A stretch of 64,000 nucleotides of DNA from the NCBI GenBank assembly GCA_036170915.1, contig JAVHQC010000015.1, positions 64,001-128,000 of the forward strand, given 5' to 3'. Positions 1-64,000 of the stretch are shown here, piece by piece. How positions within the stretch are numbered: position 1 is the stretch's first letter; every line of letters starts with the position of its first letter. Both the position numbers and the translations under genes were made by a program. The notes beneath the pieces are model-generated. The model had not been told where the DNA came from and did no database searches. It saw only the letters and a list, made by a program, of their open reading frames with translations. The DNA comes from Cyanobacteria bacterium auto_48_18 (lineage in GTDB: Bacteria > Cyanobacteriota > Vampirovibrionia > Obscuribacterales > Obscuribacteraceae).

Positions 1-1198
1 GTTTTGCTTCTAATGGCAATTCGTCGAAGCTCGTGATTTTATAGGTTGGTGTTTTCCAGCCCGGGAAGACCTTGTAGACAGGTTCCATGCGTTTGAATTG
101 TGAGCCGATAGAAGGCAATTCTTTGTGAATGGTGCCATCTTTTTTGTCTTTGTAGGCGACGCATATTTTGATTTCGTCGAATTCGTCCATTACATCGAGC
201 TTTGTGATCGCCAGGCAATCCAGACCATTGATGCGCACGGCATAACGACCGATGACGGTATCAAACCAGCCGCAGCGTCTTGGGCGCCCGGTGGTCACGC
301 CAACTTCAGCCCATGGTTTGCCGGTTTGACGCAACATTTCGCCTTCGGCACCATCTTGTTCAGTAGGGAATGGACCTTCGCCCACTCTGGTCATGAATGC
401 TTTGGAGATGCCAATAACACGGTCGATAATGGTTGGTCCGATACCGGCTCCGATGCAGGCACCACCGGCGGTGGGGCTGGAGCTGGTGACGAATGGATAG
501 CTGCCATGATCTAGATCGAGCATGGTGCCTTGCGCGCCTTCAAACAAAATGTTCTTTTTGTTTTGTACGGCATTGAAAATAAGCTCTGAAGTATCGCAAA
601 CATATTTGCGCATTTGATCGCCGTACGATGCGTACTCTTCCAAAATTTCGTTAAGATCAAATGGTGGATGATTGTACATGCGCTCAAGCAGCACGTTTTT
701 GCGAGGCACCATCCACTCTAATTTTTCTTTCAAGACTTCTCTGTCGAGCAAGTCTTCCATGCGAATGCCTGAGCGTGCGCATTTGTCGGCGTAGGTTGGT
801 CCGATACCACGTTTGGTGGTGCCGATTTTATTATCGCCGCGGCTTTCTTCTTCAGCAGCATCGAGTGCCAGGTGATAAGGCATGGTGACGTGGGCTGAGG
901 CCGAGACTTTCAGTTTCGAATCATCGAGACCGCGCTCTGTCAGCGATTTCACTTCTTTAATGAATGCTTTGGGGTCAATAACCATGCCCGGTCCGAGCAC
1001 GCAGATTTTTCCCGGATAAAGAATCCCGGAAGGAATAAGGTGGAATTTGTAGGTTTCTTTACCTACAACCACTGTGTGACCGGCGTTGGCGCCGCCCTGA
1101 TATCTCACCACGATGTCGGCATTATTGGCTAAAAGGTCAGTGACTTTTGCCTTTCCTTCATCTCCAAATTGTGCTCCGACGACAACTACATTAGCCAA
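1..1198 (-). CDS. purA: Adenylosuccinate synthetase (runs off the window start)
   Basis: Manual translation from TTG at 1198: [56 protein letters not shown]; not in the ORF track because the stop is outside the window. Confidence 0.97.
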
Positions 1199-1377
1199 GG
1201 TTCTTTTCTCTCCAGACGAGACCGATAATTAAGCCAAAATGCAGCAGGAGGTTGCTTTGCGTTTCGAACGTTTTGCCGGCCACCTTTGTTTAAGGCAATC
1301 AACTAAAACCTTCGATTTCCGCAAAAAGGCACAGGGACCTGATCTCAGTAGTCAGTATTTTCCCGCGCACGTTTTTT

Positions 1378-2493
1378 TTGACCCGAGATAGTGTAGGCGA
1401 CTCGCCAAGAGCTGTCAATTATTCGAAGCCAATAGACGATAATATTACTTACATGCAAATGCTCTTTACTCCTGAACTGATGGCAAGACAAACGGTGGCC
1501 GCTCGTTTGCTGGCCAGTGGCGTGGCTCAAGAAAAACTGGCCCATGCACTACTTTTGACCGGTCGCGCCCACGAAGACAAGTGGTTGATCGCCCGCCAGC
1601 TCACAGCTTTTCTTAATTGTAGTAAGGAAGACAAACTTCATCGCGGCGCCTGCCTGCTCAAGTGGCAAGAGACCTGTGTCGAAGAAGATGGCACTGCTGC
1701 TGCCGACCTCTCAGCGGCGGTCTTGAGCGATTTAGCTTTAGCCTGTCAGAATTGTCGCTGGCTCTTTCAAGATCAGCATCCGAAAGCCTGGATTGTGCTT
1801 TCGGCAGATGCCGGCAAGAGCGGCAAGATTCCCGTGGAGTCTGCAAGGCTGCTATCTGAAGAACTGGGCCGCACCTCCAACTATTTCCGCATAGTAGTAG
1901 TTGAAGAGGCTAAGGAAGCCGCTTTCCATCGGCCAGCCGCTAATGCTTTGTTAAAAACTATTGAAGAGCCCAAGTCACCTTCTTTGTTTCTCTTGTTTAG
2001 CCAGACTGCGGATGATGTACTGACGACTATTGTCAGTCGCTGTCAGGTCGTTCCTTTAAACAATCGCATTGCCGATAATGTCGGCCCTGTGGCCAAATTG
2101 GTCATTAGAGATAGCTTGCAAATTGCTGCCGGTTCGCTCAAAACCCAGGAAGTCAATCGAGAACTGGCATTGAAACTAGCTGAAATGCCGTTTTTGCAAA
2201 AAAACAAAGCCAATGCCAGGCATGCACTTAACCTTGCTTCATCGCTTCATCAGCTGCTTGATGAAGATTTCGAAGCTGATCAAATTATTGACGCATTAGT
2301 CAACCATGAGTTAAAAGCCCTTACTACGGCCAGTTTGACCGACTCACGCTCTACGGCATACTTGGCAAAACTGTTGAAAATCAGCGAAGATGCCAAGCGT
2401 CAGATTGATCAATATGTGTCAAAGAAGGCAGTTTGCGAATCTTTTGTTTTAACTTGGCACGATTTGAGGCAAAATTTTAATAGCAGGTTTTGA
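1378..2493 (+). CDS. holB: DNA polymerase III subunit delta' (start probably ATG 1453)
   Basis: HALLLTG, Cys cluster LNC..ACQNCR, AANALLKTIEEP, TIVSRCQ clamp-loader motifs. Confidence 0.88.
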   Translation: MTRDSVGDSPRAVNYSKPIDDNITYMQMLFTPELMARQTVAARLLASGVAQEKLAHALLLTGRAHEDKWLIARQLTAFLNCSKEDKLHRGACLLKWQETCVEEDGTAAADLSAAVLSDLALACQNCRWLFQDQHPKAWIVLSADAGKSGKIPVESARLLSEELGRTSNYFRIVVVEEAKEAAFHRPAANALLKTIEEPKSPSLFLLFSQTADDVLTTIVSRCQVVPLNNRIADNVGPVAKLVIRDSLQIAAGSLKTQEVNRELALKLAEMPFLQKNKANARHALNLASSLHQLLDEDFEADQIIDALVNHELKALTTASLTDSRSTAYLAKLLKISEDAKRQIDQYVSKKAVCESFVLTWHDLRQNFNSRF

Positions 2494-2515
2494 TAGCACA
2501 TAGATTGGGAAAATT

Positions 2516-3835
2516 TTGAGGCTTATGTTTAAGAAGAAGAAAGACGACGCTAGTAGAAAACCTGGTACTCCACAAACACCGGGACAGGCCTTGGGGCAAA
2601 ACCAGCCATCTACACCTGCACCGACGCCTACAACGACACCGACCCCTCCAATAATGTCTGAAAACAGCATTCCGCCAGGTGGTTTAGCGCCTCTGCCTGG
2701 GAGCATCACTGAGAGTGGACGAGTCCCAGGCGGTTTGAAAGCCTCGTTTTCCAATATGCCGGCTGCCGGTTCAGAGGCTGAGCAAGCGGCTCAAGCTGCT
2801 GGGGTGGGGAAAAATCAAAGCAAGACCAGTGTGCTTTTCGACCTGATTATCCCGGTGATAGTGGCGGCTGTTTGCTGCACTGGTTTTGCCTTTACTGTGA
2901 CGCAGGCTAAAGATAAGACCGGCGTTTATGGCCTTACCGCTGAACAACACGATCTTGAAATTCCTGCAAAAGGAAAAGAATTGGCCGAAGAGAGCGTAAT
3001 TGCCGAAATTAACAAATTGCCGCCCTTGAAATTGCTCTCTCAAGGTGAGGTACAACCAGCTCTGGAAGCCGCTAAAGCCCTGGTGGCGAAAAAACCTAAT
3101 GACGTCAAGTCGCTGATGGCGGCCGGTATGGTGATGGTAGAAGCTGGTAGCAAGGCCGATCGAGAAGCTGGTATCAAATATTGCCAGAAAGCTTTCGATC
3201 AGGCTAAGTTCAGCAAATACATTCGCCTGCTTTATGCTCGCGCGCTCACAGTTATGCGGCGCGACGAAGATGCTATTGCCGTATACGAAAAAATTATCGA
3301 GCTTTTCCCAGTAGCCTGGTCCGTGCCCCACAAAGAAATTGCCGTGCTTTACATGAGAACCAACAGCTCGGCTCTGGCGGTTAAAGAATTAGAAGCGCTA
3401 ATCAAGTCTGATAACTCAGATCCCGGCGCTCAAAGAGAACTCGGTTTAGCTCTGGCTCAAGATGGCAAGCAAGAAGAAGGATTTGAAGAGTTTCAAAAAG
3501 GATTCACCCGTGAGCAAGATCTGCTCGGCTATCCCTATGCCGTTAAAGGAATTGTGGAGGCGCACGCTGGTATCGTATCCAGTGCTTTGAAAGACACCGA
3601 AAAACGTTATGCTAAAAATCCTGACGACGTTGAGACCATGCTTACTTTGTCTCGACTCTATATAGCCAGCAATAAGTTCAAAGAAGCGCGCGAAGTGATG
3701 GAAAAGGCTATTAAGCTGAGAGAAAACGACCCAGACGTGCACGAAGTTATGTCAGAGGTTATGTGTCGCCAGAATCAATCGCAATCTGGCTACGACGAGT
3801 TTAGAGCTGCCGCTTCGCATTTGCACTTGAAATAA
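2516..3835 (+). CDS. Membrane-anchored TPR protein with Pro-rich N-terminus
   Basis: Pro/Thr-rich N-terminus, one hydrophobic segment (LIIPVIVAAVCCTGFAF), multiple TPR-like helical repeats. Confidence 0.75.
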   Translation: MRLMFKKKKDDASRKPGTPQTPGQALGQNQPSTPAPTPTTTPTPPIMSENSIPPGGLAPLPGSITESGRVPGGLKASFSNMPAAGSEAEQAAQAAGVGKNQSKTSVLFDLIIPVIVAAVCCTGFAFTVTQAKDKTGVYGLTAEQHDLEIPAKGKELAEESVIAEINKLPPLKLLSQGEVQPALEAAKALVAKKPNDVKSLMAAGMVMVEAGSKADREAGIKYCQKAFDQAKFSKYIRLLYARALTVMRRDEDAIAVYEKIIELFPVAWSVPHKEIAVLYMRTNSSALAVKELEALIKSDNSDPGAQRELGLALAQDGKQEEGFEEFQKGFTREQDLLGYPYAVKGIVEAHAGIVSSALKDTEKRYAKNPDDVETMLTLSRLYIASNKFKEAREVMEKAIKLRENDPDVHEVMSEVMCRQNQSQSGYDEFRAAASHLHLK

Positions 3836-3863
3836 GACTTGAAGATCAATAATCAAGATTCAG

Positions 3864-3899
3864 AAATCAATAAATCAATAAACCAATAAACCAATAAAC
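3864..3899. repeat. 8-bp tandem repeat AAA(T/C)CAAT x4.5
   Basis: aaatcaat-aaatcaat-aaaccaat-aaaccaat-aaac between convergent genes. Confidence 0.8.
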
Positions 3900-3911
3900 A
3901 GTAATCGATAA

Positions 3912-4916
3912 CTAATTACGTTCAGCTGTCTCTTTTTCTAACTGAGCCAGTTGTTCGTAAAGTACTTTTTCTTTGTCGCTAATTTTGGTCGGAATGGTAA
4001 TTTTGCAGCGCACTAGTTGATCGCCTTTGTGCACATCTCCGCTTGCACCGGCTGCAGCAACCGCCGGCAAACCCTTGCCTTTAAGCCGCAGTAGACGCCC
4101 GTTCTGACTGCCGGCCGGCACTCTAATTTTCACAGGGCCTTCAATTGTTGTAACAACTGCTTCCGAACCAATAACTGCTTGAGCTGGTGTCATTTCCAGT
4201 TCGCAAATAAGATTGTCACCGTCGATGGTGAAATAATTGTGCGGTTTAGCTTTAACTCGCAGGTAAAGGTCGCCTTTTTGTGCGCCACCATTGATAGTGG
4301 CACCTTCACCGGCAATTCTTACTTTTTTGCCTGGGCGAATTCCTGCTGGAATTTTCACTTCAATAGTCTTAGGTTTACCGCCAGGACTGCTTACTTGCAG
4401 CGTTCGGCGGGCACCCTGAGCCAGTTCTTCTACTGTTAGCTCAATATCGGCTTCTTGATCAAGGGTACGCCTCTTGCCACCACCAGCAGGGCCAGGTTGG
4501 GGGCGTCCTTGCTGCCCAGGAGCTGGGCCACCACCCTGCGCACCGCTGCCAAAAGTTTGGCCGAAAAGACTATCGAAGAAATCAGAAAAGGCGCTATTGC
4601 CGCGCAAATCACCAAAATTACCAAATTCAAAGCCGAAGCCACCGTCATTGGCACCACTGGGCTGGGGCGGCGGTCTGAAGTTATCGCCGGCTTTCCAGTC
4701 GGCTCCTAGAGTGTCGTAACGCTTGCGTTTATCTGGATCTTTTAAAACTTCGTAAGCTTCAATCAGTTCTTTGAATTTTTCTTCGGCCGTAGGATCATTT
4801 TTATTAGCGTCGGGGTGTGTTTTTCGCGCCAATTTACGATAGGCGGCCTTGATATCAGCGGCGCTCGCTTTTCTATCAACGCCTAGAATGTCGTAATAGT
4901 CCTTGAACTTGACCAA
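3912..4916 (-). CDS. DnaJ-class co-chaperone (CbpA-like, no zinc finger)
   Basis: J-domain [21 protein letters not shown]-rich linker, DnaJ C-terminal domain GDLYL. Confidence 0.93.
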
Positions 4917-4925
4917 GTGTTCTCT

Positions 4926-5552
4926 CTAAACCGAAATAATTGGGTAGCTGTGACACACTATTATAGCGATCAAGGCTGCTAAATCACGCGACCTGCTGTC
5001 CATAGAAATTGCCTCTGAGTGTTCGACCGCTCTGTGTGCAACGGTACGCACGGTGGCAGGCACTCCTATCAATGGAATGCCGCCGATCCATGGCACCAGG
5101 CCGAGACTGATGAATGGGCCGACATTGAAACTAGTGCGAATCGTGTACTCGTAGATTTTGTTGTTAGGGTCATATGAACCAGTCTTGGGTGTATTGGGTC
5201 CATATTCAACGATAGCTTTTGTGTTGACATCGGTCTCGGTAATGAAAACATTGACTCCGCATCCATTGAGGCCACCCACCGGTGCGAGTCTGGCAAACTG
5301 TCCCATACCGGAAGCTGTGACGGCGTTCGCTTTGGTCTGCACCTTGGTCAGGGCGTCAGGATACGAGCCGGCGTTGGCAGCGTCCACAGCGCACTGTGTG
5401 CCTAGCAAAGCCACGTTGGCGTAACCCATGCCGAAACTGAGAAGGTTGATTAGGGGCAAAGCGATGATAAATAGAAAAATGAAAAGGGCCGGTACAAATT
5501 CGGCCAGTCCCATGCCTCGCTTCCGTCCTGATAAAAGTCTGCACCGAAGCAT
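4926..5552 (-). CDS. TadE-like pseudopilin
   Basis: RKRG|MGLAEF prepilin-like motif (G-1, E+5) followed by a hydrophobic helix. Confidence 0.65.
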   Translation of the reverse strand: MLRCRLLSGRKRGMGLAEFVPALFIFLFIIALPLINLLSFGMGYANVALLGTQCAVDAANAGSYPDALTKVQTKANAVTASGMGQFARLAPVGGLNGCGVNVFITETDVNTKAIVEYGPNTPKTGSYDPNNKIYEYTIRTSFNVGPFISLGLVPWIGGIPLIGVPATVRTVAHRAVEHSEAISMDSRSRDLAALIAIIVCHSYPIISV

Positions 5553-5805
5553 CGAACCCCTCCTTACTTAAATCTGAAATTAAAGGCCCCCATACTCTCT
5601 ACCCCAAAATCACCATTCTCAAGCGGCGGCGAGCTGGACAGCTCAACAGTAAAATTGACATCACCCCTGGTGGCGTGGCGAAAACTGCAGTGTGATAGCA
5701 GTTTGTTTGCGCTGTGATAGAAGATTGATAAGGGTTTGGCTTTGTCTGGGTGGGGAATAAATTAAATGAGATCCAGAAACTTTCTCTGACGGTGGTAAGT
5801 AGCCT

Positions 5806-6294
5806 GTGTTTATGACTTTGGCGGCTGGACGGACGCGTTACGGCAAAAGACGGCGTGGGCAATCGCTAGTCGAGCTCTGTTGCGGCATTATGGTTTTAGT
5901 GCCGATTGTCTTGGTGCTGTTTGATTTGACCGTTATCGTTCTTGGTGTTCAGCTCAATGACTCCACCTGTCGTGAAGCGGCCCGGGTAGCTTCACTTGGA
6001 GATCCGACCACCTGTACTATCAGGGCCCAGGCTGTCATTAACCGTGCTAATACCAGCGGCAGCTCAATGCTCAGTAACTTCGTTCTCGTTCAATGCAACA
6101 GCACAGTTTCAGCCGGCGATATTACCGCCATGCAACCGTACGGTGGCCCCATCAGCGGCACTGTGTCGGTGGTTACCGAAGTCGATATCAGGCCTTTCGT
6201 AGTTCAATACGTCTATCAAGGCACGAGCCCTCTGAAATTCAGATCGTCCCAGTCCTATCCGTTTACCTATGTCGTTCCAAATACGGCCAGTTAG
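5806..6294 (+). CDS. TadE-like pseudopilin
   Basis: RRRG|QSLVEL, hydrophobic helix, CREAARVAS typical of TadE family. Confidence 0.8.
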   Translation: MFMTLAAGRTRYGKRRRGQSLVELCCGIMVLVPIVLVLFDLTVIVLGVQLNDSTCREAARVASLGDPTTCTIRAQAVINRANTSGSSMLSNFVLVQCNSTVSAGDITAMQPYGGPISGTVSVVTEVDIRPFVVQYVYQGTSPLKFRSSQSYPFTYVVPNTAS

Positions 6295-6335
6295 TCAGGG
6301 CGCCAATAGCAAGTTCAAAATGAAATTCAAAATAC

Positions 6336-6365
6336 AAAAAGGGTAACGCCAAGCGTTACCCTTTT
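6336..6365. terminator. Bidirectional intrinsic terminator
   Basis: AAAAA-GGGTAACGC-caa-GCGTTACCC-TTTT between convergent tadE-like gene and rplA. Confidence 0.85.
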
Positions 6366-6397
6366 AATTGATTTGGTTTTGAACCAAGTGTTTAAGC

Positions 6398-7129
6398 TCA
6401 GGCTTTGATAGCTGCTGGAGCTTTAGCCAGATCTTGCAAAGCGCTGATGTCCATTCTGATGCTTGGGCCCATGGTGGTGCTCAAGTAAACAGTTTTCATG
6501 TAAGCGCCCTTAACGGATGGCGGTTTGATTTTTTGAATTTGATCAACCACTGCAGCCAGGTTTTGCAACAAGCGGCTGTCATCAAACGAAAGTTTGCCGA
6601 TTGCCATTTGCACAACGCCGCCGTCTTTTTCAGCACGGAAAGAAACTTTACCGGCTTTGAGATCCTTAACAGTCTTGCCGACATCAAAAGTCACTGTGCC
6701 ATCTTTCGGGTTAGGCATAAGACCTTTGGGTCCAAGGATTTTACCCATTTTTGAAAGCATGGCCATGGCATCTGGAGTGGCTACTAGTTTGTCGAAATCA
6801 AGCATGCCTTCGCCAATTTGAGCAACCAGTTCATCAGATCCGACAATGTCGGCGCCGGCGTCTTTCGCTTCTTGCACTTTCTCGCCTTTGGCGACTACTG
6901 CAACGCGAACTGTTTTACCGGTACCACCAGGCAATTGCACTGTGCTGCGAATTTGCTGGTCATTCAGCTTAGGATTAACTCCCAGTCTGAAGTGCACTTC
7001 AACTGTAGGATCGAACTTCACTGACTTTTCAGCTTTCAACAATTTGAGCGCTTCTTCTGCTGTGTGGGCAGTATTGTGCTCTGTGTAGAATTTGCCTAAA
7101 GTCTCTTGTCTTTTTGTTAGCGTAGCCAT
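6398..7129 (-). CDS. rplA: 50S ribosomal protein L1
   Basis: [39 protein letters not shown]. Confidence 0.98.
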
Positions 7130-7169
7130 TTGCGACTTCCCTTGACTCTTGTTCTTAATTACTGAGTAT

Positions 7170-7592
7170 TTAGTCGACGACTAAAATGCCCATGTTTCTT
7201 GCGGTGCCCACAATCATTTTCTCAGCTGCTTCAATGGTGACAGCGTTGAGGTCGGGCATTTTGATCTTGGCGATTTCGGTGACTTTTGCCTTGGTCAAGC
7301 TGCCAACTTTTGTTTTGTTGGGAGCTGCGGAGCCTTTCTCCACATTGGCTGCCTTCTTAATCAGTTCGGCAGACGGAGGTGTTTTCAACACGAAAGTGAA
7401 AGAACGATCCTCGTAGACGGTTATTTCTACTGGGATGATTGTTCCAGCTTTGTCCTGAGTCTTAGCGTTGTATTCTTTGCAAAATTGCATGATGTTAACG
7501 CCGTGTTGACCCAGTGCAGGACCAATGGGCGGTGCTGGATTGGCTTTCCCAGCGGTAATTTGCAATTTGATTTTTCCAACAGCCTTTTTCAC
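7170..7592 (-). CDS. rplK: 50S ribosomal protein L11
   Basis: [30 protein letters not shown]. Confidence 0.99.
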
Positions 7593-7710
7593 GGTTTTCT
7601 CGGTCCTATTCTAATTAAGGTGGTTAGCGCCGGTCTCTTGAAGAGGCCGTTTCGATGGAAATGCGCGAAATATCGATCATATGGTAGATGGGAGCGTTAG
7701 TCCATCACAT

Positions 7711-8271
7711 TTACACTTTTATAACCTGGTTGAACTCCAGTTCTACTGGTGTGGCCCGGCCGAAGATGATGACAGAGGCCTTGATTCGCTCTCTTTCAAG
7801 GTTGACTTCTGTAACCTCTCCTGTAAAGTCTGCAAACGGTCCGCCTGTGATGCGTACGTAGTCGCCGACCTTGACGTCGATGGCGGCAGGTTTCTTGCCT
7901 TTGAGGCCGGTCATGGCCATTTGACGTCTCAAAATTTTGCGCATTTCAGCGTCTTGAACAGGCGTTGGTTTCTTTCCAGCGCCCACATATTTCGTTACAC
8001 CAGGAGCTTCACGAACTACACGCCAGGAGTCGTCGTCAAGGATCATTTCGACAAAAACGTAACCGGGATATTCGCGTTCACGCTTTTCGATGCGCTTGCC
8101 GTCTTTGACTTTCGTCACCATTTTTTCAGGCACGATTACGCCGAAGATGCGGTCTTGAGCGCCCATAGTAACGATGCGCTTTTCGATGTGCTCCTTCACT
8201 TTATTTTCGTGACCGGAGGCCGTCTGCACTGCGAACCAGCGTCTTTGCCCGTCTGTCTTTATGAAAGCCAT
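7711..8271 (-). CDS. nusG: Transcription termination/antitermination factor NusG
   Basis: WFAVQTASGHENKV, YPGYVFVEM, KOW motif, IFGRATPVELEF; start placed at ATG 8271 to avoid overlap with secE. Confidence 0.97.
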   Translation of the reverse strand: MAFIKTDGQRRWFAVQTASGHENKVKEHIEKRIVTMGAQDRIFGVIVPEKMVTKVKDGKRIEKREREYPGYVFVEMILDDDSWRVVREAPGVTKYVGAGKKPTPVQDAEMRKILRRQMAMTGLKGKKPAAIDVKVGDYVRITGGPFADFTGEVTEVNLERERIKASVIIFGRATPVELEFNQVIKV

Positions 8272-8287
8272 TTTGCCATCCCTATTG

Positions 8288-8614
8288 TCAGTGGCCCACG
8301 CCGGCGCCAAGCATTTTTGCCCAGTGATCAAGTGGTCCGAAGATCAGGTTGCCCAGCACCCAGTCGATGCCAAGCACAATCAAAGTTATTGCCGTTACCA
8401 GGAATAAAACACTCCTGGTCTCGCGCAATACTTGCTTACGATCGGGCCATGTAATCTTGCGATGCTCGATGGCAACTTCTTTAAGGAATTGACCCACACC
8501 TGTTACCAGAGAGTGTTTCTTGTCTTCTTGCTTTTCAGGTTGAGTGGTAGACACGGATTGCTCCTGCGTTTTGACCGCTTGGCCCGTCGAGCTGTCCTTT
8601 TCCTTATTTGCCAT
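8288..8614 (-). CDS. secE: Preprotein translocase subunit SecE
   Basis: FLKEVAIEHRKITWPDRKQ plus single TM; position between tRNA-Trp and nusG. Confidence 0.93.
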   Translation of the reverse strand: MANKEKDSSTGQAVKTQEQSVSTTQPEKQEDKKHSLVTGVGQFLKEVAIEHRKITWPDRKQVLRETRSVLFLVTAITLIVLGIDWVLGNLIFGPLDHWAKMLGAGVGH

Positions 8615-8646
8615 CTATATCAAGCCGGCTCCGCTTATATTGAATT

Positions 8647-8717
8647 CGCGCCCTGAAGGAGTCGAACCCTCAACAAAGGTTTTGGAGACCTTCGTTTTAC
8701 CATTAAACTAAGGGCGC
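8647..8717 (-). tRNA. trnW: tRNA-Trp (CCA); 3' CCA not encoded
   Basis: GCGCCCT acceptor stem, D-arm AGTTTAATGGTAAAAC, anticodon loop CT-CCA-AA, T-loop GGTTCGACTCC. Confidence 0.96.
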
Positions 8718-8770
8718 GTGGGTGGCCGATAACGGCCGTGCAGCGAATTTAGTAGAACAAAGCGCGAGCT

Positions 8771-8938
8771 TTATTTTTTAGTTTCTTTGTGTTCAACGTG
8801 CTTGCGACAGAATTTGCAATATTTTTCCAAATTCAATCTTTCCGGATCATTCTTCTTATTTTTCATGGTTGTGTAGTTGCGTCTTTTGCAAGTTCCACAA
8901 GCCAGTGTGATGATGATACGGTCGTCTTTCTTGGCCAT
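8771..8938 (-). CDS. rpmG: 50S ribosomal protein L33, Zn-binding form (55 aa, below ORF-track cutoff)
   Basis: Manual translation [62 protein letters not shown]; canonical position before trnW-secE. Confidence 0.97.
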
Positions 8939-9022
8939 GACAAATACTCCAAACTTGTTTGAGAGATTTCAGTCTCTAAAACAAGACAGAAAAAAGAAGC
9001 CTCCTCGGAGGCGTCAATGGAG

Positions 9023-9052
9023 AGTATATCCAAGAGTTAGAAAAACTGTCAA
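9023..9052 (-). promoter_or_regulatory. Sigma70-type promoter of rpmG operon
   Basis: TTGACA-N18-TATACT on minus strand ~85 nt upstream of rpmG. Confidence 0.6.
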
Positions 9053-9071
9053 TAAAGCTAAAATAAAGGCG

Positions 9072-10727
9072 ATGAGAAATATTGGCGATGACAGGTATTT
9101 AATTTCGGCGTTCGCCAAGAGGCTCGGGCACTGCTTTTTAGCAATGCTGCTATTGATAAGTGTTCTTTCACTTTCGGCCTGCACCCGCCCCAGAAGCCGC
9201 TTTGAGACAGGTGTGCTGCGTGTCAACTTAGGCACGGAACCCCCTGGTCTTGACTGGCATACTGCTACTGATTCCACATCCTTTGATGTGGTTTCCAATC
9301 TCATGGTCGGCCTTACCCAGTACACCAATAAGCTTACCTGCGCCCCTTCCTGCGCTAAAAGCTGGGAAATTCTTGATGGTGGCAGGCGTTATGTTTTCCA
9401 CTTAAGAGACGATTTGCGCTGGACTGATGGAAAACCCGTCACAGCCTACGATTTCGAATACGCATGGAAACGCCTGCTCAATCCTGTCACCGCCGCTCAA
9501 TACGCATTCTTTCTTTACGATGTGGTCAATGCCCGAGAATACAACACCGGTAAATTGAAAAGCGCAGATACTCTTGGCATCAAAGCGGTCGATGATCACA
9601 CTTTTGAAGTGCGTCTGCGCAAACCGGCCGCGTACTTTATATATCTCACTGCATTTTGCGTCAGCTTCCCCATGCGCAAAGATGTGGTGGAAAAGTGGGG
9701 CGATCGCTGGACGGAGCCTGAACATTTTGTCACTAACGGTCCGTTCAAGCTGACCAAATGGCAACACGAATACAAAATGGAACTGGCCGCCAACGAGAGT
9801 TATTTTGACCGTGTGCCCCAGGTCAAGCTAATCAAAATGTTTATGGTGCCGGAAGCGTCTACTGCTTTTGCCCTGTACGAAAACGATGAGCTCGACTTCA
9901 TCGACAACCGCAGCTTTGCTACTCCTGATGTAGAACGTTATCGAAATTCGCCTGAGTATAAAAACTTTCCCCTGCTGCGCGCCAACTATTTAGCTTTCAA
10001 CGTCAGTAAAAAACCTTTTACCGATGTACGCATCAGAAAGGCCGTGGCAATGGCTATTGACCGCTCTATTTTTCCACGCATTTTAAGACGCGGAGAACGT
10101 CCTGCCACCAGTTGGATACCACCGGCGCTACCAGGTTATTCACCTGATTCTGGTACAAAATTCGACCCTGCCGCTGCTCGCGCTTTGCTGGCCGAAGCCG
10201 GATACCCGGGCGGAAAAGGTCTACCCAAAGCCGAATTGCTGTATCCGAACCGCGATGATGTGCGCTTAACGGTTGAAGCCACTCAAGATCAATTGAAACG
10301 CAATTTAGGCATGGAAATAGAACTGGTTAATCAGGAATGGAAAGTTTATTTGGCCACTGTGCGCAAAGACGCGCCGCCAATGTTTCGCAATTCATGGGGA
10401 GCCGATTTTCCCGACCCCGAAACTTTCATGAATTTGTTCACTAAAGATTGCGGCAACAACGACACTAAATGGTCTGATCCGCGTTACGATGCCTTAATCG
10501 AAGCCGCTCAAGGTGAGCTCAACGCAGCCAAGCGAGCCGATCTTTATCGTCAGGCCGACGTAATGCTTTGTCGCGAGGCGGTGCCGATCGTGCCGACATT
10601 TTTAGCCACGCAGAATATCATGATCAAACCATGGGTGACCGGAATTGCCATCAATCCGCTCGATTTGCAGTTCTTTAAAGATGTTGTGGTGAGCGACTCT
10701 CAAGCCAATCAAAGAGAAACAAGATGA
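9072..10727 (+). CDS. oppA: Oligopeptide ABC transporter substrate-binding lipoprotein (start uncertain; ORF-track start 8877 overlaps rpmG)
   Basis: Lipobox LSA|C, family-5 SBP motifs FHLRDDLRWTDGKPVTAYDF, NGPFKL, WGADFPDP. Confidence 0.9.
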   Translation: MRNIGDDRYLISAFAKRLGHCFLAMLLLISVLSLSACTRPRSRFETGVLRVNLGTEPPGLDWHTATDSTSFDVVSNLMVGLTQYTNKLTCAPSCAKSWEILDGGRRYVFHLRDDLRWTDGKPVTAYDFEYAWKRLLNPVTAAQYAFFLYDVVNAREYNTGKLKSADTLGIKAVDDHTFEVRLRKPAAYFIYLTAFCVSFPMRKDVVEKWGDRWTEPEHFVTNGPFKLTKWQHEYKMELAANESYFDRVPQVKLIKMFMVPEASTAFALYENDELDFIDNRSFATPDVERYRNSPEYKNFPLLRANYLAFNVSKKPFTDVRIRKAVAMAIDRSIFPRILRRGERPATSWIPPALPGYSPDSGTKFDPAAARALLAEAGYPGGKGLPKAELLYPNRDDVRLTVEATQDQLKRNLGMEIELVNQEWKVYLATVRKDAPPMFRNSWGADFPDPETFMNLFTKDCGNNDTKWSDPRYDALIEAAQGELNAAKRADLYRQADVMLCREAVPIVPTFLATQNIMIKPWVTGIAINPLDLQFFKDVVVSDSQANQRETR

Positions 10728-10758
10728 GAATACTTGCAAATTTGCTCAGGAATAATCA

Positions 10759-11679
10759 ATGCTGGCCTTAATCATCAAACGAATATTGCTGGCCATTCCA
10801 GTGCTACTGGTGGTGGCGTCGCTTACATTTGTGCTGGTGCGCATTGTTCCTGGCGGGCCGTTCGACGCCGACAAAAATTTGCCCCCGGAAATTATTGCTA
10901 ACCTCAATGCCAAATATCATTTAGACAAACCTGTGCCTGAGCAATATTTGCTTTATCTAGGTCGCCTGGCCCAGGGCGATCTTGGTGTCTCATACAAATA
11001 TGTCAATCGCACAGTCAATGATATTCTCGCTGACGCCTTTCCTGTGTCGCTACAACTGGGCACCATCAGCTTGACTCTAGCAGTGCTTGTGGGTGTGCCT
11101 TTAGGAGCTATCGCTGCAGTCTGCCGTGGGCGCAAAGAAGACGTTATTGCCATGTTTCTTTCCACCCTTGGTATCTCAGTGCCGGGTTTTGTTATTGGTG
11201 CCACACTGATTTTTGTTTTTGCCATCAAGTTGCGTGTTCTACCGGTTGGCTTATGGGAATCACCCTGGCATGTGGTATTGCCCGCAGTGACTCTGGCTTT
11301 TTCGCCTGCTGCTTATTTAGCCCGGTTAACGAGAGCATCGGTTCTTGAAATTGTCGAAAAAGACTGGGTGCGCACCGCACGCTCGAAGGGGCTATCACAG
11401 TGGAATACGGTCCTGAAGCACATATTGCGTAATTCTCTGATTCCAGTTGTCACAGTGCTCGGCCCGCTAACAGCGATTGTGATCACAGGCTCTTTTGTGG
11501 TGGAATATATTTACGCTATTCCCGGAATGGGTCGCTTTTTCATCACCGCCGTAATGAACCGCGATTATGATTTGATTTTAGGCACCACTCTGGTGTTTGC
11601 CGTGCTTTTAATTATCGCCAATACTTTTGTCGATCTGGCTTATCAGTTCCTTGACCCCCGCATGCGCATTGAGGATTAA
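10759..11679 (+). CDS. oppB: Oligopeptide ABC permease
   Basis: PGGPFD, GDLGVS, RTARSKGL EAA loop, NRDYDLI. Confidence 0.93.
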   Translation: MLALIIKRILLAIPVLLVVASLTFVLVRIVPGGPFDADKNLPPEIIANLNAKYHLDKPVPEQYLLYLGRLAQGDLGVSYKYVNRTVNDILADAFPVSLQLGTISLTLAVLVGVPLGAIAAVCRGRKEDVIAMFLSTLGISVPGFVIGATLIFVFAIKLRVLPVGLWESPWHVVLPAVTLAFSPAAYLARLTRASVLEIVEKDWVRTARSKGLSQWNTVLKHILRNSLIPVVTVLGPLTAIVITGSFVVEYIYAIPGMGRFFITAVMNRDYDLILGTTLVFAVLLIIANTFVDLAYQFLDPRMRIED

Positions 11680-11694
11680 ACTAATGGAAATTAA

Positions 11695-12591
11695 ATGGAA
11701 ATAGTCGAGAAGGCACCAGTGCCGGTGGCAGCGCCATTAGACCAAAGTGTGATGGCGCGCATCAAACGCATTCCCACCGCATATCTGGCCTTGTGGATAA
11801 TCGGTGCTATTTGTGTGGTGGCACTGCTCTCATTTATGGGATGCAGTCTCTGCCAATATTCTTTTGATCAGACCTCAAGCGATTTTCTTGCCGGGCCCAG
11901 TACTGAGCACTGGATGGGCACCGACGAGCTGGGTCGCGATTTGTTTTCGCGCATTGTTTATGGTGCCAGGTTATCCATTGCCATCGGTTTGACTACGGCC
12001 GCGGTGGCTTTTGTCATTGGCACTCTCTATGGTGCGCTTTCCGGATACCTGGGCGGCAAAGTTGACACTCTGATGATGCGCGGCGTTGATATTGCTTACT
12101 CATTGCCCGATTTGCTGGTGATGATTTTGATTGGAGTCTTACTCGGTCGCGGCACTGTTGGCATACTTATTGCACTGGGCCTGGTTAGCTGGATGGGCAC
12201 TGCACGCCTGGTGCGGGCACAATTTTTGCAACTTAAAAATGAAGAGTTTATCGAAGCCGCTCGGGCTCAAGGGCAATCAGGATGGAACATTGTTTTCAAA
12301 CATCTTCTGCCCAATGCGCTAGGGCCGATTATTGTCGCCCTGACATTTACCGTGCCGTCAGCAATTCTCTCTGAGTCTACTTTGAGCTTCATCGGTTTGG
12401 GGCTCTCACCACCCGCATGCAGCTGGGGCACGCTGGCCTCAGACGGATGGCGCTCGCTGCGAGCTCACCCGCACCTGATATTTTTCCCCTCACTTTTTAT
12501 TTTCATAACCGTACTTTCGTTCAATTTTCTTGGTGACGGCCTGCGCGATGCGCTTGATCCACGTACAAGACTGGGCAAAAAATCACATTAG
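11695..12591 (+). CDS. oppC: Oligopeptide ABC permease
   Basis: HWMGTDELGRD, EFIEAARAQG, LGDGLRDALDPR. Confidence 0.93.
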   Translation: MEIVEKAPVPVAAPLDQSVMARIKRIPTAYLALWIIGAICVVALLSFMGCSLCQYSFDQTSSDFLAGPSTEHWMGTDELGRDLFSRIVYGARLSIAIGLTTAAVAFVIGTLYGALSGYLGGKVDTLMMRGVDIAYSLPDLLVMILIGVLLGRGTVGILIALGLVSWMGTARLVRAQFLQLKNEEFIEAARAQGQSGWNIVFKHLLPNALGPIIVALTFTVPSAILSESTLSFIGLGLSPPACSWGTLASDGWRSLRAHPHLIFFPSLFIFITVLSFNFLGDGLRDALDPRTRLGKKSH

Positions 12592-12663
12592 TTTCGGTAT
12601 TTTTGTGCCACTGGTGGAACTACCGAGCAGTTGGGTACATAGTCTTGTATCTAATGGTCTGCT

Positions 12664-13086
12664 ATGGCTAATAAACCCACTTTTGAAATTGGACGCAAAG
12701 GGCTTGTAATAGTCCTGGTGCCGCTTGCCTGCAATCTGGCATTTCTCTTTGCTTTCGCCATTTTGCTGCAACAGTCTGAAGCTGAAGTACAGAGGCATAT
12801 TCGCTCAAAAGCAATTATTGCTCACGCTAATGTACTCTCTAAGAGCTTTTATGACTGCGGCATTGCCATGGGCGGATACAGTATTACCAAAAGCCCTCTT
12901 TTTGCTGATCGGTTTGAGAAAATAAAAACGGAAATTCCTCGAGAGTTGCAAGAACTGAAGATAATTGTGGGTAGTGACAATGAAAAGCAGTCACGCACCA
13001 TGGTGCGACTAGAGCGCATAACAGCTCAAGGGCTTGAGATTCTCAATAGCGCTAAAGCCGCTATCGATGATAATCGCCTAGAGTGA
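12664..13086 (+). CDS. Stand-alone truncated copy of the N-terminal sensor region of the kinase at 14942 (decoy or pseudogene)
   Basis: Shares AMGGYSITKSPLF, RSKAII, AKAAIDDNR with 14942..17209; roughly 60% identity by manual alignment. Confidence 0.75.
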   Translation: MANKPTFEIGRKGLVIVLVPLACNLAFLFAFAILLQQSEAEVQRHIRSKAIIAHANVLSKSFYDCGIAMGGYSITKSPLFADRFEKIKTEIPRELQELKIIVGSDNEKQSRTMVRLERITAQGLEILNSAKAAIDDNRLE

Positions 13087-13156
13087 GTGCCCTAATTTAG
13101 ACGATAGAAAGTACTATCGATTTGGGCACAACACAATTATCAGTCTCGAGGGTTCT

Positions 13157-13804
13157 ATGAGCGCCTTAATTTTTCGCAAAAACGCTGGTGCCGCAAGCTA
13201 CCTTGCTATGGTCGTTTTATTGACTGCCGGCACGCTACATCTGCGTCAGCATCAGCACGCCAGGTTGGGTTGTTGCGATTACAGAACTTATGTTGCCAGT
13301 CAGGTGGACAACAGAGATATGGACTTGCAGCTGTACAGGAGCGTAGTCCACTTTCGCTCAATTGGTTTCTACAACGAGTCGCGCGAGCGTTGCCTTGAAA
13401 TTATTGAGACAAACCACAATCAGGAAATTGTAGGTAAAGCTCGCGAGTACCTTGAGACTGGCTTGCTTGACCATAAACTTGATGATGCGGTGCAGCTAAA
13501 ATATAACACCGCAATGAAGGAATTTCGCGACAACCCCGAGCTGGCAGAAAAGCTGGTGCGTCAATGCCTCAACCAAGATCCTAAATTCTTCCATGCCAAA
13601 GGCTCGCTTGCCCTGATGCTTAGTTGTAATGGTCAATCCAGGCAAGCGATTTGCCTCTTAGACGAAGTTTTGAGGCAAAACCCTAAATATGCGAGAGGCT
13701 ATTTTTTCCTTTCTCAAATTTATGATCAGCTTGGTGAGGCTGACCTTGCTTCCACAGCAAGACTCAAAGCAGCTAAGCTCGATCCTGATTCGATGTTCTA
13801 TTGA
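13157..13804 (+). CDS. TPR protein with N-terminal hydrophobic segment
   Basis: TPR-like repeats (DPKFFHAKGSLA, NPKYARGYFFLSQIY, AAKLDP). Confidence 0.7.
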   Translation: MSALIFRKNAGAASYLAMVVLLTAGTLHLRQHQHARLGCCDYRTYVASQVDNRDMDLQLYRSVVHFRSIGFYNESRERCLEIIETNHNQEIVGKAREYLETGLLDHKLDDAVQLKYNTAMKEFRDNPELAEKLVRQCLNQDPKFFHAKGSLALMLSCNGQSRQAICLLDEVLRQNPKYARGYFFLSQIYDQLGEADLASTARLKAAKLDPDSMFY

Positions 13805-13888
13805 CGCCACGGTTCAGCGATTTTTGTAAGATTGGCACAGGTTCTGATAAACCTGTTTCTAATGCCGCCCCAGCGGGTATGAACATCA

Positions 13889-14920
13889 GTGGATGGGGCT
13901 CTCGGCCAGAAAGCGGAATTATTCATGCGCTCACTATCGCCTTTTATAATTGCACTAACAGTCGCATTTTGCGCCACACTTTGCGCCGGGCCCGCTCTGG
14001 CCGATGATAAGGGTTGGGTTCTGACTCAGCGTTCGGCCAATTTTGGCGATCAGTATGTCTATATCAGCCCCACGGGTTTGAAGCTGGTTAGTCCTAAGCA
14101 AGGTGTCAACATCGTCACCAGCGCTCCTGATTGGAACGTTGCCCTGTACAACGATAAAACTCGCATGTATTACAGCACCAGCTTTGCCAAATGGATGCAA
14201 GATTTAGATCGCAAGCTGGCTGGCCGGGGTCAAGACATGTCCCAGCGAAAATGGACTAAATCCGGTTCACATAATATTGCTGGTTTGCAAGCCACTCAGT
14301 ATGTCGTAGAAGGCGGCACAGCCCAGATGGCTGCCAAACATTCAGCAGGTATTCGGCACGCCGATTGTTGGATTTCTGACGATATTGCCGTACCTCCGCA
14401 AATTTCACAAATGCTGGCCAAAGTTTATGGTCTGCCAGATACCAGAACTTTTCCGTTGAAAGTAAGCACTGTTTCCACTTCCGGTACGCTTACTAACATG
14501 CTAGATACTTACCGCACCCAAGTCTGTCCCATTCCTGCTCATTATTTCGGTCTACCTCAAGGCTATCGTCGTGCCGACAGCGAAGCTGAGGTGATGGTTG
14601 ACGATGAGACCAGGCAAATTCTTAATGACCTGGCTTCGGATCAACCTAATAGGCAGACTCCTTCGCCCACGCAAACTTACGCACAACCGACTTATCAACC
14701 GCAGCCAGCATTCAGGCCAACGGCTCAGCCAGCTGTTGTGCCGGTCCAGCAAGGCAACAATCCAGTTACACCGCCGGTGGCATCCACCCCTGCTCCTTTG
14801 ACTCCATCTGTAGGTCCAAACGGCGAACCGTCCATCAACCTTGGTGGCGGCTACAGTCTTGACCGCGAAAAATTGCAGCGCATTAAAGAAGCACTGCTGA
14901 ATCCCAACAAGAAACCCTGA
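13889..14920 (+). CDS. Secreted hypothetical protein (DUF4412-like), Pro/Gln-rich C-tail
   Basis: Signal peptide (..GPALA|DD), APDW and F-x-LP-x-GY motifs shared with 42166..42966. Confidence 0.6.
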   Translation: MDGALGQKAELFMRSLSPFIIALTVAFCATLCAGPALADDKGWVLTQRSANFGDQYVYISPTGLKLVSPKQGVNIVTSAPDWNVALYNDKTRMYYSTSFAKWMQDLDRKLAGRGQDMSQRKWTKSGSHNIAGLQATQYVVEGGTAQMAAKHSAGIRHADCWISDDIAVPPQISQMLAKVYGLPDTRTFPLKVSTVSTSGTLTNMLDTYRTQVCPIPAHYFGLPQGYRRADSEAEVMVDDETRQILNDLASDQPNRQTPSPTQTYAQPTYQPQPAFRPTAQPAVVPVQQGNNPVTPPVASTPAPLTPSVGPNGEPSINLGGGYSLDREKLQRIKEALLNPNKKP

Positions 14921-14941
14921 TCACCGAGTATAGGACGTCGC

Positions 14942-17209
14942 ATGCGACTCAATCTTCAACTTAAGATTTCGCATAAGGGATTTATTCTCGTATTAGTTCC
15001 GCTCGTTTTCGAACTTGTGTTTTTGATTGTGCTCTCGGTACTTTTGCAACAAGCCGAAGTTGAAGTGCAGCGACAGGTGCGTTCAAAGGCAATTATTTCG
15101 CAGGCCAATGCTCTTTCCAAATTGTTCTATGATGCAGGCGTAGCCATGGGTGGCTACAGTATTACCAAGAGCCCGTTGTTCTCAGATCGTTATGACAAAA
15201 TCGTGCGCCAGATTCCCCTCGATTTAGCCGAACTTAAAGGGCTCGTTGGCGACAATGATAAACAGCAGTTGATTTTAGGACGACTGCAGACCATTACATC
15301 AGACGGTTTGAAAATTTTAGGTGAAGCTAAAGCGGCCATTGACGACAACCGTGTAGACGTGGCGCAGTTCCGTGCCAGACACATGTACAAACAAATCAGG
15401 CAGCTGGCTGACCAGTTGCAAGACGAGTTGAAAGGGCTGACTGAAGACGAAAGGAAAATTGAAAGCGAGAGTCCGGAACAACAAAATAGATCCCGGGCGG
15501 CGGTAAAGATGTTCCTGGTCTTTGGTGTCGTACTGAATATTGGTATAGCCTTCTTGCTCTTGTATTATTTCTTGCGCAGCATTTCTACTCGTCTAAATAC
15601 AGTGACAGACAACTCATTTAGATTGGCTCGTGGTCAGAAATTGCGGCCGCCTCTCAGTGGCAACGATGAAATCGCGCAGCTCGATGACGCATTCCGTAGT
15701 ATGGCTGAAGCACTGGCAGAGGCCAGCCGTAAAGAACGAGCCGTAATCGAAAATGCTGCTGATGTAATTTGTTCTATTGATATGGATGGCAAATTCGTGG
15801 CCGTTAACCCCGCATCTTACGAGAGCTGGGGCTTCTATCCTGATGAGCTGATGGGGCGCCGCTTTATCGAAGTGATCATGCCTGAAGATGTGCCTGATAC
15901 CATCCGCGCCGTGCGCTCCGTGCGTGGTGCCACTAGTAAAGTCAACTTTGAAAACCGCGTCAAGAAACGCGATGGCAGTATGGTTAACGTCTTGTGGTCG
16001 GCAGACTGGTCCGAAAAAGACCGAGCATTATTCTGCGTTGCCCACGACATTACTCAGCGTAAATTAGTAGAAGAAGCGATTAAGGCTAACGAAGCTCGCA
16101 TTCGCAACATCATCAATAACATGATGGTGGGCCTGATTATTGTCACCCGCGATGGTTTAATCGAGTCAATCAACCCGCGCACAGAGTCAATGTTCTCCAC
16201 TCGCAGCCATGAAATGCTTGGCCGCCACATGATGTCGCTCTTTGCTGACGCTCGCCATTTCTCAGTCAACGACCCCAGTGATCGCCAGGCCTTTATGGAA
16301 ACATTGTTCACTAAAGCCTTGAATCGCATTGGTGAATTTGACTGCTTGTCCGCCAATGGCGAAGATTTCCCTGTGGAAATTTCATTGACCGAATTCGTTT
16401 CTCCAGATGGTGCGGTGCGCTTTATGGCTAACGTACTTGATGTGTCTGAGCGCAAAGAAGTAGAGCGCATGAAGAAAGAATTCGTTTCTACTGTGTCACA
16501 CGAGCTGCGCACGCCTCTCACATCTATTCGTGGATCGCTCACACTGTTGGCTGTGGGTGCCATGGGCTCGCTGCCTGAGCAGGCGAAGAAAGTAGTGACT
16601 ATTGCCGAACGCAACACCATAAGATTGATTGGCTTGATTAACGATATTCTCGATGTTGAAAAACTCGAAGCAGGCAAACTCGACATGGAGCTGGCAGACG
16701 TAGGCGTGGCTTCAATTTTCGAGCGTTCAGAACAAGCGGTCAATACATTTGCTGCTAACAATGGTGTTCTACTCGAGATGCAACCCAGTGGCGAAATGGT
16801 GCATGCCGATGGCGACCGTCTGGTGCAGGTGCTCGTCAACTTGATTTCCAACGCCGTTAAATTCTCGCCCAAAGGTGCGGCAGTGACCGTAAGCTCGGCT
16901 GAAATTCCTGGCGGATTTATTGAAGTGCACGTCACTGATAGAGGCCGCGGTATTCCAGAGAGCTTTAAAAACAGATTGTTTCAAAGGTTCCAACAAGTTG
17001 AAGCATCAGATGCTAAGAAGAAAGGTGGTACCGGTCTTGGTCTGGCCATCTGTAAGGGTATCGTTGAGCAACACGGTGGCACCATTGGTGTCGAATCGGA
17101 AGAAGGTAAGGGTTCCACATTCTGGTTCCGCATTCCGAAGGCGCACAATGTCCCAAAGCACCAGGTGCAGGTGCTTGAGCCTGCCGCTTTGCAATCGCGT
17201 CCTTTCTAA
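14942..17209 (+). CDS. Membrane sensor histidine kinase (periplasmic helical sensor, HAMP, 2 PAS, HisKA, HATPase)
   Basis: Two TM, GNDEIAQL HAMP, SHELRTPL H-box, NLISNAVKF, DRGRGI, GGTGLGL. Confidence 0.95.
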   Translation: MRLNLQLKISHKGFILVLVPLVFELVFLIVLSVLLQQAEVEVQRQVRSKAIISQANALSKLFYDAGVAMGGYSITKSPLFSDRYDKIVRQIPLDLAELKGLVGDNDKQQLILGRLQTITSDGLKILGEAKAAIDDNRVDVAQFRARHMYKQIRQLADQLQDELKGLTEDERKIESESPEQQNRSRAAVKMFLVFGVVLNIGIAFLLLYYFLRSISTRLNTVTDNSFRLARGQKLRPPLSGNDEIAQLDDAFRSMAEALAEASRKERAVIENAADVICSIDMDGKFVAVNPASYESWGFYPDELMGRRFIEVIMPEDVPDTIRAVRSVRGATSKVNFENRVKKRDGSMVNVLWSADWSEKDRALFCVAHDITQRKLVEEAIKANEARIRNIINNMMVGLIIVTRDGLIESINPRTESMFSTRSHEMLGRHMMSLFADARHFSVNDPSDRQAFMETLFTKALNRIGEFDCLSANGEDFPVEISLTEFVSPDGAVRFMANVLDVSERKEVERMKKEFVSTVSHELRTPLTSIRGSLTLLAVGAMGSLPEQAKKVVTIAERNTIRLIGLINDILDVEKLEAGKLDMELADVGVASIFERSEQAVNTFAANNGVLLEMQPSGEMVHADGDRLVQVLVNLISNAVKFSPKGAAVTVSSAEIPGGFIEVHVTDRGRGIPESFKNRLFQRFQQVEASDAKKKGGTGLGLAICKGIVEQHGGTIGVESEEGKGSTFWFRIPKAHNVPKHQVQVLEPAALQSRPF

Positions 17210-17328
17210 GCGTTAATTTAAAGCCAAAATGGTTTTCACCAGGCATTTTTGGTGAACACTTTTAAGTGTATTGTTTTAGATATTCATTTGGATCAGGGAT
17301 CAAATTTAGTCTTTGGGGAAATTGTTAA

Positions 17329-17736
17329 ATGAAGGTTCTCATAATTGATGACGAAGAGGACTTTCGCACGGTGGCCAGCTCATGCTTGGGCCTGCTGGGC
17401 GGAGACACTGTGCGGGAAGCCTGCTCTGGTAAAGAGGGGCTTGAGATGGCCAGAGAAGAGGTGCCTGATGTAATTCTTCTCGACCTGGTGATGGAAGGCA
17501 TGGATGGTATGCAAACTCTGGCCAATCTGCGTGAAATTCCGGAAGCTGCCACTGTGCCAGTGATTTTTTGCACCACCAAAGGCATGTTTCCTGAGTTCGA
17601 AGAAATGAAAAAGCTGGGTGCCCTGGCGGTGATCACCAAGCCTTTCGATCCTCTAAAGCTCTCTGAGCAGATCAAAGATATCCTCAAAGGTGCCGGTTTT
17701 GCGGCAGCTAGTGCCACCAATGCGGCGGGAAACTAG
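17329..17736 (+). CDS. Single-domain response regulator
   Basis: LIIDDE, ILLDLVM, KPF. Confidence 0.92.
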   Translation: MKVLIIDDEEDFRTVASSCLGLLGGDTVREACSGKEGLEMAREEVPDVILLDLVMEGMDGMQTLANLREIPEAATVPVIFCTTKGMFPEFEEMKKLGALAVITKPFDPLKLSEQIKDILKGAGFAAASATNAAGN

Positions 17737-17828
17737 CTACAAAGAAACAGGGGAACTAAAGCAATACTGGGTATTAAGTGTGTAATGGCGATTTTGGCGT
17801 TTAGAAAGAAGAAAATTTAGGAGAGACA

Positions 17829-18206
17829 ATGAGAGTTCTCATCATTGACGATGAAGAAGATACCCGTTCGATTGCCAGTATGAGCCTAACTATTCTTGGC
17901 GGATTGGAAGTAATCGAAGCAGAAAATGGACAGGACGGCGTGAACAAAGCGGCGGCAGAACAGCCTGATGTGATCTTGCTAGATATGATGATGCCCATCA
18001 TGGACGGACCAAGCACTCTCGAAGCGCTGCGCAGCAATGATCGCACTCGCAATATTCCTGTAATTTTCCTCACCGCTAAAGCTATGACTTCAGAAATTGA
18101 AAGACTGAAACGCATGGGCGCGCGCGGCATTCTTACTAAGCCTTTTGATCCTACGGTTCTGGCTACTCAAATGAAAGCCATACTTGACACCACATCACCA
18201 AGCTAG
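17829..18206 (+). CDS. Single-domain response regulator
   Basis: LIIDDE, ILLDMMMP, FLTA, KPF. Confidence 0.94.
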   Translation: MRVLIIDDEEDTRSIASMSLTILGGLEVIEAENGQDGVNKAAAEQPDVILLDMMMPIMDGPSTLEALRSNDRTRNIPVIFLTAKAMTSEIERLKRMGARGILTKPFDPTVLATQMKAILDTTSPS

Positions 18207-18255
18207 CAAGAATACGCCTGCAAGAACACTAAGGGTACAAGGGGTTAGATAAGGC

Positions 18256-19914
18256 ATGGCTTCCTGGCAGGAAACCTTCTCGGAACTTAAGAGTCAATAT
18301 GTGCAGCGCTCAACTGATAGGCTTGCACAAATCATTGAGTTGTTCACAAAACTGCTGTCGAACCCATTGAACAAAGACCTGGCTAACCAACTCAGTCGCC
18401 ACTACCATTGGCTGGCTGGCTCCGGCAGTATGTACGGTTTTCAGAGAGTATCAGCGCTGGGTGTGGAAGGCGAAAAATTGTGCGAAACAATTATGCGCCA
18501 GAACGGGCCGGCTTCGCCTGCCGATCTCGAGCGCATGAAAGCGCTTTTGCAAGAACTTTCAACTCAGTTTACCGGGGGCGATGAAGCACCGGAAACTACT
18601 AATTTAGGCAAAGTCAGAACTGTTGCTCATTCAGGCCGGCAGGAAGTGCTGGTGATTGACGATGATCAAAAAGATCTGGAATCTTTGAAAAAGTTGGTGG
18701 AAGAAAACGATTTTGGTTTTCGCAGTGCCAGATCTTTTGCCACCACTATTGGTGAATTAGAAAAGCGCATGCCCGAAGGCATGATTTTAGAGATACCCTT
18801 GCCTGACGGTGATGCATATGAGCTGGTGGAGCGCATTCGCGCTATGCCCGGCGGTGACGAGATGGCCATTATTATCGTCTCTAAGCAAACCGGATTTTTA
18901 GACAAAGTGCGATCGATTCATTGTGGTGCTGATGCTCACTTTGAAAAACCAATTGATGCCAAAGCGATGTTTCGTCGTTTGCGTTATTTACTCGACAAAC
19001 GCTACCAAGAAACTCCTCGCATTCTTTCTGTTGAAGATGATCCTGATCAAGCTGCCTTTATTCGCGCTTTTCTCGAATCGGCCGGCTATCAGGTGCGCAC
19101 TTGCACTGATCCTAAAAATTTCGAATCATACATGTCGGCCTTCCAACCTGATCTGGTTTTACTAGATGTGATGTTGCCTGGCATGACCGGCTATGAACTA
19201 GCGCGCTACGTGCGTCAAGACGAAAGGCATGCCACGTTGCCTATTCTCTTTTTGACTACTCAGGGTCAAATCGATGCCCGCATCGAGAGCGCCAGGGCTG
19301 GTGGCGACGATCACCTGGTCAAACCTGTGCCGCCGGCTTTGCTATTGAGCTCAGTTTCTTCACGGCTCGAACGAGCAAGATTTCTCAAAACACTTCTGCA
19401 CAGAGATGGTCTGACCAGTTTGCTCAACCATACTTCTTTCATGGAGCAGGCCAATACTGTTATTGCTCAGCGCAAAAGACATGCCGGCTTTACAGTTTTG
19501 ATGTTGCTCGACATTGATTATTTCCGCTCTATAAATGAACGGCACGGCTACCCTGGAGGGGATAAAGTGCTGGTCGCCCTTTCGCTGCTTCTAAGGCGGC
19601 GGCTCAGGCAGTCAGATATTATCGGACGCTATGCTGGAGATGAATTTGCCATCATTGCTGAAGGTCTCGACGAAAAAGAAGCACTGGCATTATCGTCGCG
19701 CTTGATTGCAGATTTTGCCGCCATTCAACACTCGACCCTTTCGCACGCCGGATTTTACGCCACCTGCTCGTCTGGCATTGCCGTGCTCGATGCCAAAACT
19801 ATGACAGTAGAAACCTGGGTCAAATCAGCCTTTCGCGCCTTGCAAGAAGCAAAGGCAGCCGGCCGCAATTGCGCCGTTACATTCCACGAAGAGATGAACT
19901 CTGTTTCTAAGTAA
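18256..19914 (+). CDS. Hpt-REC-REC-GGDEF diguanylate cyclase-type regulator
   Basis: HWLAGSGSMYG Hpt motif, two receiver domains, DGLTSLLN, RQSD I-site, RYAGDEF. Confidence 0.9.
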   Translation: MASWQETFSELKSQYVQRSTDRLAQIIELFTKLLSNPLNKDLANQLSRHYHWLAGSGSMYGFQRVSALGVEGEKLCETIMRQNGPASPADLERMKALLQELSTQFTGGDEAPETTNLGKVRTVAHSGRQEVLVIDDDQKDLESLKKLVEENDFGFRSARSFATTIGELEKRMPEGMILEIPLPDGDAYELVERIRAMPGGDEMAIIIVSKQTGFLDKVRSIHCGADAHFEKPIDAKAMFRRLRYLLDKRYQETPRILSVEDDPDQAAFIRAFLESAGYQVRTCTDPKNFESYMSAFQPDLVLLDVMLPGMTGYELARYVRQDERHATLPILFLTTQGQIDARIESARAGGDDHLVKPVPPALLLSSVSSRLERARFLKTLLHRDGLTSLLNHTSFMEQANTVIAQRKRHAGFTVLMLLDIDYFRSINERHGYPGGDKVLVALSLLLRRRLRQSDIIGRYAGDEFAIIAEGLDEKEALALSSRLIADFAAIQHSTLSHAGFYATCSSGIAVLDAKTMTVETWVKSAFRALQEAKAAGRNCAVTFHEEMNSVSK

Positions 19915-20078
19915 AGCCAAGAGGCTATTATTACTGTGCCAGCACTTCTTTCGAGAGGGGTTCTGGCCCGAGTGGCGCTTCTGGCCATCGTCTGTGGCCA
20001 TGCTTTATCGTTCTACTGTCTCGTTCTCGGCCTCGTTCTCGGCCTCGTCCGTACCAAATGACATGATTTGCGGAGACC

Positions 20079-21119
20079 ATGGAAAACCACGCCGAAAAAC
20101 GCGCAGTTACCATTCTCGGAGCCGGGTCCTGGGGCCTGACCCTGGCCAACCTCTGGTGCCACAGCGGCCGCACAGTAAAAGTCTACTGCCGCAATGAAGC
20201 CAACGCTTTGAAACTGTCCACAACCAAACTGATGGAAAAACCCCGCGCTCAGCAGATTGCCGCCGAAGTTTTGATTACCAGTTCTCTCGAAGAATCGCTC
20301 AGCGACACCAGCCTGATTGTTTTTGCCTGCACCTCACAAGCAATGCGCGAGCTGGCCGGTCGTGTGGTGCAATGTCAGGCTCTCAGCAAAAATGGCAACA
20401 TTGACAAAGTAGTGGTCAGTGCCACGAAAGGCCTGGAGTTAGGCACACAGCTGCGTATGAGTGAAATCTTGGCCGCTACTTTTGGCTCAGGCGAGTCAAA
20501 TATTGAGGCAAAAGTGGCATCACTATCAGGTCCTAATCTGGCCGATGAGGTGCTAAGCGGACTACCCACAGCCTCAGTGGTGGCGTCTGCTGATTTTGAG
20601 CTGGCGCGATCTTTGCAAAGTCAGCTGTCGGCGCCGAAGTTTCGTGTCTACGCCAGCGATGACCCGGTTGGTGTCGAACTGGGCGGCACTTTGAAAAACG
20701 TAATAGCCATTGCCGCCGGCATCTGTGATGGATTATCTCTTGGTGTCAACGCCAAAGCCTCGCTTCTTACCCGTGGTCTGGCCGAAATTACCAGGCTGGC
20801 TGTGCGTCTTGGTGCTAAACCGCATACAATGGCTGGTCTGGCCGGAATGGGCGATCTCTTTGCTACATGCTCCGGGCCACTTTCACGAAATTATCGAGTT
20901 GGTTACGAGATGGCACGCGGCCGCCCCCTCAGTCTCATTCTCGACGAGCTCGGCTCAGTGGCTGAAGGGGTGACCACTACCGAGTCTGTTTGTGAACTTT
21001 CTCAAAGACTGGGGCTGGAGCTGCCCATAGCCTGGCAAGTGGAGTCCACACTTAAGGGAAAATCAACACCGGCAGGCGCTATCATGGCACTCCTGAGCCG
21101 ACCACTAGCCAAGGAATGA
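20079..21119 (+). CDS. gpsA: NAD(P)H-dependent glycerol-3-phosphate dehydrogenase
   Basis: GAGSWG, TKGLE, LSGPNLA, LKNVIAIAAG, GDLFATC..SRN, AEGV. Confidence 0.96.
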   Translation: MENHAEKRAVTILGAGSWGLTLANLWCHSGRTVKVYCRNEANALKLSTTKLMEKPRAQQIAAEVLITSSLEESLSDTSLIVFACTSQAMRELAGRVVQCQALSKNGNIDKVVVSATKGLELGTQLRMSEILAATFGSGESNIEAKVASLSGPNLADEVLSGLPTASVVASADFELARSLQSQLSAPKFRVYASDDPVGVELGGTLKNVIAIAAGICDGLSLGVNAKASLLTRGLAEITRLAVRLGAKPHTMAGLAGMGDLFATCSGPLSRNYRVGYEMARGRPLSLILDELGSVAEGVTTTESVCELSQRLGLELPIAWQVESTLKGKSTPAGAIMALLSRPLAKE

Positions 21120-21220
21120 GAGCATTAATATTTGTCAGAAAAACATCTGATAATCCGATTTTTAACCAGTGACCATTGAACATATCAGAGTAAACAAAGC
21201 CAGACTAAACAAAAGAGGGA

Positions 21221-22516
21221 ATGCCGGTGCCGAAGCGAGTTTTAATGCTGTCCTGGGAGTATCCGCCAAGAATCATCGGTGGTTTAGCTCGGGTAGTTTG
21301 GGCCCTCTCTCGCGAGCTAGTCAAGCGCGGCTGCGAAGTTCACGTAGTAACAGCTGACCACCCGGGCCAGCCTGAGCACGAAATGGCTGACGGCGTGCAT
21401 GTGCACCGTGTCAAAACTCAGACTGATACCACTCCAGATTTTCTTACTTGGGTCAATCGCCTAAATTTTGGCTTGCTGCAATACGCCATTCAAATTCATC
21501 GCAAGACTCCTTTTGATATTATTCACGCGCATGACTGGATGGTGGCAGACGCTGCCTGGGTGATGAAGAGTGGTTTCGGCATCCCTTTTGTTGCCACCAT
21601 GCACGCCACTGAGTCTGGCCGCATGCACGGTATTCATGGTGATTTGCAAAGCTACATTCACCAGATGGAATGGCGTTTGACCTTCGAAGCCTGGGAGGTA
21701 ATAGTCAATTCCAACTCTATGCATGATGAGCTGCAGCGTTCGTTTAAAATGCCGTCCGACAAGATTGTAATTATTCCCAACGGTACTGATCCCGAGACTT
21801 TCAATTTTCCTTTCACCAATCATGCCATTCGCAGTAATTATGCTCGCGATCAAGAGCAGATTATTCTTTACGTCGGTCGTATGGTGCGCGAAAAAGGTGT
21901 GCAGGTTCTGCTTGATGCTGCTCCTCGAGTGCTCTCTGAACGGCCCGGCACGCAGTTTCTTATGGTCGGCACCGGCTATTATCTGGAAGATTTAAAACGT
22001 CAGGCCTGGAGCAACGGTGTCGGTGAGAACGTACATTTCCTTGGTTATATTGGTGACAGCGAGCTGCTCGATCTCTATAAGGTTGCCGATGTAGTTTGCA
22101 TCCCCAGTCTTTACGAGCCATTTGGTATCGTCGCTTTAGAAGGCATGGCCGCTAAAGTTCCGGTGGTCACTTCAGATGTTGGCGGGCTGAAAGACTTTGT
22201 AGAAAATATGGTCACTGGTGTCACCACTTATGCCGGCGACTCCACCTCGCTTGCCTGGGGCCTGCTGCAAGTCTTACGCAATCCGGAGCTGGCACAGCGC
22301 TTGCGCGAAACCGCTTACGACAAAGTCACCCATATTTACAACTGGAAAGTAATTGCCAGTCGTACTTATGAGGTCTATGAAAAAGTTCTCAATGAGGCCA
22401 ACATGCAAAAAGCCAATCAAGAAACTTCACCAGATGCGGTGGCACCTGCCGAAGTAATCGGTAAGACCATGGCACAATTGCCTACCGCCGCTAAAGCGGG
22501 AAAGACTAAAAACTAG
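21221..22516 (+). CDS. GT4-family glycosyltransferase
   Basis: WEYPPRIIGGL, HAHDW, VGRMVREKG, PSLYEPFGIVALEGMA. Confidence 0.92.
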   Translation: MPVPKRVLMLSWEYPPRIIGGLARVVWALSRELVKRGCEVHVVTADHPGQPEHEMADGVHVHRVKTQTDTTPDFLTWVNRLNFGLLQYAIQIHRKTPFDIIHAHDWMVADAAWVMKSGFGIPFVATMHATESGRMHGIHGDLQSYIHQMEWRLTFEAWEVIVNSNSMHDELQRSFKMPSDKIVIIPNGTDPETFNFPFTNHAIRSNYARDQEQIILYVGRMVREKGVQVLLDAAPRVLSERPGTQFLMVGTGYYLEDLKRQAWSNGVGENVHFLGYIGDSELLDLYKVADVVCIPSLYEPFGIVALEGMAAKVPVVTSDVGGLKDFVENMVTGVTTYAGDSTSLAWGLLQVLRNPELAQRLRETAYDKVTHIYNWKVIASRTYEVYEKVLNEANMQKANQETSPDAVAPAEVIGKTMAQLPTAAKAGKTKN

Positions 22517-22559
22517 TTTAGCTCGTTGTTTTAATTCGTAGATAGCTCAGGAGAAATGT

Positions 22560-25127
22560 ATGAAAGCGGTAATCATGGCTGGTGGTTCCGGAACACGTCT
22601 GAGACCCCTAACTTGCAATCTACCTAAGCCTATGGTGCCGGTAGGAAACAGGCCCATGGCTGAGCATGTGGTGAACTTGCTGAAAAAGCATAATTTCCGC
22701 GATATAGTTTTTGCTCTGCACTATCTACCTGATGCCATTCGTGATCACTTTGGCGACGGCAGCGATTTTGGTGCCAATATCAGCTATTCCATTGAAGAAG
22801 GCAAACCCCTTGGTACTGCCGGTTGCGTCAAGATGGTGCAAGACCATCTTGATTCTACTTTCGTTGTGATTTCGGGCGACAGTTTAACTGACATGGACCT
22901 CTCTGCCGCTCTTAAATTCCACAAAGAGAAAAAATCGAAAGCTACCCTCATTCTTAAAAGGGTAGAAAATCCTCTAGATTATGGCGTGGTTATTTGTGAC
23001 AACGATCAGCGCATTCAGCGTTTTGTGGAAAAGCCTGGTGCCAGTGAAATCTTTTCCGACACTGTAAATACCGGAACCTATATTTTAGAACCTGAAGTTC
23101 TGCTCTACATTGTTATGGGCCGCGAACAAGATTTTTCCAATGACCTCTTCCCTCTGCTCTTGCTCAGAAATGAGCCTATGTATGGTTACGTAGCTGACGG
23201 TTACTGGTGCGACATCGGCAACTTGGCTGTATACCGTCAGGCTCATAAAGACGTGCTCGACGGACTTGTGGAAATCGAGTGCGACTTGCCGCAGATTCAA
23301 CCGGGCGTGTGGGTTGGTCAGGGCACGCAGATAGACTCTTCCGTTAAGCTTGAAGCACCGGTAATGATCGGCAAGAATTGTCGCATCGGCAGAGAGACTA
23401 TGATTTCTCCTCACACCACCCTTGGTGACAATGTGGTAGTGCAAGAGAAAGCTTCTCTCAAGCAACCGGTTGTCTGGTCAAATGTCTATGTTGGTGCAAA
23501 GGCAGAATTGCGTGCTTGCGTAGTCTGCAACAACGCCACCATCCATAGTTCCGCTTCACTGCTGGAAGGGGCGATCATCGGCGACAATTCTTCCATCGGT
23601 CAAGAAGCGTCAGTCAACCCTGATGTGCGCATCTGGCCTGACAAAAATGTAGACTCCGGCGCTAAAGTGCTGACGTCTCTGATTTGGGGCACTAGAGCAC
23701 CCCGCACCTTATTTGGTGCCCACGGTGTGCGTGGTCTCGCCAATGTAGAAATCACTCCTGAGTTTGCCGTTAACCTTGCCGCCGCATATGGTGCAACTTT
23801 AAAAGGTGGGCCAGTGCTGGTTAGTCGCGATTACTGGAAAGTCAGCCAGATGATCAGTCGCACCATTGTCTCTGGTCTTGTATCAGTGGGCATCGAAGTG
23901 CAAAATCTAGAATCTATGTCGTTGCCGATTTCAAGACACTACGTCAAGACACAACGAGCTGCTGGCCTGGTTCACGTGCGCGTTTCACAAAGAGAAATCG
24001 AAAAAATCACAATCGAATTTTTCGACAATCAGGGTGTGGCGATAACTAAATCGATGGAGCGCAAAATTGAAAGCACCTTCTTCAAAGAAGACTTCCCGCG
24101 CTGTTCTCCAGCTGATGTAGGCACCATCTCCTTCCCCAGTCGCGTGCGAGAGTACTATGTTGACGAGTTTCTCAACCATGTTAAAGGGCAGGTCTTCGAA
24201 GAAGACAAAGTGCCTTTCTGTATCGTACCGGGCACAAACTACACTCGGGTAACAAAAACCGGCAACCTGGCCACACACGCTCCAAAAGCTGTGATTGACT
24301 ATGCCATGGCTGAAACCGGTGTGCTGCTGCCAGACTTGTTGGGGCAACTGGGCATTGAGACAGTGGTGCTCAATTCATCCATTCGCAACACCCCGCCTAA
24401 ACAAGAAGAGCGCATTACTATGCGCAAACAACTGGCTGATGTGGTCAAGGCGCTAAACGCCGATCTCGGCGTGCAGATTGGTCGCAATGGTGAACAGATG
24501 ACTCTGGTTGACGAAACCGGTCAGGTGATTCGCGGCGAGCTACTTTTGGCTACAGTGGCCGATATTATTTTGCGTGACAAGCCGGGTCGTTCTATTGTTG
24601 TGCCGGTAAATTCAAGTTCTATTGTTGAGCGCATTGCCTCCCGCTACAACTGCAAAGTTGTTCGCTGCAAAGCATCTGAAACTGAGATTGGTAGTACTAC
24701 TGCGCGCATGGAAGACGCAGTGGTGGGTGGCAGCGCTAATGGCTGCTTTATTTTCCCAGAATTCCAAAACGGCTACGATGCCATGTTTGCAGTGGGTCAG
24801 GTGCTTGAACACCTCACCTACCAGGGTCGCACTCTTCATCAAGCAGTGACTGACTTGCCGCCACTGTTCTATCAGGTTGATTCAGTACATTGCCCGTGGG
24901 AGCGCAAAGGGCGAGTGATGCGCTTGCTTGTGGAAAAACACCACGACCGGCCCATGGAGCTTCTGGACGGTGTCAAAATTCAAACCAGACCTGACCACTG
25001 GATTTTGATTTTGCCGGATGCCGTAGAACCTTTGGTGCACGTTTATGCTGATGGTGCTGATTTGCAACAAACGTCAGCGGATCTCAACGAATATACGCAG
25101 ATGGTGCGATATTTGCAGCGCGCTTAG
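22560..25127 (+). CDS. Sugar-1-phosphate nucleotidyltransferase / phosphohexomutase-like fusion (mannose-1-P guanylyltransferase type)
   Basis: MAGGSGTRLRPLT..PKPM, hexapeptide repeats, C-terminal PGM/PMM-like region LFGAHGVRG..DGVKI. Confidence 0.9.
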   Translation: MKAVIMAGGSGTRLRPLTCNLPKPMVPVGNRPMAEHVVNLLKKHNFRDIVFALHYLPDAIRDHFGDGSDFGANISYSIEEGKPLGTAGCVKMVQDHLDSTFVVISGDSLTDMDLSAALKFHKEKKSKATLILKRVENPLDYGVVICDNDQRIQRFVEKPGASEIFSDTVNTGTYILEPEVLLYIVMGREQDFSNDLFPLLLLRNEPMYGYVADGYWCDIGNLAVYRQAHKDVLDGLVEIECDLPQIQPGVWVGQGTQIDSSVKLEAPVMIGKNCRIGRETMISPHTTLGDNVVVQEKASLKQPVVWSNVYVGAKAELRACVVCNNATIHSSASLLEGAIIGDNSSIGQEASVNPDVRIWPDKNVDSGAKVLTSLIWGTRAPRTLFGAHGVRGLANVEITPEFAVNLAAAYGATLKGGPVLVSRDYWKVSQMISRTIVSGLVSVGIEVQNLESMSLPISRHYVKTQRAAGLVHVRVSQREIEKITIEFFDNQGVAITKSMERKIESTFFKEDFPRCSPADVGTISFPSRVREYYVDEFLNHVKGQVFEEDKVPFCIVPGTNYTRVTKTGNLATHAPKAVIDYAMAETGVLLPDLLGQLGIETVVLNSSIRNTPPKQEERITMRKQLADVVKALNADLGVQIGRNGEQMTLVDETGQVIRGELLLATVADIILRDKPGRSIVVPVNSSSIVERIASRYNCKVVRCKASETEIGSTTARMEDAVVGGSANGCFIFPEFQNGYDAMFAVGQVLEHLTYQGRTLHQAVTDLPPLFYQVDSVHCPWERKGRVMRLLVEKHHDRPMELLDGVKIQTRPDHWILILPDAVEPLVHVYADGADLQQTSADLNEYTQMVRYLQRA

Positions 25128-25267
25128 TGATCTCAAGGCAAAAGCTACAATTAATCAAAAGTCGGTGTGATTTCCGGTACTTGAGGCTATTAAGCTACTA
25201 TTGAAGAGATTTAAATTGCGCCAATCTGGGCATACCAGACTTGGCTGGCAAGGAGGCCTTGTTTGTT

Positions 25268-26077
25268 ATGTTCGGAAAAAATGATGGTAGACAGCAACCC
25301 AATAAGTCTGGAAAAGAACGCAAGTTCTTAGACGGTAATCCGGGTAACCCAACGCAGCAAGCGCAACAAGGGCCTGGTCGTCAGGTCGACCGCTCCATGT
25401 TTTCCAACGGTGCCATCGCTCCTCAACCTGGTCAGCAAGCTGATTGGTCAATGGCGGTGTCAGAGCAGATTCTCGTTTATCATGAGTCTGAGCCGGTTGC
25501 CCATGGTCAAGACTGGATGTCGCAGCTCAAGCAAGAATCGTTGCAATTTCTCGCTGATCAGCGTGGCGTGCATCTGCAAGAAGTTTATCGAGAGTCAATC
25601 TACAAGTCAGGCATCGCCATCCTTGTTGACAAGATTTATGGCCTGCTGCAGCGCTACATGTATGAGTTTAACCAGGTGGCTAACGGCACCGAGTTGCATG
25701 TCACCGGTTCGATTTCAGGAGATGTAACTGAGGTCACTCGCTACAATCGTTTCAGAGAAGCCGAAGAAACCAAAACCTATTTCCGCTGTCGCTTTTCCAC
25801 CAAGCTCTGCTCACTTTGTGTGCGCGGTTGCGACGACATTGTCGAAGCATTTATCGTGCCTACCAGTAAAGTCATGGCTTTGAGTCGCACCGAAAATGAT
25901 TATCCGCCGCTGGCAACCATTCAAGTACGCATCACCGAACAAGGCATGATGTGGCGTATGCAAGACAGCAATCCGCCGGTAGAAACACTTGATCAGCTTT
26001 GTATGTGGTTATTTTCGGCTATGGTGCAAGAAACCAAGAATTATGCCCGTCTAAATGGCGACGAGGCCGTCGGATAA
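25268..26077 (+). CDS. Hypothetical protein
   Basis: Long ORF; AGGAGG RBS before ATG 25268. Confidence 0.7.
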   Translation: MFGKNDGRQQPNKSGKERKFLDGNPGNPTQQAQQGPGRQVDRSMFSNGAIAPQPGQQADWSMAVSEQILVYHESEPVAHGQDWMSQLKQESLQFLADQRGVHLQEVYRESIYKSGIAILVDKIYGLLQRYMYEFNQVANGTELHVTGSISGDVTEVTRYNRFREAEETKTYFRCRFSTKLCSLCVRGCDDIVEAFIVPTSKVMALSRTENDYPPLATIQVRITEQGMMWRMQDSNPPVETLDQLCMWLFSAMVQETKNYARLNGDEAVG

Positions 26078-26290
26078 TACACCTGAGCAAACCGCAGAGA
26101 AGGCCACCAGGTCTTCTCTTTCGCTTTGTAAGCACCAGATTGATGACACCATCTCTGGTATTATTTTGAGGAAAAATGCCTTTTGCCATGTTTTAATACA
26201 TGTAGATTTAATTCTCATACAAGTGGTAATAACTTGATAGTAAGAGTTGTTTTTCCTCAAGTCTCTTGAAAATCTAGGAGCTAATTTTCT

Positions 26291-28057
26291 ATGGTTGCTA
26301 TCAATCCCGAGATGTTGCGGGAGCTTCTCGAAGAGTTCACCGAGAAGGAAGAAGTTACTCGCGAAGAGATGAATGCTATCAACCAGCAGATAGCGGAGTT
26401 AGAAAAACGCATCGAATCAAGTAAAGCAAAGCTTGCCGGGCTGAATAAAGATCGCGACAAGATTATAGCCATGAGAGAACGCTATCTTTCAGGCAATTGG
26501 AAACTGCAGCTCAGCAACATGGCAGAAAATCATGGCGCTGCCGCGATTCATACTGGTGCTCAATCTTCAAATAATCCAGTTGCAGCTGTACCTGCCTCTG
26601 CACCTGCAGCGGAACCTGCAACTACTCCTAGTGTGGCGGCTCCTACGCCTGCGGAAGGCAGAGCGGCTCGCCGTGCTGCACGCGAAGCTGCTAATGCAGC
26701 GAATCAAGCTCAAGCTCCAGCGGCCCCTACACCAGTTGAAGCTCAAGCTGTTCCACCTGTAGCTACAGCTGCTGAAGAGCAATCTGCTCCTGCTCCTACT
26801 CCTGATCTTGCTCCTGCTCCTGCATCTGATGTGACTCCAGTAGTGGAGGCGCCCCCAATAGACCAACCATATGTGCAGGATGTCTCCAGTCAGGCTGTCG
26901 AGCCGGAACAGCCCTATTTCGAAGATGAGGACACCGCTACTTTTGGTGTTGCAGACCAATCAGATACGGCAATCGAACATGCGCCGCCTGATGATCCGAT
27001 CATGAGTTCCTTTAATATGGCTGCCAGTGCTCCTGATCTTTCCTCTTCTTTTGCGCAAACTGTTCCAGTTTCAGCTCCAGCTCCTGCTCCGGCAGCAGAA
27101 CCAGCCGCTGAATTGGAAAACTCTGGATTTTCGTGGAGTTCCACTGCTATTAATGCGGTGGAGGCGGCACCTAGTCCCGTTATGTCTAATCCAGTAGTAT
27201 CAGCTCCCGCCATGCCTGCTAATCCCTGGGGAGATCCTCCACAGGCGGTAGCAGCGCCTCCTGTTGATCAACGCCAGAGCCCCGCCGACATCTGGGGGCA
27301 CCCAGAGGCAGTTCAAACCCCTCCTCAAACCCCTCCTCAAACACCATCTCCTGCGGCTCCTGCCGCCGGAGGTTGGGGCGATTTTGGTGAAGATTGGCAA
27401 ATAGCTGAGGCCCAAAAAGCTACAGGCAACAAAATACCCACTGTCACTCAGCCAGTCAGCGAACCTCCAGCTGAGAGCACCGGCGGCGGATGGGGGCAAC
27501 CGGCCTCACCATGGGGCTCACCTCAAACACCTGCTGCCGATACTGGTGGTGGCGGATGGGGGCGACCAACGGCCAGCCGTCAGAATATGCCCGCAATGGC
27601 ACCACCTGGAATGTTACCTGGACCGGCCATTAATCCTAATCCCGCTTCTAGTGCGCCGGTTGAAGCACCACCTGTGGCCGACGCCTGGGGTCGCAGCTCG
27701 CAATCTACAGCAGGGTGGGGAACACAAACCAGTCCATGGGGCGATCCTGCAGCCCAGGCCCAAGCTCCTCAAGCGCCTCAAGCGCCGACACCAGCCCCGG
27801 CACCGGCACCAATGCAGCCAACCAGTTTTGAACAGCCACCAGCAAGCGAAGCCGCACCGTCCAGTTTAGCCAGAGCAGCTGATGGGGCTTTGATTAGTCC
27901 TGTTAAAGGTCGTCGTCGTTCAACCGGCGCTCCGGCAGCATTCGATTGGGGCTCTTCTGATTCCAGCGGTGCTGCAGATCCCAATCAGGCGGGCGGTTCA
28001 GAAGATCCAAACGACAACAAAAAAATCGACGACGTCCTCAAGGGCCTTTTTAAATAG
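26291..28057 (+). CDS. Coiled-coil plus long Pro/Ala-rich disordered protein with WG motifs
   Basis: AGGAG RBS; N-terminal heptad coiled coil, low-complexity linker, terminal helix IDDVLKGLFK. Confidence 0.75.
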   Translation: MVAINPEMLRELLEEFTEKEEVTREEMNAINQQIAELEKRIESSKAKLAGLNKDRDKIIAMRERYLSGNWKLQLSNMAENHGAAAIHTGAQSSNNPVAAVPASAPAAEPATTPSVAAPTPAEGRAARRAAREAANAANQAQAPAAPTPVEAQAVPPVATAAEEQSAPAPTPDLAPAPASDVTPVVEAPPIDQPYVQDVSSQAVEPEQPYFEDEDTATFGVADQSDTAIEHAPPDDPIMSSFNMAASAPDLSSSFAQTVPVSAPAPAPAAEPAAELENSGFSWSSTAINAVEAAPSPVMSNPVVSAPAMPANPWGDPPQAVAAPPVDQRQSPADIWGHPEAVQTPPQTPPQTPSPAAPAAGGWGDFGEDWQIAEAQKATGNKIPTVTQPVSEPPAESTGGGWGQPASPWGSPQTPAADTGGGGWGRPTASRQNMPAMAPPGMLPGPAINPNPASSAPVEAPPVADAWGRSSQSTAGWGTQTSPWGDPAAQAQAPQAPQAPTPAPAPAPMQPTSFEQPPASEAAPSSLARAADGALISPVKGRRRSTGAPAAFDWGSSDSSGAADPNQAGGSEDPNDNKKIDDVLKGLFK

Positions 28058-28215
28058 CGCTTGAAATCAATTGAGACGGTTTGCCGGCGGGTGCTGATAA
28101 GACAGCCGTCATACAGTTCGTAAAGCTGTTTGTTAACATATGCTGCGTTGATAGCGGTTTCGCCGCTGCTTTTTGCTTGGACAGAGCCGACAGGCTGCTT
28201 TTGATGGGAGACGCA

Positions 28216-28428
28216 ATGAAACAAGTTTGTTCAATGATGGCGGGTGTGGTAATTGAAATCCTCGTCAAGCCAGGCGACCAGGTTAGCGAAGGCACTGACG
28301 TAGCCATTCTTGAATCAATGAAAATGCAATTGCCAGTGGCTTCCACTGAGGCCGGCAAGGTTGAAGAAGTCAAAGTTACCGGCGGAGATTTTGTCAACGA
28401 AGGCGACTTGATCATCACGCTGAGCTAA
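28216..28428 (+). CDS. Biotin carboxyl carrier protein (stand-alone)
   Basis: ILESMKMQ biotinylation motif, VKPGDQV, GDFVNEGD; GGGAG RBS before ATG 28216. Confidence 0.9.
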   Translation: MKQVCSMMAGVVIEILVKPGDQVSEGTDVAILESMKMQLPVASTEAGKVEEVKVTGGDFVNEGDLIITLS

Positions 28429-28449
28429 TCTATTTATTAGTGGTTAATT

Positions 28450-29388
28450 ATGTTCGAAGCATTGCCAGCCAGCATTCAAGTATTTGAAGTCGGCCCCCGC
28501 GACGGGTTGCAGAATGAGTCGGCTATGGTCGCAACTGCCGATAAAATCAAGTTGATAGAAGCAATTGCTGCCGCCGGTCTCAAGCAAATTGAAATCACTT
28601 CTTTTGTCTCGCCCAAATGGATACCACAATTAGCTGATGGTGCGGCTCTTGCCAAAGAGTTGCACTTAGCTCCGTCGCTTGGTGTGCGCACCTCTGCCCT
28701 GGTGCCAAATTTAAAGGGCTATGAAGCTGCCGTGCAGGCCGAGCTCAAGCAAATCAATTTGTTCATGTCGGCTTCGCAGTCGCACAGCAAGAAAAATATC
28801 AATAAAACTATCGACGAGGCAGTGGCTGCCATGGCTGAAGTGGCCACAGTTGCTAAGGCTGATGGCAAGCGGGTGCGCTGTTATCTTTCTACGGTTTTTG
28901 CCTGCCCTTATGAAGGAAAAATTGCACCCAGCGCGGTTTTTGAAATTGTGCAGAAACTTTTGGCAATGGATGTGGACGAAATTTCGCTGGGTGACACTAT
29001 TGGCGCGGCCACACCGAAAGAGGTCTTTCAGATGGTCAAGGCACTTTCTAGAGATGTATCCCTGTCAGCACTGGCTCTGCATTTTCATGATACGCGCGGT
29101 ACAGCACTGGCTAATGTGGTGGCAGGGTTGGAGAGCGGCGTCACTATTTTTGACAGCAGTCTGGGCGGCCTTGGTGGTTGCCCTTATGCGCCGGGTGCTT
29201 CGGGAAATCTAGCTACTGAAGATCTCGTCTATATGCTGCATGGTATGGGCATTAACACTGGCATTGATTTAGAAAAACTAGTAGATGCCGGCCTATTGGC
29301 ACAAAGAATCTTGGGCAAAAAATTGCCAGGTCGTTATTTGATGGCTCGGTTGGCGGAGCGCGAACAGTCTATTAAAGCCAGCGCTTGA
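28450..29388 (+). CDS. Hydroxymethylglutaryl-CoA lyase
   Basis: EVGPRDGLQNE, LGDTIG, HFHDTRG, GGLGGCPYAPGASGN. Confidence 0.96.
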   Translation: MFEALPASIQVFEVGPRDGLQNESAMVATADKIKLIEAIAAAGLKQIEITSFVSPKWIPQLADGAALAKELHLAPSLGVRTSALVPNLKGYEAAVQAELKQINLFMSASQSHSKKNINKTIDEAVAAMAEVATVAKADGKRVRCYLSTVFACPYEGKIAPSAVFEIVQKLLAMDVDEISLGDTIGAATPKEVFQMVKALSRDVSLSALALHFHDTRGTALANVVAGLESGVTIFDSSLGGLGGCPYAPGASGNLATEDLVYMLHGMGINTGIDLEKLVDAGLLAQRILGKKLPGRYLMARLAEREQSIKASA

Positions 29389-29389
29389 G

Positions 29390-30265
29390 GTGGAATTGAC
29401 GATGATAACTAAGGAAAGCGTTGCTATGACTGATGAAGTGCTCACTATAGAAAGAGAAGGCTCGATTGCCTGGCTTAAACTCAATCGTCCTAAAGTGATG
29501 AATTGCCTTAACCGTCCGCTATTGAATGCACTTTTGCAGGCCTGTAGTGAACTGGCCAACGATCGCCAGATTAGAGTCGTGGCTATCATCGGAGCCGGCA
29601 GCAAGGCTTTTTGCGCTGGCGCTGACCTGGCTGAGCGTAAGGGCATGACTCAAGGCGACACCCTCGATTATCTAGCTTTAATTCAGCGCACCATGCGAGC
29701 TATTGAAACATTACCGCAGGTGGTAATTGCAGCAATAAATGGCTCAGCCTGGGGTGGCGGATTTGAACTGGCACTAGCTTGTGATCTTAGAGTTATGGTT
29801 GACACCGCTCAGATGCGTTTGACTGAGGTCAAGCTTGGTATCATCCCTGGTGCTGGTGGCACTCAGCGCTTACCTCGCCTGATTGGTAAATCAAGAGCGA
29901 AAGAATTGATTTTGACTGCTGCACCTGTAACTGCTGAAAATGGCATGGCCATTGGCTTGATTCACCGGGTGGTCGAGCTAGAAGAGGGTTATATGAATAG
30001 CTCCGCCGGTAAAGCAGTGAGCGAAGGTGGTTATCTTGAACCTTTAATGGCTCAGGTAAGAACTTGGGCTGCAGAAATTGCTACAGCTGCACCACTCTCT
30101 TTGAGGCAAGCGAAAATAGCAATTGATCAAGGCTATGACCGCGATCTGGAAGCGGGCCTGGCTCTCGAAACTCGCGCTTATCTAGAGCTGGTTAATACAA
30201 AAGATCGACTGGAAGGTCTTTCGGCGTTTGCCGAGAAACGCTCACCTGTTTTTCTCGGAGAATGA
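29390..30265 (+). CDS. Enoyl-CoA hydratase (probable methylglutaconyl-CoA hydratase)
   Basis: AFCAGADL, GGGFELALACDLR, IPGAGGTQRLPRLIG; adjacent to HMG-CoA lyase. Confidence 0.9.
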   Translation: MELTMITKESVAMTDEVLTIEREGSIAWLKLNRPKVMNCLNRPLLNALLQACSELANDRQIRVVAIIGAGSKAFCAGADLAERKGMTQGDTLDYLALIQRTMRAIETLPQVVIAAINGSAWGGGFELALACDLRVMVDTAQMRLTEVKLGIIPGAGGTQRLPRLIGKSRAKELILTAAPVTAENGMAIGLIHRVVELEEGYMNSSAGKAVSEGGYLEPLMAQVRTWAAEIATAAPLSLRQAKIAIDQGYDRDLEAGLALETRAYLELVNTKDRLEGLSAFAEKRSPVFLGE

Positions 30266-30377
30266 CAAAGCAGTGACAAATCGATTTTCAAAACAAGCTC
30301 AAGATTTGGAAGCAATCTGGCAAAAGACAATTTCAAATAAGAACGATTTTCCCAGTTTTTCTGGATACAAAGAAAAG

Positions 30378-31049
30378 ATGAACGGCAACGGTAGTAAACA
30401 TAATCAAATCATCGAAACTCCAACCAGAGAAACATTGCCTCTGCCGGTATCTGCTTTGATTCTCTGCGGCGGTAAATCGCAGCGAATGGGCAGGCCTAAA
30501 GCTTTCTTGCCATACGGTGGCACCACGATGATCAATCATATCTTGGGAGTAGTGAAGGACCTTTTTGCTGAGACTTTTTTGATCGCTAACGAACCGGAAG
30601 CTTTCGAAGATTTCGAAGTTGATGTGGTCAAAGATATTCTTCCTTATCGTGGCCCTCTGGGCGGCATACTTTCAGGGCTGCTGGTGGCACAGCATCCTCA
30701 CGCTTTTGTCATTGCCTGTGATATGCCTCTTGTAGAGCCTAAATTGATTAGGCAGCTAGTCAGTCAGCGCCACGACCATGATGTTGTGGTGGCATCACAC
30801 GAAGATGGCATTGAGCCGCTGCTGGGCGTATATTCTAAAAACTGTATCAAACCTTTAGAAGAGTCGTTATTTAACGGTGATCTCTCACTAAAAGATTTTC
30901 TTTCTGGTCTCAATTCAGCTACTTTTGAAATTGACGAGAGTAAAGAAGAGTCTGGTTTACCAGCTTATTTCAATGTCAATACGCCGCAAGATTACAGCCG
31001 CCTGGTAACTGGCGGTGCTATTCAAATATTCCCCAATAAACGTAACTAA
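30378..31049 (+). CDS. mobA: Molybdenum cofactor guanylyltransferase (start uncertain)
   Basis: ILCGGKSQRMGRPKA, GPLGGI, ACDMP, FNVNTPQD. Confidence 0.9.
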   Translation: MNGNGSKHNQIIETPTRETLPLPVSALILCGGKSQRMGRPKAFLPYGGTTMINHILGVVKDLFAETFLIANEPEAFEDFEVDVVKDILPYRGPLGGILSGLLVAQHPHAFVIACDMPLVEPKLIRQLVSQRHDHDVVVASHEDGIEPLLGVYSKNCIKPLEESLFNGDLSLKDFLSGLNSATFEIDESKEESGLPAYFNVNTPQDYSRLVTGGAIQIFPNKRN

Positions 31050-31143
31050 AATCTCCTTGCGCACTCGCTCCAGCGGCTTAGTGTCCCGGTTTGACATACA
31101 GTCTCCTGGCAACCTGTTAAGATTGAATAACAAGCGAGGACGT

Positions 31144-32124
31144 ATGACAGAACCCAAAAAACTGATTTCTCTGCTACGTACTTTTGAGGAACAGGCCGCC
31201 GAGCGGGCCACAAAGCTAATTGCAGAACAGAAAGGCATCGAACTTGCATCTTTGAGCGCGCGCGCCGACAAAGATTTGGTGCAGGCACTGAAAGCACAGG
31301 CCCAGGCGGAACTGCTCAGTGAGCAGGAATTGCACCTGGTCGAAAGTGCCACGAAACTGGCTGAAGCTCTAGCCTCTCTGGCGGTACAAACAGTGGAGAT
31401 CGAGGCAGCCAAACTGTTGTCTTTGCAAAGGCAAGATTTTGTTGCCACGCTCACCCATGATTTGAAGAATCCGCTTATAGGGGCTAATCGTCTCTTGGAG
31501 TTGTTCATTGCCGGGCAACTTGGTCCGATAAATGATCAACAGACAGAGTTATTGACTGAGCTGAGAAAAAGCAATAGCGAATCGCTGACTTTGATAAACA
31601 CTCTCAGTGATGTCTATCGCTATGAAACGGATCCTGGTGAGATCTCCCGGGAAGAAGCACCACTGATTCCTATTGTTGAAGCATCTTATCGAGAAATACA
31701 GAACTGGGCACATGTGAATAATGTGCAGACAAGTCTGGTAGTTCCGGATGAGATGAAGCCTTGTTATGTGGATAGTTCGCCCATTCGCCGTTTGCTTGAT
31801 AATTTGCTGGGCAATGCCATGAAGTTTGCCGGCCCTGATGGTTGTGTTGACGTTAGCGTGACAAAGGCCGATGGCGAAGCGATTATCGAAGTGCATGATG
31901 ATGGTGTAGGCATTCCTAAACAGGAGAGAATACATCTCTTTAAGCGATTTTCTCAAGGTGCTTTAGGCAAGCGTTACAGTGGTGGCAGTGGCTTAGGTCT
32001 TTATCTCTGCAAACAAATTGCCCAGGCGCATGGTGGCAAAATTGAGTGTTTAGATTGTTCGAAGGGTACGCTATTTAGAGTTTCACTGCCCGACAAAGGC
32101 GTTATTAGTCAGGAGAAACCTTGA
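31144..32124 (+). CDS. Cytoplasmic histidine kinase (start uncertain)
   Basis: THDLKNPL, NLLGNAMKF, DDGVGI, GSGLGL; no TM segment. Confidence 0.9.
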   Translation: MTEPKKLISLLRTFEEQAAERATKLIAEQKGIELASLSARADKDLVQALKAQAQAELLSEQELHLVESATKLAEALASLAVQTVEIEAAKLLSLQRQDFVATLTHDLKNPLIGANRLLELFIAGQLGPINDQQTELLTELRKSNSESLTLINTLSDVYRYETDPGEISREEAPLIPIVEASYREIQNWAHVNNVQTSLVVPDEMKPCYVDSSPIRRLLDNLLGNAMKFAGPDGCVDVSVTKADGEAIIEVHDDGVGIPKQERIHLFKRFSQGALGKRYSGGSGLGLYLCKQIAQAHGGKIECLDCSKGTLFRVSLPDKGVISQEKP

Positions 32125-32525
32125 ATTCAGTTGTGCGTGATATAGATGTTTTAATTGTTGAGGACGATATGCTCCTCAATAAAGTCATGACTGTGCAATT
32201 AAAGCTATTTGGAATAAAGGTGCGCAATGCTTTCAACGGTGAACAGGCCTTGAGCCTGATTTCTGAGGCCGTACCAAGTCTGTTGTTACTCGATATTACT
32301 ATGCCGGCCTTAGACGGGTTCGGAGTGGTAGCTGCGCTGCGCAATTCAGATAAAACTGCCTCTATTCCACTGATTGTTCATACTGCCCTTGATTTGACTG
32401 AAAAAGAGAAGCTGGCTTTGACTCTAGGGCCAACAAAATTCATTACCAAATCAATTGCTTACAGCGATAAAATAATAGGGCTCATTGATGAACTAGTGAC
32501 ATCGACTGCAAAAGTTGCTACTTAA
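32121..32525 (+). CDS. Single-domain response regulator
   Basis: LIVEDD, LLDITMPALDG; overlaps kinase stop by 4 nt. Confidence 0.88.
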   Translation: MNSVVRDIDVLIVEDDMLLNKVMTVQLKLFGIKVRNAFNGEQALSLISEAVPSLLLLDITMPALDGFGVVAALRNSDKTASIPLIVHTALDLTEKEKLALTLGPTKFITKSIAYSDKIIGLIDELVTSTAKVAT

Positions 32526-32568
32526 CAGCCCTAAGTAATATTTGCGTCGTTAAAACAGTGCCATTTCT

Positions 32569-33939
32569 ATGAGTACTGGAGCCTGGTTTATTTCTGCTAC
32601 TTCTAAAAATCTAGCCTATTCACCGGCCAAGTTGTGGCTGGTGTTTCAGGCCATCTACTGGAAGGACATGCTTCATTCCTTCCGAGACAAAGACGTATTC
32701 ATTTATACCTTTGTTGTCCCGACGCTGTTGTATCCGGTTTTGCTTCTCGGTTCGGCTGAAATTATGATGCTCAAGGCCGATGCCGACAAGGACAAAACCA
32801 TTAAGTATGCCGTTGCCGCAGATTCAAAGAATGATGCAGGCATTAATCATATCGATGAAATTTTGCAAAAACGCAAACACTTTGTCAAAGTGAATAGCAC
32901 CAATGTTGAGCAAGACCTCGACTCGGGAAAGATTGACGGTGTACTTTCGCGCCATCATGGCGAGGGTAGCTACGTTGAAATCAAAGTCAATAAGCTCGCT
33001 AAAATGGCATCGCTTGATGATGAAGTAAATGCTGAAACCAGTAAGGCATACAATGACGATTTGTCGAAAACTCTTACAGCAAAAGGTCTAGCCCCCGAGA
33101 ATTTGCAAGGATTTTCGGTGGAGTCTCGCAATCTGGTTTCGGAAAGAAGCAACAATCAAAAGCGCTCACCAGATAAACATGCCGGCTTGCAGTTGCGCAA
33201 GGCCAGTAAAAATTTAGAGAATATTTCCGCTACATTCGTGTTGCTTATTTTCAGTCTACTGATGCTTGGCCTGGGTGCCGCCTATCCCGCTATCGCCGTT
33301 ACTGCTGAAGAATTTGAACGCAACACCATTGAGACTTCATGCTTATTGCCCGTATCGAGATCACTATTGATGCTGGGTAAGCTATTTTCCGTTTCAACTT
33401 TTGCTCTGCTATCAGGTGTGATTAATTTTGTCAGCCTTTATGCAGTGGCGCATATGGTGCTCTCGCAAACGAAGCTATTTGCTTCCATGGGCAGCGAACC
33501 ACTGCAAATCAGCGTTAATGCTACACAGGTTGGCGGTTTAATTGCTGGCTATATGCTGGTCGGCTTATTGATATCGTCTCTATTGATCTTGGCCACCAGC
33601 TTCTGTCGCACAGTACGCTCAGCCCAGCAATGGACGACTTTTCCACTCTTTATTATATTGATTTTGCCACCTTGCGCACTGTCCCCTTCATTAGAATTGA
33701 ACGGCTATACCATGTGGATTCCGCTGATTAATTGCTCGCTTATGCTCAAAGCCATTTTCAATGGCACCGTATTTAGTGTTAATTTCCTCGTCGTTTTATT
33801 AGTGACTGTGTTAACTTGCTTGATGTCACTTGGCCTGGCACGGCTCTTTCTTTTTGAGCAAATCGATCCTGGCATCTACTTTGCCAGGCTGTGGGACAAA
33901 CTGATGAGTACAATGAGAACTGAGAGTAAGACGCCATGA
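32569..33939 (+). CDS. ABC-2 permease, NatB-like
   Basis: TM-large loop-5TM topology, AEEFERNTIE..LGKL. Confidence 0.82.
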   Translation: MSTGAWFISATSKNLAYSPAKLWLVFQAIYWKDMLHSFRDKDVFIYTFVVPTLLYPVLLLGSAEIMMLKADADKDKTIKYAVAADSKNDAGINHIDEILQKRKHFVKVNSTNVEQDLDSGKIDGVLSRHHGEGSYVEIKVNKLAKMASLDDEVNAETSKAYNDDLSKTLTAKGLAPENLQGFSVESRNLVSERSNNQKRSPDKHAGLQLRKASKNLENISATFVLLIFSLLMLGLGAAYPAIAVTAEEFERNTIETSCLLPVSRSLLMLGKLFSVSTFALLSGVINFVSLYAVAHMVLSQTKLFASMGSEPLQISVNATQVGGLIAGYMLVGLLISSLLILATSFCRTVRSAQQWTTFPLFIILILPPCALSPSLELNGYTMWIPLINCSLMLKAIFNGTVFSVNFLVVLLVTVLTCLMSLGLARLFLFEQIDPGIYFARLWDKLMSTMRTESKTP

Positions 33940-34685
33940 AACTTCAGGTCAACCAGCTGAGTAAGCGCTTTTATGATCCCAGTCGCGGCGAATTTTTTGC
34001 TTGCAGTGATGTTTCTTTTGAAGTAGCGGAAGGCGAAATATTTGGTTTACTCGGCCCCAACGGAGCCGGTAAAACCACCACATTGAGAGTACTGGCCACT
34101 ATTCTCAAACCCACATCAGGAGCGGCACATTTAGGCGACATTGATATTTTTCGCTACCCTGATGCTGCCCGAGCTGCCCTTGGCTTTCTGTCTTCATCTA
34201 CAGGGCTTTACGAAAGACTTTCGCCGAGAGAAATATTGACCTATTTTGGTCGCCTCAATGGTGTGGCCGAGGGCGCTCTGAAAGAAAAAATTGAGCAGCT
34301 CTTCACGGCCCTCGAGTTTAGGCAATTCGCCGATGTGCGTTGCGGCAAGCTATCGCAGGGCACGCGGCAGAAAGTCTCAATTGCCCGTTCGATTATTCAT
34401 GATCCTAAATTGATGATTTTAGATGAGCCGTCAAACGGTCTTGATGTGGTAGCTACACAAGCTATGCACGCCTTTATCAGGCAGGCAAAGGCTGACGGTA
34501 AATGTATTGTATTCAGCACTCATATTATGTCTGAAGCCGAAAAGCTTTGTGATCGCATTGGTATCATCAATGATGGCAAAGTGCTAGCACAGGGCAGTTT
34601 AGCCGAATTGAAAGAGCTGGCCAGCGCCACTCATTTAGAAGATGTGTTCATGTCACTGGTCAGTCGATATGACTCAGCAAAGTAA
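33936..34685 (+). CDS. ABC exporter ATPase, NatA-like
   Basis: GPNGAGKTT, LSQG, ILDEP, STHIMSEAEKLCDR. Confidence 0.92.
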   Translation: MKLQVNQLSKRFYDPSRGEFFACSDVSFEVAEGEIFGLLGPNGAGKTTTLRVLATILKPTSGAAHLGDIDIFRYPDAARAALGFLSSSTGLYERLSPREILTYFGRLNGVAEGALKEKIEQLFTALEFRQFADVRCGKLSQGTRQKVSIARSIIHDPKLMILDEPSNGLDVVATQAMHAFIRQAKADGKCIVFSTHIMSEAEKLCDRIGIINDGKVLAQGSLAELKELASATHLEDVFMSLVSRYDSAK

Positions 34686-36696
34686 GCAATTTGACTGGCA
34701 TCAAATGTGGGTTGTCTTCGTCAAAGAAATGACCGAAGGCATTCGCGATTTTCGCTCGCTTGTGCCGATGGTGGTGTTCAGCCTGTTTATCGGCCCGCTT
34801 GTGACTATCGGTCTGCCCCTAATAGCCGCTCGCGAAGTACGCCAGGCACTGCAAGAACATTATCGCGTAGCCGATATATCTCCTGGTGGTGGCGCTCTAA
34901 CTTTTTTGCAGAAGTATGATTTTCAAATTGTGCCTCTGGCTGGTGAGAGCAAAGAATCGGCTCTGGCAACAGCCAAGGTCGACACTGTGGTGGAGACTTC
35001 AATTGATTTGTCCCAAAATCAGGATCTGGTGCCTCTGGCCGGGAAAATTCCTACGATCACAGTTTACTATGATGGAACGATAGCGCGTTCGGCCAATGCA
35101 GCCACCAAGCTTGGCCGCGTTTTAGACAACTACAAAGATTATTTTGTCAGAAAACGGCTGATTCGCGCTGGTATCAATTTAGACAAACCCGAGTACGTTA
35201 TGGCCACACTGGTTTCACCTGTGGATGCCATGTGGGCTGCCAGCCCTTTCATTCAAAGCATGCTGGTTTTAATTCTAATTTTTCAGGCTTTTGTGGGTGT
35301 TATTTACCCTTCACTCGACGCCATTACCGGTGAGCGCGAACGCGGCACGCTGGAGGCGCTCTTAACCACTACTGTCAATCGGTTTAACCTGTTTCTCGGT
35401 AAACTGGCTGCCATTGCCGTCAGCTCGTATGCTGTAGTGCTCTCAACTCTGGCTGGATTCTACCTGGCCCAATTTGTCCAGACTAATGTCTTTAGCTTCT
35501 TGCCCCCTTCCATGGCTTCGATTTTAAGCCACCCACTAGCTGTCAAATTGCCCCTGCCCTGTGTCACGGTGCTTGCTCTAGTAATGCTGCCGCTCTGTCT
35601 ATCAATGGCTGCTTCAGCTATGGCCCTGGCCACATACGCGCGTACTGTGCAGCAAGCGCAGGCTTATATGCTTCCTCTAATGGTGTTAATGACTATTCCC
35701 CTGTCAGTGATGGCAATGGGTGACGTGCATCTTGATGCAACGGTGGCACTGGTACCGTTTTTAAATTCTACAATCGGCATGAACGATATTCTCTCTGGTC
35801 GGCTGGCGCTACCATACATGACGCTGTCGGCGGCTATATCGTTGCTTTATTCGATTTTACTTGTGTCAGTAGTGGCGCCGGTTATAGACAGAGAAGATAT
35901 TCTTTTTGGTATTGAAGAATCTCCCAGCCGACGTTTAAAAGAACAGAATTTCGGCAGGGAATTATTTTTACTTTACAGCACCATATTTCTTTTGATGTTT
36001 TATGTGTCGCAGAGTCTTGTGGCCAAGCATCATATTTATGGCATTGCCTTGACTCAGATATTTGTAGTTTTGGCTCCAGGCCTGTTTCTTGCTTTCTTCT
36101 GGTTTAAGCTCAATGCCAGGCAAGTGCTGTTGTTGAAGATGCCGCGTGGCGGAATTTTGACACTTGTGGGTGCGCTGATGTTGGCACCACTGACGGTGTC
36201 GGTGGCCAGTCTATTTGCCATAGCTTTTGCAAAAATGGTGCCCGCCAGTGAGGCGGTGAGTAAGCTGATGGCCGAATACATAGGTCTCAATAGTCAACCG
36301 CTCTGGTTGCTGTTGTTTGTTATCGGTGCTATGCCGGCTATTTGTGAAGAACTTCTTTTTCGTGGCGTGATTCTTTCGCTGATGCCCAAGCGATTTTCAA
36401 CCACGCGTCTGGTTCTCACTGTGGGTCTTTTGTTCGGCGCTTTTCACATGAGCCTGATGCGCTTTCTACCCACCGCTGTGCTTGGCTGTGCGCTCACTTT
36501 CTTGGCACTACGGTCGCGGTCAATCTACCCTTGTATGTTGCTCCATGCTGGGCACAATATGCTCTCGGTGCTTGTGGCGGTGATTTTGAAAGAACATCTT
36601 GAGCCCTGGCATTTAGCTCTCGGCATTACTTGTGGGTTAGTTGGCCTGGGTATTCTAATTTTCACTTTGCGATCATCTGAAGATAGTGCCTCATGA
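34669..36696 (+). CDS. NatB-like ABC permease fused to CPBP (CAAX-type) intramembrane protease
   Basis: GERERGTLEALL..GKL permease; C-terminal EELLFRG, FGAFH, HAGHN motifs. Confidence 0.88.
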   Translation: MTQQSKQFDWHQMWVVFVKEMTEGIRDFRSLVPMVVFSLFIGPLVTIGLPLIAAREVRQALQEHYRVADISPGGGALTFLQKYDFQIVPLAGESKESALATAKVDTVVETSIDLSQNQDLVPLAGKIPTITVYYDGTIARSANAATKLGRVLDNYKDYFVRKRLIRAGINLDKPEYVMATLVSPVDAMWAASPFIQSMLVLILIFQAFVGVIYPSLDAITGERERGTLEALLTTTVNRFNLFLGKLAAIAVSSYAVVLSTLAGFYLAQFVQTNVFSFLPPSMASILSHPLAVKLPLPCVTVLALVMLPLCLSMAASAMALATYARTVQQAQAYMLPLMVLMTIPLSVMAMGDVHLDATVALVPFLNSTIGMNDILSGRLALPYMTLSAAISLLYSILLVSVVAPVIDREDILFGIEESPSRRLKEQNFGRELFLLYSTIFLLMFYVSQSLVAKHHIYGIALTQIFVVLAPGLFLAFFWFKLNARQVLLLKMPRGGILTLVGALMLAPLTVSVASLFAIAFAKMVPASEAVSKLMAEYIGLNSQPLWLLLFVIGAMPAICEELLFRGVILSLMPKRFSTTRLVLTVGLLFGAFHMSLMRFLPTAVLGCALTFLALRSRSIYPCMLLHAGHNMLSVLVAVILKEHLEPWHLALGITCGLVGLGILIFTLRSSEDSAS

Positions 36697-37049
36697 AGAA
36701 AGAAATTTCGCTCTATCTATTAGCTGCCTTCTTCTGCTTTGCCGGCGTAATGCACTTTGTTAATCCCTCCCTTTTTTTAAAAGCGGTACCCTCATATTTG
36801 CCTGAGCCTATGGCTCTAGTTCTCATTTCTGGATTCTTTGAGGTGTTGGGTGCAATCGGTGTGCTTGTACCGCGTACACGCAAAGCTGCAGGCATTGGCT
36901 TAATTGCATTATTAATTGCTGTTTTTCCTGCCAATATTCATATGGCTTTGCATCCGCAGCAATTTAAGGAAATTCCACTCTATGTTTTATACCTGCGTTT
37001 GCCACTGCAATTGCTTTTGATTTACTGGGTAAAGCGCGCTACGGGCTAA
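36693..37049 (+). CDS. DoxX-like small membrane protein
   Basis: AGVMHF..P, SGFFE, AVFPANIHMA, RLPLQ. Confidence 0.75.
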   Translation: MKKEISLYLLAAFFCFAGVMHFVNPSLFLKAVPSYLPEPMALVLISGFFEVLGAIGVLVPRTRKAAGIGLIALLIAVFPANIHMALHPQQFKEIPLYVLYLRLPLQLLLIYWVKRATG

Positions 37050-37062
37050 TTCAGTGGCCGTC

Positions 37063-37458
37063 TTATTTCAACAGAACCATGCCTGCCCGCGCAGCTTTTT
37101 TGTCAAATGTTACTGTTTTTTCGCAGCCGGAAGCGGCTGAAATGCGCTCTGTCAGGCAGTCTACGAAGTCAGTGTCAGAACTTTCGAATAATCTCAAGGC
37201 CTGCCAAACAATTTCGGCATCTTGAATCAATAATTGTTTAGTACTGAGCAAAAGTCTCAAAATCTTGACGATATCAATTTTTGCCGCTGCATAGCAGCTT
37301 TCGCTCACCCAGACCAATTCTATTAACGCAACCAAACCGATGAAACCGGGTCTGTCAGGCGAACATTGTTGCTCAATTAATCTCGTGGCCAGTGCTGACT
37401 GCACGGCATCGTCTTGGACAATATAGCGAACGAGGACATTGGTATCAAGACCAATCAC
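37063..37458 (-). CDS. PIN-domain toxin (VapC family)
   Basis: IGLDTNVLVRY, ELVWV, DFVDCL, TFDKKA. Confidence 0.93.
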   Translation of the reverse strand: MIGLDTNVLVRYIVQDDAVQSALATRLIEQQCSPDRPGFIGLVALIELVWVSESCYAAAKIDIVKILRLLLSTKQLLIQDAEIVWQALRLFESSDTDFVDCLTERISAASGCEKTVTFDKKAARAGMVLLK

Positions 37459-37691
37459 GAAGAGCCTCGCTTAATTATGGCTTGTCGCATCGCTTCTATT
37501 GATACTGGTTTGTTTGCTTTTTTTAGCAAACCCTTAAGCTCGCGTACGTCTTTGTTGGCAGGTTTGAGAGTGAACTCTCCGAGCACAGTTTCAACAAACT
37601 CTACCCGATCGCCAACGTCTAGTCCTAGCCTCTTGCGCACGCTGAGGGGAATTGTTATTTGGCCTTTACTGGTGACGGTTGAAGTTGACAA
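37455..37691 (-). CDS. AbrB/MazE/SpoVT-family antitoxin
   Basis: TVTSKGQITIPLSVRKRLGL..GDRVEF; 4-nt overlap with toxin. Confidence 0.93.
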   Translation of the reverse strand: MSTSTVTSKGQITIPLSVRKRLGLDVGDRVEFVETVLGEFTLKPANKDVRELKGLLKKANKPVSIEAMRQAIIKRGSS

Positions 37692-37719
37692 AATGCTTCC
37701 TAGATTTATGACCGGACAG

Positions 37720-37753
37720 TCCTTACATTATAGTAAGGAGAAGGTGTTGTCAA
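37720..37753 (-). promoter_or_regulatory. Toxin-antitoxin promoter with overlapping operator
   Basis: TTGACA-N15-TATAAT on minus strand; inverted repeat TCCTTAC-N6-GTAAGGA encloses the -10 hexamer. Confidence 0.6.
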
Positions 37754-37823
37754 TAACTACCTGGTTCTAAGCGGCACAATGGTGCTATAAAGACGCGATA
37801 ATCAACATTCTATCGCTCGATGA

Positions 37824-39989
37824 ATGCAGGTGCTCCCATTGGCGGATTTAGATACAACCGACTTGTCTGGTTTTAACCGGCGCAAAGTTGATACGACAGA
37901 TATCGATGGATTCGGTGGGGCACCTGCCGGCGGTTTTGCCAACGGCACTATTGTTGGTGGTACGTACAAAATTTTGCAGTTTATTGGCGCCGGTGGTATG
38001 GGGCTCGTTTATAAAGTCGAGCACACGATCATGCACAAAGTGTTGGCCCTCAAAGTGCTCAAGACTGACTATCTGTCTGAGTCGGTCTGGCGTCGATTTC
38101 TCATTGAAGCGCAGGCTATCGCCAGATTGAATCACGATAACGTGGTCAAGATTTACGATATGAATCAGACCCCTGATGGTCGGCCATTCTATACGATGGA
38201 TTTAATAGATGGTGAGTCACTGGCCGACTATTTAAAGGAGCATAAGCGCTTGCCTGTAGAGCACGCTTTGCCGCTTTTTCGCCAGGTTTGTGCGGGGCTG
38301 GCCTATGCCCATGAGCGGGGCATTATTCACCGTGACATTAAGCCAGGCAATATCATGCTTATCGGGCAGGGCGGAAACACTGGTCAGTCGAAGATAAAAA
38401 TTGTTGACTTTGGCATTGCCAAAATGACGAACGATGGCAGGCAAACCATGCAAGGGCTTACCAGGCCCGGCGAGGTCTTCGGCAGCCCGCTTTATATGAG
38501 CCCTGAGCAATGCCTTGGTGAAAAGCTAGATCCGCGCTCCGACCTTTATTCGGTTGGTATTACTTTGTTTCAGGCACTAACGGGCAAACCGCCGTTTTTA
38601 GGTCGCACAGCCATGGCCACGACGACAATGCACCTTTCACAGAGCCCTCCGACCTTGAGTGCGGTTGCCGGCGATTTGAAATTTGATGCGCGCCTGGAAA
38701 AATTAGTAGCAACCATGTTGGCTAAAGCACCACACGATCGCTACTCGTCTTTAACTGAAGTGGCAAGTGAGATGCTGCTGATTGAAAAAGGTGAAGTTGC
38801 CTCCGCTAGTAGGCATGGGCAGATATCTGGAAGCCGGCCAACCATCACCAGCGCGCCTGTACAGCCCGATTTTGCTGGGGCTACGACAGAGATTGATCCA
38901 GAGTTCGTCAATGATAGCGATTCATCGTCATTGAAAAGACCAGTGGTATTACTGCTGATGGCACTGGGTATTGTGGGCCTTATGACAGTCGCGTTGCTCA
39001 CGCTGGCGAATTTCAATCAATGGTTTTCATCAAGGCCGGTGCAGTCTTCTGTTAAGACTGAAAGCAAAAGTTTGAATAGCAGCCGGTTAGATAACAGCGA
39101 AGATATCATCTTGGGAGCGAGCGTTGACCCGAAATTGCCCCCGGAGGCGCGTAAGTTTGTTGCCCAGAGAAAGAAAGCCTACTCGACTATTGAGAACGTC
39201 AACGGCACCGAAGTGCTGATTTTTAGTTTCCCCGAAAAATTTTCCATTGGCAAAATTATCAGTAGCGTTGATGGTTTCCGCAAAGAGCGAGAGGCTCAGG
39301 GAAAAGTCGTTTGCCTTAAGTCTGATCGAATTGACTTCAGGGCAAATGAAATAACCCAAGCCGTACCTGAATTGCTCAAATTTTTCCACACGAATGACCT
39401 CAACGCTTTAGAGATTCACGACATTAAGCCTCGTGCTGCGTTTTTGACATCCTGCCTTGGTCGTATGACCTCCCTTAGGGCTCTCAATCTCTCCAATTGT
39501 GCTCTGCTCGACAGAGATCTGATGGCCCTCGAGTCTCTGCCCAAATTGCGTAATTTGCAGATAGACTATTCGGGAATTACTGGTGCTGCTCTAGCAAAGA
39601 GCAAGTTACTGCCGAAATTGGAAACATTATCAATTGTGGGGATTAAAGATTGTGCACCGGTATTGGTGGCACTAAGCAAAACAAATAGTATAAAGACGCT
39701 TTTCCTTGATCGTTGTAAGCTTGCCGATGCTGAAATAGCAGATATTGCGAAGCTCACTAGCCTGGAGCATCTTTCGCTTAAGTGGGACGGTCTTACTGAT
39801 TCGAATCTGGCAAAATTGACTGTGTTGAAGAATTTAACTGAGATCAATGTCTACGGCAATAACCTTACACAGGTCAGTCAGTACACCTTGAGCAAATTTC
39901 CACTTTTGCGAGATAGGCTTCTACCCGTGGCTAAAAAGGGAGAGGCTGATTGGGGCCGCAACCGTGATACTAATGATTTGAAGTTGTGA
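37824..39989 (+). CDS. Hanks-type Ser/Thr kinase with TM helix and C-terminal leucine-rich repeats
   Basis: IGAGGMG, ALKVL, HRDIKPGN, DFG, YMSPEQ; TM; LxxLxL repeats. Confidence 0.93.
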   Translation: MQVLPLADLDTTDLSGFNRRKVDTTDIDGFGGAPAGGFANGTIVGGTYKILQFIGAGGMGLVYKVEHTIMHKVLALKVLKTDYLSESVWRRFLIEAQAIARLNHDNVVKIYDMNQTPDGRPFYTMDLIDGESLADYLKEHKRLPVEHALPLFRQVCAGLAYAHERGIIHRDIKPGNIMLIGQGGNTGQSKIKIVDFGIAKMTNDGRQTMQGLTRPGEVFGSPLYMSPEQCLGEKLDPRSDLYSVGITLFQALTGKPPFLGRTAMATTTMHLSQSPPTLSAVAGDLKFDARLEKLVATMLAKAPHDRYSSLTEVASEMLLIEKGEVASASRHGQISGSRPTITSAPVQPDFAGATTEIDPEFVNDSDSSSLKRPVVLLLMALGIVGLMTVALLTLANFNQWFSSRPVQSSVKTESKSLNSSRLDNSEDIILGASVDPKLPPEARKFVAQRKKAYSTIENVNGTEVLIFSFPEKFSIGKIISSVDGFRKEREAQGKVVCLKSDRIDFRANEITQAVPELLKFFHTNDLNALEIHDIKPRAAFLTSCLGRMTSLRALNLSNCALLDRDLMALESLPKLRNLQIDYSGITGAALAKSKLLPKLETLSIVGIKDCAPVLVALSKTNSIKTLFLDRCKLADAEIADIAKLTSLEHLSLKWDGLTDSNLAKLTVLKNLTEINVYGNNLTQVSQYTLSKFPLLRDRLLPVAKKGEADWGRNRDTNDLKL

Positions 39990-40068
39990 GCGACTAGTAA
40001 GTCTGAATTGGGCGAATCGTGTCACATGCTGATTTAATAGGAAGAGCGACTAAAAGGAGAGTTTGACT

Positions 40069-40227
40069 ATGAGCGAAGCTTGTTGCCCACCTGAGTGCTG
40101 CGATAGCAAAGACTGTGAACCATGCAAAGGCTGCGACTGTTGTTGCTGTTGCTGTAAAGATTACAAAGAGGGACAAAAGTGCTCTTGTAGTCCTTCTAAG
40201 CCATGTGCCACACAAGCGAAAAAATAA
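40069..40227 (+). CDS. Cys-rich 52-aa peptide, metallothionein-like
   Basis: AAGGAG RBS; MSEACCPPECCDSKDCEPCKGCDCCCCCCKDYKEGQKCSCSPSKPCATQAKK (16 Cys); fills an intergenic gap. Confidence 0.75.
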   Translation: MSEACCPPECCDSKDCEPCKGCDCCCCCCKDYKEGQKCSCSPSKPCATQAKK

Positions 40228-40247
40228 AGGTTAAGTAGACGAGAGAA

Positions 40248-40949
40248 TCAATTTTCACTTCTTTTTACTGTATCAGGCACCAAAAACAAACCATATCCGA
40301 CGCCGTGTACATTGCGAACTACTGAAGGTTGTCCTGGTAGATCGAGCTTTTGTCTTAAACGTTTGATGCAGGTGGTCAGAGCCTCAGCTGTGGCTTCAGA
40401 GTCACTCGACCAAACGCGCAGAAGCAGTTCGTCGGTGACAAATAACCTTTTCGGATTGCGCATCATAAATTGCAGCAGAGCAAATTCTTTTGGCAGCAAG
40501 CGAACTTCTTCGCCGTTGCGTTTGACCACAAAATTATCAGGATCGAGTTCGATGTCGCCATGTTTAAGAATGGTCGGTAGCATGGCTTGTGGACGACGCA
40601 GCAGAGCTTTTACTCGAGCTGATAATTCTTTGCCATGAAAAGGCTTGGTGAGAAAATCATCAGCGCCGGTTTCGAAGCCTTCCAACTTGTCTTCCATGGC
40701 TCGTTTGCCTGTTAAGATCAGCACCGGTGTCATGGCACCCTGAGCACGAAACGAGCGCAAAATGTCCATACCAGAGACGCCGGGCAGACCCAAATCGAGA
40801 ATGACCAATTCATATTCGAAGATTTGTAGGCGCTCGAGGCCTTCGTTGCCGGTTGGCACCACTTCTACCGTGTGGTGATCGAAAGAAAGCCATTCTTCTA
40901 TCACGGCGGCAAATTCAGCATCGTCTTCAACTACTAAAATTTTGGCCAT
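40248..40949 (-). CDS. OmpR-family response regulator
   Basis: ILVVEDD, ILDLGLP, GADDFLTKPF, winged helix ending VHGVGY. Confidence 0.95.
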   Translation of the reverse strand: MAKILVVEDDAEFAAVIEEWLSFDHHTVEVVPTGNEGLERLQIFEYELVILDLGLPGVSGMDILRSFRAQGAMTPVLILTGKRAMEDKLEGFETGADDFLTKPFHGKELSARVKALLRRPQAMLPTILKHGDIELDPDNFVVKRNGEEVRLLPKEFALLQFMMRNPKRLFVTDELLLRVWSSDSEATAEALTTCIKRLRQKLDLPGQPSVVRNVHGVGYGLFLVPDTVKRSEN

Positions 40950-40956
40950 TCAGGTC

Positions 40957-42093
40957 CTATTTGTCATTGGTGACTGTGGTGAGCCGCTGATATTGTTCCA
41001 CATTGCCAGGTAGTGAAAACCAAAATGTGCTGCCTAGCCCTGATTGAGAAACTACGCCGATTTTGCCGCCATTGAGTTCGACAATGCTTTTGCATATGGC
41101 CAGCCCTAAACCAGAGCCTGTACCTCTTGCTCCGTCTTCTCTGTTAACCTGCTTAAAACGTTCAAAAATTGAATTGATTTTTTCGGCTGGTATGCCACGG
41201 CCTTGATCAACAATTCCGAACAGCACATCATCACCACGCTGTTCGGCTTTGACAATTAATTGCTTGCCTGCTTCAGAAAATTTGATTGCATTAGAAAGCA
41301 AATTGACCATTGTTTGAATAATGCGCTCACGGTCTGCGTAGACACGCAAATCTTCTTTTATAGCTATAACCAGCTGTAGGTCTTTTTTACTTACCAGGGC
41401 TGCTACGGCGTCAAGGCTGTCTTCCACTAGACCAGAGACCGGTACAAGTTCGAGAAAGAGCTCAAGCTGTCCTGATTCTATTTTTTCTAAATCGAGCAGA
41501 TCGTTAACCATGTTCATCAGGCGTTTGATGCTCTCTGATGCGCGCCGCATGCCGCGCACCCCCGCCTCATTGAGCTCGCCGTAGTGACCGCTTTCCAGTA
41601 GTTCATGGGTCATCATTAGTGACGTCAGCGGGGTGCGCAAATCGTGGCTGACCATTGCCATAAATTCTTGCTTCATGCGCTCAATTTCATGCTTTTTCGT
41701 GACGTCTTCTACAAAAATAGCAAATAGCTGATCTGGCGGCGTGCCGAAAGGTCGCACCATCACCACTGCGGGAAACTCCGTGCCATCAAGCTTTTTGCCT
41801 GTGACTGCAATAGATTCGGATTCGCTAATACTTTCTTGCAGCGCCTTAGGCGTAAATAGTTCGCTCTGGGTAATAATAAAATCGCTAATTTTTTTGCCGC
41901 GATAATCTCCGTACTGTCCGCCAAAGGTAGTGAGACATTGCGGATTGGCAGCTTCGATCAAAGCGCCTTCAGTAATGAGAAAAAGACCCACAGGCATGGC
42001 ATCCACCAGAGTGCGAATGCGCTGAGAACTAAGTTCAATTCGCAACTCAAGTGAATTGACTTTCGCTTCTAATTGGTGATTTGAGCTACTCAT
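40957..42093 (-). CDS. Cytoplasmic PAS histidine kinase
   Basis: PAS, SHDLRTPL, NLLSNAIKF, DQGRGI, GSGLGL. Confidence 0.93.
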   Translation of the reverse strand: MSSSNHQLEAKVNSLELRIELSSQRIRTLVDAMPVGLFLITEGALIEAANPQCLTTFGGQYGDYRGKKISDFIITQSELFTPKALQESISESESIAVTGKKLDGTEFPAVVMVRPFGTPPDQLFAIFVEDVTKKHEIERMKQEFMAMVSHDLRTPLTSLMMTHELLESGHYGELNEAGVRGMRRASESIKRLMNMVNDLLDLEKIESGQLELFLELVPVSGLVEDSLDAVAALVSKKDLQLVIAIKEDLRVYADRERIIQTMVNLLSNAIKFSEAGKQLIVKAEQRGDDVLFGIVDQGRGIPAEKINSIFERFKQVNREDGARGTGSGLGLAICKSIVELNGGKIGVVSQSGLGSTFWFSLPGNVEQYQRLTTVTNDK

Positions 42094-42096
42094 AGC

Positions 42097-42141
42097 CCCC
42101 TACTTTAGCAGATTGATATGGTCTGTCTGCTAAAGTAGGGG
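42097..42141. repeat. Perfect 16-bp inverted repeat in divergent intergenic region
   Basis: CCCCTACTTTAGCAGA-N13-TCTGCTAAAGTAGGGG. Confidence 0.85.
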
Positions 42142-42165
42142 AACTGTTAGTTAAGGCTACTTCTC

Positions 42166-42966
42166 ATGATATCGCTTCGCCCAAGCTTGATGTTTTTAGC
42201 CGGTCTACTGGCCACGGTTATCGCTACTGCTTCGATTTGTATGGCTCAATCGACTAAGCAAATAACTAAGCAAATAACTAAACAAGCAATTAAGCAAGCA
42301 GCATTAATACCTGCCTTGAAGTTGACGCAGACTCATTTTTATTTCGGTGATACCGACACCATCGTCTCTATGCAGGGCGTGCGCATCAATAACCGTGGCC
42401 GTATGAAATTTGTTCTTGTGGCTAAAAGTCCTGATTGGGTTGTCTTTGTTTTTCGAGATGACGATCACACGTACATTAGTAAAAGCCTGCAAGCATTTCA
42501 AACCAGCGGTCTGGTCAGCAATTTGCTGGTCAAATCGCGTCAACAAGAAGTTAGTCTGGGAACAACTAAAGACGTTAAAGTTTATGGACTTACTGTCAAA
42601 CAGACAGATAATTCGTTAGATGAATTTGAATATTTGCCTCTGCAAAATTATGCCGCACCACAAGTAGAGCGAATAATTCGTGCTGCTTATAAGCTGCCTA
42701 CAAATGGCGGCATTCCCATTAGATATAAAAGAATTTCTCGCGGCAAGTCTGACAAGATAAGCCGCATTAATACAGTGGGCGATCTGAAAAGCTATATCGT
42801 AACTAAGAAGATTGAGCGCGTGATGGTGCCGGCAGAGTTGTTTGAAGTGCCGCATGGTTATGCTGTTCGCACTATAATGCAAGAAGTGCTGATGAGCAAA
42901 ATACATCGTGAAGCTTCTGGCGATATGGACGTCTGGTTCGATATCGGCAAACCACCAAAACCATAA
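42166..42966 (+). CDS. Secreted hypothetical protein, paralog of 13889..14920
   Basis: Signal peptide, TKQI repeats, LTQ..FGD, SPDW, FEVPHGY. Confidence 0.65.
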   Translation: MISLRPSLMFLAGLLATVIATASICMAQSTKQITKQITKQAIKQAALIPALKLTQTHFYFGDTDTIVSMQGVRINNRGRMKFVLVAKSPDWVVFVFRDDDHTYISKSLQAFQTSGLVSNLLVKSRQQEVSLGTTKDVKVYGLTVKQTDNSLDEFEYLPLQNYAAPQVERIIRAAYKLPTNGGIPIRYKRISRGKSDKISRINTVGDLKSYIVTKKIERVMVPAELFEVPHGYAVRTIMQEVLMSKIHREASGDMDVWFDIGKPPKP

Positions 42967-43086
42967 CGCATATGTCCACTAGGGACGTATGCGCTGTCTA
43001 CCTGCTATGCTTTCGCGCCTGTGGATGAGCTAGCTGAGTTTAAGGGCTGGGCTCTGGCAGGGTCAGTTGAATGAGGCCGAGAGGCA

Positions 43087-44454
43087 GTGTCAGGAGTAAT
43101 GATGCAAAGTACTAAAACCAGAAAACCATCCGTTACCGCAGAAGAAGCTTATGTGATTGCCAGAGAGGCTTATAGCTTCTTCTATCCGTTAATTAGCATG
43201 GATATCACCCGCAAGCAGTGCATCAACGTTGAAGCTGGTACCAAACCAGGCTTCGGGCCCATGAATCAGTTCAGCCACATGCGCGCTTATCCTGAGGCCG
43301 ATTTCAAAGTCGTGGTACGTCCTAACTTTGACACCCTTTACACCGTCGCCTGGCTTGATTTGACTGAAGAACCTGTGGTGGTATCAACACCTGACACGGC
43401 CGACCGTTATTATTTGCTGCCCATGCTTGATATGTACACAAATGTTTTTGCTTCGCCAGGGTGGCGCACCAGCGGCACTAGCGCAACAAATTATGTAGTT
43501 GCCCCGGCATCATACAAAGGCCAGTTGCCAGAGAATACCGAGCTGATTACCGCACCGACAGCATATGTCTGGGTTATTGGTCGCATTCAAACTAACGGCC
43601 CAGCAGATTATGCTGCAGTGCATAAAGTGCAAGACGGATTTACAGTGACACCACTTTCGCAGTGGGGCAAAGAAACTGCCGCTGTGACAGCCAAGCTTGA
43701 CAGCACCGTTGATATGAAAACACCACCGCTTGAGCAAGTAAATGCGATGGATGCTGCCACATACTTTGCCTACGCTGCAAAATTAATGAAATTGCACGCG
43801 CCACAAGTGACTGATTGGTCAATGCTGGCTCGCCTGCAGCGCATTGGTTTTACATCAGAAAACGGTTTTGATCTGAGTCAACTCGACACTGAAATAAAAG
43901 CAGCGCTCGATCGCGGTACCAAAGACGAATTGCAAACAATGGTTAAATTGTTGCCTTCCCTTGGGCGTCCGGTCAACGGCTGGAGCATGAATACAGATAC
44001 CATGGGAGTGTACGGTAACTACTACCTGAAGCGTGCCATCGTCAGTATGGTCGGTCTTGGTGCAAATCAGCCTGAAGACGCTGTTTATCCAATCAATTTT
44101 AACGATGCTGATGCCAAACCTGTTGACGGGAGTAACAAATATATTTTGCACTTCAGTAAAGAAGAGTTGCCTCCGGTCAATGCCTTCTGGTCTGTGACCA
44201 TGTACGACAAAGACGGATTCCAGGCTGCTAACAGCCTAAATCGTTTTGCCATCAGTTCTTGGATGCCACTTAAATATAATGGTGATGGTTCCCTTGATTT
44301 ATATTTACAGAATGAAAATCCTGGCGCAGACAAAGAAGCAAACTGGCTTCCTGCGCCGAAATGTCAGCTTGGTATCACTATGAGGTTGTACGCACCGAAA
44401 ACTTCTGTTTTGACTGGCGAGTGGAATCCACCAGCAATTCGACGGGTCAAATAG
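43087..44454 (+). CDS. DUF1254/DUF1214 domain protein
   Basis: VVRPNFDTLY..WLDL..EP, PPVNAFWSVTMYD, NWLPAP, MRLYAP. Confidence 0.88.
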   Translation: MSGVMMQSTKTRKPSVTAEEAYVIAREAYSFFYPLISMDITRKQCINVEAGTKPGFGPMNQFSHMRAYPEADFKVVVRPNFDTLYTVAWLDLTEEPVVVSTPDTADRYYLLPMLDMYTNVFASPGWRTSGTSATNYVVAPASYKGQLPENTELITAPTAYVWVIGRIQTNGPADYAAVHKVQDGFTVTPLSQWGKETAAVTAKLDSTVDMKTPPLEQVNAMDAATYFAYAAKLMKLHAPQVTDWSMLARLQRIGFTSENGFDLSQLDTEIKAALDRGTKDELQTMVKLLPSLGRPVNGWSMNTDTMGVYGNYYLKRAIVSMVGLGANQPEDAVYPINFNDADAKPVDGSNKYILHFSKEELPPVNAFWSVTMYDKDGFQAANSLNRFAISSWMPLKYNGDGSLDLYLQNENPGADKEANWLPAPKCQLGITMRLYAPKTSVLTGEWNPPAIRRVK

Positions 44455-44474
44455 TCTCTTGAGGAAATAGCAAA

Positions 44475-45575
44475 ATGCAGAAGCGGTTCGTCTTTGTTTT
44501 AACAGCCTTTTCAATTTCGATTGGTGCCTCGGTCTTCCTAGCTCAAGCTTCGCCTGCACAGTTATTGCAACGTCTGCAAGAACGCCGCGAAGCCATGCAA
44601 GTAAAAGAACAGCAAAATCAAAACCAGGGCCAACCCGCTTCTGCTGCTCCTCAGGCGCAGTCAAATAGTTCAGACGTGTCTATGGTGACATTACAGGTTC
44701 AACATGGTGCTTCCGGACAGCAAATGGTTGTCACTCCTAAGGGGATGGTAGTGCCGCTTCCTGGACCGGGTGTTTCAGGAAAGGTCGTGCACATTTATAT
44801 CGGTGCTGGCGGCGGATACTGGTATGTGGATCGCAATAACAAACAAGTTGATTTGACTGCTGCTGTACAAACGTTGCAGTCTGGCCCTGCGCCGCAGCAA
44901 ATGGCATCAGTTCCTCAGTATGCTCCGCCTCCGCAAGGTTATGCCCAGACTGCTTCCGGAGCTGGTGCTGTCACAACCGCAGCAGCTGCCGGTCTTGGTG
45001 CCATGGCAGGTTCGGCTATGGCTTCTACCTGGGACACCGTACCTTACGGCGCGCCAATTCGTTATGGTGTCGGAGCGGTGCCTTATTACAATCACAACGG
45101 CAGCCCGGTTTACATTAACGCCTCGACCAACACCGCGGCATACGCCAATGTTAATAGCACTCATGTAGCAGCCATTAATGAGCAACAAAATTGGTACGCG
45201 CAGCAGCAGGTAGCAAAAGGTGCTAACTGGAGAACGTGGCAACAGCCCACTGCTAACCCATTCGTCAACACGGCGTATCATCAACCAGACGCCGCTTATG
45301 GTGCCGCAGCAGCTCACTATGGAGTGGAGCAAGGGCAGCAAGACGCCAGATATGGTGCAGCCGCTGGAGCTACAGCAGCCCACTATGGAGCGGAGCAAGG
45401 GCAGCAAGATGCAAGGCGTGGTGCCGCCGCTGGTGCTACAGCAGCCCACTACGGATCGGAGCAAGGGCAGGAAGAGGCAAGGCGTGGTGCCGCCGCTGGA
45501 GCTACAGCAGCCCGCAACGGTGGCTTTAACGGTGATGAACGCCGTGCGGGCCGCACTGCTGGTCGGCGGCGCTAG
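44475..45575 (+). CDS. Secreted Ala/Gly/Gln-rich hypothetical protein with C-terminal repeats
   Basis: GAGG RBS, signal peptide, 22-aa repeats. Confidence 0.7.
   Translation: MQKRFVFVLTAFSISIGASVFLAQASPAQLLQRLQERREAMQVKEQQNQNQGQPASAAPQAQSNSSDVSMVTLQVQHGASGQQMVVTPKGMVVPLPGPGVSGKVVHIYIGAGGGYWYVDRNNKQVDLTAAVQTLQSGPAPQQMASVPQYAPPPQGYAQTASGAGAVTTAAAAGLGAMAGSAMASTWDTVPYGAPIRYGVGAVPYYNHNGSPVYINASTNTAAYANVNSTHVAAINEQQNWYAQQQVAKGANWRTWQQPTANPFVNTAYHQPDAAYGAAAAHYGVEQGQQDARYGAAAGATAAHYGAEQGQQDARRGAAAGATAAHYGSEQGQEEARRGAAAGATAARNGGFNGDERRAGRTAGRRR
45315..45512 (+). repeat. 66-bp coding tandem repeat x3 (HYGxEQGQxxARxGAAAGATAA)
   Basis: Units start at 45315, 45381, 45447. Confidence 0.9.
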
Positions 45576-45586
45576 ATTGTCGAAAT

Positions 45587-46123
45587 ATGAACAGCGAAAA
45601 AAATCACACTGGGCCGAGCGAAAACAAGTTGACGAAAAAAGAACGTCTTGTGGAAGAGCTCAAGATGGTTGGTCTGACCATGGGCTATTTGGCTGTGAGC
45701 TTGTCGATTTTGGAGACATATAAGTCGTTTATTTTGCTGCAGCAGGGCATTAATGAGTTTCAGCATAATTATCTTTTTGCACTGGTAGAGGCGGTTTTGC
45801 TGGGCAAAATTGTAGCGCTGACTCAGAATCTGCCCTTTCTCAAAATTTGCAATAACCGCTCGCTAGCCACAGCGGTTTTCTATCAGGCGGCAGTGATGAC
45901 GGTGATCACAGATCTGGGTGGCAAGCTCGAAGATTTATTGTTTCCGCATTCGGCAAAATGGGTGCAGGAAACCGGTGACCCATTTGCTCTGTGGGCTACC
46001 CATCAGATGGCTGCCATGGCTATTTTCATTGTTTTGTTTGCCGTGCGAGAAATAGATCGAGCTATGGGGCCAGGTAAATTGTGGCAACTGATCTTTAGCC
46101 CAGTGCAAGCTTCTAAATTCTAG
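45587..46123 (+). CDS. Hypothetical membrane protein
   Basis: About four hydrophobic segments. Confidence 0.65.
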   Translation: MNSEKNHTGPSENKLTKKERLVEELKMVGLTMGYLAVSLSILETYKSFILLQQGINEFQHNYLFALVEAVLLGKIVALTQNLPFLKICNNRSLATAVFYQAAVMTVITDLGGKLEDLLFPHSAKWVQETGDPFALWATHQMAAMAIFIVLFAVREIDRAMGPGKLWQLIFSPVQASKF

Positions 46124-46132
46124 AATCTAAAC

Positions 46133-47236
46133 TTACAGGGGCCTAATCAGGCGAGTGCGAGCCACTCCCACATAACTGTCGGCGCTACCGTAGTAAACAA
46201 GATAGCTGTCTTTGATTACTTTGCCGTCTTTTCGCTCAGGCACTATGCCCTCTACAAAAACTACATTGGGCACTTGATGCACGGTGTTAGAAGCATTTTT
46301 CTTTTCCCAACTCAGTTCGGGAGAAAAAATGGGTTCGCTGCAGCGTGCCAGTAATTTAGTCGGATCGTTTTTATCAAACAGCGCCCAGCCGGTTTTATAT
46401 GTAAGCGAATCGTCGCCGCCATTATACAAAAGCAAAATGCCATCATCGGTGATAATAGGATGAGGGCCAGGTTCTACCACTCTAGAATCGAACATCCCCG
46501 GCCTTCTTGGTAGCACCGGCTCGTCGGTTTTGTCTTGCCAGAAAATCCCTTCCGGAGACGAGGCCACGCCCATTTGATCAGCACCAGATTTGGCGTCACC
46601 CATGTAGTAGACATAATATTCTTTGTTGATTTTCAGTGGTCGTGCCTTCGCATCCACTACGATAGCGCCTGATTTGGTCCAGTGAATATTCCACTTGCCT
46701 TGATTGGCCGGCATGATTACGCTTTTACGCTGCCATTGCCGCAGGTTTTTGCCGCTAGAGACATAGCTGACTAGTTGCGCCGCGTCGCTGGCTTTACTGT
46801 AGACGGTGGCTGTGGCCAGCCAGTTTTTACCGCCGAAGTCTCGCGTTAACCGGGCGTCTTCCACTCCGTCGCTGTCATCTCTTGAATTCTGATTGGTCGA
46901 TAATTGAGGAGCAATGACAGGTTGATCATCTGCTGTGAAGTTTATGCCGTCTTCGCTTTCAGCGTAGCCGATGCGGGATATGCCTTTTTCGTCTTGCCCA
47001 CGATAAAGTAAAACGGTGTGACCATTGGCAAGCAAAGTTGCAGCAGGGTTAAACGCCCCGGCACTGTCAAATTTTCCTGGTCGAGGAGAGAGTATTGGCT
47101 CTTTTGACAGACGTTCGAACTTAGAGAACGTGATGCAGGTAGGTGCATCACCTTTCTTCGTTTCACTTTCAGGCGTAGTGGTGGCGCCAGCGGTGCAAAA
47201 CAATAAGGCGGCTGCTATTGAAAAGAGACGCTTCAT
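46133..47236 (-). CDS. GH130-family glycosidase/phosphorylase with signal peptide
   Basis: AFNPAA, LLYRGQD, GVEDARL, WTKSG, VEPGP, PNVVFVEG, YYGSADS. Confidence 0.85.
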   Translation of the reverse strand: MKRLFSIAAALLFCTAGATTTPESETKKGDAPTCITFSKFERLSKEPILSPRPGKFDSAGAFNPAATLLANGHTVLLYRGQDEKGISRIGYAESEDGINFTADDQPVIAPQLSTNQNSRDDSDGVEDARLTRDFGGKNWLATATVYSKASDAAQLVSYVSSGKNLRQWQRKSVIMPANQGKWNIHWTKSGAIVVDAKARPLKINKEYYVYYMGDAKSGADQMGVASSPEGIFWQDKTDEPVLPRRPGMFDSRVVEPGPHPIITDDGILLLYNGGDDSLTYKTGWALFDKNDPTKLLARCSEPIFSPELSWEKKNASNTVHQVPNVVFVEGIVPERKDGKVIKDSYLVYYGSADSYVGVARTRLIRPL

Positions 47237-47242
47237 CAGGCT

Positions 47243-47782
47243 CTATAGACCAAGCAAGCTTTTAACATGCTTTTTAGCCGCATCAAGGTGACGACCTTCA
47301 TAGCCCCAGCGTTCAAAGAAATCGAACCACATGGCGTGAGAGTCGTGTTTAGCTTTAGGGTCTAATTGAAATTTGTGAATTGCTGCCAGTACTTCTTCGA
47401 CTTTTGCGTTGAGCTTAGCGTCGTTCAGTGCTTTAGCCAGCTCTAAGCAGCGCGTCGTCACTTGCTCTGAGCTGACACGCATCTCGTCTTTGCCATTTTC
47501 TTCATGTGTAAGAGTAGCGCTGGCCGACATAATTATATTTTTTACTAGTAAATCGTAAGCCACTTCTTGATGCTGTTTTAAGCCGTCCAGCAGGCCGGCA
47601 TAGGCGTCTTTGCTGAGGGTGACGCTGCTTGTGCCCAGTGCGGCCATGAAACCTCGTGCTGACACTTCATTGTCGAAGAGCGCCGAAACTTTCTCTGCAA
47701 TTTCAGATCTGCCCATGGTGCCTTCTTCGATTGAGGCTATTAGTTTCATCGAATCTGAAATTGCTTGTTGAATGGTTTGCAT
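47243..47782 (-). CDS. Conserved hypothetical protein
   Basis: ARGF, LLVKNIIMSAS..H, FFERWGY motifs resemble a hypothetical family I associate with cyanobacteria. Confidence 0.65.
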   Translation of the reverse strand: MQTIQQAISDSMKLIASIEEGTMGRSEIAEKVSALFDNEVSARGFMAALGTSSVTLSKDAYAGLLDGLKQHQEVAYDLLVKNIIMSASATLTHEENGKDEMRVSSEQVTTRCLELAKALNDAKLNAKVEEVLAAIHKFQLDPKAKHDSHAMWFDFFERWGYEGRHLDAAKKHVKSLLGL

Positions 47783-47805
47783 GGTGCCTCTTGAATGACT
47801 AATTG

Positions 47806-48522
47806 CTATTTTAAAACCGGCATGGGCATCTCAATGGTCTGACCGTCTTCTTCCACCAGCACACTCTCGTCTTTAACCGCAGACAATTTCATACCATCAA
47901 ATTCTTGCCCAACTGCCAGGGTAAAAGTTTTTGGCCAGTGGTGTCTGCGTCGCAGCAGGCTATCTTTGATGTTAAAAATCGCTCTATCGCCTAGAATTCC
48001 TACCAATTGCAGGCGAGGGTGAAGACCAGCTTTTTCCGGAGGCATTGGCAGTTCGCCAATATTTAGCCCTGAATTAAGTTGGCCGGGTAGCGGAGAGTCA
48101 CCAAATGGGTTGCTCCCGGTTGGTGGCGGTGGCGGTATCATACTTCTTTCTGATATTGCAGCAGGACCATTTGTGTGGGTGGTCTTAATCTCGCTGCGGA
48201 CAGGTACGAGTGGGCTGAAGGGGTCGTTCTGACCGGTTGTGGTGCGGGCCTGAATGCGGGCCGCATCAAGTGAAGTGGCATGATTATCCATTGCTTGTGA
48301 CGGTTCAGCCACTGCTGACGGCGTCGCACTAACTGTGGTGACAGTGGTGCTAGTGATTTTTGATTGCACTAAGTGAGTTTTGCGCACGCCCGGTTGACTA
48401 AGTTCAGCCCGCGATTTTTGCGCCGGTGCACTGGTGTCTACTTGCGCTTGCGACGAATTCATCCAGGCATAAGTTGCCGAGATTAGTGCTGCGCCTATTA
48501 CAAGTATTACAGTCAGTCTCAT
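47806..48522 (-). CDS. PilP-like / type IV pilus accessory protein
   Basis: N-terminal TM, NDPFSPL, Pro-rich linker, LQLVGILGDRAI beta domain; directly after pilO. Confidence 0.55.
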   Translation of the reverse strand: MRLTVILVIGAALISATYAWMNSSQAQVDTSAPAQKSRAELSQPGVRKTHLVQSKITSTTVTTVSATPSAVAEPSQAMDNHATSLDAARIQARTTTGQNDPFSPLVPVRSEIKTTHTNGPAAISERSMIPPPPPTGSNPFGDSPLPGQLNSGLNIGELPMPPEKAGLHPRLQLVGILGDRAIFNIKDSLLRRRHHWPKTFTLAVGQEFDGMKLSAVKDESVLVEEDGQTIEMPMPVLK

Positions 48523-48525
48523 GGC

Positions 48526-49230
48526 TCACTCTGGCAGATAATATACATTCAACAAAAATGACATTATCGGTCGATCTAGTTTTAGTTTTTGTGCCCGTTC
48601 TCCGGCGGCGGTTTTAGTGGCGCTATTGTCTGGGGCGGCGATGGCCACAGAAAGATCCTTGAGTGCAATCACTCTTTGATAAGACTCAAGATGTTTGACA
48701 AAGGCGATAATATTTTGATATTCACCGGTAACGAAAAGACGTTTGCTTATTTGTTTGAGCCCCAGCGGATTAGGTGCTTCTGCCGCTTTTGCAGTGGTGC
48801 CTGGGGTTGGGCGAAAGACCGGTAGCGGTTTAATTGCTGTTGCTGTTTTGCCACCACTTAGCATCATGTCTTCTAAATCATTGCTCTCGGTGGCGCCATT
48901 TTCTTTAGCTGGTTGTTCCAGCGCTAAAATTTGGACATTGCTTACTCTAGCCATACGTTCAAGGTCAAGCATAAGCAAATCAAGATAGGGTGCTTTAGGC
49001 ACCGCATTGCGCAATGAATTGATATCGCTTTCCAGACCGCGTTTGAGATTGCCTAACCGATCTCTTTCAGCCATTTTTGCAACGATAGTTTGGTATTCTT
49101 TTTTCTTGGTGGTGAGCTCTGTCTGCTCCCTTTCGGCATCAAGATAAGCTGGATATGTCAGTGCTCCTAAAACCGTCAAACTAAGTGCCAGTGAGCCAAG
49201 TACCATAGTATTGCGCTGAAAACGAGTCAT
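48526..49230 (-). CDS. pilO: Type IV pilus alignment protein PilO
   Basis: TM, coiled coil, AVP..LDLLMLDL, TGEYQNIIAFVKHLESYQRVI. Confidence 0.8.
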   Translation of the reverse strand: MTRFQRNTMVLGSLALSLTVLGALTYPAYLDAEREQTELTTKKKEYQTIVAKMAERDRLGNLKRGLESDINSLRNAVPKAPYLDLLMLDLERMARVSNVQILALEQPAKENGATESNDLEDMMLSGGKTATAIKPLPVFRPTPGTTAKAAEAPNPLGLKQISKRLFVTGEYQNIIAFVKHLESYQRVIALKDLSVAIAAPDNSATKTAAGERAQKLKLDRPIMSFLLNVYYLPE

Positions 49231-51020
49231 GGGCTCACCTCCGGCAATCTGGCGCTGAGCAATTTATTGGTGGCGGCATTTATTGCAGTGTTGGGTTTTT
49301 CAATGCTATTGGTGTTTGGTATCACCGCTGGTTTCATGGTGTCTTGAGACAACTTTGAAAGCACGCAGAAATTTACCAGGTCAGGCCTTTTTTCTGGTCG
49401 CACAATATATTCAATATTGGAGTCATTTAAAAGGTTGGAGGCACCCAGGTTGATTGATAAGTTAGAGACAGTGCTGAAGTTTAGTGCGGCACCTTCAATT
49501 TTCAACTCATTGTCATTGATTGATAATTGGCTGACTTGCAAACCTTTCGGAGTGTTGTCTCGCACAGCTTCCAAGTACCCGCTCCAGCGTTTGCCGCCGC
49601 CGACAAGCTTGTCCAGCACTTGTTTGCGGCGTTCGAGTACATCATTTTCTTGTTTCAGCTTCTTCAAATCTACCAGTTTGCGATTGCCGTCGCTGATTAA
49701 TGTCGAGGTAGCGATAATTTCGTTTTGCACTTGCGGTAAATTGAAATTGGCCAGGTAAACCCACGAGCCCAGAGCAAAAGCGAGCAGGCTGAGTGAGCCT
49801 ATTAATGCTGGTTTGAACCAAACCGGTGGTGGTATCACCTCTTCAATTATTGTTTGCGTGCGCAAAAGATCGCGAGTTAGTGGAATGCGACCTTCTTTAT
49901 TGAGGTCGAGATCTACTGTGATTGATGGATTCCACGTAGGTTCAATAGACGAGCCAATCAAAGCCGCTAAAATTGGTCGCATGCGGGGGCTGACTCGACT
50001 TTCGTCAATCACCATGTCACGCATGGGATCACCAAGAATCGTTTTGATGCGCAACTTACTGGTGAAGTATTCGTCGATATTGGGCATCATGCATCCAGGA
50101 CCGGTCAAAATCACTTGATCAATTTTGACGTCGCCCACTTGCGATTTGTAAAACTCCACCGAACGATTGAGCTCGTCGCCGATGTCACTAAATATGGTGC
50201 GAGCAACCTGACCGGCCTGACCCATGCGAGCGTCGCTGGGTGTCATATTGAACACAGGCACTTCCGGCAAAATTTCCATAGCCTGGTCAAAAGAAATATC
50301 TAGACTTCTGGCGATGGCTTCAGTCAGCGCTTCCACACCAAGAATAATAGAGCGACCAAAAAGTGGCATGGCACTGCGCACAATATTGATATCGGTGGCA
50401 TCTTGTCTGATATTGACCACCAGAGACAAGTGGCCTGATGATCCAAGATAACCGGCCAGGGCCAGCCCGCGAATCACTGAAAGCGATGACACTTCCACCC
50501 GGCCGAGTTTCACTCCGGCAGCATCAGCCATGCGCCAGTATGATTCCACAATTGAATGCTGAATGGCCGATAGAATTACATCAACTCGCCTTACCCCGTC
50601 CGGGTCGGTTCTTTCGGTGGCGTTCATCTGACACCAGTCCAAATTGGCCTCTGAAATGGGGAAAGGCACGTGGTTGGTGGCTTCTTGTGTCACCACATCA
50701 GCCAGCTCTTCGGCGGGCATGCCCACGGGCACCGGCATCAGTCTTATAACTACGGCCTGGGCGGGCACTGAGACATTAATAATGGGTGCTTGATTGTTGC
50801 TTGGTACCTGCGCTTCTTTAAGCAGGTCGTCGAGCAGCTGGCCCATAATCAAAGGGTCTGTGATCAGGCCTTCACGAATACAATTAGGTGGTGTAGGCTG
50901 GCAAGCAAAGCGCTGCACTTCAATGCCCGCCTTGGTTTTCTCGAGCTGAATCAAGGTTGTGCTGTCGCTGTTTATGTCGAGGCCAAGCATGGCCCCTTTT
51001 TTCTTGCCGAAACTAAACAA
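49227..51020 (-). CDS. pilM: PilM-PilN fusion protein
   Basis: Actin-like PilM (LGLDIN.., EATNHVPFP, ELNRSVEFY, ILTGPG) then DLDLN, TM, coiled coil and PilN-like TPKGLQV..IEG. Confidence 0.85.
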   Translation of the reverse strand: MFSFGKKKGAMLGLDINSDSTTLIQLEKTKAGIEVQRFACQPTPPNCIREGLITDPLIMGQLLDDLLKEAQVPSNNQAPIINVSVPAQAVVIRLMPVPVGMPAEELADVVTQEATNHVPFPISEANLDWCQMNATERTDPDGVRRVDVILSAIQHSIVESYWRMADAAGVKLGRVEVSSLSVIRGLALAGYLGSSGHLSLVVNIRQDATDINIVRSAMPLFGRSIILGVEALTEAIARSLDISFDQAMEILPEVPVFNMTPSDARMGQAGQVARTIFSDIGDELNRSVEFYKSQVGDVKIDQVILTGPGCMMPNIDEYFTSKLRIKTILGDPMRDMVIDESRVSPRMRPILAALIGSSIEPTWNPSITVDLDLNKEGRIPLTRDLLRTQTIIEEVIPPPVWFKPALIGSLSLLAFALGSWVYLANFNLPQVQNEIIATSTLISDGNRKLVDLKKLKQENDVLERRKQVLDKLVGGGKRWSGYLEAVRDNTPKGLQVSQLSINDNELKIEGAALNFSTVSNLSINLGASNLLNDSNIEYIVRPEKRPDLVNFCVLSKLSQDTMKPAVIPNTNSIEKPNTAINAATNKLLSARLPEVSP

Positions 51021-51077
51021 CTATTTCTCCTGCCGTACTTGTCGGACTTGTCGTACCTTCAGCACCTTCATTGAGTA

Positions 51078-52265
51078 TTATGCCCCAGGCTTAATGAAGC
51101 CTCCATCTTTTGTCAGACTGATTGTGGAAATGGCGTAAGCTGCTCCGATGGCCAGGGCCGGGCCAAAAGGAAAGGTTTTGGTCACCAGAACACCCGAATT
51201 TAATACTCCGAATGTCGCTCCAGCCAGGCCCAGGGCAAAAATCATGACATAGATAGACGGATTAAGCAGGGGATTGCTGTCCGGCTTGAAATAGAGCGCC
51301 AGAAATATCAGCGCTAGAAGTGGGACGGCTGTCATGATAGCAAAGCCAATGGCCATGGGTTTTACAACTCGGCCCAGCAATTGCTGTTGGCGCAGCTCGG
51401 CATAAAGATAATAGGCTCCCATGGCCGCTCCGACCATAAAACCGATAATGACAGCGACAATCAGGCGCTCCCAACCAAGCCAGGCGGCCATCACTGCTGC
51501 TAAGACGGCGTCTGCACCACCCATTACCTCCAGAGGCTCTTCTTCTTGTTCTTCTTCTTTTTCTTGTTGTCCTGCAGGCATCTCGATCAATCCGAAATTG
51601 CGGTCGAGTTCAATATCGATGCTGTCTTCTTCGAGAGTATCTGCGGCCTTTGCTGGTTTCTCTTCCAGTAGTTCCGGATGAAGCCAACAGTAAAAAATCA
51701 AACCATAGTGAGCGATAAAGTCAAACAAAATATAGCTGACGCCGATTCCAGCCAGGCAGCCCATTAAATCGTGGCGAATGAAAGTGCTGAAGAAAATTCC
51801 CACCAACATCATCGGATAGGTAATATCGTGTGGTATCAATTTCTCTTTAAAATCGGTCACCGTCACCGCTATTAAAGTAGAAACGAAAACCAGCATATAA
51901 AGAGCGATGGTGCTGCGATCAACGTCTACTTCCACAGGGGTGGTGCCAAAAAAATGCACTACAGCAACGAAAGCTATGGCCGTGACAATTTCCACTGCCG
52001 GATAATGCCAGTGAATGGAAGCACTGCAATAACGACACTTGCCACCCAGGAAAAAGTAGGAAAAAACTGGAATAAGATCGCCTATGCCCAGTCTGTGCTC
52101 GCATTTTGTACACTGTGAAGGCGGCTTCCAGATAGACTGCCCTGCTAACGATCTAATTGCCACCACATTGAGAAAACTACCAACGCACAGGCCAATTAAT
52201 CCGGTCAATAGCTCCAGATATGGTGACGGCAGATCATAAATACTTGGCAGATAAAAATACGGCAT
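51078..52265 (-). CDS. pilD: Prepilin peptidase / N-methyltransferase
   Basis: GSFLNVVAIR, PPSQCTKC..GKCRYC, TDFKEKLIP, MGGAD, PFGPAL. Confidence 0.92.
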   Translation of the reverse strand: MPYFYLPSIYDLPSPYLELLTGLIGLCVGSFLNVVAIRSLAGQSIWKPPSQCTKCEHRLGIGDLIPVFSYFFLGGKCRYCSASIHWHYPAVEIVTAIAFVAVVHFFGTTPVEVDVDRSTIALYMLVFVSTLIAVTVTDFKEKLIPHDITYPMMLVGIFFSTFIRHDLMGCLAGIGVSYILFDFIAHYGLIFYCWLHPELLEEKPAKAADTLEEDSIDIELDRNFGLIEMPAGQQEKEEEQEEEPLEVMGGADAVLAAVMAAWLGWERLIVAVIIGFMVGAAMGAYYLYAELRQQQLLGRVVKPMAIGFAIMTAVPLLALIFLALYFKPDSNPLLNPSIYVMIFALGLAGATFGVLNSGVLVTKTFPFGPALAIGAAYAISTISLTKDGGFIKPGA

Positions 52266-52277
52266 TTCAATTTTGGC

Positions 52278-53084
52278 TTAAGGAAGTTCTCGACGCTCAT
52301 TGATTAAGGCTGAGAGTACTAACAAAATGATGACATATGCCAGTATGTAAGTAGTGAGGTAAATAAGCAACTCGCCTTGACCACCACCGGTGGTGAGCGC
52401 GCGTCCGTACATAAGCTCTGAGCGCACTCGTGTCAGGCTCTGCAAATCTGGCATGAGCCAATAAAGAGCTGCAAAAAATTTGGACACGGCAGGATTAGTA
52501 GACATTTTCGCCAAGTCTTGCAAAGAGGCGCAGCTATGCCCCACCAGCCAGAAACAAAGAGTAAATAAGACACTCATGATTGGCGTAGAGAAAGTTGAGA
52601 AAAGTGACGCCGAAGCAATGATGAAAAGCAACTCGAGATAGACCAGAGCCAGTGAAAGGGCCAGCCAAGGCAGATGAGTAAGAGCGTTCGCCGGGCTGGT
52701 TGGATCGACAAAACCAACTAAAGCACCAAGAAATCCGCCCATCATCAAGATGATAATTAGTAGACAGGACGCCAGGCCAAGATATTTTCCGAGAATAAAT
52801 TGCCACGACTTGACCGGTTTAGAAAAAATCAAATAAATGGTGCGTCGCTCAAGCTCTTTGAAAACCAGGTTAGCACCGGAAAAAACAGCGATGATGCCAC
52901 CAATCAATGAAATCGCGGCTAAGCCAAGATCTTCTACGATGCGAATATCTTGACCAACAGATAAGGTGCCGAGCAAAATGCCAAATAGCGAAATCAAACA
53001 AGCGAACACAAAAAATGCGTAGATAATTTTATCGCGCAGCACTTCGCGAAATGTGTTCAAGGCGATGGCGGCAATGATCTGCAT
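52278..53084 (-). CDS. ABC permease (PilI-like)
   Basis: IALNTFREVLRDK, KELERRTIY..SKP..FILGKYLG. Confidence 0.8.
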   Translation of the reverse strand: MQIIAAIALNTFREVLRDKIIYAFFVFACLISLFGILLGTLSVGQDIRIVEDLGLAAISLIGGIIAVFSGANLVFKELERRTIYLIFSKPVKSWQFILGKYLGLASCLLIIILMMGGFLGALVGFVDPTSPANALTHLPWLALSLALVYLELLFIIASASLFSTFSTPIMSVLFTLCFWLVGHSCASLQDLAKMSTNPAVSKFFAALYWLMPDLQSLTRVRSELMYGRALTTGGGQGELLIYLTTYILAYVIILLVLSALINERRELP

Positions 53085-53089
53085 AGTGT

Positions 53090-53896
53090 CTAATTCTGCT
53101 CAGAGTGCGGCTTTGAGTCTTTGCTTGGGTGCATGGCGGCCTGTACGTGTTCAAGGAAAAAGTCTTCCAGCGCTTTAAAATTGCCACCTTCGGCGATATC
53201 AGACACAGGTGAATCTGCCACCATTTTTCCATTAACCAGTAACCCTACACGGTCGCAAAGTTCACCCACATCAGGCAGCAAGTGTGAGTTGAAAAAGATG
53301 GTTTTACCCTCGGCCTTGAGTTCATGCAGAATGCGCCGCACATCCATTCGCCCTAATGGGTCAAGGCCACTCATGGGCTCGTCGAGAAAGAGAATTTGCG
53401 GGTCGTTTATTAGTGCCTGGGCGATGCCGAGCCTCTGCAGCATGCCTTTAGAATATTTGCCCGTTGGTTTATCGCAGGCATCAACCAGTGAAACTTTTTC
53501 CACCAAATTTTTCACTCTGGTTTCAATCAAATCGTCGGGCAGAGAAAAAAGCTTGCCCACAAAAGTGAGAAATTCGCGACCGGTGAGATGTGAGTAAAAA
53601 TAGGGATTTTCGGGCAAAAAACCAATCCGTGCCAGATTTTCGCGCTGGCTGCTGGGTGCGCCCAGAACTTTTGCCTCACCTTCGTCAGGTCGCAGCAAAC
53701 CCAATAGCAATTTCACCGTAGTGGTTTTGCCGGCACCATTAGGGCCAATCAAACCATAAGTCTGGCCGGCATAAATCTGCAGGTTGAGCCCGTCAAGCAC
53801 ACGCGTGCGCTTTTTAAGAAAGCTCGAGAGCCTGTCTTTAGTTAAGTTAACGGCCTCGATGACAACCTGGGGAGTGTCTACAGAGAACTCTGTCAA
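53090..53896 (-). CDS. ABC ATPase (PilH-like)
   Basis: GPNGAGKTT, GFLPENPYFY, YSKGMLQR, LDEPMSGLDP. Confidence 0.88.
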   Translation of the reverse strand: MTEFSVDTPQVVIEAVNLTKDRLSSFLKKRTRVLDGLNLQIYAGQTYGLIGPNGAGKTTTVKLLLGLLRPDEGEAKVLGAPSSQRENLARIGFLPENPYFYSHLTGREFLTFVGKLFSLPDDLIETRVKNLVEKVSLVDACDKPTGKYSKGMLQRLGIAQALINDPQILFLDEPMSGLDPLGRMDVRRILHELKAEGKTIFFNSHLLPDVGELCDRVGLLVNGKMVADSPVSDIAEGGNFKALEDFFLEHVQAAMHPSKDSKPHSEQN

Positions 53897-53902
53897 AGAC
53901 CA

Positions 53903-54802
53903 TTACCCGCCTTTTGGACCGGCCTTTTTACTCAGCGTAATGATTTTGTTCAGCTCGGTGGTGGCTGCTCGTAGTCTTCGGGATACTTGCATCTGTGAAA
54001 TGCCAAGGCGACGTGCTACTTCTGTTTGGCTGAGATCTTCATAGAAGGTCAGTTGAACCACTTCTCTCAAGCCGTCACGCAATTGTTTAATTGCTTCGGC
54101 CAGCATGAAACGGTCTTCTTTGGCTAGCTGATTGCTTTGATATTTGGCATCAACCAGTGTGTCGATAAGAGACTGCTCGCTACCAGCATCATTGGAAAGA
54201 GCCTGGTCAAGCGATATTAGCGTGCGTCTGCGGTCAACTTCATAGGCTTCGTTGACGCGGCTAACAGGAATTTGCAAATCATTGGCAATTTCTACGTCTG
54301 AGGGCTCTCTGCCCAATTTGGCTGTCAGGCCTTGCACAAGACGGTTGATACGGAAGGAAAGCTCTTGCAATTCGCGAGGGGCACGAATCATGGCGGTTTT
54401 ATCGCGCAGATAGTGTCTGATTTCGCCAGTAATTAAGTGTGTGGCATAAGTTTGGAACTTAGCGCCGGCATCAGGCTTAAACTGATCTACCGCCTTTATC
54501 AGGCCAATTGAACCTACTTGAATTAGATCTTCGACAGGGTCAGTAGAGCGACGGGCCAGGCCGTAGGCAATGCGCTTTACCAGTGGCAAAGCGGCTTGAA
54601 TAATTGAGTCGCGCAGAGCAGGATCCCGAGCTTCAGCATAGAGTGCCAGCCAATTATGAATTTGGTCTGGGCCTTTAGGCGCCGAAACGTTTTTGGGCTC
54701 TAGGTCGTTGCTCACCACTATCGACGTCTCAACCATTGTACTGACTGTAATATTTGAGCTTGTATCCATATCTATAATCATAACCTTCAGGCAGATTACC
54801 AA
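53903..54802 (-). CDS. sigF: Group 3 sigma factor, SigF/SigB family (true start may be ATG 54769 or later)
   Basis: EDLIQVGSIGLIKAVDQF, GEIRHYLRDK, SQTEVARRLGISQMQVSR. Confidence 0.85.
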   Translation of the reverse strand: MVICLKVMIIDMDTSSNITVSTMVETSIVVSNDLEPKNVSAPKGPDQIHNWLALYAEARDPALRDSIIQAALPLVKRIAYGLARRSTDPVEDLIQVGSIGLIKAVDQFKPDAGAKFQTYATHLITGEIRHYLRDKTAMIRAPRELQELSFRINRLVQGLTAKLGREPSDVEIANDLQIPVSRVNEAYEVDRRRTLISLDQALSNDAGSEQSLIDTLVDAKYQSNQLAKEDRFMLAEAIKQLRDGLREVVQLTFYEDLSQTEVARRLGISQMQVSRRLRAATTELNKIITLSKKAGPKGG

Positions 54803-55141
54803 ACAACAAAGAGAAATGCTTCTAATTTAAACCACGGTGTTTATGGACGCAAAATCTCCAACGAATAAAGAGTGTAAATGCGCCAGAGCTCCGCCGGATA
54901 TCTATTAAGTAATTATAATGTCGGGCCAACCCCGGTAATTCCCCATCCAGACGCTGTTGGGCCAAGCTTTGATTCAATTTAGATTCAATCAAAGTCGGAA
55001 TTGTCAGGTGCGTTGGATTACTTCATTTTAGATCTAACAGCTGATAAATGCTTGGTTCGGTTTGAGGCTGCGTTTTGAGCAGAACGTATAAATACTTAGT
55101 TTTACGGCACGGAAATTGGTGGTTTGAAGCCGCATTCTGAT

Positions 55142-55159
55142 CAGAACGTATACGTTCTG
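55142..55159. promoter_or_regulatory. Perfect 18-bp palindrome upstream of sigF (operator or hairpin)
   Basis: CAGAACGTATACGTTCTG; a second copy of CAGAACGTATA at 55080. Confidence 0.5.
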
Positions 55160-55175
55160 GTCAAAGAAGAGAGGT

Positions 55176-56014
55176 TTAAGCTCTAATGAGTTCCTGTTCT
55201 TCAAGCAGATCAAGCGTGGCGCTAATCAAATCGAGAGCTCTGTTTAATTGAACTGTATTGGGTGGAATTGCCAGGTCGCACTCCAGCACTCGCTTATTGA
55301 TATTTCTCAAGCTGAAATTACCCGCAGACAATTTTAGTAAGCCTGATAAATGCAAAAGTACGTTTTCAATTCTAGTACTGCTGGTGAAAGCCTCAACCAA
55401 CGCTTTCTCGCTAGAGCAAGCCTTAAAAGCATCATTAAGGTAACAGCCGCTGAACTTTGAAAGATGAATATCTTCAGGTCTTTCATTTATGTTTTTAGTT
55501 ACGACTGGTGGACATATGATCTTAAGGAGCGGCCCAACTTTCTCGTTCTTTTCTTTCAGTGTTTTTCTATTTCTTTGCCGTCTGTACCGTCACATCTGAA
55601 CAGTTCCAGTGAACAGGTTTTTTTAGGATCGAGTTCGCAGTTCACGAGCAAATGACTGACTGTGGAATCATATTGGGAGCAAGAGATGGAAAACACAATT
55701 TGCCAGGCTCGATATTTTGCAGTTACTTTCACGGTAGTAAAAAGATAGTCTAACGAATGTGATCGCCGGTGTGTTTCTGCATCAAATTTGTCAGTGTCGT
55801 TAAATAATCTGAAAAAGTTGACCACGGGCGCCACTATTGGTGGCACCATGCCGTCACCCGCCTCCCAGTCCTGCCCGGACATAATTTCGTACTTCCCATT
55901 GATCTCGCCAGCGAAGTCTTTAAAAAGTTGCGAAGCCTCATCGAATGGCTTTTTTCCGGTCTCGATTGAATTTAGCGTTCGCCAAAAAAATTTGCCGGCA
56001 TTAATCATTGACAC
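55176..56014 (-). pseudogene. Hypothetical gene apparently split by a 1-nt frameshift
   Basis: ORF 55556..56014 stops right after an A5 run; the -1 frame is open from ~55590 to stop 55176. Confidence 0.55.
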
Positions 56015-56028
56015 AACAACACTCCAAA

Positions 56029-57273
56029 TCAGCGCAACTGATTAATCACAGTAAAGATGGGCAGGTACATGCCCACCACCACTGAGCCGACAATGCCGCC
56101 GATGCCCACAACCATGATTGGTTCAAGCAAAGAGGTAAGCGCCTCCACCGAATTCTCCACTTCCATATCGTAAAAGTCAGCTACTTTCGAAAGCATATCG
56201 TCTAAGCGGCCTGTTTCTTCGCCCACTGCCACCATCTGCGTCACCATGGGCGGAAACACCCTTGATTTGGCCATGGGTTTAGACAAATTGCCCCCTTGCC
56301 TCACTTCAGCGTAAATTTGTTGTACTGAGTCTGCCACCACGGCATTACCGGCGGTGTCTTTAACTACATCAAGTGCTGTGAGCATGGGCACTCCTGCTTG
56401 CAACAAAGTGCCAAATGTTCGGGCAAAGCGGGCAATAGCCACTCGACCAATCAGGTCGCCGAAAAAAGGCAAACTGAGGAAGAAAAAGTCGATTTGAAAA
56501 CGGCCGGTGGTGGTTTTGTAGTAACGCTTAAGCATGTATACGCCAACGGCTGAAGCCAGCAAGAACAGCATCATCCAGACCGAGCGCATATATTGTGAAA
56601 GCAAAATCAAAAACTGCGTGTAAGCGGGCAACTCGCCGCCGATATTTTTAAACAGTCCTTCGAAAATTGGCAGAATAAAAGTGAGCATGCCCCAGAAAAC
56701 ACCAACGGCAATGACTAGAACTACAGTTGGATAAACCATAGCCGAACGCACTTTTTGATTTAGTTTTGATTTGTACTCAAGAAAGTCTGCCAGGCGCTTG
56801 AGCACATCAGCCAGGATGCCGCCTGTTTCACCAGCCTTGACCATGGAGACATACAATTTATCAAAAATGTCTGAGTGCCTGGCCATGGCATCAGACAGAG
56901 AAAGACCAGATTCAATGGAATGGCGCACGTCATCTAAGGCCTTTTTCAATTTGCGATTTGGACATTGCTCTACAATGATAGTCAAAGTGCGCAGCATAGC
57001 CACTCCAGAGCTAATCATGGCAGCAAATTGCCGGGAGAACACCACCATGTCTTTCAGGGAGACATGGTCGAATAAACTAATGCTCAAGACTTCTTTTGAA
57101 TTGAGCGTTTTGAAAAAGTTGAGAATACTGGCGCCAGCTGTGCGTTCTCTTATCTCTACAACTTCAATGCCCCGCGCTCGCAGTCGCGCCCGTAGCACCG
57201 CCGGTGATTCCGCTTGACCCACGGCTTCTTTGACGGTGCCGTCGCTTTCTCTAACCTTGTACAGAAATTCCAT
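56029..57273 (-). CDS. pilC: Type IV pilus platform protein PilC
   Basis: FSRQFAAMISSGV, AGETGGIL, VGEETGRLD, GMYLPIF. Confidence 0.95.
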   Translation of the reverse strand: MEFLYKVRESDGTVKEAVGQAESPAVLRARLRARGIEVVEIRERTAGASILNFFKTLNSKEVLSISLFDHVSLKDMVVFSRQFAAMISSGVAMLRTLTIIVEQCPNRKLKKALDDVRHSIESGLSLSDAMARHSDIFDKLYVSMVKAGETGGILADVLKRLADFLEYKSKLNQKVRSAMVYPTVVLVIAVGVFWGMLTFILPIFEGLFKNIGGELPAYTQFLILLSQYMRSVWMMLFLLASAVGVYMLKRYYKTTTGRFQIDFFFLSLPFFGDLIGRVAIARFARTFGTLLQAGVPMLTALDVVKDTAGNAVVADSVQQIYAEVRQGGNLSKPMAKSRVFPPMVTQMVAVGEETGRLDDMLSKVADFYDMEVENSVEALTSLLEPIMVVGIGGIVGSVVVGMYLPIFTVINQLR

Positions 57274-57276
57274 TGT

Positions 57277-58431
57277 TTATAGTCTTCCGAAACTACTGCC
57301 GCCATAGCCTTTTTCCATGCGGGCCGGCTCAGGTTTGCTCATGGGGCGATTGCCTATTAATTGTTCCAGATCTTCTGGTCTGCTCGATTTACTTATTGCT
57401 TCGGCAAAGGTGACTTTGCCCTGTTTAACAAGCAAAGCCAGTGAAGCTTCTAAAGTTTGCATACCTAGAGCTGAGCCCATTTGCATGCTGGCGTACATTT
57501 GCGCTGTTTTGGCTTCGCGAATTAAGTTGGCCACCGCCGGTGTGTTCATCAATATTTCTAAAGCGATAATGCGCCCGGAGGTCACCGGTGAATCCCCCGC
57601 CGCATCGTCTGCTCTGGGCAAGAGGCTCTGGCTGATAACGGCCACCAGCGCGTGCGAAAGCATAATGCGAATTTGTTGCTGCTGCTCTGGCGGGAAGACA
57701 TCAATAATGCGATCTACCGATTGTGGTGCCGAACTTGTGTGGATGGTGCTGAAGACCAGGTGACCTGTTTCAGCGGCAGTCAAGGCCAGATGAATGGTGT
57801 CCAGATCGCGCATTTCACCCACCAGTATGATGTCGGGATCTTCTCGCAAACCAGATCGTAAAGCGTTGGCAAAACTTTTGGTATCAGAACCCACTTCGCG
57901 CTGAGAAACAATTGATTTTTTATTGCTGTGAATAAATTCAATCGGGTCTTCAATAGTAAGAATATGTTTTGACTCAGTTTCGTTAATCGAATTGATCATG
58001 GAAGCTAGAGTGGTTGATTTACCCGAGCCTGTAGGGCCGGTGACCAGAACCAAACCGCGCGGCTTTTGAATAATTTCTTTGCAAATAGGCAAAAGCCCCA
58101 GTTCGTCAATTGAAGGAATGCGCGATAGCACCACCCGCAGTGCGGCAGCAAATGAGCCGCGATCTTTATAGACATTGACGCGAAAACGCCCCAGCCCGTC
58201 AACACCAAAGCCGCAGTCAAGTTCTAAATTAGCTTCGGCATAACGCCTCTGATCTTCTGTCAGGCAAGAAAAGACCAGGCGCTTAACGTCTTCTGGCGTC
58301 AGTTCCGGTAAGCTTGTGCGAATCAGCTTGCCGGCCACGCGAATGATAGGCGGTTCTTTGGCTTTAAGGTGCAAATCAGAAGCAGTGCGGTCGACTACCA
58401 GTTGCAGAAGTTCCTGCATTTCAATCGACAT
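57277..58431 (-). CDS. pilT: Type IV pilus retraction ATPase PilT
   Basis: ASDLHL, GPTGSGKSTT, LREDPDIILVGEMRD, AETGHLV, NLIREAK. Confidence 0.96.
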   Translation of the reverse strand: MSIEMQELLQLVVDRTASDLHLKAKEPPIIRVAGKLIRTSLPELTPEDVKRLVFSCLTEDQRRYAEANLELDCGFGVDGLGRFRVNVYKDRGSFAAALRVVLSRIPSIDELGLLPICKEIIQKPRGLVLVTGPTGSGKSTTLASMINSINETESKHILTIEDPIEFIHSNKKSIVSQREVGSDTKSFANALRSGLREDPDIILVGEMRDLDTIHLALTAAETGHLVFSTIHTSSAPQSVDRIIDVFPPEQQQQIRIMLSHALVAVISQSLLPRADDAAGDSPVTSGRIIALEILMNTPAVANLIREAKTAQMYASMQMGSALGMQTLEASLALLVKQGKVTFAEAISKSSRPEDLEQLIGNRPMSKPEPARMEKGYGGSSFGRL

Positions 58432-58447
58432 TTGAGAGCTCCTTATA

Positions 58448-60517
58448 TTAGTTGGTGTTCGAGTATGAGGCTAAGCGCGTGGCCTGGCAATACGGGCAAA
58501 CCTGCCATTCGCCGTAAATCTCGGCATCACAGTTTTTGCAACAAAATTCGTGTTCGCTCTCGGCTTTAGAGAGGCCGCATTTTGGACAACTGGTCCAGCC
58601 GTCTAATTGCATGGTTCCGCAGCGCAAGCAAGAAAACTTGAGGTCATGCTGACAAAATGGGCACTTGATAAAATCGTCTGATATGGGGTTGCGACATTTT
58701 CCGCAAAGGGTCTCTTCACCTGAGGTATCTGAAAGAGTCACCCGTACAACTTCATCAGCACTGGTGAGCCCCTGACCCACCAGGCGCACGCTGTAGTCTT
58801 TTAGCGGAATCATGCCTGATTGTTTAGCCGCCAAACGAATTAGCGAGGTGGTAGAGCCTTTGCAAATAAGATCGCGAATCTCATCATTCATTTTCATCAC
58901 TTCAAAGACACCAATGCGATTTTTGTAGCCAGTCTGGTGGCATTCGTCGCAGCCTTTTCCTTTAGCAAAAATCGGCCAACCGTCTTTATCCGTGCGTAGT
59001 TTGTAATACTGGATAGTCGACTCAGCCAGCTTTTCTTGCCCTTTGTCGAGCAAACCAAGATATTCAAGAGCGCTGCGCTCAGGCGAATATTCTTCTTTGC
59101 AATGCAAACAAACGCGGCGTAAAAGTCTCTGGGCAATCACTCCCACTGTGGCCGAAGAAACCAGATACGGATCCACTTCCATTTCTGCCAGTCTGGTCAT
59201 CGCCCCTGGTGCGTCATTGGTGTGTAAAGTGGTGAAAACAAGGTGTCCAGTCAGTGCGGCTTCTACCGCGATTTTGGCTGTTTCTCGGTCACGCGTTTCA
59301 CCAACAAGTATGATGTCCGGATCTTGCCTCAAGAATGAGCGCAAAATGCGGGCAAAGTCTAAACCTTTTTCACGCAGCACCTGCACTTGGGTGATGCCTT
59401 GCATTTCGTATTCAATTGGATCTTCAGCGGTGAGAATATTCACTTCAGGAGTGTTGCGCTCAGCCAGTGCCGAATAGAGGCTGGTGGTTTTACCTGAGCC
59501 GGTGGGGCCGGTGACGAAAATGATACCGTAAGGTTTGAGCACCATTTCACGAATGGTGGCAAGTGTTTCTTTTTCAGTAATTAGATGATCAAGACCAAAA
59601 GTGGTGCCTGATTTATCTAGCTGCCTCATCACCACTTTTTCGCCATGTTTACTGGGAATGGATGAGACGCGGAAATCAATATCTTTGCCTGAGAAACGCA
59701 CTCGAATGCGGCCATCCTGGGGCAGGCGGCGTTCAGCAATATCAAGGTCAGCCATAATTTTGAAGCGCGAAATCAAGGCAGCGAGAATGGCCTTAGGTAA
59801 TTTGCGATCAACAAAAAGCACCCCATCTAAGCGATAACGGACCATTACATATTTGTCTTGCGGTTCGATATGAACGTCAGAACACTGGCGCTTAATTGCC
59901 TTAGCCAAGATTTGATTGGCTAGCTGCACTATAGGAGCATCTTGAGCCTGTTTAGCCAGATCTAAATCGTTGATCGAATCGTCATAGTCGACTAAAACAT
60001 CCAGGCTGGAGAGATCAACTTCTGATTCAATAAAAGTTTGATCCGCCTGTTCTTCCCACTCTTCACTCAGCTCTTCTTGCCGACGCGAATAGACTGTTTC
60101 CATAAAGTGCTGAAAATCGTCTTCAGTACAGACTACGGGCCGAATGGAGACACTCTTGAGTCGATATTTAACATCGTCTAGAGCGAGTAAATTATTAGGA
60201 TTAACCATGGCCAGAGTGAGTAATTTGCCATCAACTGATAGTGGCACCACTTGATGTTGGCGCATCACTTTTTCAGGCAATAATTCCAGAGCCGTATGAT
60301 CAGCTTGAGCATTAGCCAGCGAAATATAATTGCAGCCGTATTGAGTCTCTAGTGCAGTCTTCAAATGAGTCTCATTGGCAAGACCAAGACGCGACAAAAT
60401 CAGCGAAATCGGCTCGCCGGTTTTCATGCGCTCTTGCTGCACGATTTTCAATTCGTCGCTGGTTATGAGCCCATTGTCTACGAGCAGCTCACCAATTTCT
60501 TTTTTAATCAGAGCCAT
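58448..60517 (-). CDS. pilB: Type IV pilus extension ATPase PilB with MshEN-like N-terminus and Cys-rich C-terminus
   Basis: SDVHIEP, ERRLPQDGR, GPTGSGKTT, LRQDPD, ALTGHLV; six extra C-terminal CxxC pairs. Confidence 0.95.
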   Translation of the reverse strand: MALIKKEIGELLVDNGLITSDELKIVQQERMKTGEPISLILSRLGLANETHLKTALETQYGCNYISLANAQADHTALELLPEKVMRQHQVVPLSVDGKLLTLAMVNPNNLLALDDVKYRLKSVSIRPVVCTEDDFQHFMETVYSRRQEELSEEWEEQADQTFIESEVDLSSLDVLVDYDDSINDLDLAKQAQDAPIVQLANQILAKAIKRQCSDVHIEPQDKYVMVRYRLDGVLFVDRKLPKAILAALISRFKIMADLDIAERRLPQDGRIRVRFSGKDIDFRVSSIPSKHGEKVVMRQLDKSGTTFGLDHLITEKETLATIREMVLKPYGIIFVTGPTGSGKTTSLYSALAERNTPEVNILTAEDPIEYEMQGITQVQVLREKGLDFARILRSFLRQDPDIILVGETRDRETAKIAVEAALTGHLVFTTLHTNDAPGAMTRLAEMEVDPYLVSSATVGVIAQRLLRRVCLHCKEEYSPERSALEYLGLLDKGQEKLAESTIQYYKLRTDKDGWPIFAKGKGCDECHQTGYKNRIGVFEVMKMNDEIRDLICKGSTTSLIRLAAKQSGMIPLKDYSVRLVGQGLTSADEVVRVTLSDTSGEETLCGKCRNPISDDFIKCPFCQHDLKFSCLRCGTMQLDGWTSCPKCGLSKAESEHEFCCKNCDAEIYGEWQVCPYCQATRLASYSNTN

Positions 60518-60526
60518 AGAGATACC

Positions 60527-60561
60527 TTATGAAACACATTATGAAACACATTATGAAACAC
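60527..60561. repeat. 12-bp tandem repeat TTATGAAACACA x3 directly upstream of pilB
   Basis: Units at 60527, 60539, 60551 (last lacks the final base). Confidence 0.9.
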
Positions 60562-60670
60562 CGGCCGACCTTGTTGTTATGCCCGGCTAAGGCGTCATAT
60601 CTATCGATTTGGGTAAAGTAACAACAAGCAGTGAGAGGCACTAGCCATCGATTTATCAGACCAACCAGCA

Positions 60671-62092
60671 TTGAACCTGCCCGAAGCACTCGAGCGCCGC
60701 CAGTCGGCCCTTTCCAGGGCCAGGGCGCACCAGATGGCGCAGAGACTGTTTGCCCGGGCGGTCGTGCCCAGTCTTTCTCATAAAATCTACACACTGATTG
60801 GTTTCGCCTGGCCTGTTTTCGGCATTATCTTCCTCACTTTGCTCTGCAGTACCGATTGGTTTGGCGTCAACCTGGTGCAACTGGTCCCTGTGGCCGTGGT
60901 CAGTGCCCTGGCCCTGGGTCATGCTATTGCTCTAGCACTGGAGAGCAGTTGGGCCACCCGAGGCGCATACTTCTTTAAACAGGGCATGCCCTTGATTTTT
61001 TATCGTCACATGGCCACTATCGTGGCTCCTGGGGCGTTCACTGAAAACATTGCCGTGCCGGAAGAGCCTGGCGGTCACTATTCCGGATACGGCCAACCAG
61101 CCATTGTCTTCGGGCTCAAGCGCGTCTTATTCGAAGCTGTGGACGAGCTATATTTGACATTTCTCGGCACCTTGGAGGTGCGCTCGTATGTGAGCGCCGG
61201 CCATGTGTTCGCCGGCGAAAGCGACAATACTTCTAACAATCAATCACAATCAGACGAACCGCTCAACCGCCCTGATGTGCTGGTGCGCTTGCCGCTTTCG
61301 ATTTTGAATCAGTCGAAGCAAAACGAACTGGTATCACTGTTCACTAGCTTTAACCCTGACATTAAAATCAATCAGCGCCTGGCTGAGCGTCTAAATTCGC
61401 CCATTGTGCGCGGCCAAAATCTGATTCAATCATTTGGCGCCGCTCTCCTACTTTTCGCACTCTGCGACGTCACTTATGCCACTTTTACCTGGCTCGAAAT
61501 GCTCAAAAATTATTATGGCTCTCAGCTCTGTATGCGCCATCCCGACGAAGCTGCCATCTTTATACCTGGTAAGACTGCGCCTCTGCGCGCCGGGCAACTA
61601 TATGAGCAGGCTGAGCAAATCCGTTTACACCCGGCTCCGCTCTCATGGGCCTACCGGGCGCTTTTTGCCAATGGCAATTCCCAGGCACAGCTACTTGCCA
61701 TAAAAGCTGAAACTCTTTATCGCATGGGCCGCATCAAAGAGGCAATAAGCACACTGGAAGAAGCGGTGGAGGTTAAAGCCAGCGGCTTTAAGGCTAAGCT
61801 GCAACTGGTGCGTTATCTGGCAGAGGATGGCAGAGTGCCTGAAGCGCGCAAAATTTTGGCCGCCATTGTAGAAAAACACAAAGATGTGCTTTTGCCTCGC
61901 GTCTACGATGATGCCCTCCTGAGCGACCAGCCTGAAGCCATGGCGGCGGCCTACGGCAAAGATTTAGTTGCTCTCGATGAAGAAGTTTTTGGCACAGAGC
62001 CTGCCTGGCCGCCAGGTGGGGAAAAACCAATCATGGAAATGTGGAAAAGAGACGACCTTACTTTCATTGGCGATCGACTTTTGAAAAAGTGA
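60671..62092 (+). CDS. Hypothetical membrane protein with C-terminal TPR-like repeats
   Basis: Three hydrophobic segments; KAETLYRMGRIKEAISTLEEAV TPR-like. Confidence 0.65.
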   Translation: MNLPEALERRQSALSRARAHQMAQRLFARAVVPSLSHKIYTLIGFAWPVFGIIFLTLLCSTDWFGVNLVQLVPVAVVSALALGHAIALALESSWATRGAYFFKQGMPLIFYRHMATIVAPGAFTENIAVPEEPGGHYSGYGQPAIVFGLKRVLFEAVDELYLTFLGTLEVRSYVSAGHVFAGESDNTSNNQSQSDEPLNRPDVLVRLPLSILNQSKQNELVSLFTSFNPDIKINQRLAERLNSPIVRGQNLIQSFGAALLLFALCDVTYATFTWLEMLKNYYGSQLCMRHPDEAAIFIPGKTAPLRAGQLYEQAEQIRLHPAPLSWAYRALFANGNSQAQLLAIKAETLYRMGRIKEAISTLEEAVEVKASGFKAKLQLVRYLAEDGRVPEARKILAAIVEKHKDVLLPRVYDDALLSDQPEAMAAAYGKDLVALDEEVFGTEPAWPPGGEKPIMEMWKRDDLTFIGDRLLKK

Positions 62093-62137
62093 GGCGCTTT
62101 TGGCCTCTGAGTAAAGGGGGCGTCTTTCTCGCGCCTA

Positions 62138-62195
62138 AGAAATTTTACAACTCATAAGTTGTAGTTTTTTACAACTTATCGGTTGTAAAATTTCT
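62138..62195. repeat. 58-bp nested palindrome containing two TACAAC-N6-GTTGTA boxes
   Basis: AGAAATTT-TACAACtcataaGTTGTA-gttttt-TACAACttatcgGTTGTA-AAATTTCT. Confidence 0.85.
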
Positions 62196-62325
62196 CAGGG
62201 TTTACCGAGTGAACGGCCGTCCTTGTGCAGTTGGTCAAAAAAGTTAAAAGCCATTTAGCTACAAAAATGTTTAAAGCTGACGCTCCTTGACAAATCTCTA
62301 GTAACATTATGGCTTTGCGAGGCTT

Positions 62326-63570
62326 ATGGCTTTACGGGCTCTACTTACCGACAAAAAAACAGTGGTCAGCGCCGCTTGTATTGCTGCTGGTCTGGTGGCG
62401 GCCTTAGACTTTGGTTTTGGCATCACTCACCCGCTTGCATCAATCAACACCGTTAACACCGATAAAGGTGAGCCATATAACACGGTAGTGGCGATCAAAA
62501 AAGACATGGCCGCCACCGGCTCTGGTGCCAATGTCTTTCTGCTCGGTTCGTCACTTGTGGTGGCACCAGCCTTACAATGCGAAGCTGATTTTCGCGGCCA
62601 ATCGTTCAAGCGCTTCCATGACCGCCGCCTGACTAGTTTTGAAACTTATCTCGAAGGCGCTCTAAGGCTTCAATCAGGGGCCAAAGTGCCTGCACCCCGA
62701 AGCTATCTTCTTGCTGTGGGCGGAGAAATGGCTTCAGACGCCTATATTCTTACTAAAGAAATTCTCGCCAAAGAAATTCTCGACAGAAATACAAACACCT
62801 GCATTATCTACGGAATTGCGCCACGAGATTTTCACGATAATCTTTTTCCGCGAGTTGACTCGAGCCCTGTCTTTCGTATTTTTGGCAAGCTTGAAGACTT
62901 ACCAGGGCTCTTTGCCGCTGAGCCCACTCTTTCTGCCGACGAGCAAAAATCTGCCTGCGTTGAGCGGCTCTCCAGTTTTTATCGCTATCGCAGCGACTGG
63001 CAAAAGCTTTTCGATATTAGAGCCAAAAGACTGATTGAAAAATGCTTGCCTTTTGTAGTGTTCGAGAAATATTCAGAGAGTCTGGCTCTCAAGCAACAAA
63101 AGAAAGGCCTGCTGCCGGGAGAAGCTATAGGCACACCGCTGGTGGTGCCTCAGACTGCTCTAGATCATGAAAGTGTTGCCGCCACTCATGATGAATATAA
63201 ACGACGTTATAACCCCCTTAAACCGGCGAAGTATCAAGCTCAATTTGCCTACTTCGAGCGCCTGTTGGCCTATTGCCAGGAGCACAATGCCAGTTTGCTG
63301 GTGGTTAACATGCCGCTTTCGCAAGACAATATGGCTCTTTTGCCAAAAGATTCCTACAAAAACTATCTCAGTGGCTCGACGCAGCTCTGTGAAAAATATG
63401 GCGTAGAATTTGTGGACCTCAATAATTCCGCATGGAATCAAGAATCGAACTTTGTCGATTCGGTGCATCTCGCACCAAAAGCAAGCCAAGCCTTCATGCG
63501 AAAATTGGCCACTCTGGCAGCCAAATCAAATATGGCTGTGGCTTCGCGACGGGGCAAGAAAGAAATTTAG
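62326..63570 (+). CDS. SGNH/DUF1574-like membrane-anchored protein
   Basis: N-terminal TM, LLGSSL, VVNMPL, FVDSVHL (DxxH). Confidence 0.65.
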   Translation: MALRALLTDKKTVVSAACIAAGLVAALDFGFGITHPLASINTVNTDKGEPYNTVVAIKKDMAATGSGANVFLLGSSLVVAPALQCEADFRGQSFKRFHDRRLTSFETYLEGALRLQSGAKVPAPRSYLLAVGGEMASDAYILTKEILAKEILDRNTNTCIIYGIAPRDFHDNLFPRVDSSPVFRIFGKLEDLPGLFAAEPTLSADEQKSACVERLSSFYRYRSDWQKLFDIRAKRLIEKCLPFVVFEKYSESLALKQQKKGLLPGEAIGTPLVVPQTALDHESVAATHDEYKRRYNPLKPAKYQAQFAYFERLLAYCQEHNASLLVVNMPLSQDNMALLPKDSYKNYLSGSTQLCEKYGVEFVDLNNSAWNQESNFVDSVHLAPKASQAFMRKLATLAAKSNMAVASRRGKKEI

Positions 63571-63596
63571 TTGGCTATTGAGTCAGTAAATCGAAA

Positions 63597-64000
63597 TTAA
63601 TCAGGTTTCTGGCTGCTTTTTTCTTTCAATGCGCGGCTCAAAAGACCATTTAACATCGAACTGGAAGGGTCTAATTGATGGGCTCTTGTCACAGCGTCTA
63701 ACTCACCGTCAAGATCGTTATGCATAATGGCGTCGTGAATTAGAATCATCCAGGCCTGGAGAAAATTTTCGTTAATGGCCAGGGCGTTGCGGGCACATTG
63801 TGCTGCTGTTTCTGTGTCGTGCATGCGCATGTAAACTGATGCCATGGCTGTTTGTGCCCATTCAAATTTTGGATAACGTCTGGCCAGATCGGTAAACAAG
63901 TTTAGGGCGTCGCTGGGATTAGACGAACGCAGCAAAACATTGCCTTGCTTATACATTTCATTGCAGTGCGGTGTCACCGGATATAGTGGCAACTCAGCTT
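63597..64000 (-). CDS. TPR protein (5' end probably outside window)
   Basis: TPR-like repeats YPKFEWAQTAMASVY, AHQLDPSS; frame open to window edge. Confidence 0.65.
   Translation of the reverse strand, partial: AELPLYPVTPHCNEMYKQGNVLLRSSNPSDALNLFTDLARRYPKFEWAQTAMASVYMRMHDTETAAQCARNALAINENFLQAWMILIHDAIMHNDLDGELDAVTRAHQLDPSSSMLNGLLSRALKEKSSQKPD

Follow-up and report, generated by a model that had tools for sequence, protein, structure and literature searches.

A 52-amino-acid peptide encoded within the window (the whole 64,000-nt stretch of DNA analysed here) quite probably represents a new, histidine-free family of metallothionein-like proteins. A preliminary description, based on the letters alone, had proposed such a family, and the comparative analysis strengthened the proposal: an ArsR/SmtB repressor gene and its operator lie upstream in most homologous loci, no known family matches the peptide, and no RiPP-modifying enzyme is conserved nearby. 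The usual place of the gene, right behind a metal-sensing repressor, makes a metal-soaking 'sponge' protein the most likely role of its product.

Retranslation of the forward strand returned the 52-residue frame with 16 Cys and a CCCCCC run exactly as claimed (Table 1), and a recount of the 5.57-kDa product (16 Cys, or 30.8%; no His; one Tyr; K8, D4, E4, S5, P5) agreed with the reported 31% Cys, lack of His, single aromatic residue and richness in K, D, E, S and P. The AAGGAG ribosome-binding site named there was likewise located. The peptide is hydrophilic (GRAVY -0.65), its N-terminus is not signal-like, and it ranks first in Cys fraction among the 29,529 ORFs that start with ATG and encode 25-120 aa across the 4.94-Mb genome, with 31% as against 22% for the runner-up. 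Small size combined with many Cys and few aromatic residues is a metallothionein trait, as is the arrangement of conserved Cys in CC, CxC and CxxC motifs found throughout the peptide family. An AlphaFold model of the apo peptide was uninformative (mean pLDDT 53.7).

Table 1 Features at and around the peptide gene, in window coordinates.
Feature	Position	Strand	Remark
Ser/Thr kinase-LRR gene (context)	37824..39989	+	Possible read-through into the peptide gene; no terminator-like site found
Segment with the peptide gene	40000..40258	.	Congeners G006 and G009 lack it at this site
Extended -10-like element, one mismatch to TGnTATAAT	40030..40038	+	May be the orphan copy's own promoter (inferred; tested post hoc)
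Shine-Dalgarno AAGGAG	40054..40059	+	ATG 9 nt further; GGAG/AGGA element ahead of 43/45 loci
CDS of the 52-aa, 16-Cys, His-free metallothionein-like peptide	40069..40227	+	CC-x3-CC-x4-C-x-P-C-x-G-C-x-CCCCCC-x8-C-x-C-x5-C
Six-Cys run, Cys24-Cys29	40138..40155	+	Mixed TGT/TGC codons; CCC-x-CC in other subfamilies
Response regulator (Response_reg + Trans_reg_C; context)	40248..40949	-	Convergent; no conserved association with the peptide

The 58 homolog hits gave 45 distinct loci, the window included, after removal of four that were antisense or repeats and one that duplicated a start; 42 coding sequences entered the codon analysis, with L044 (Ns), L059 (degenerate) and L061 (unclear start) left out. 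Conservation of frame and Cys in related genomes, the check suggested at the outset, was found: homologs exist, 15 of the 16 Cys are invariant across the 42 sequences and the last is kept in 41, while no His occurs in any of them (family Cys content 31.7%). With the window copy as reference for 41 homologs, median pS was 0.89 as opposed to a pN of 0.21, and differences at codon positions 1, 2 and 3 numbered 456, 380 and 1198; synonymous sites are saturated across the set. On this comparative evidence the ORF is a real gene, held under purifying selection. Mixed codon usage had already been taken to speak against a simple microsatellite, and this argument grew firmer: the window gene uses TGT nine times and TGC seven times, and the 42 genes write the six-Cys run in 28 distinct TGT/TGC patterns, so that the run is neither a microsatellite nor a slipping repeat. 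Its length of six in all 42 is a partly circular figure, because searches and filter selected for the run. The best alternative frame is open in 27 of 42 homologs, and none is open in all.

Homologs were detected by a first profile (A1) in 26 of the 107 genomes of the order, all within the window's own family, and in none of 400 other genomes of the phylum. A combined profile (A5) matched 33 of 103 family genomes, an undercount since six of the eight copies in genus g32 escape it, and returned nothing from 297 genomes of the class outside the family. Two named 'Candidatus Melainabacteria' records match the peptide at 76% identity among the matches listed in a single-sequence scan of genome contigs, and 23 loci from a metagenome scan carry homologs. 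Coverage beyond the phylum consists of that contig scan (matches listed), the metagenome scan and a search of 1.84 billion proteins; plasmids and viral contigs were searched as well and gave no match. Judged by these matches, the peptide family does not extend, in the genomes covered, beyond a single family of Melainabacteria, probably of the Obscuribacterales. Its occurrence there is patchy, an A1 match being missing from 10 of 14 congeners. Gene callers mostly miss the family: the peptide is not called as a protein in a collection of 15 billion sequences, six representatives of the family occur among the 1.84 billion proteins, and a word-indexed protein search gave 0, 1 and 3 matches.

Searches for known relatives yielded no Pfam family at E ≤ 10 for the peptide and five homologs, no NCBIfam family for the peptide or for 13 members of four subfamilies, and nothing at E ≤ 10 in a PDB profile search with the peptide; by these measures it belongs to no Pfam, NCBIfam or PDB entry searched. 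Leads from the ESM Atlas all stayed under 0.9. No prior description of the family was found in the searchable literature, which leaves out most subscription journals and bioRxiv supplements, and the DeepMetagenome supplements held no match to the peptide motif.

Tracing the partner regulator, present in 40 of the 107 genomes, exposed peptides missed by the first profile, including shorter variants without the six-Cys run. Genus g32 has a longer form with CCC-x-CC in all eight genomes, and genus g24 a 14-Cys form in both genomes that have the regulator; five of six weak matches fetched proved to be 43-aa stand-alone forms without regulator or operator. A core, C-x2-C-x2-C-x-CCC-x-CC, is common to all subfamilies, and 13 Cys columns are invariant over 13 sequences of four subfamilies, in an alignment with some uncertain gap placements. 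The contiguous CCCCCC, presented earlier as a hallmark, therefore holds as such for one subfamily but not for the others, which carry CCC-x-CC. The stand-alone 43-aa genes (L175:2073-2204, L176:2017-2148, L177:2086-2217, L179 and L180:2032-2163), none with an operator, keep a conserved synteny of their own in genus g48, and two genomes (G104 and G111) hold both the stand-alone and the regulated forms.

Of the 44 other loci, 37 have an ArsR/SmtB gene on the same strand that ends 3-55 nt 5' of the peptide gene; the regulator is missing in six, and upstream sequence in one. All three regulators scanned exceeded the cut-off of the metalloregulator model NF033788 (84-90 vs 55 bits). The best PDB match was 6UVU (E 1.5e-32), ahead of SmtB (9e-16) and CadC (7e-9); 6UVU is nearly identical in sequence to a plasmid protein annotated AntR, itself the best plasmid match of the regulator at 51% identity. 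Six Cys are conserved in the regulator: an N-terminal CC, an alpha3 CxC and an alpha5 C-X9-C. The alpha5 pair, C106 and C116, is present in 37/37 regulators and aligns to C103 and C113 of AntR (6UVU and the plasmid protein), the pair that we take to be the Sb site. The N-terminal CC and alpha3 CxC match an alpha3N-type site, a type that favours Cd and Pb according to the available text of PMC8790569. AntR is described, in the accessible parts of two papers, as responding to Sb(III) and methylarsenite and as controlling antC and antA (PMC12665635, PMC12641948). Among named proteins, then, the Sb(III) sensor AntR matches the regulator best by sequence. In the regulator tree the peptide-linked clades A/B/C form a group with support 94/91, but the deep forks do not place this group relative to AntR.

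A palindrome, ACTATT(A/C)CAC-N6-GT(G/T)TAATAGT, lies 5' of the regulator in 32 of these 37 loci and in none of the other eight; four of the five misses fall at contig ends, and the fifth (L004) has an internally deleted regulator. The palindrome is followed by a -10-like hexamer and, 6-7 nt later in 19 of 31 cases, by an ATG, a spacing that suggests a leaderless, autorepressed transcript. Strict matches occur in 21 of 107 genomes, and since nearly all sites listed adjoin these regulators, the predicted regulon looks small. One operator-like site, at L111 (G084:C4:32940-32963), has no regulator or peptide called nearby. The operator core, ATTACA-N8-TGTAAT, also precedes antR and four other plasmid relatives (chance expectation 0.015 per 170 bp), whose downstream genes encode a BmtA-type metallothionein in Bacillus cereus, CadD in Lactiplantibacillus, an arsM cluster in Mycobacterium and unknown products in Massilia. 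Since the same regulator type serves metals and metalloids alike, the identity of the ion does not follow from it.

The surroundings of 44 loci, mostly covered to ±1.5 kb, held 188 neighbour ORFs, and the regulator alone recurs widely there. Metal-handling neighbours are occasional (CDF, CusB/OEP, MerC-like and ars genes), and most of the 44 loci have no metal transporter near the peptide. Two SAM-methyltransferase families each recur in four loci (downstream in L002, L012, L023 and L060; nearby in L005, L006, L013 and L019). An arsR / VOC-fold / arsC-like cluster lies directly 3' of a regulator without peptide at L084:1465-3146 (G101) and of a degenerate peptide without regulator at L059:213-1611 (G116). 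More distant regulator paralogs have company of their own: 92-93-aa CxxxC-rich proteins encoded divergently (L123:2608-2886 and L131:2387-2668, both on the minus strand) resemble four-helix copper-storage proteins, with a weak DUF326 match (E 0.008) in one. Another paralog group stands divergent to a Cys-rich protein (L124:2217-3362, L126:1317-2453, L130:3782-4960) that, in the one scanned, has MtrA and PterinBD-DUF4346 domains; a domain resembling methanogen methyltransferases thus occurs here in a bacterium and under a metalloregulator.

The window copy departs from this arrangement. Its genome, 86% complete, yielded no regulator ortholog at E ≤ 1e-20 (best identity 30%) and no operator site above 10 bits (training sites, 27-56 bits), and no regulator remnant was found upstream of the gene; as far as this assembly goes, the copy is an orphan without regulator or operator. 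The evidence from context therefore comes from the homologs, not from the window locus. Whereas the flanking genes are 258 bp apart in the window, only 7 bp separate them in G006, the closest congener, and G009 lacks the segment at this site too, which makes insertion in the window's lineage the simpler reading. Elsewhere, the peptide gene has been cleanly deleted between regulator stop and downstream hairpin in G004 (L080:1866-1900, compared with the syntenic L013), and a decayed regulator tail alone remains upstream at L012; the two halves of the module are thus lost independently. A scan for standard -35/-10 promoters and terminators at the window locus returned nothing. The score of the extended -10-like element is reached by 0.9% of 5000 random 55-nt windows of the genome; in a post hoc count, such elements with at most two mismatches precede four of six orphans, against a 13% background, and none of 37 copies linked to a regulator, where coding DNA lies upstream. 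Farther out, the window holds a MazE/AbrB antitoxin and PIN toxin pair 5' of the kinase gene (37063-37691, minus strand), a three-gene ABC exporter-like cluster, judged by eye from the translations, whose last gene has a long membrane C-terminal part (32569-36696, plus strand), and a protein of 366 aa, rich in Ala, Gln and Gly, that has tandem repeats at its C-terminus and no Pfam match at E ≤ 1e-8 (44475-45575, plus strand).

Like SmtA/BmtA (PF02069) with SmtB in the same phylum, the peptide is small, Cys-rich and tied to an ArsR/SmtB repressor. The expected difference from SmtA/BmtA, which combine Cys with His in another pattern, was confirmed: the peptide lacks His and a PF02069 match, and its 16 Cys include CC pairs and the six-Cys run. 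Membership of the BmtA/SmtA family was rejected on the Pfam result and on the absence of His from the 42 sequences. Its repressor lies upstream on the same strand, unlike the divergent repressor of SmtA as laid out in the available text of PMC7387436; and where SmtB is described with an alpha5 DxH-x10-H-x2-E site and a 12-2-12 operator (PMC8790569, accessible part), the family's regulator lacks this site and its operator is 10-6-10 or longer. A Bacillus cereus plasmid has its genes in the same order behind the same operator: a regulator of this type (46% identity) and, 16 nt downstream, the 'metallothionein' WP_041846674.1, a BmtA-like protein (PF02069 E 4e-5, below cut-off) dissimilar to the peptide (E 0.92); the architecture as such therefore has a metallothionein precedent. 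That metallothionein is His-free, and the region (L065:3498-4008 on NZ_CP120959.1) also has CadD, ZIP and CopZ genes.

The likeness of the CC/CxC/CxxC clusters to eukaryotic or MymT-like metallothioneins, proposed at first sight, stood in part. With about 30% Cys in CC, CCC and CXCC clusters, the peptide resembles the ciliate Cd-thioneins of family 7a and further His-free metallothioneins of eukaryotes, as far as these are described in PMC4862169; animal metallothioneins average 31.65% Cys and 0.15% His in the portion of PMC11705764 available. No homology was detected, however: the peptide is much shorter than ciliate Cd-thioneins, its six Cys are contiguous, and the ESM Atlas lead to PF02067 scores 0.78. 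The MymT half of the comparison found no library match. MymT has fewer Cys than the peptide and contains His. Both are small and lie outside the BmtA family, and MymT of Mycobacterium serves copper detoxification according to the accessible text of PMC7387436; the two are set apart here by description.

From the observed gene order we infer how an ancestral module may have worked: a palindromic operator over a promoter, then the gene for an AntR-type ArsR/SmtB repressor, then that for the peptide and, in many cases, a hairpin terminator. As long as metal is absent, a repressor dimer would occupy the palindrome and keep both genes silent; a soft ion bound at its Cys sites (N-terminal CC plus alpha3 CxC, and/or alpha5 C-X9-C) would release it; and the peptide then made in the cytoplasm may enclose several ions within clusters of thiolates; by analogy with other metallothioneins, 16 Cys would suit about 5-6 ions if divalent or 5 if trivalent. 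In the window's lineage the repressor would have been lost or left behind, and the copy is probably expressed without metal control, via the extended -10 element or read-through from the kinase gene.

Given a metallothionein role, the main cargo is somewhat more probably Cd, Zn, Pb or Hg than any other; Sb(III) or As(III) is possible at perhaps half that weight, and Cu(I) or Ag(I) slightly less probable still. The tilt to Cd/Zn-type ions comes from the CCC-rich, His-free make-up, nearer to ciliate Cd-thioneins than to the His-using bacterial ones (the latter as described in part of PMC10612145); in the available text of PMC4862169, ciliate Cd-thioneins typically contain CCC and CXCC clusters, which ciliate Cu-thioneins almost entirely lack. 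Sb and As stay candidates through the kinship with AntR and through L059 and L084 beside ars clusters, and the regulator's AntR-type clade points to their addition to the Cu, Zn and Cd first considered. A bolder and rather doubtful version has the module as an AntR-type antimonite/arsenite sensor wired to a dedicated metallothionein that would sequester the trivalent metalloids Sb(III), As(III) and methylarsenite through three-coordinate sites in its six-Cys run.

The ant operon (AntR-AntC-AntA) of Comamonas and Enterobacter bears on another role, that of a metallochaperone which, like AntC with AntA, would deliver its ions to an efflux pump instead of serving as an end-point sink; AntC is described as a chaperone in the accessible text of PMC12641948. 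The likeness extends to the best-matching regulator with its alpha5 C-X9-C, to ATTACA-N8-TGTAAT and to a small gene directly after the regulator, so that the peptide gene stands in the AntC position. A chaperone is nonetheless improbable: the AntC-position protein has three Cys and, by inspection, no similarity to the peptide, no AntA pump comes next, no P-type ATPase or other pump recurs among the 188 neighbour ORFs, and in many loci a hairpin follows the peptide gene directly. The regulator differs from that of the ant operon in two extra Cys that complete the alpha3N-type site. Membership of the AntC family was rejected too, as the peptide has neither the single GCGPGCGC motif nor a downstream P-type ATPase.

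We consider equally improbable a redox or sulfane-sulfur buffer with no metal role, under a thiol-switch ArsR of the BigR/SqrR kind. Some ArsR proteins sense persulfides, Cys-rich peptides are redox-active, and the regulator does have six conserved Cys; against this, the BigR model scores it at 45-48 bits, far from the cut-off of 155, and among named proteins it comes closest to AntR and to regulators encoded next to metallothionein, CadD and arsM genes. A RiPP precursor or exported disulfide-rich peptide is less probable again, despite the short, Cys-rich sequence, the two methyltransferase families in four loci each and a divergent ORF with a radical-SAM motif at L012. That motif occurs in one of 44 loci, no modifying enzyme, exporter or leader is conserved, and the Cys begin at residue 5; the orphan window copy is intact although, in line with the earlier remark on YcaO and radical SAM genes, none of the 38 other window ORFs scanned has such a Pfam match. 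That there is no gene at all, only a TGY trinucleotide repeat or the shadow of an antisense 73-aa ORF, is hardly credible: the low-complexity core and the lack of a called protein in the 15-billion-sequence collection would fit, but pN far below pS, the third-position bias, the 28 codon patterns of the run and alternative frames broken in many homologs largely refute it.

A metallothionein-like sponge would enlarge a short list: few bacterial metallothioneins have been characterised, and a 2020 paper, in the text available, lists SmtA and MymT as the only two whose biological function has been studied (PMC7387436). The family combines lack of His and eukaryote-like Cys density with a contiguous six-Cys run under strict selection, whose role the natural CCC-x-CC variants allow to be tested directly. 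With its own repressor and operator, it would make a 0.6-kb sensor-plus-sink cassette that is easily tested in E. coli. AntR-type repressors appear to pair with unrelated small putative metal-binding proteins, and should the antimonite/arsenite version hold, sequestration would join efflux and methylation, the ways already known, as a means of resisting metalloids.
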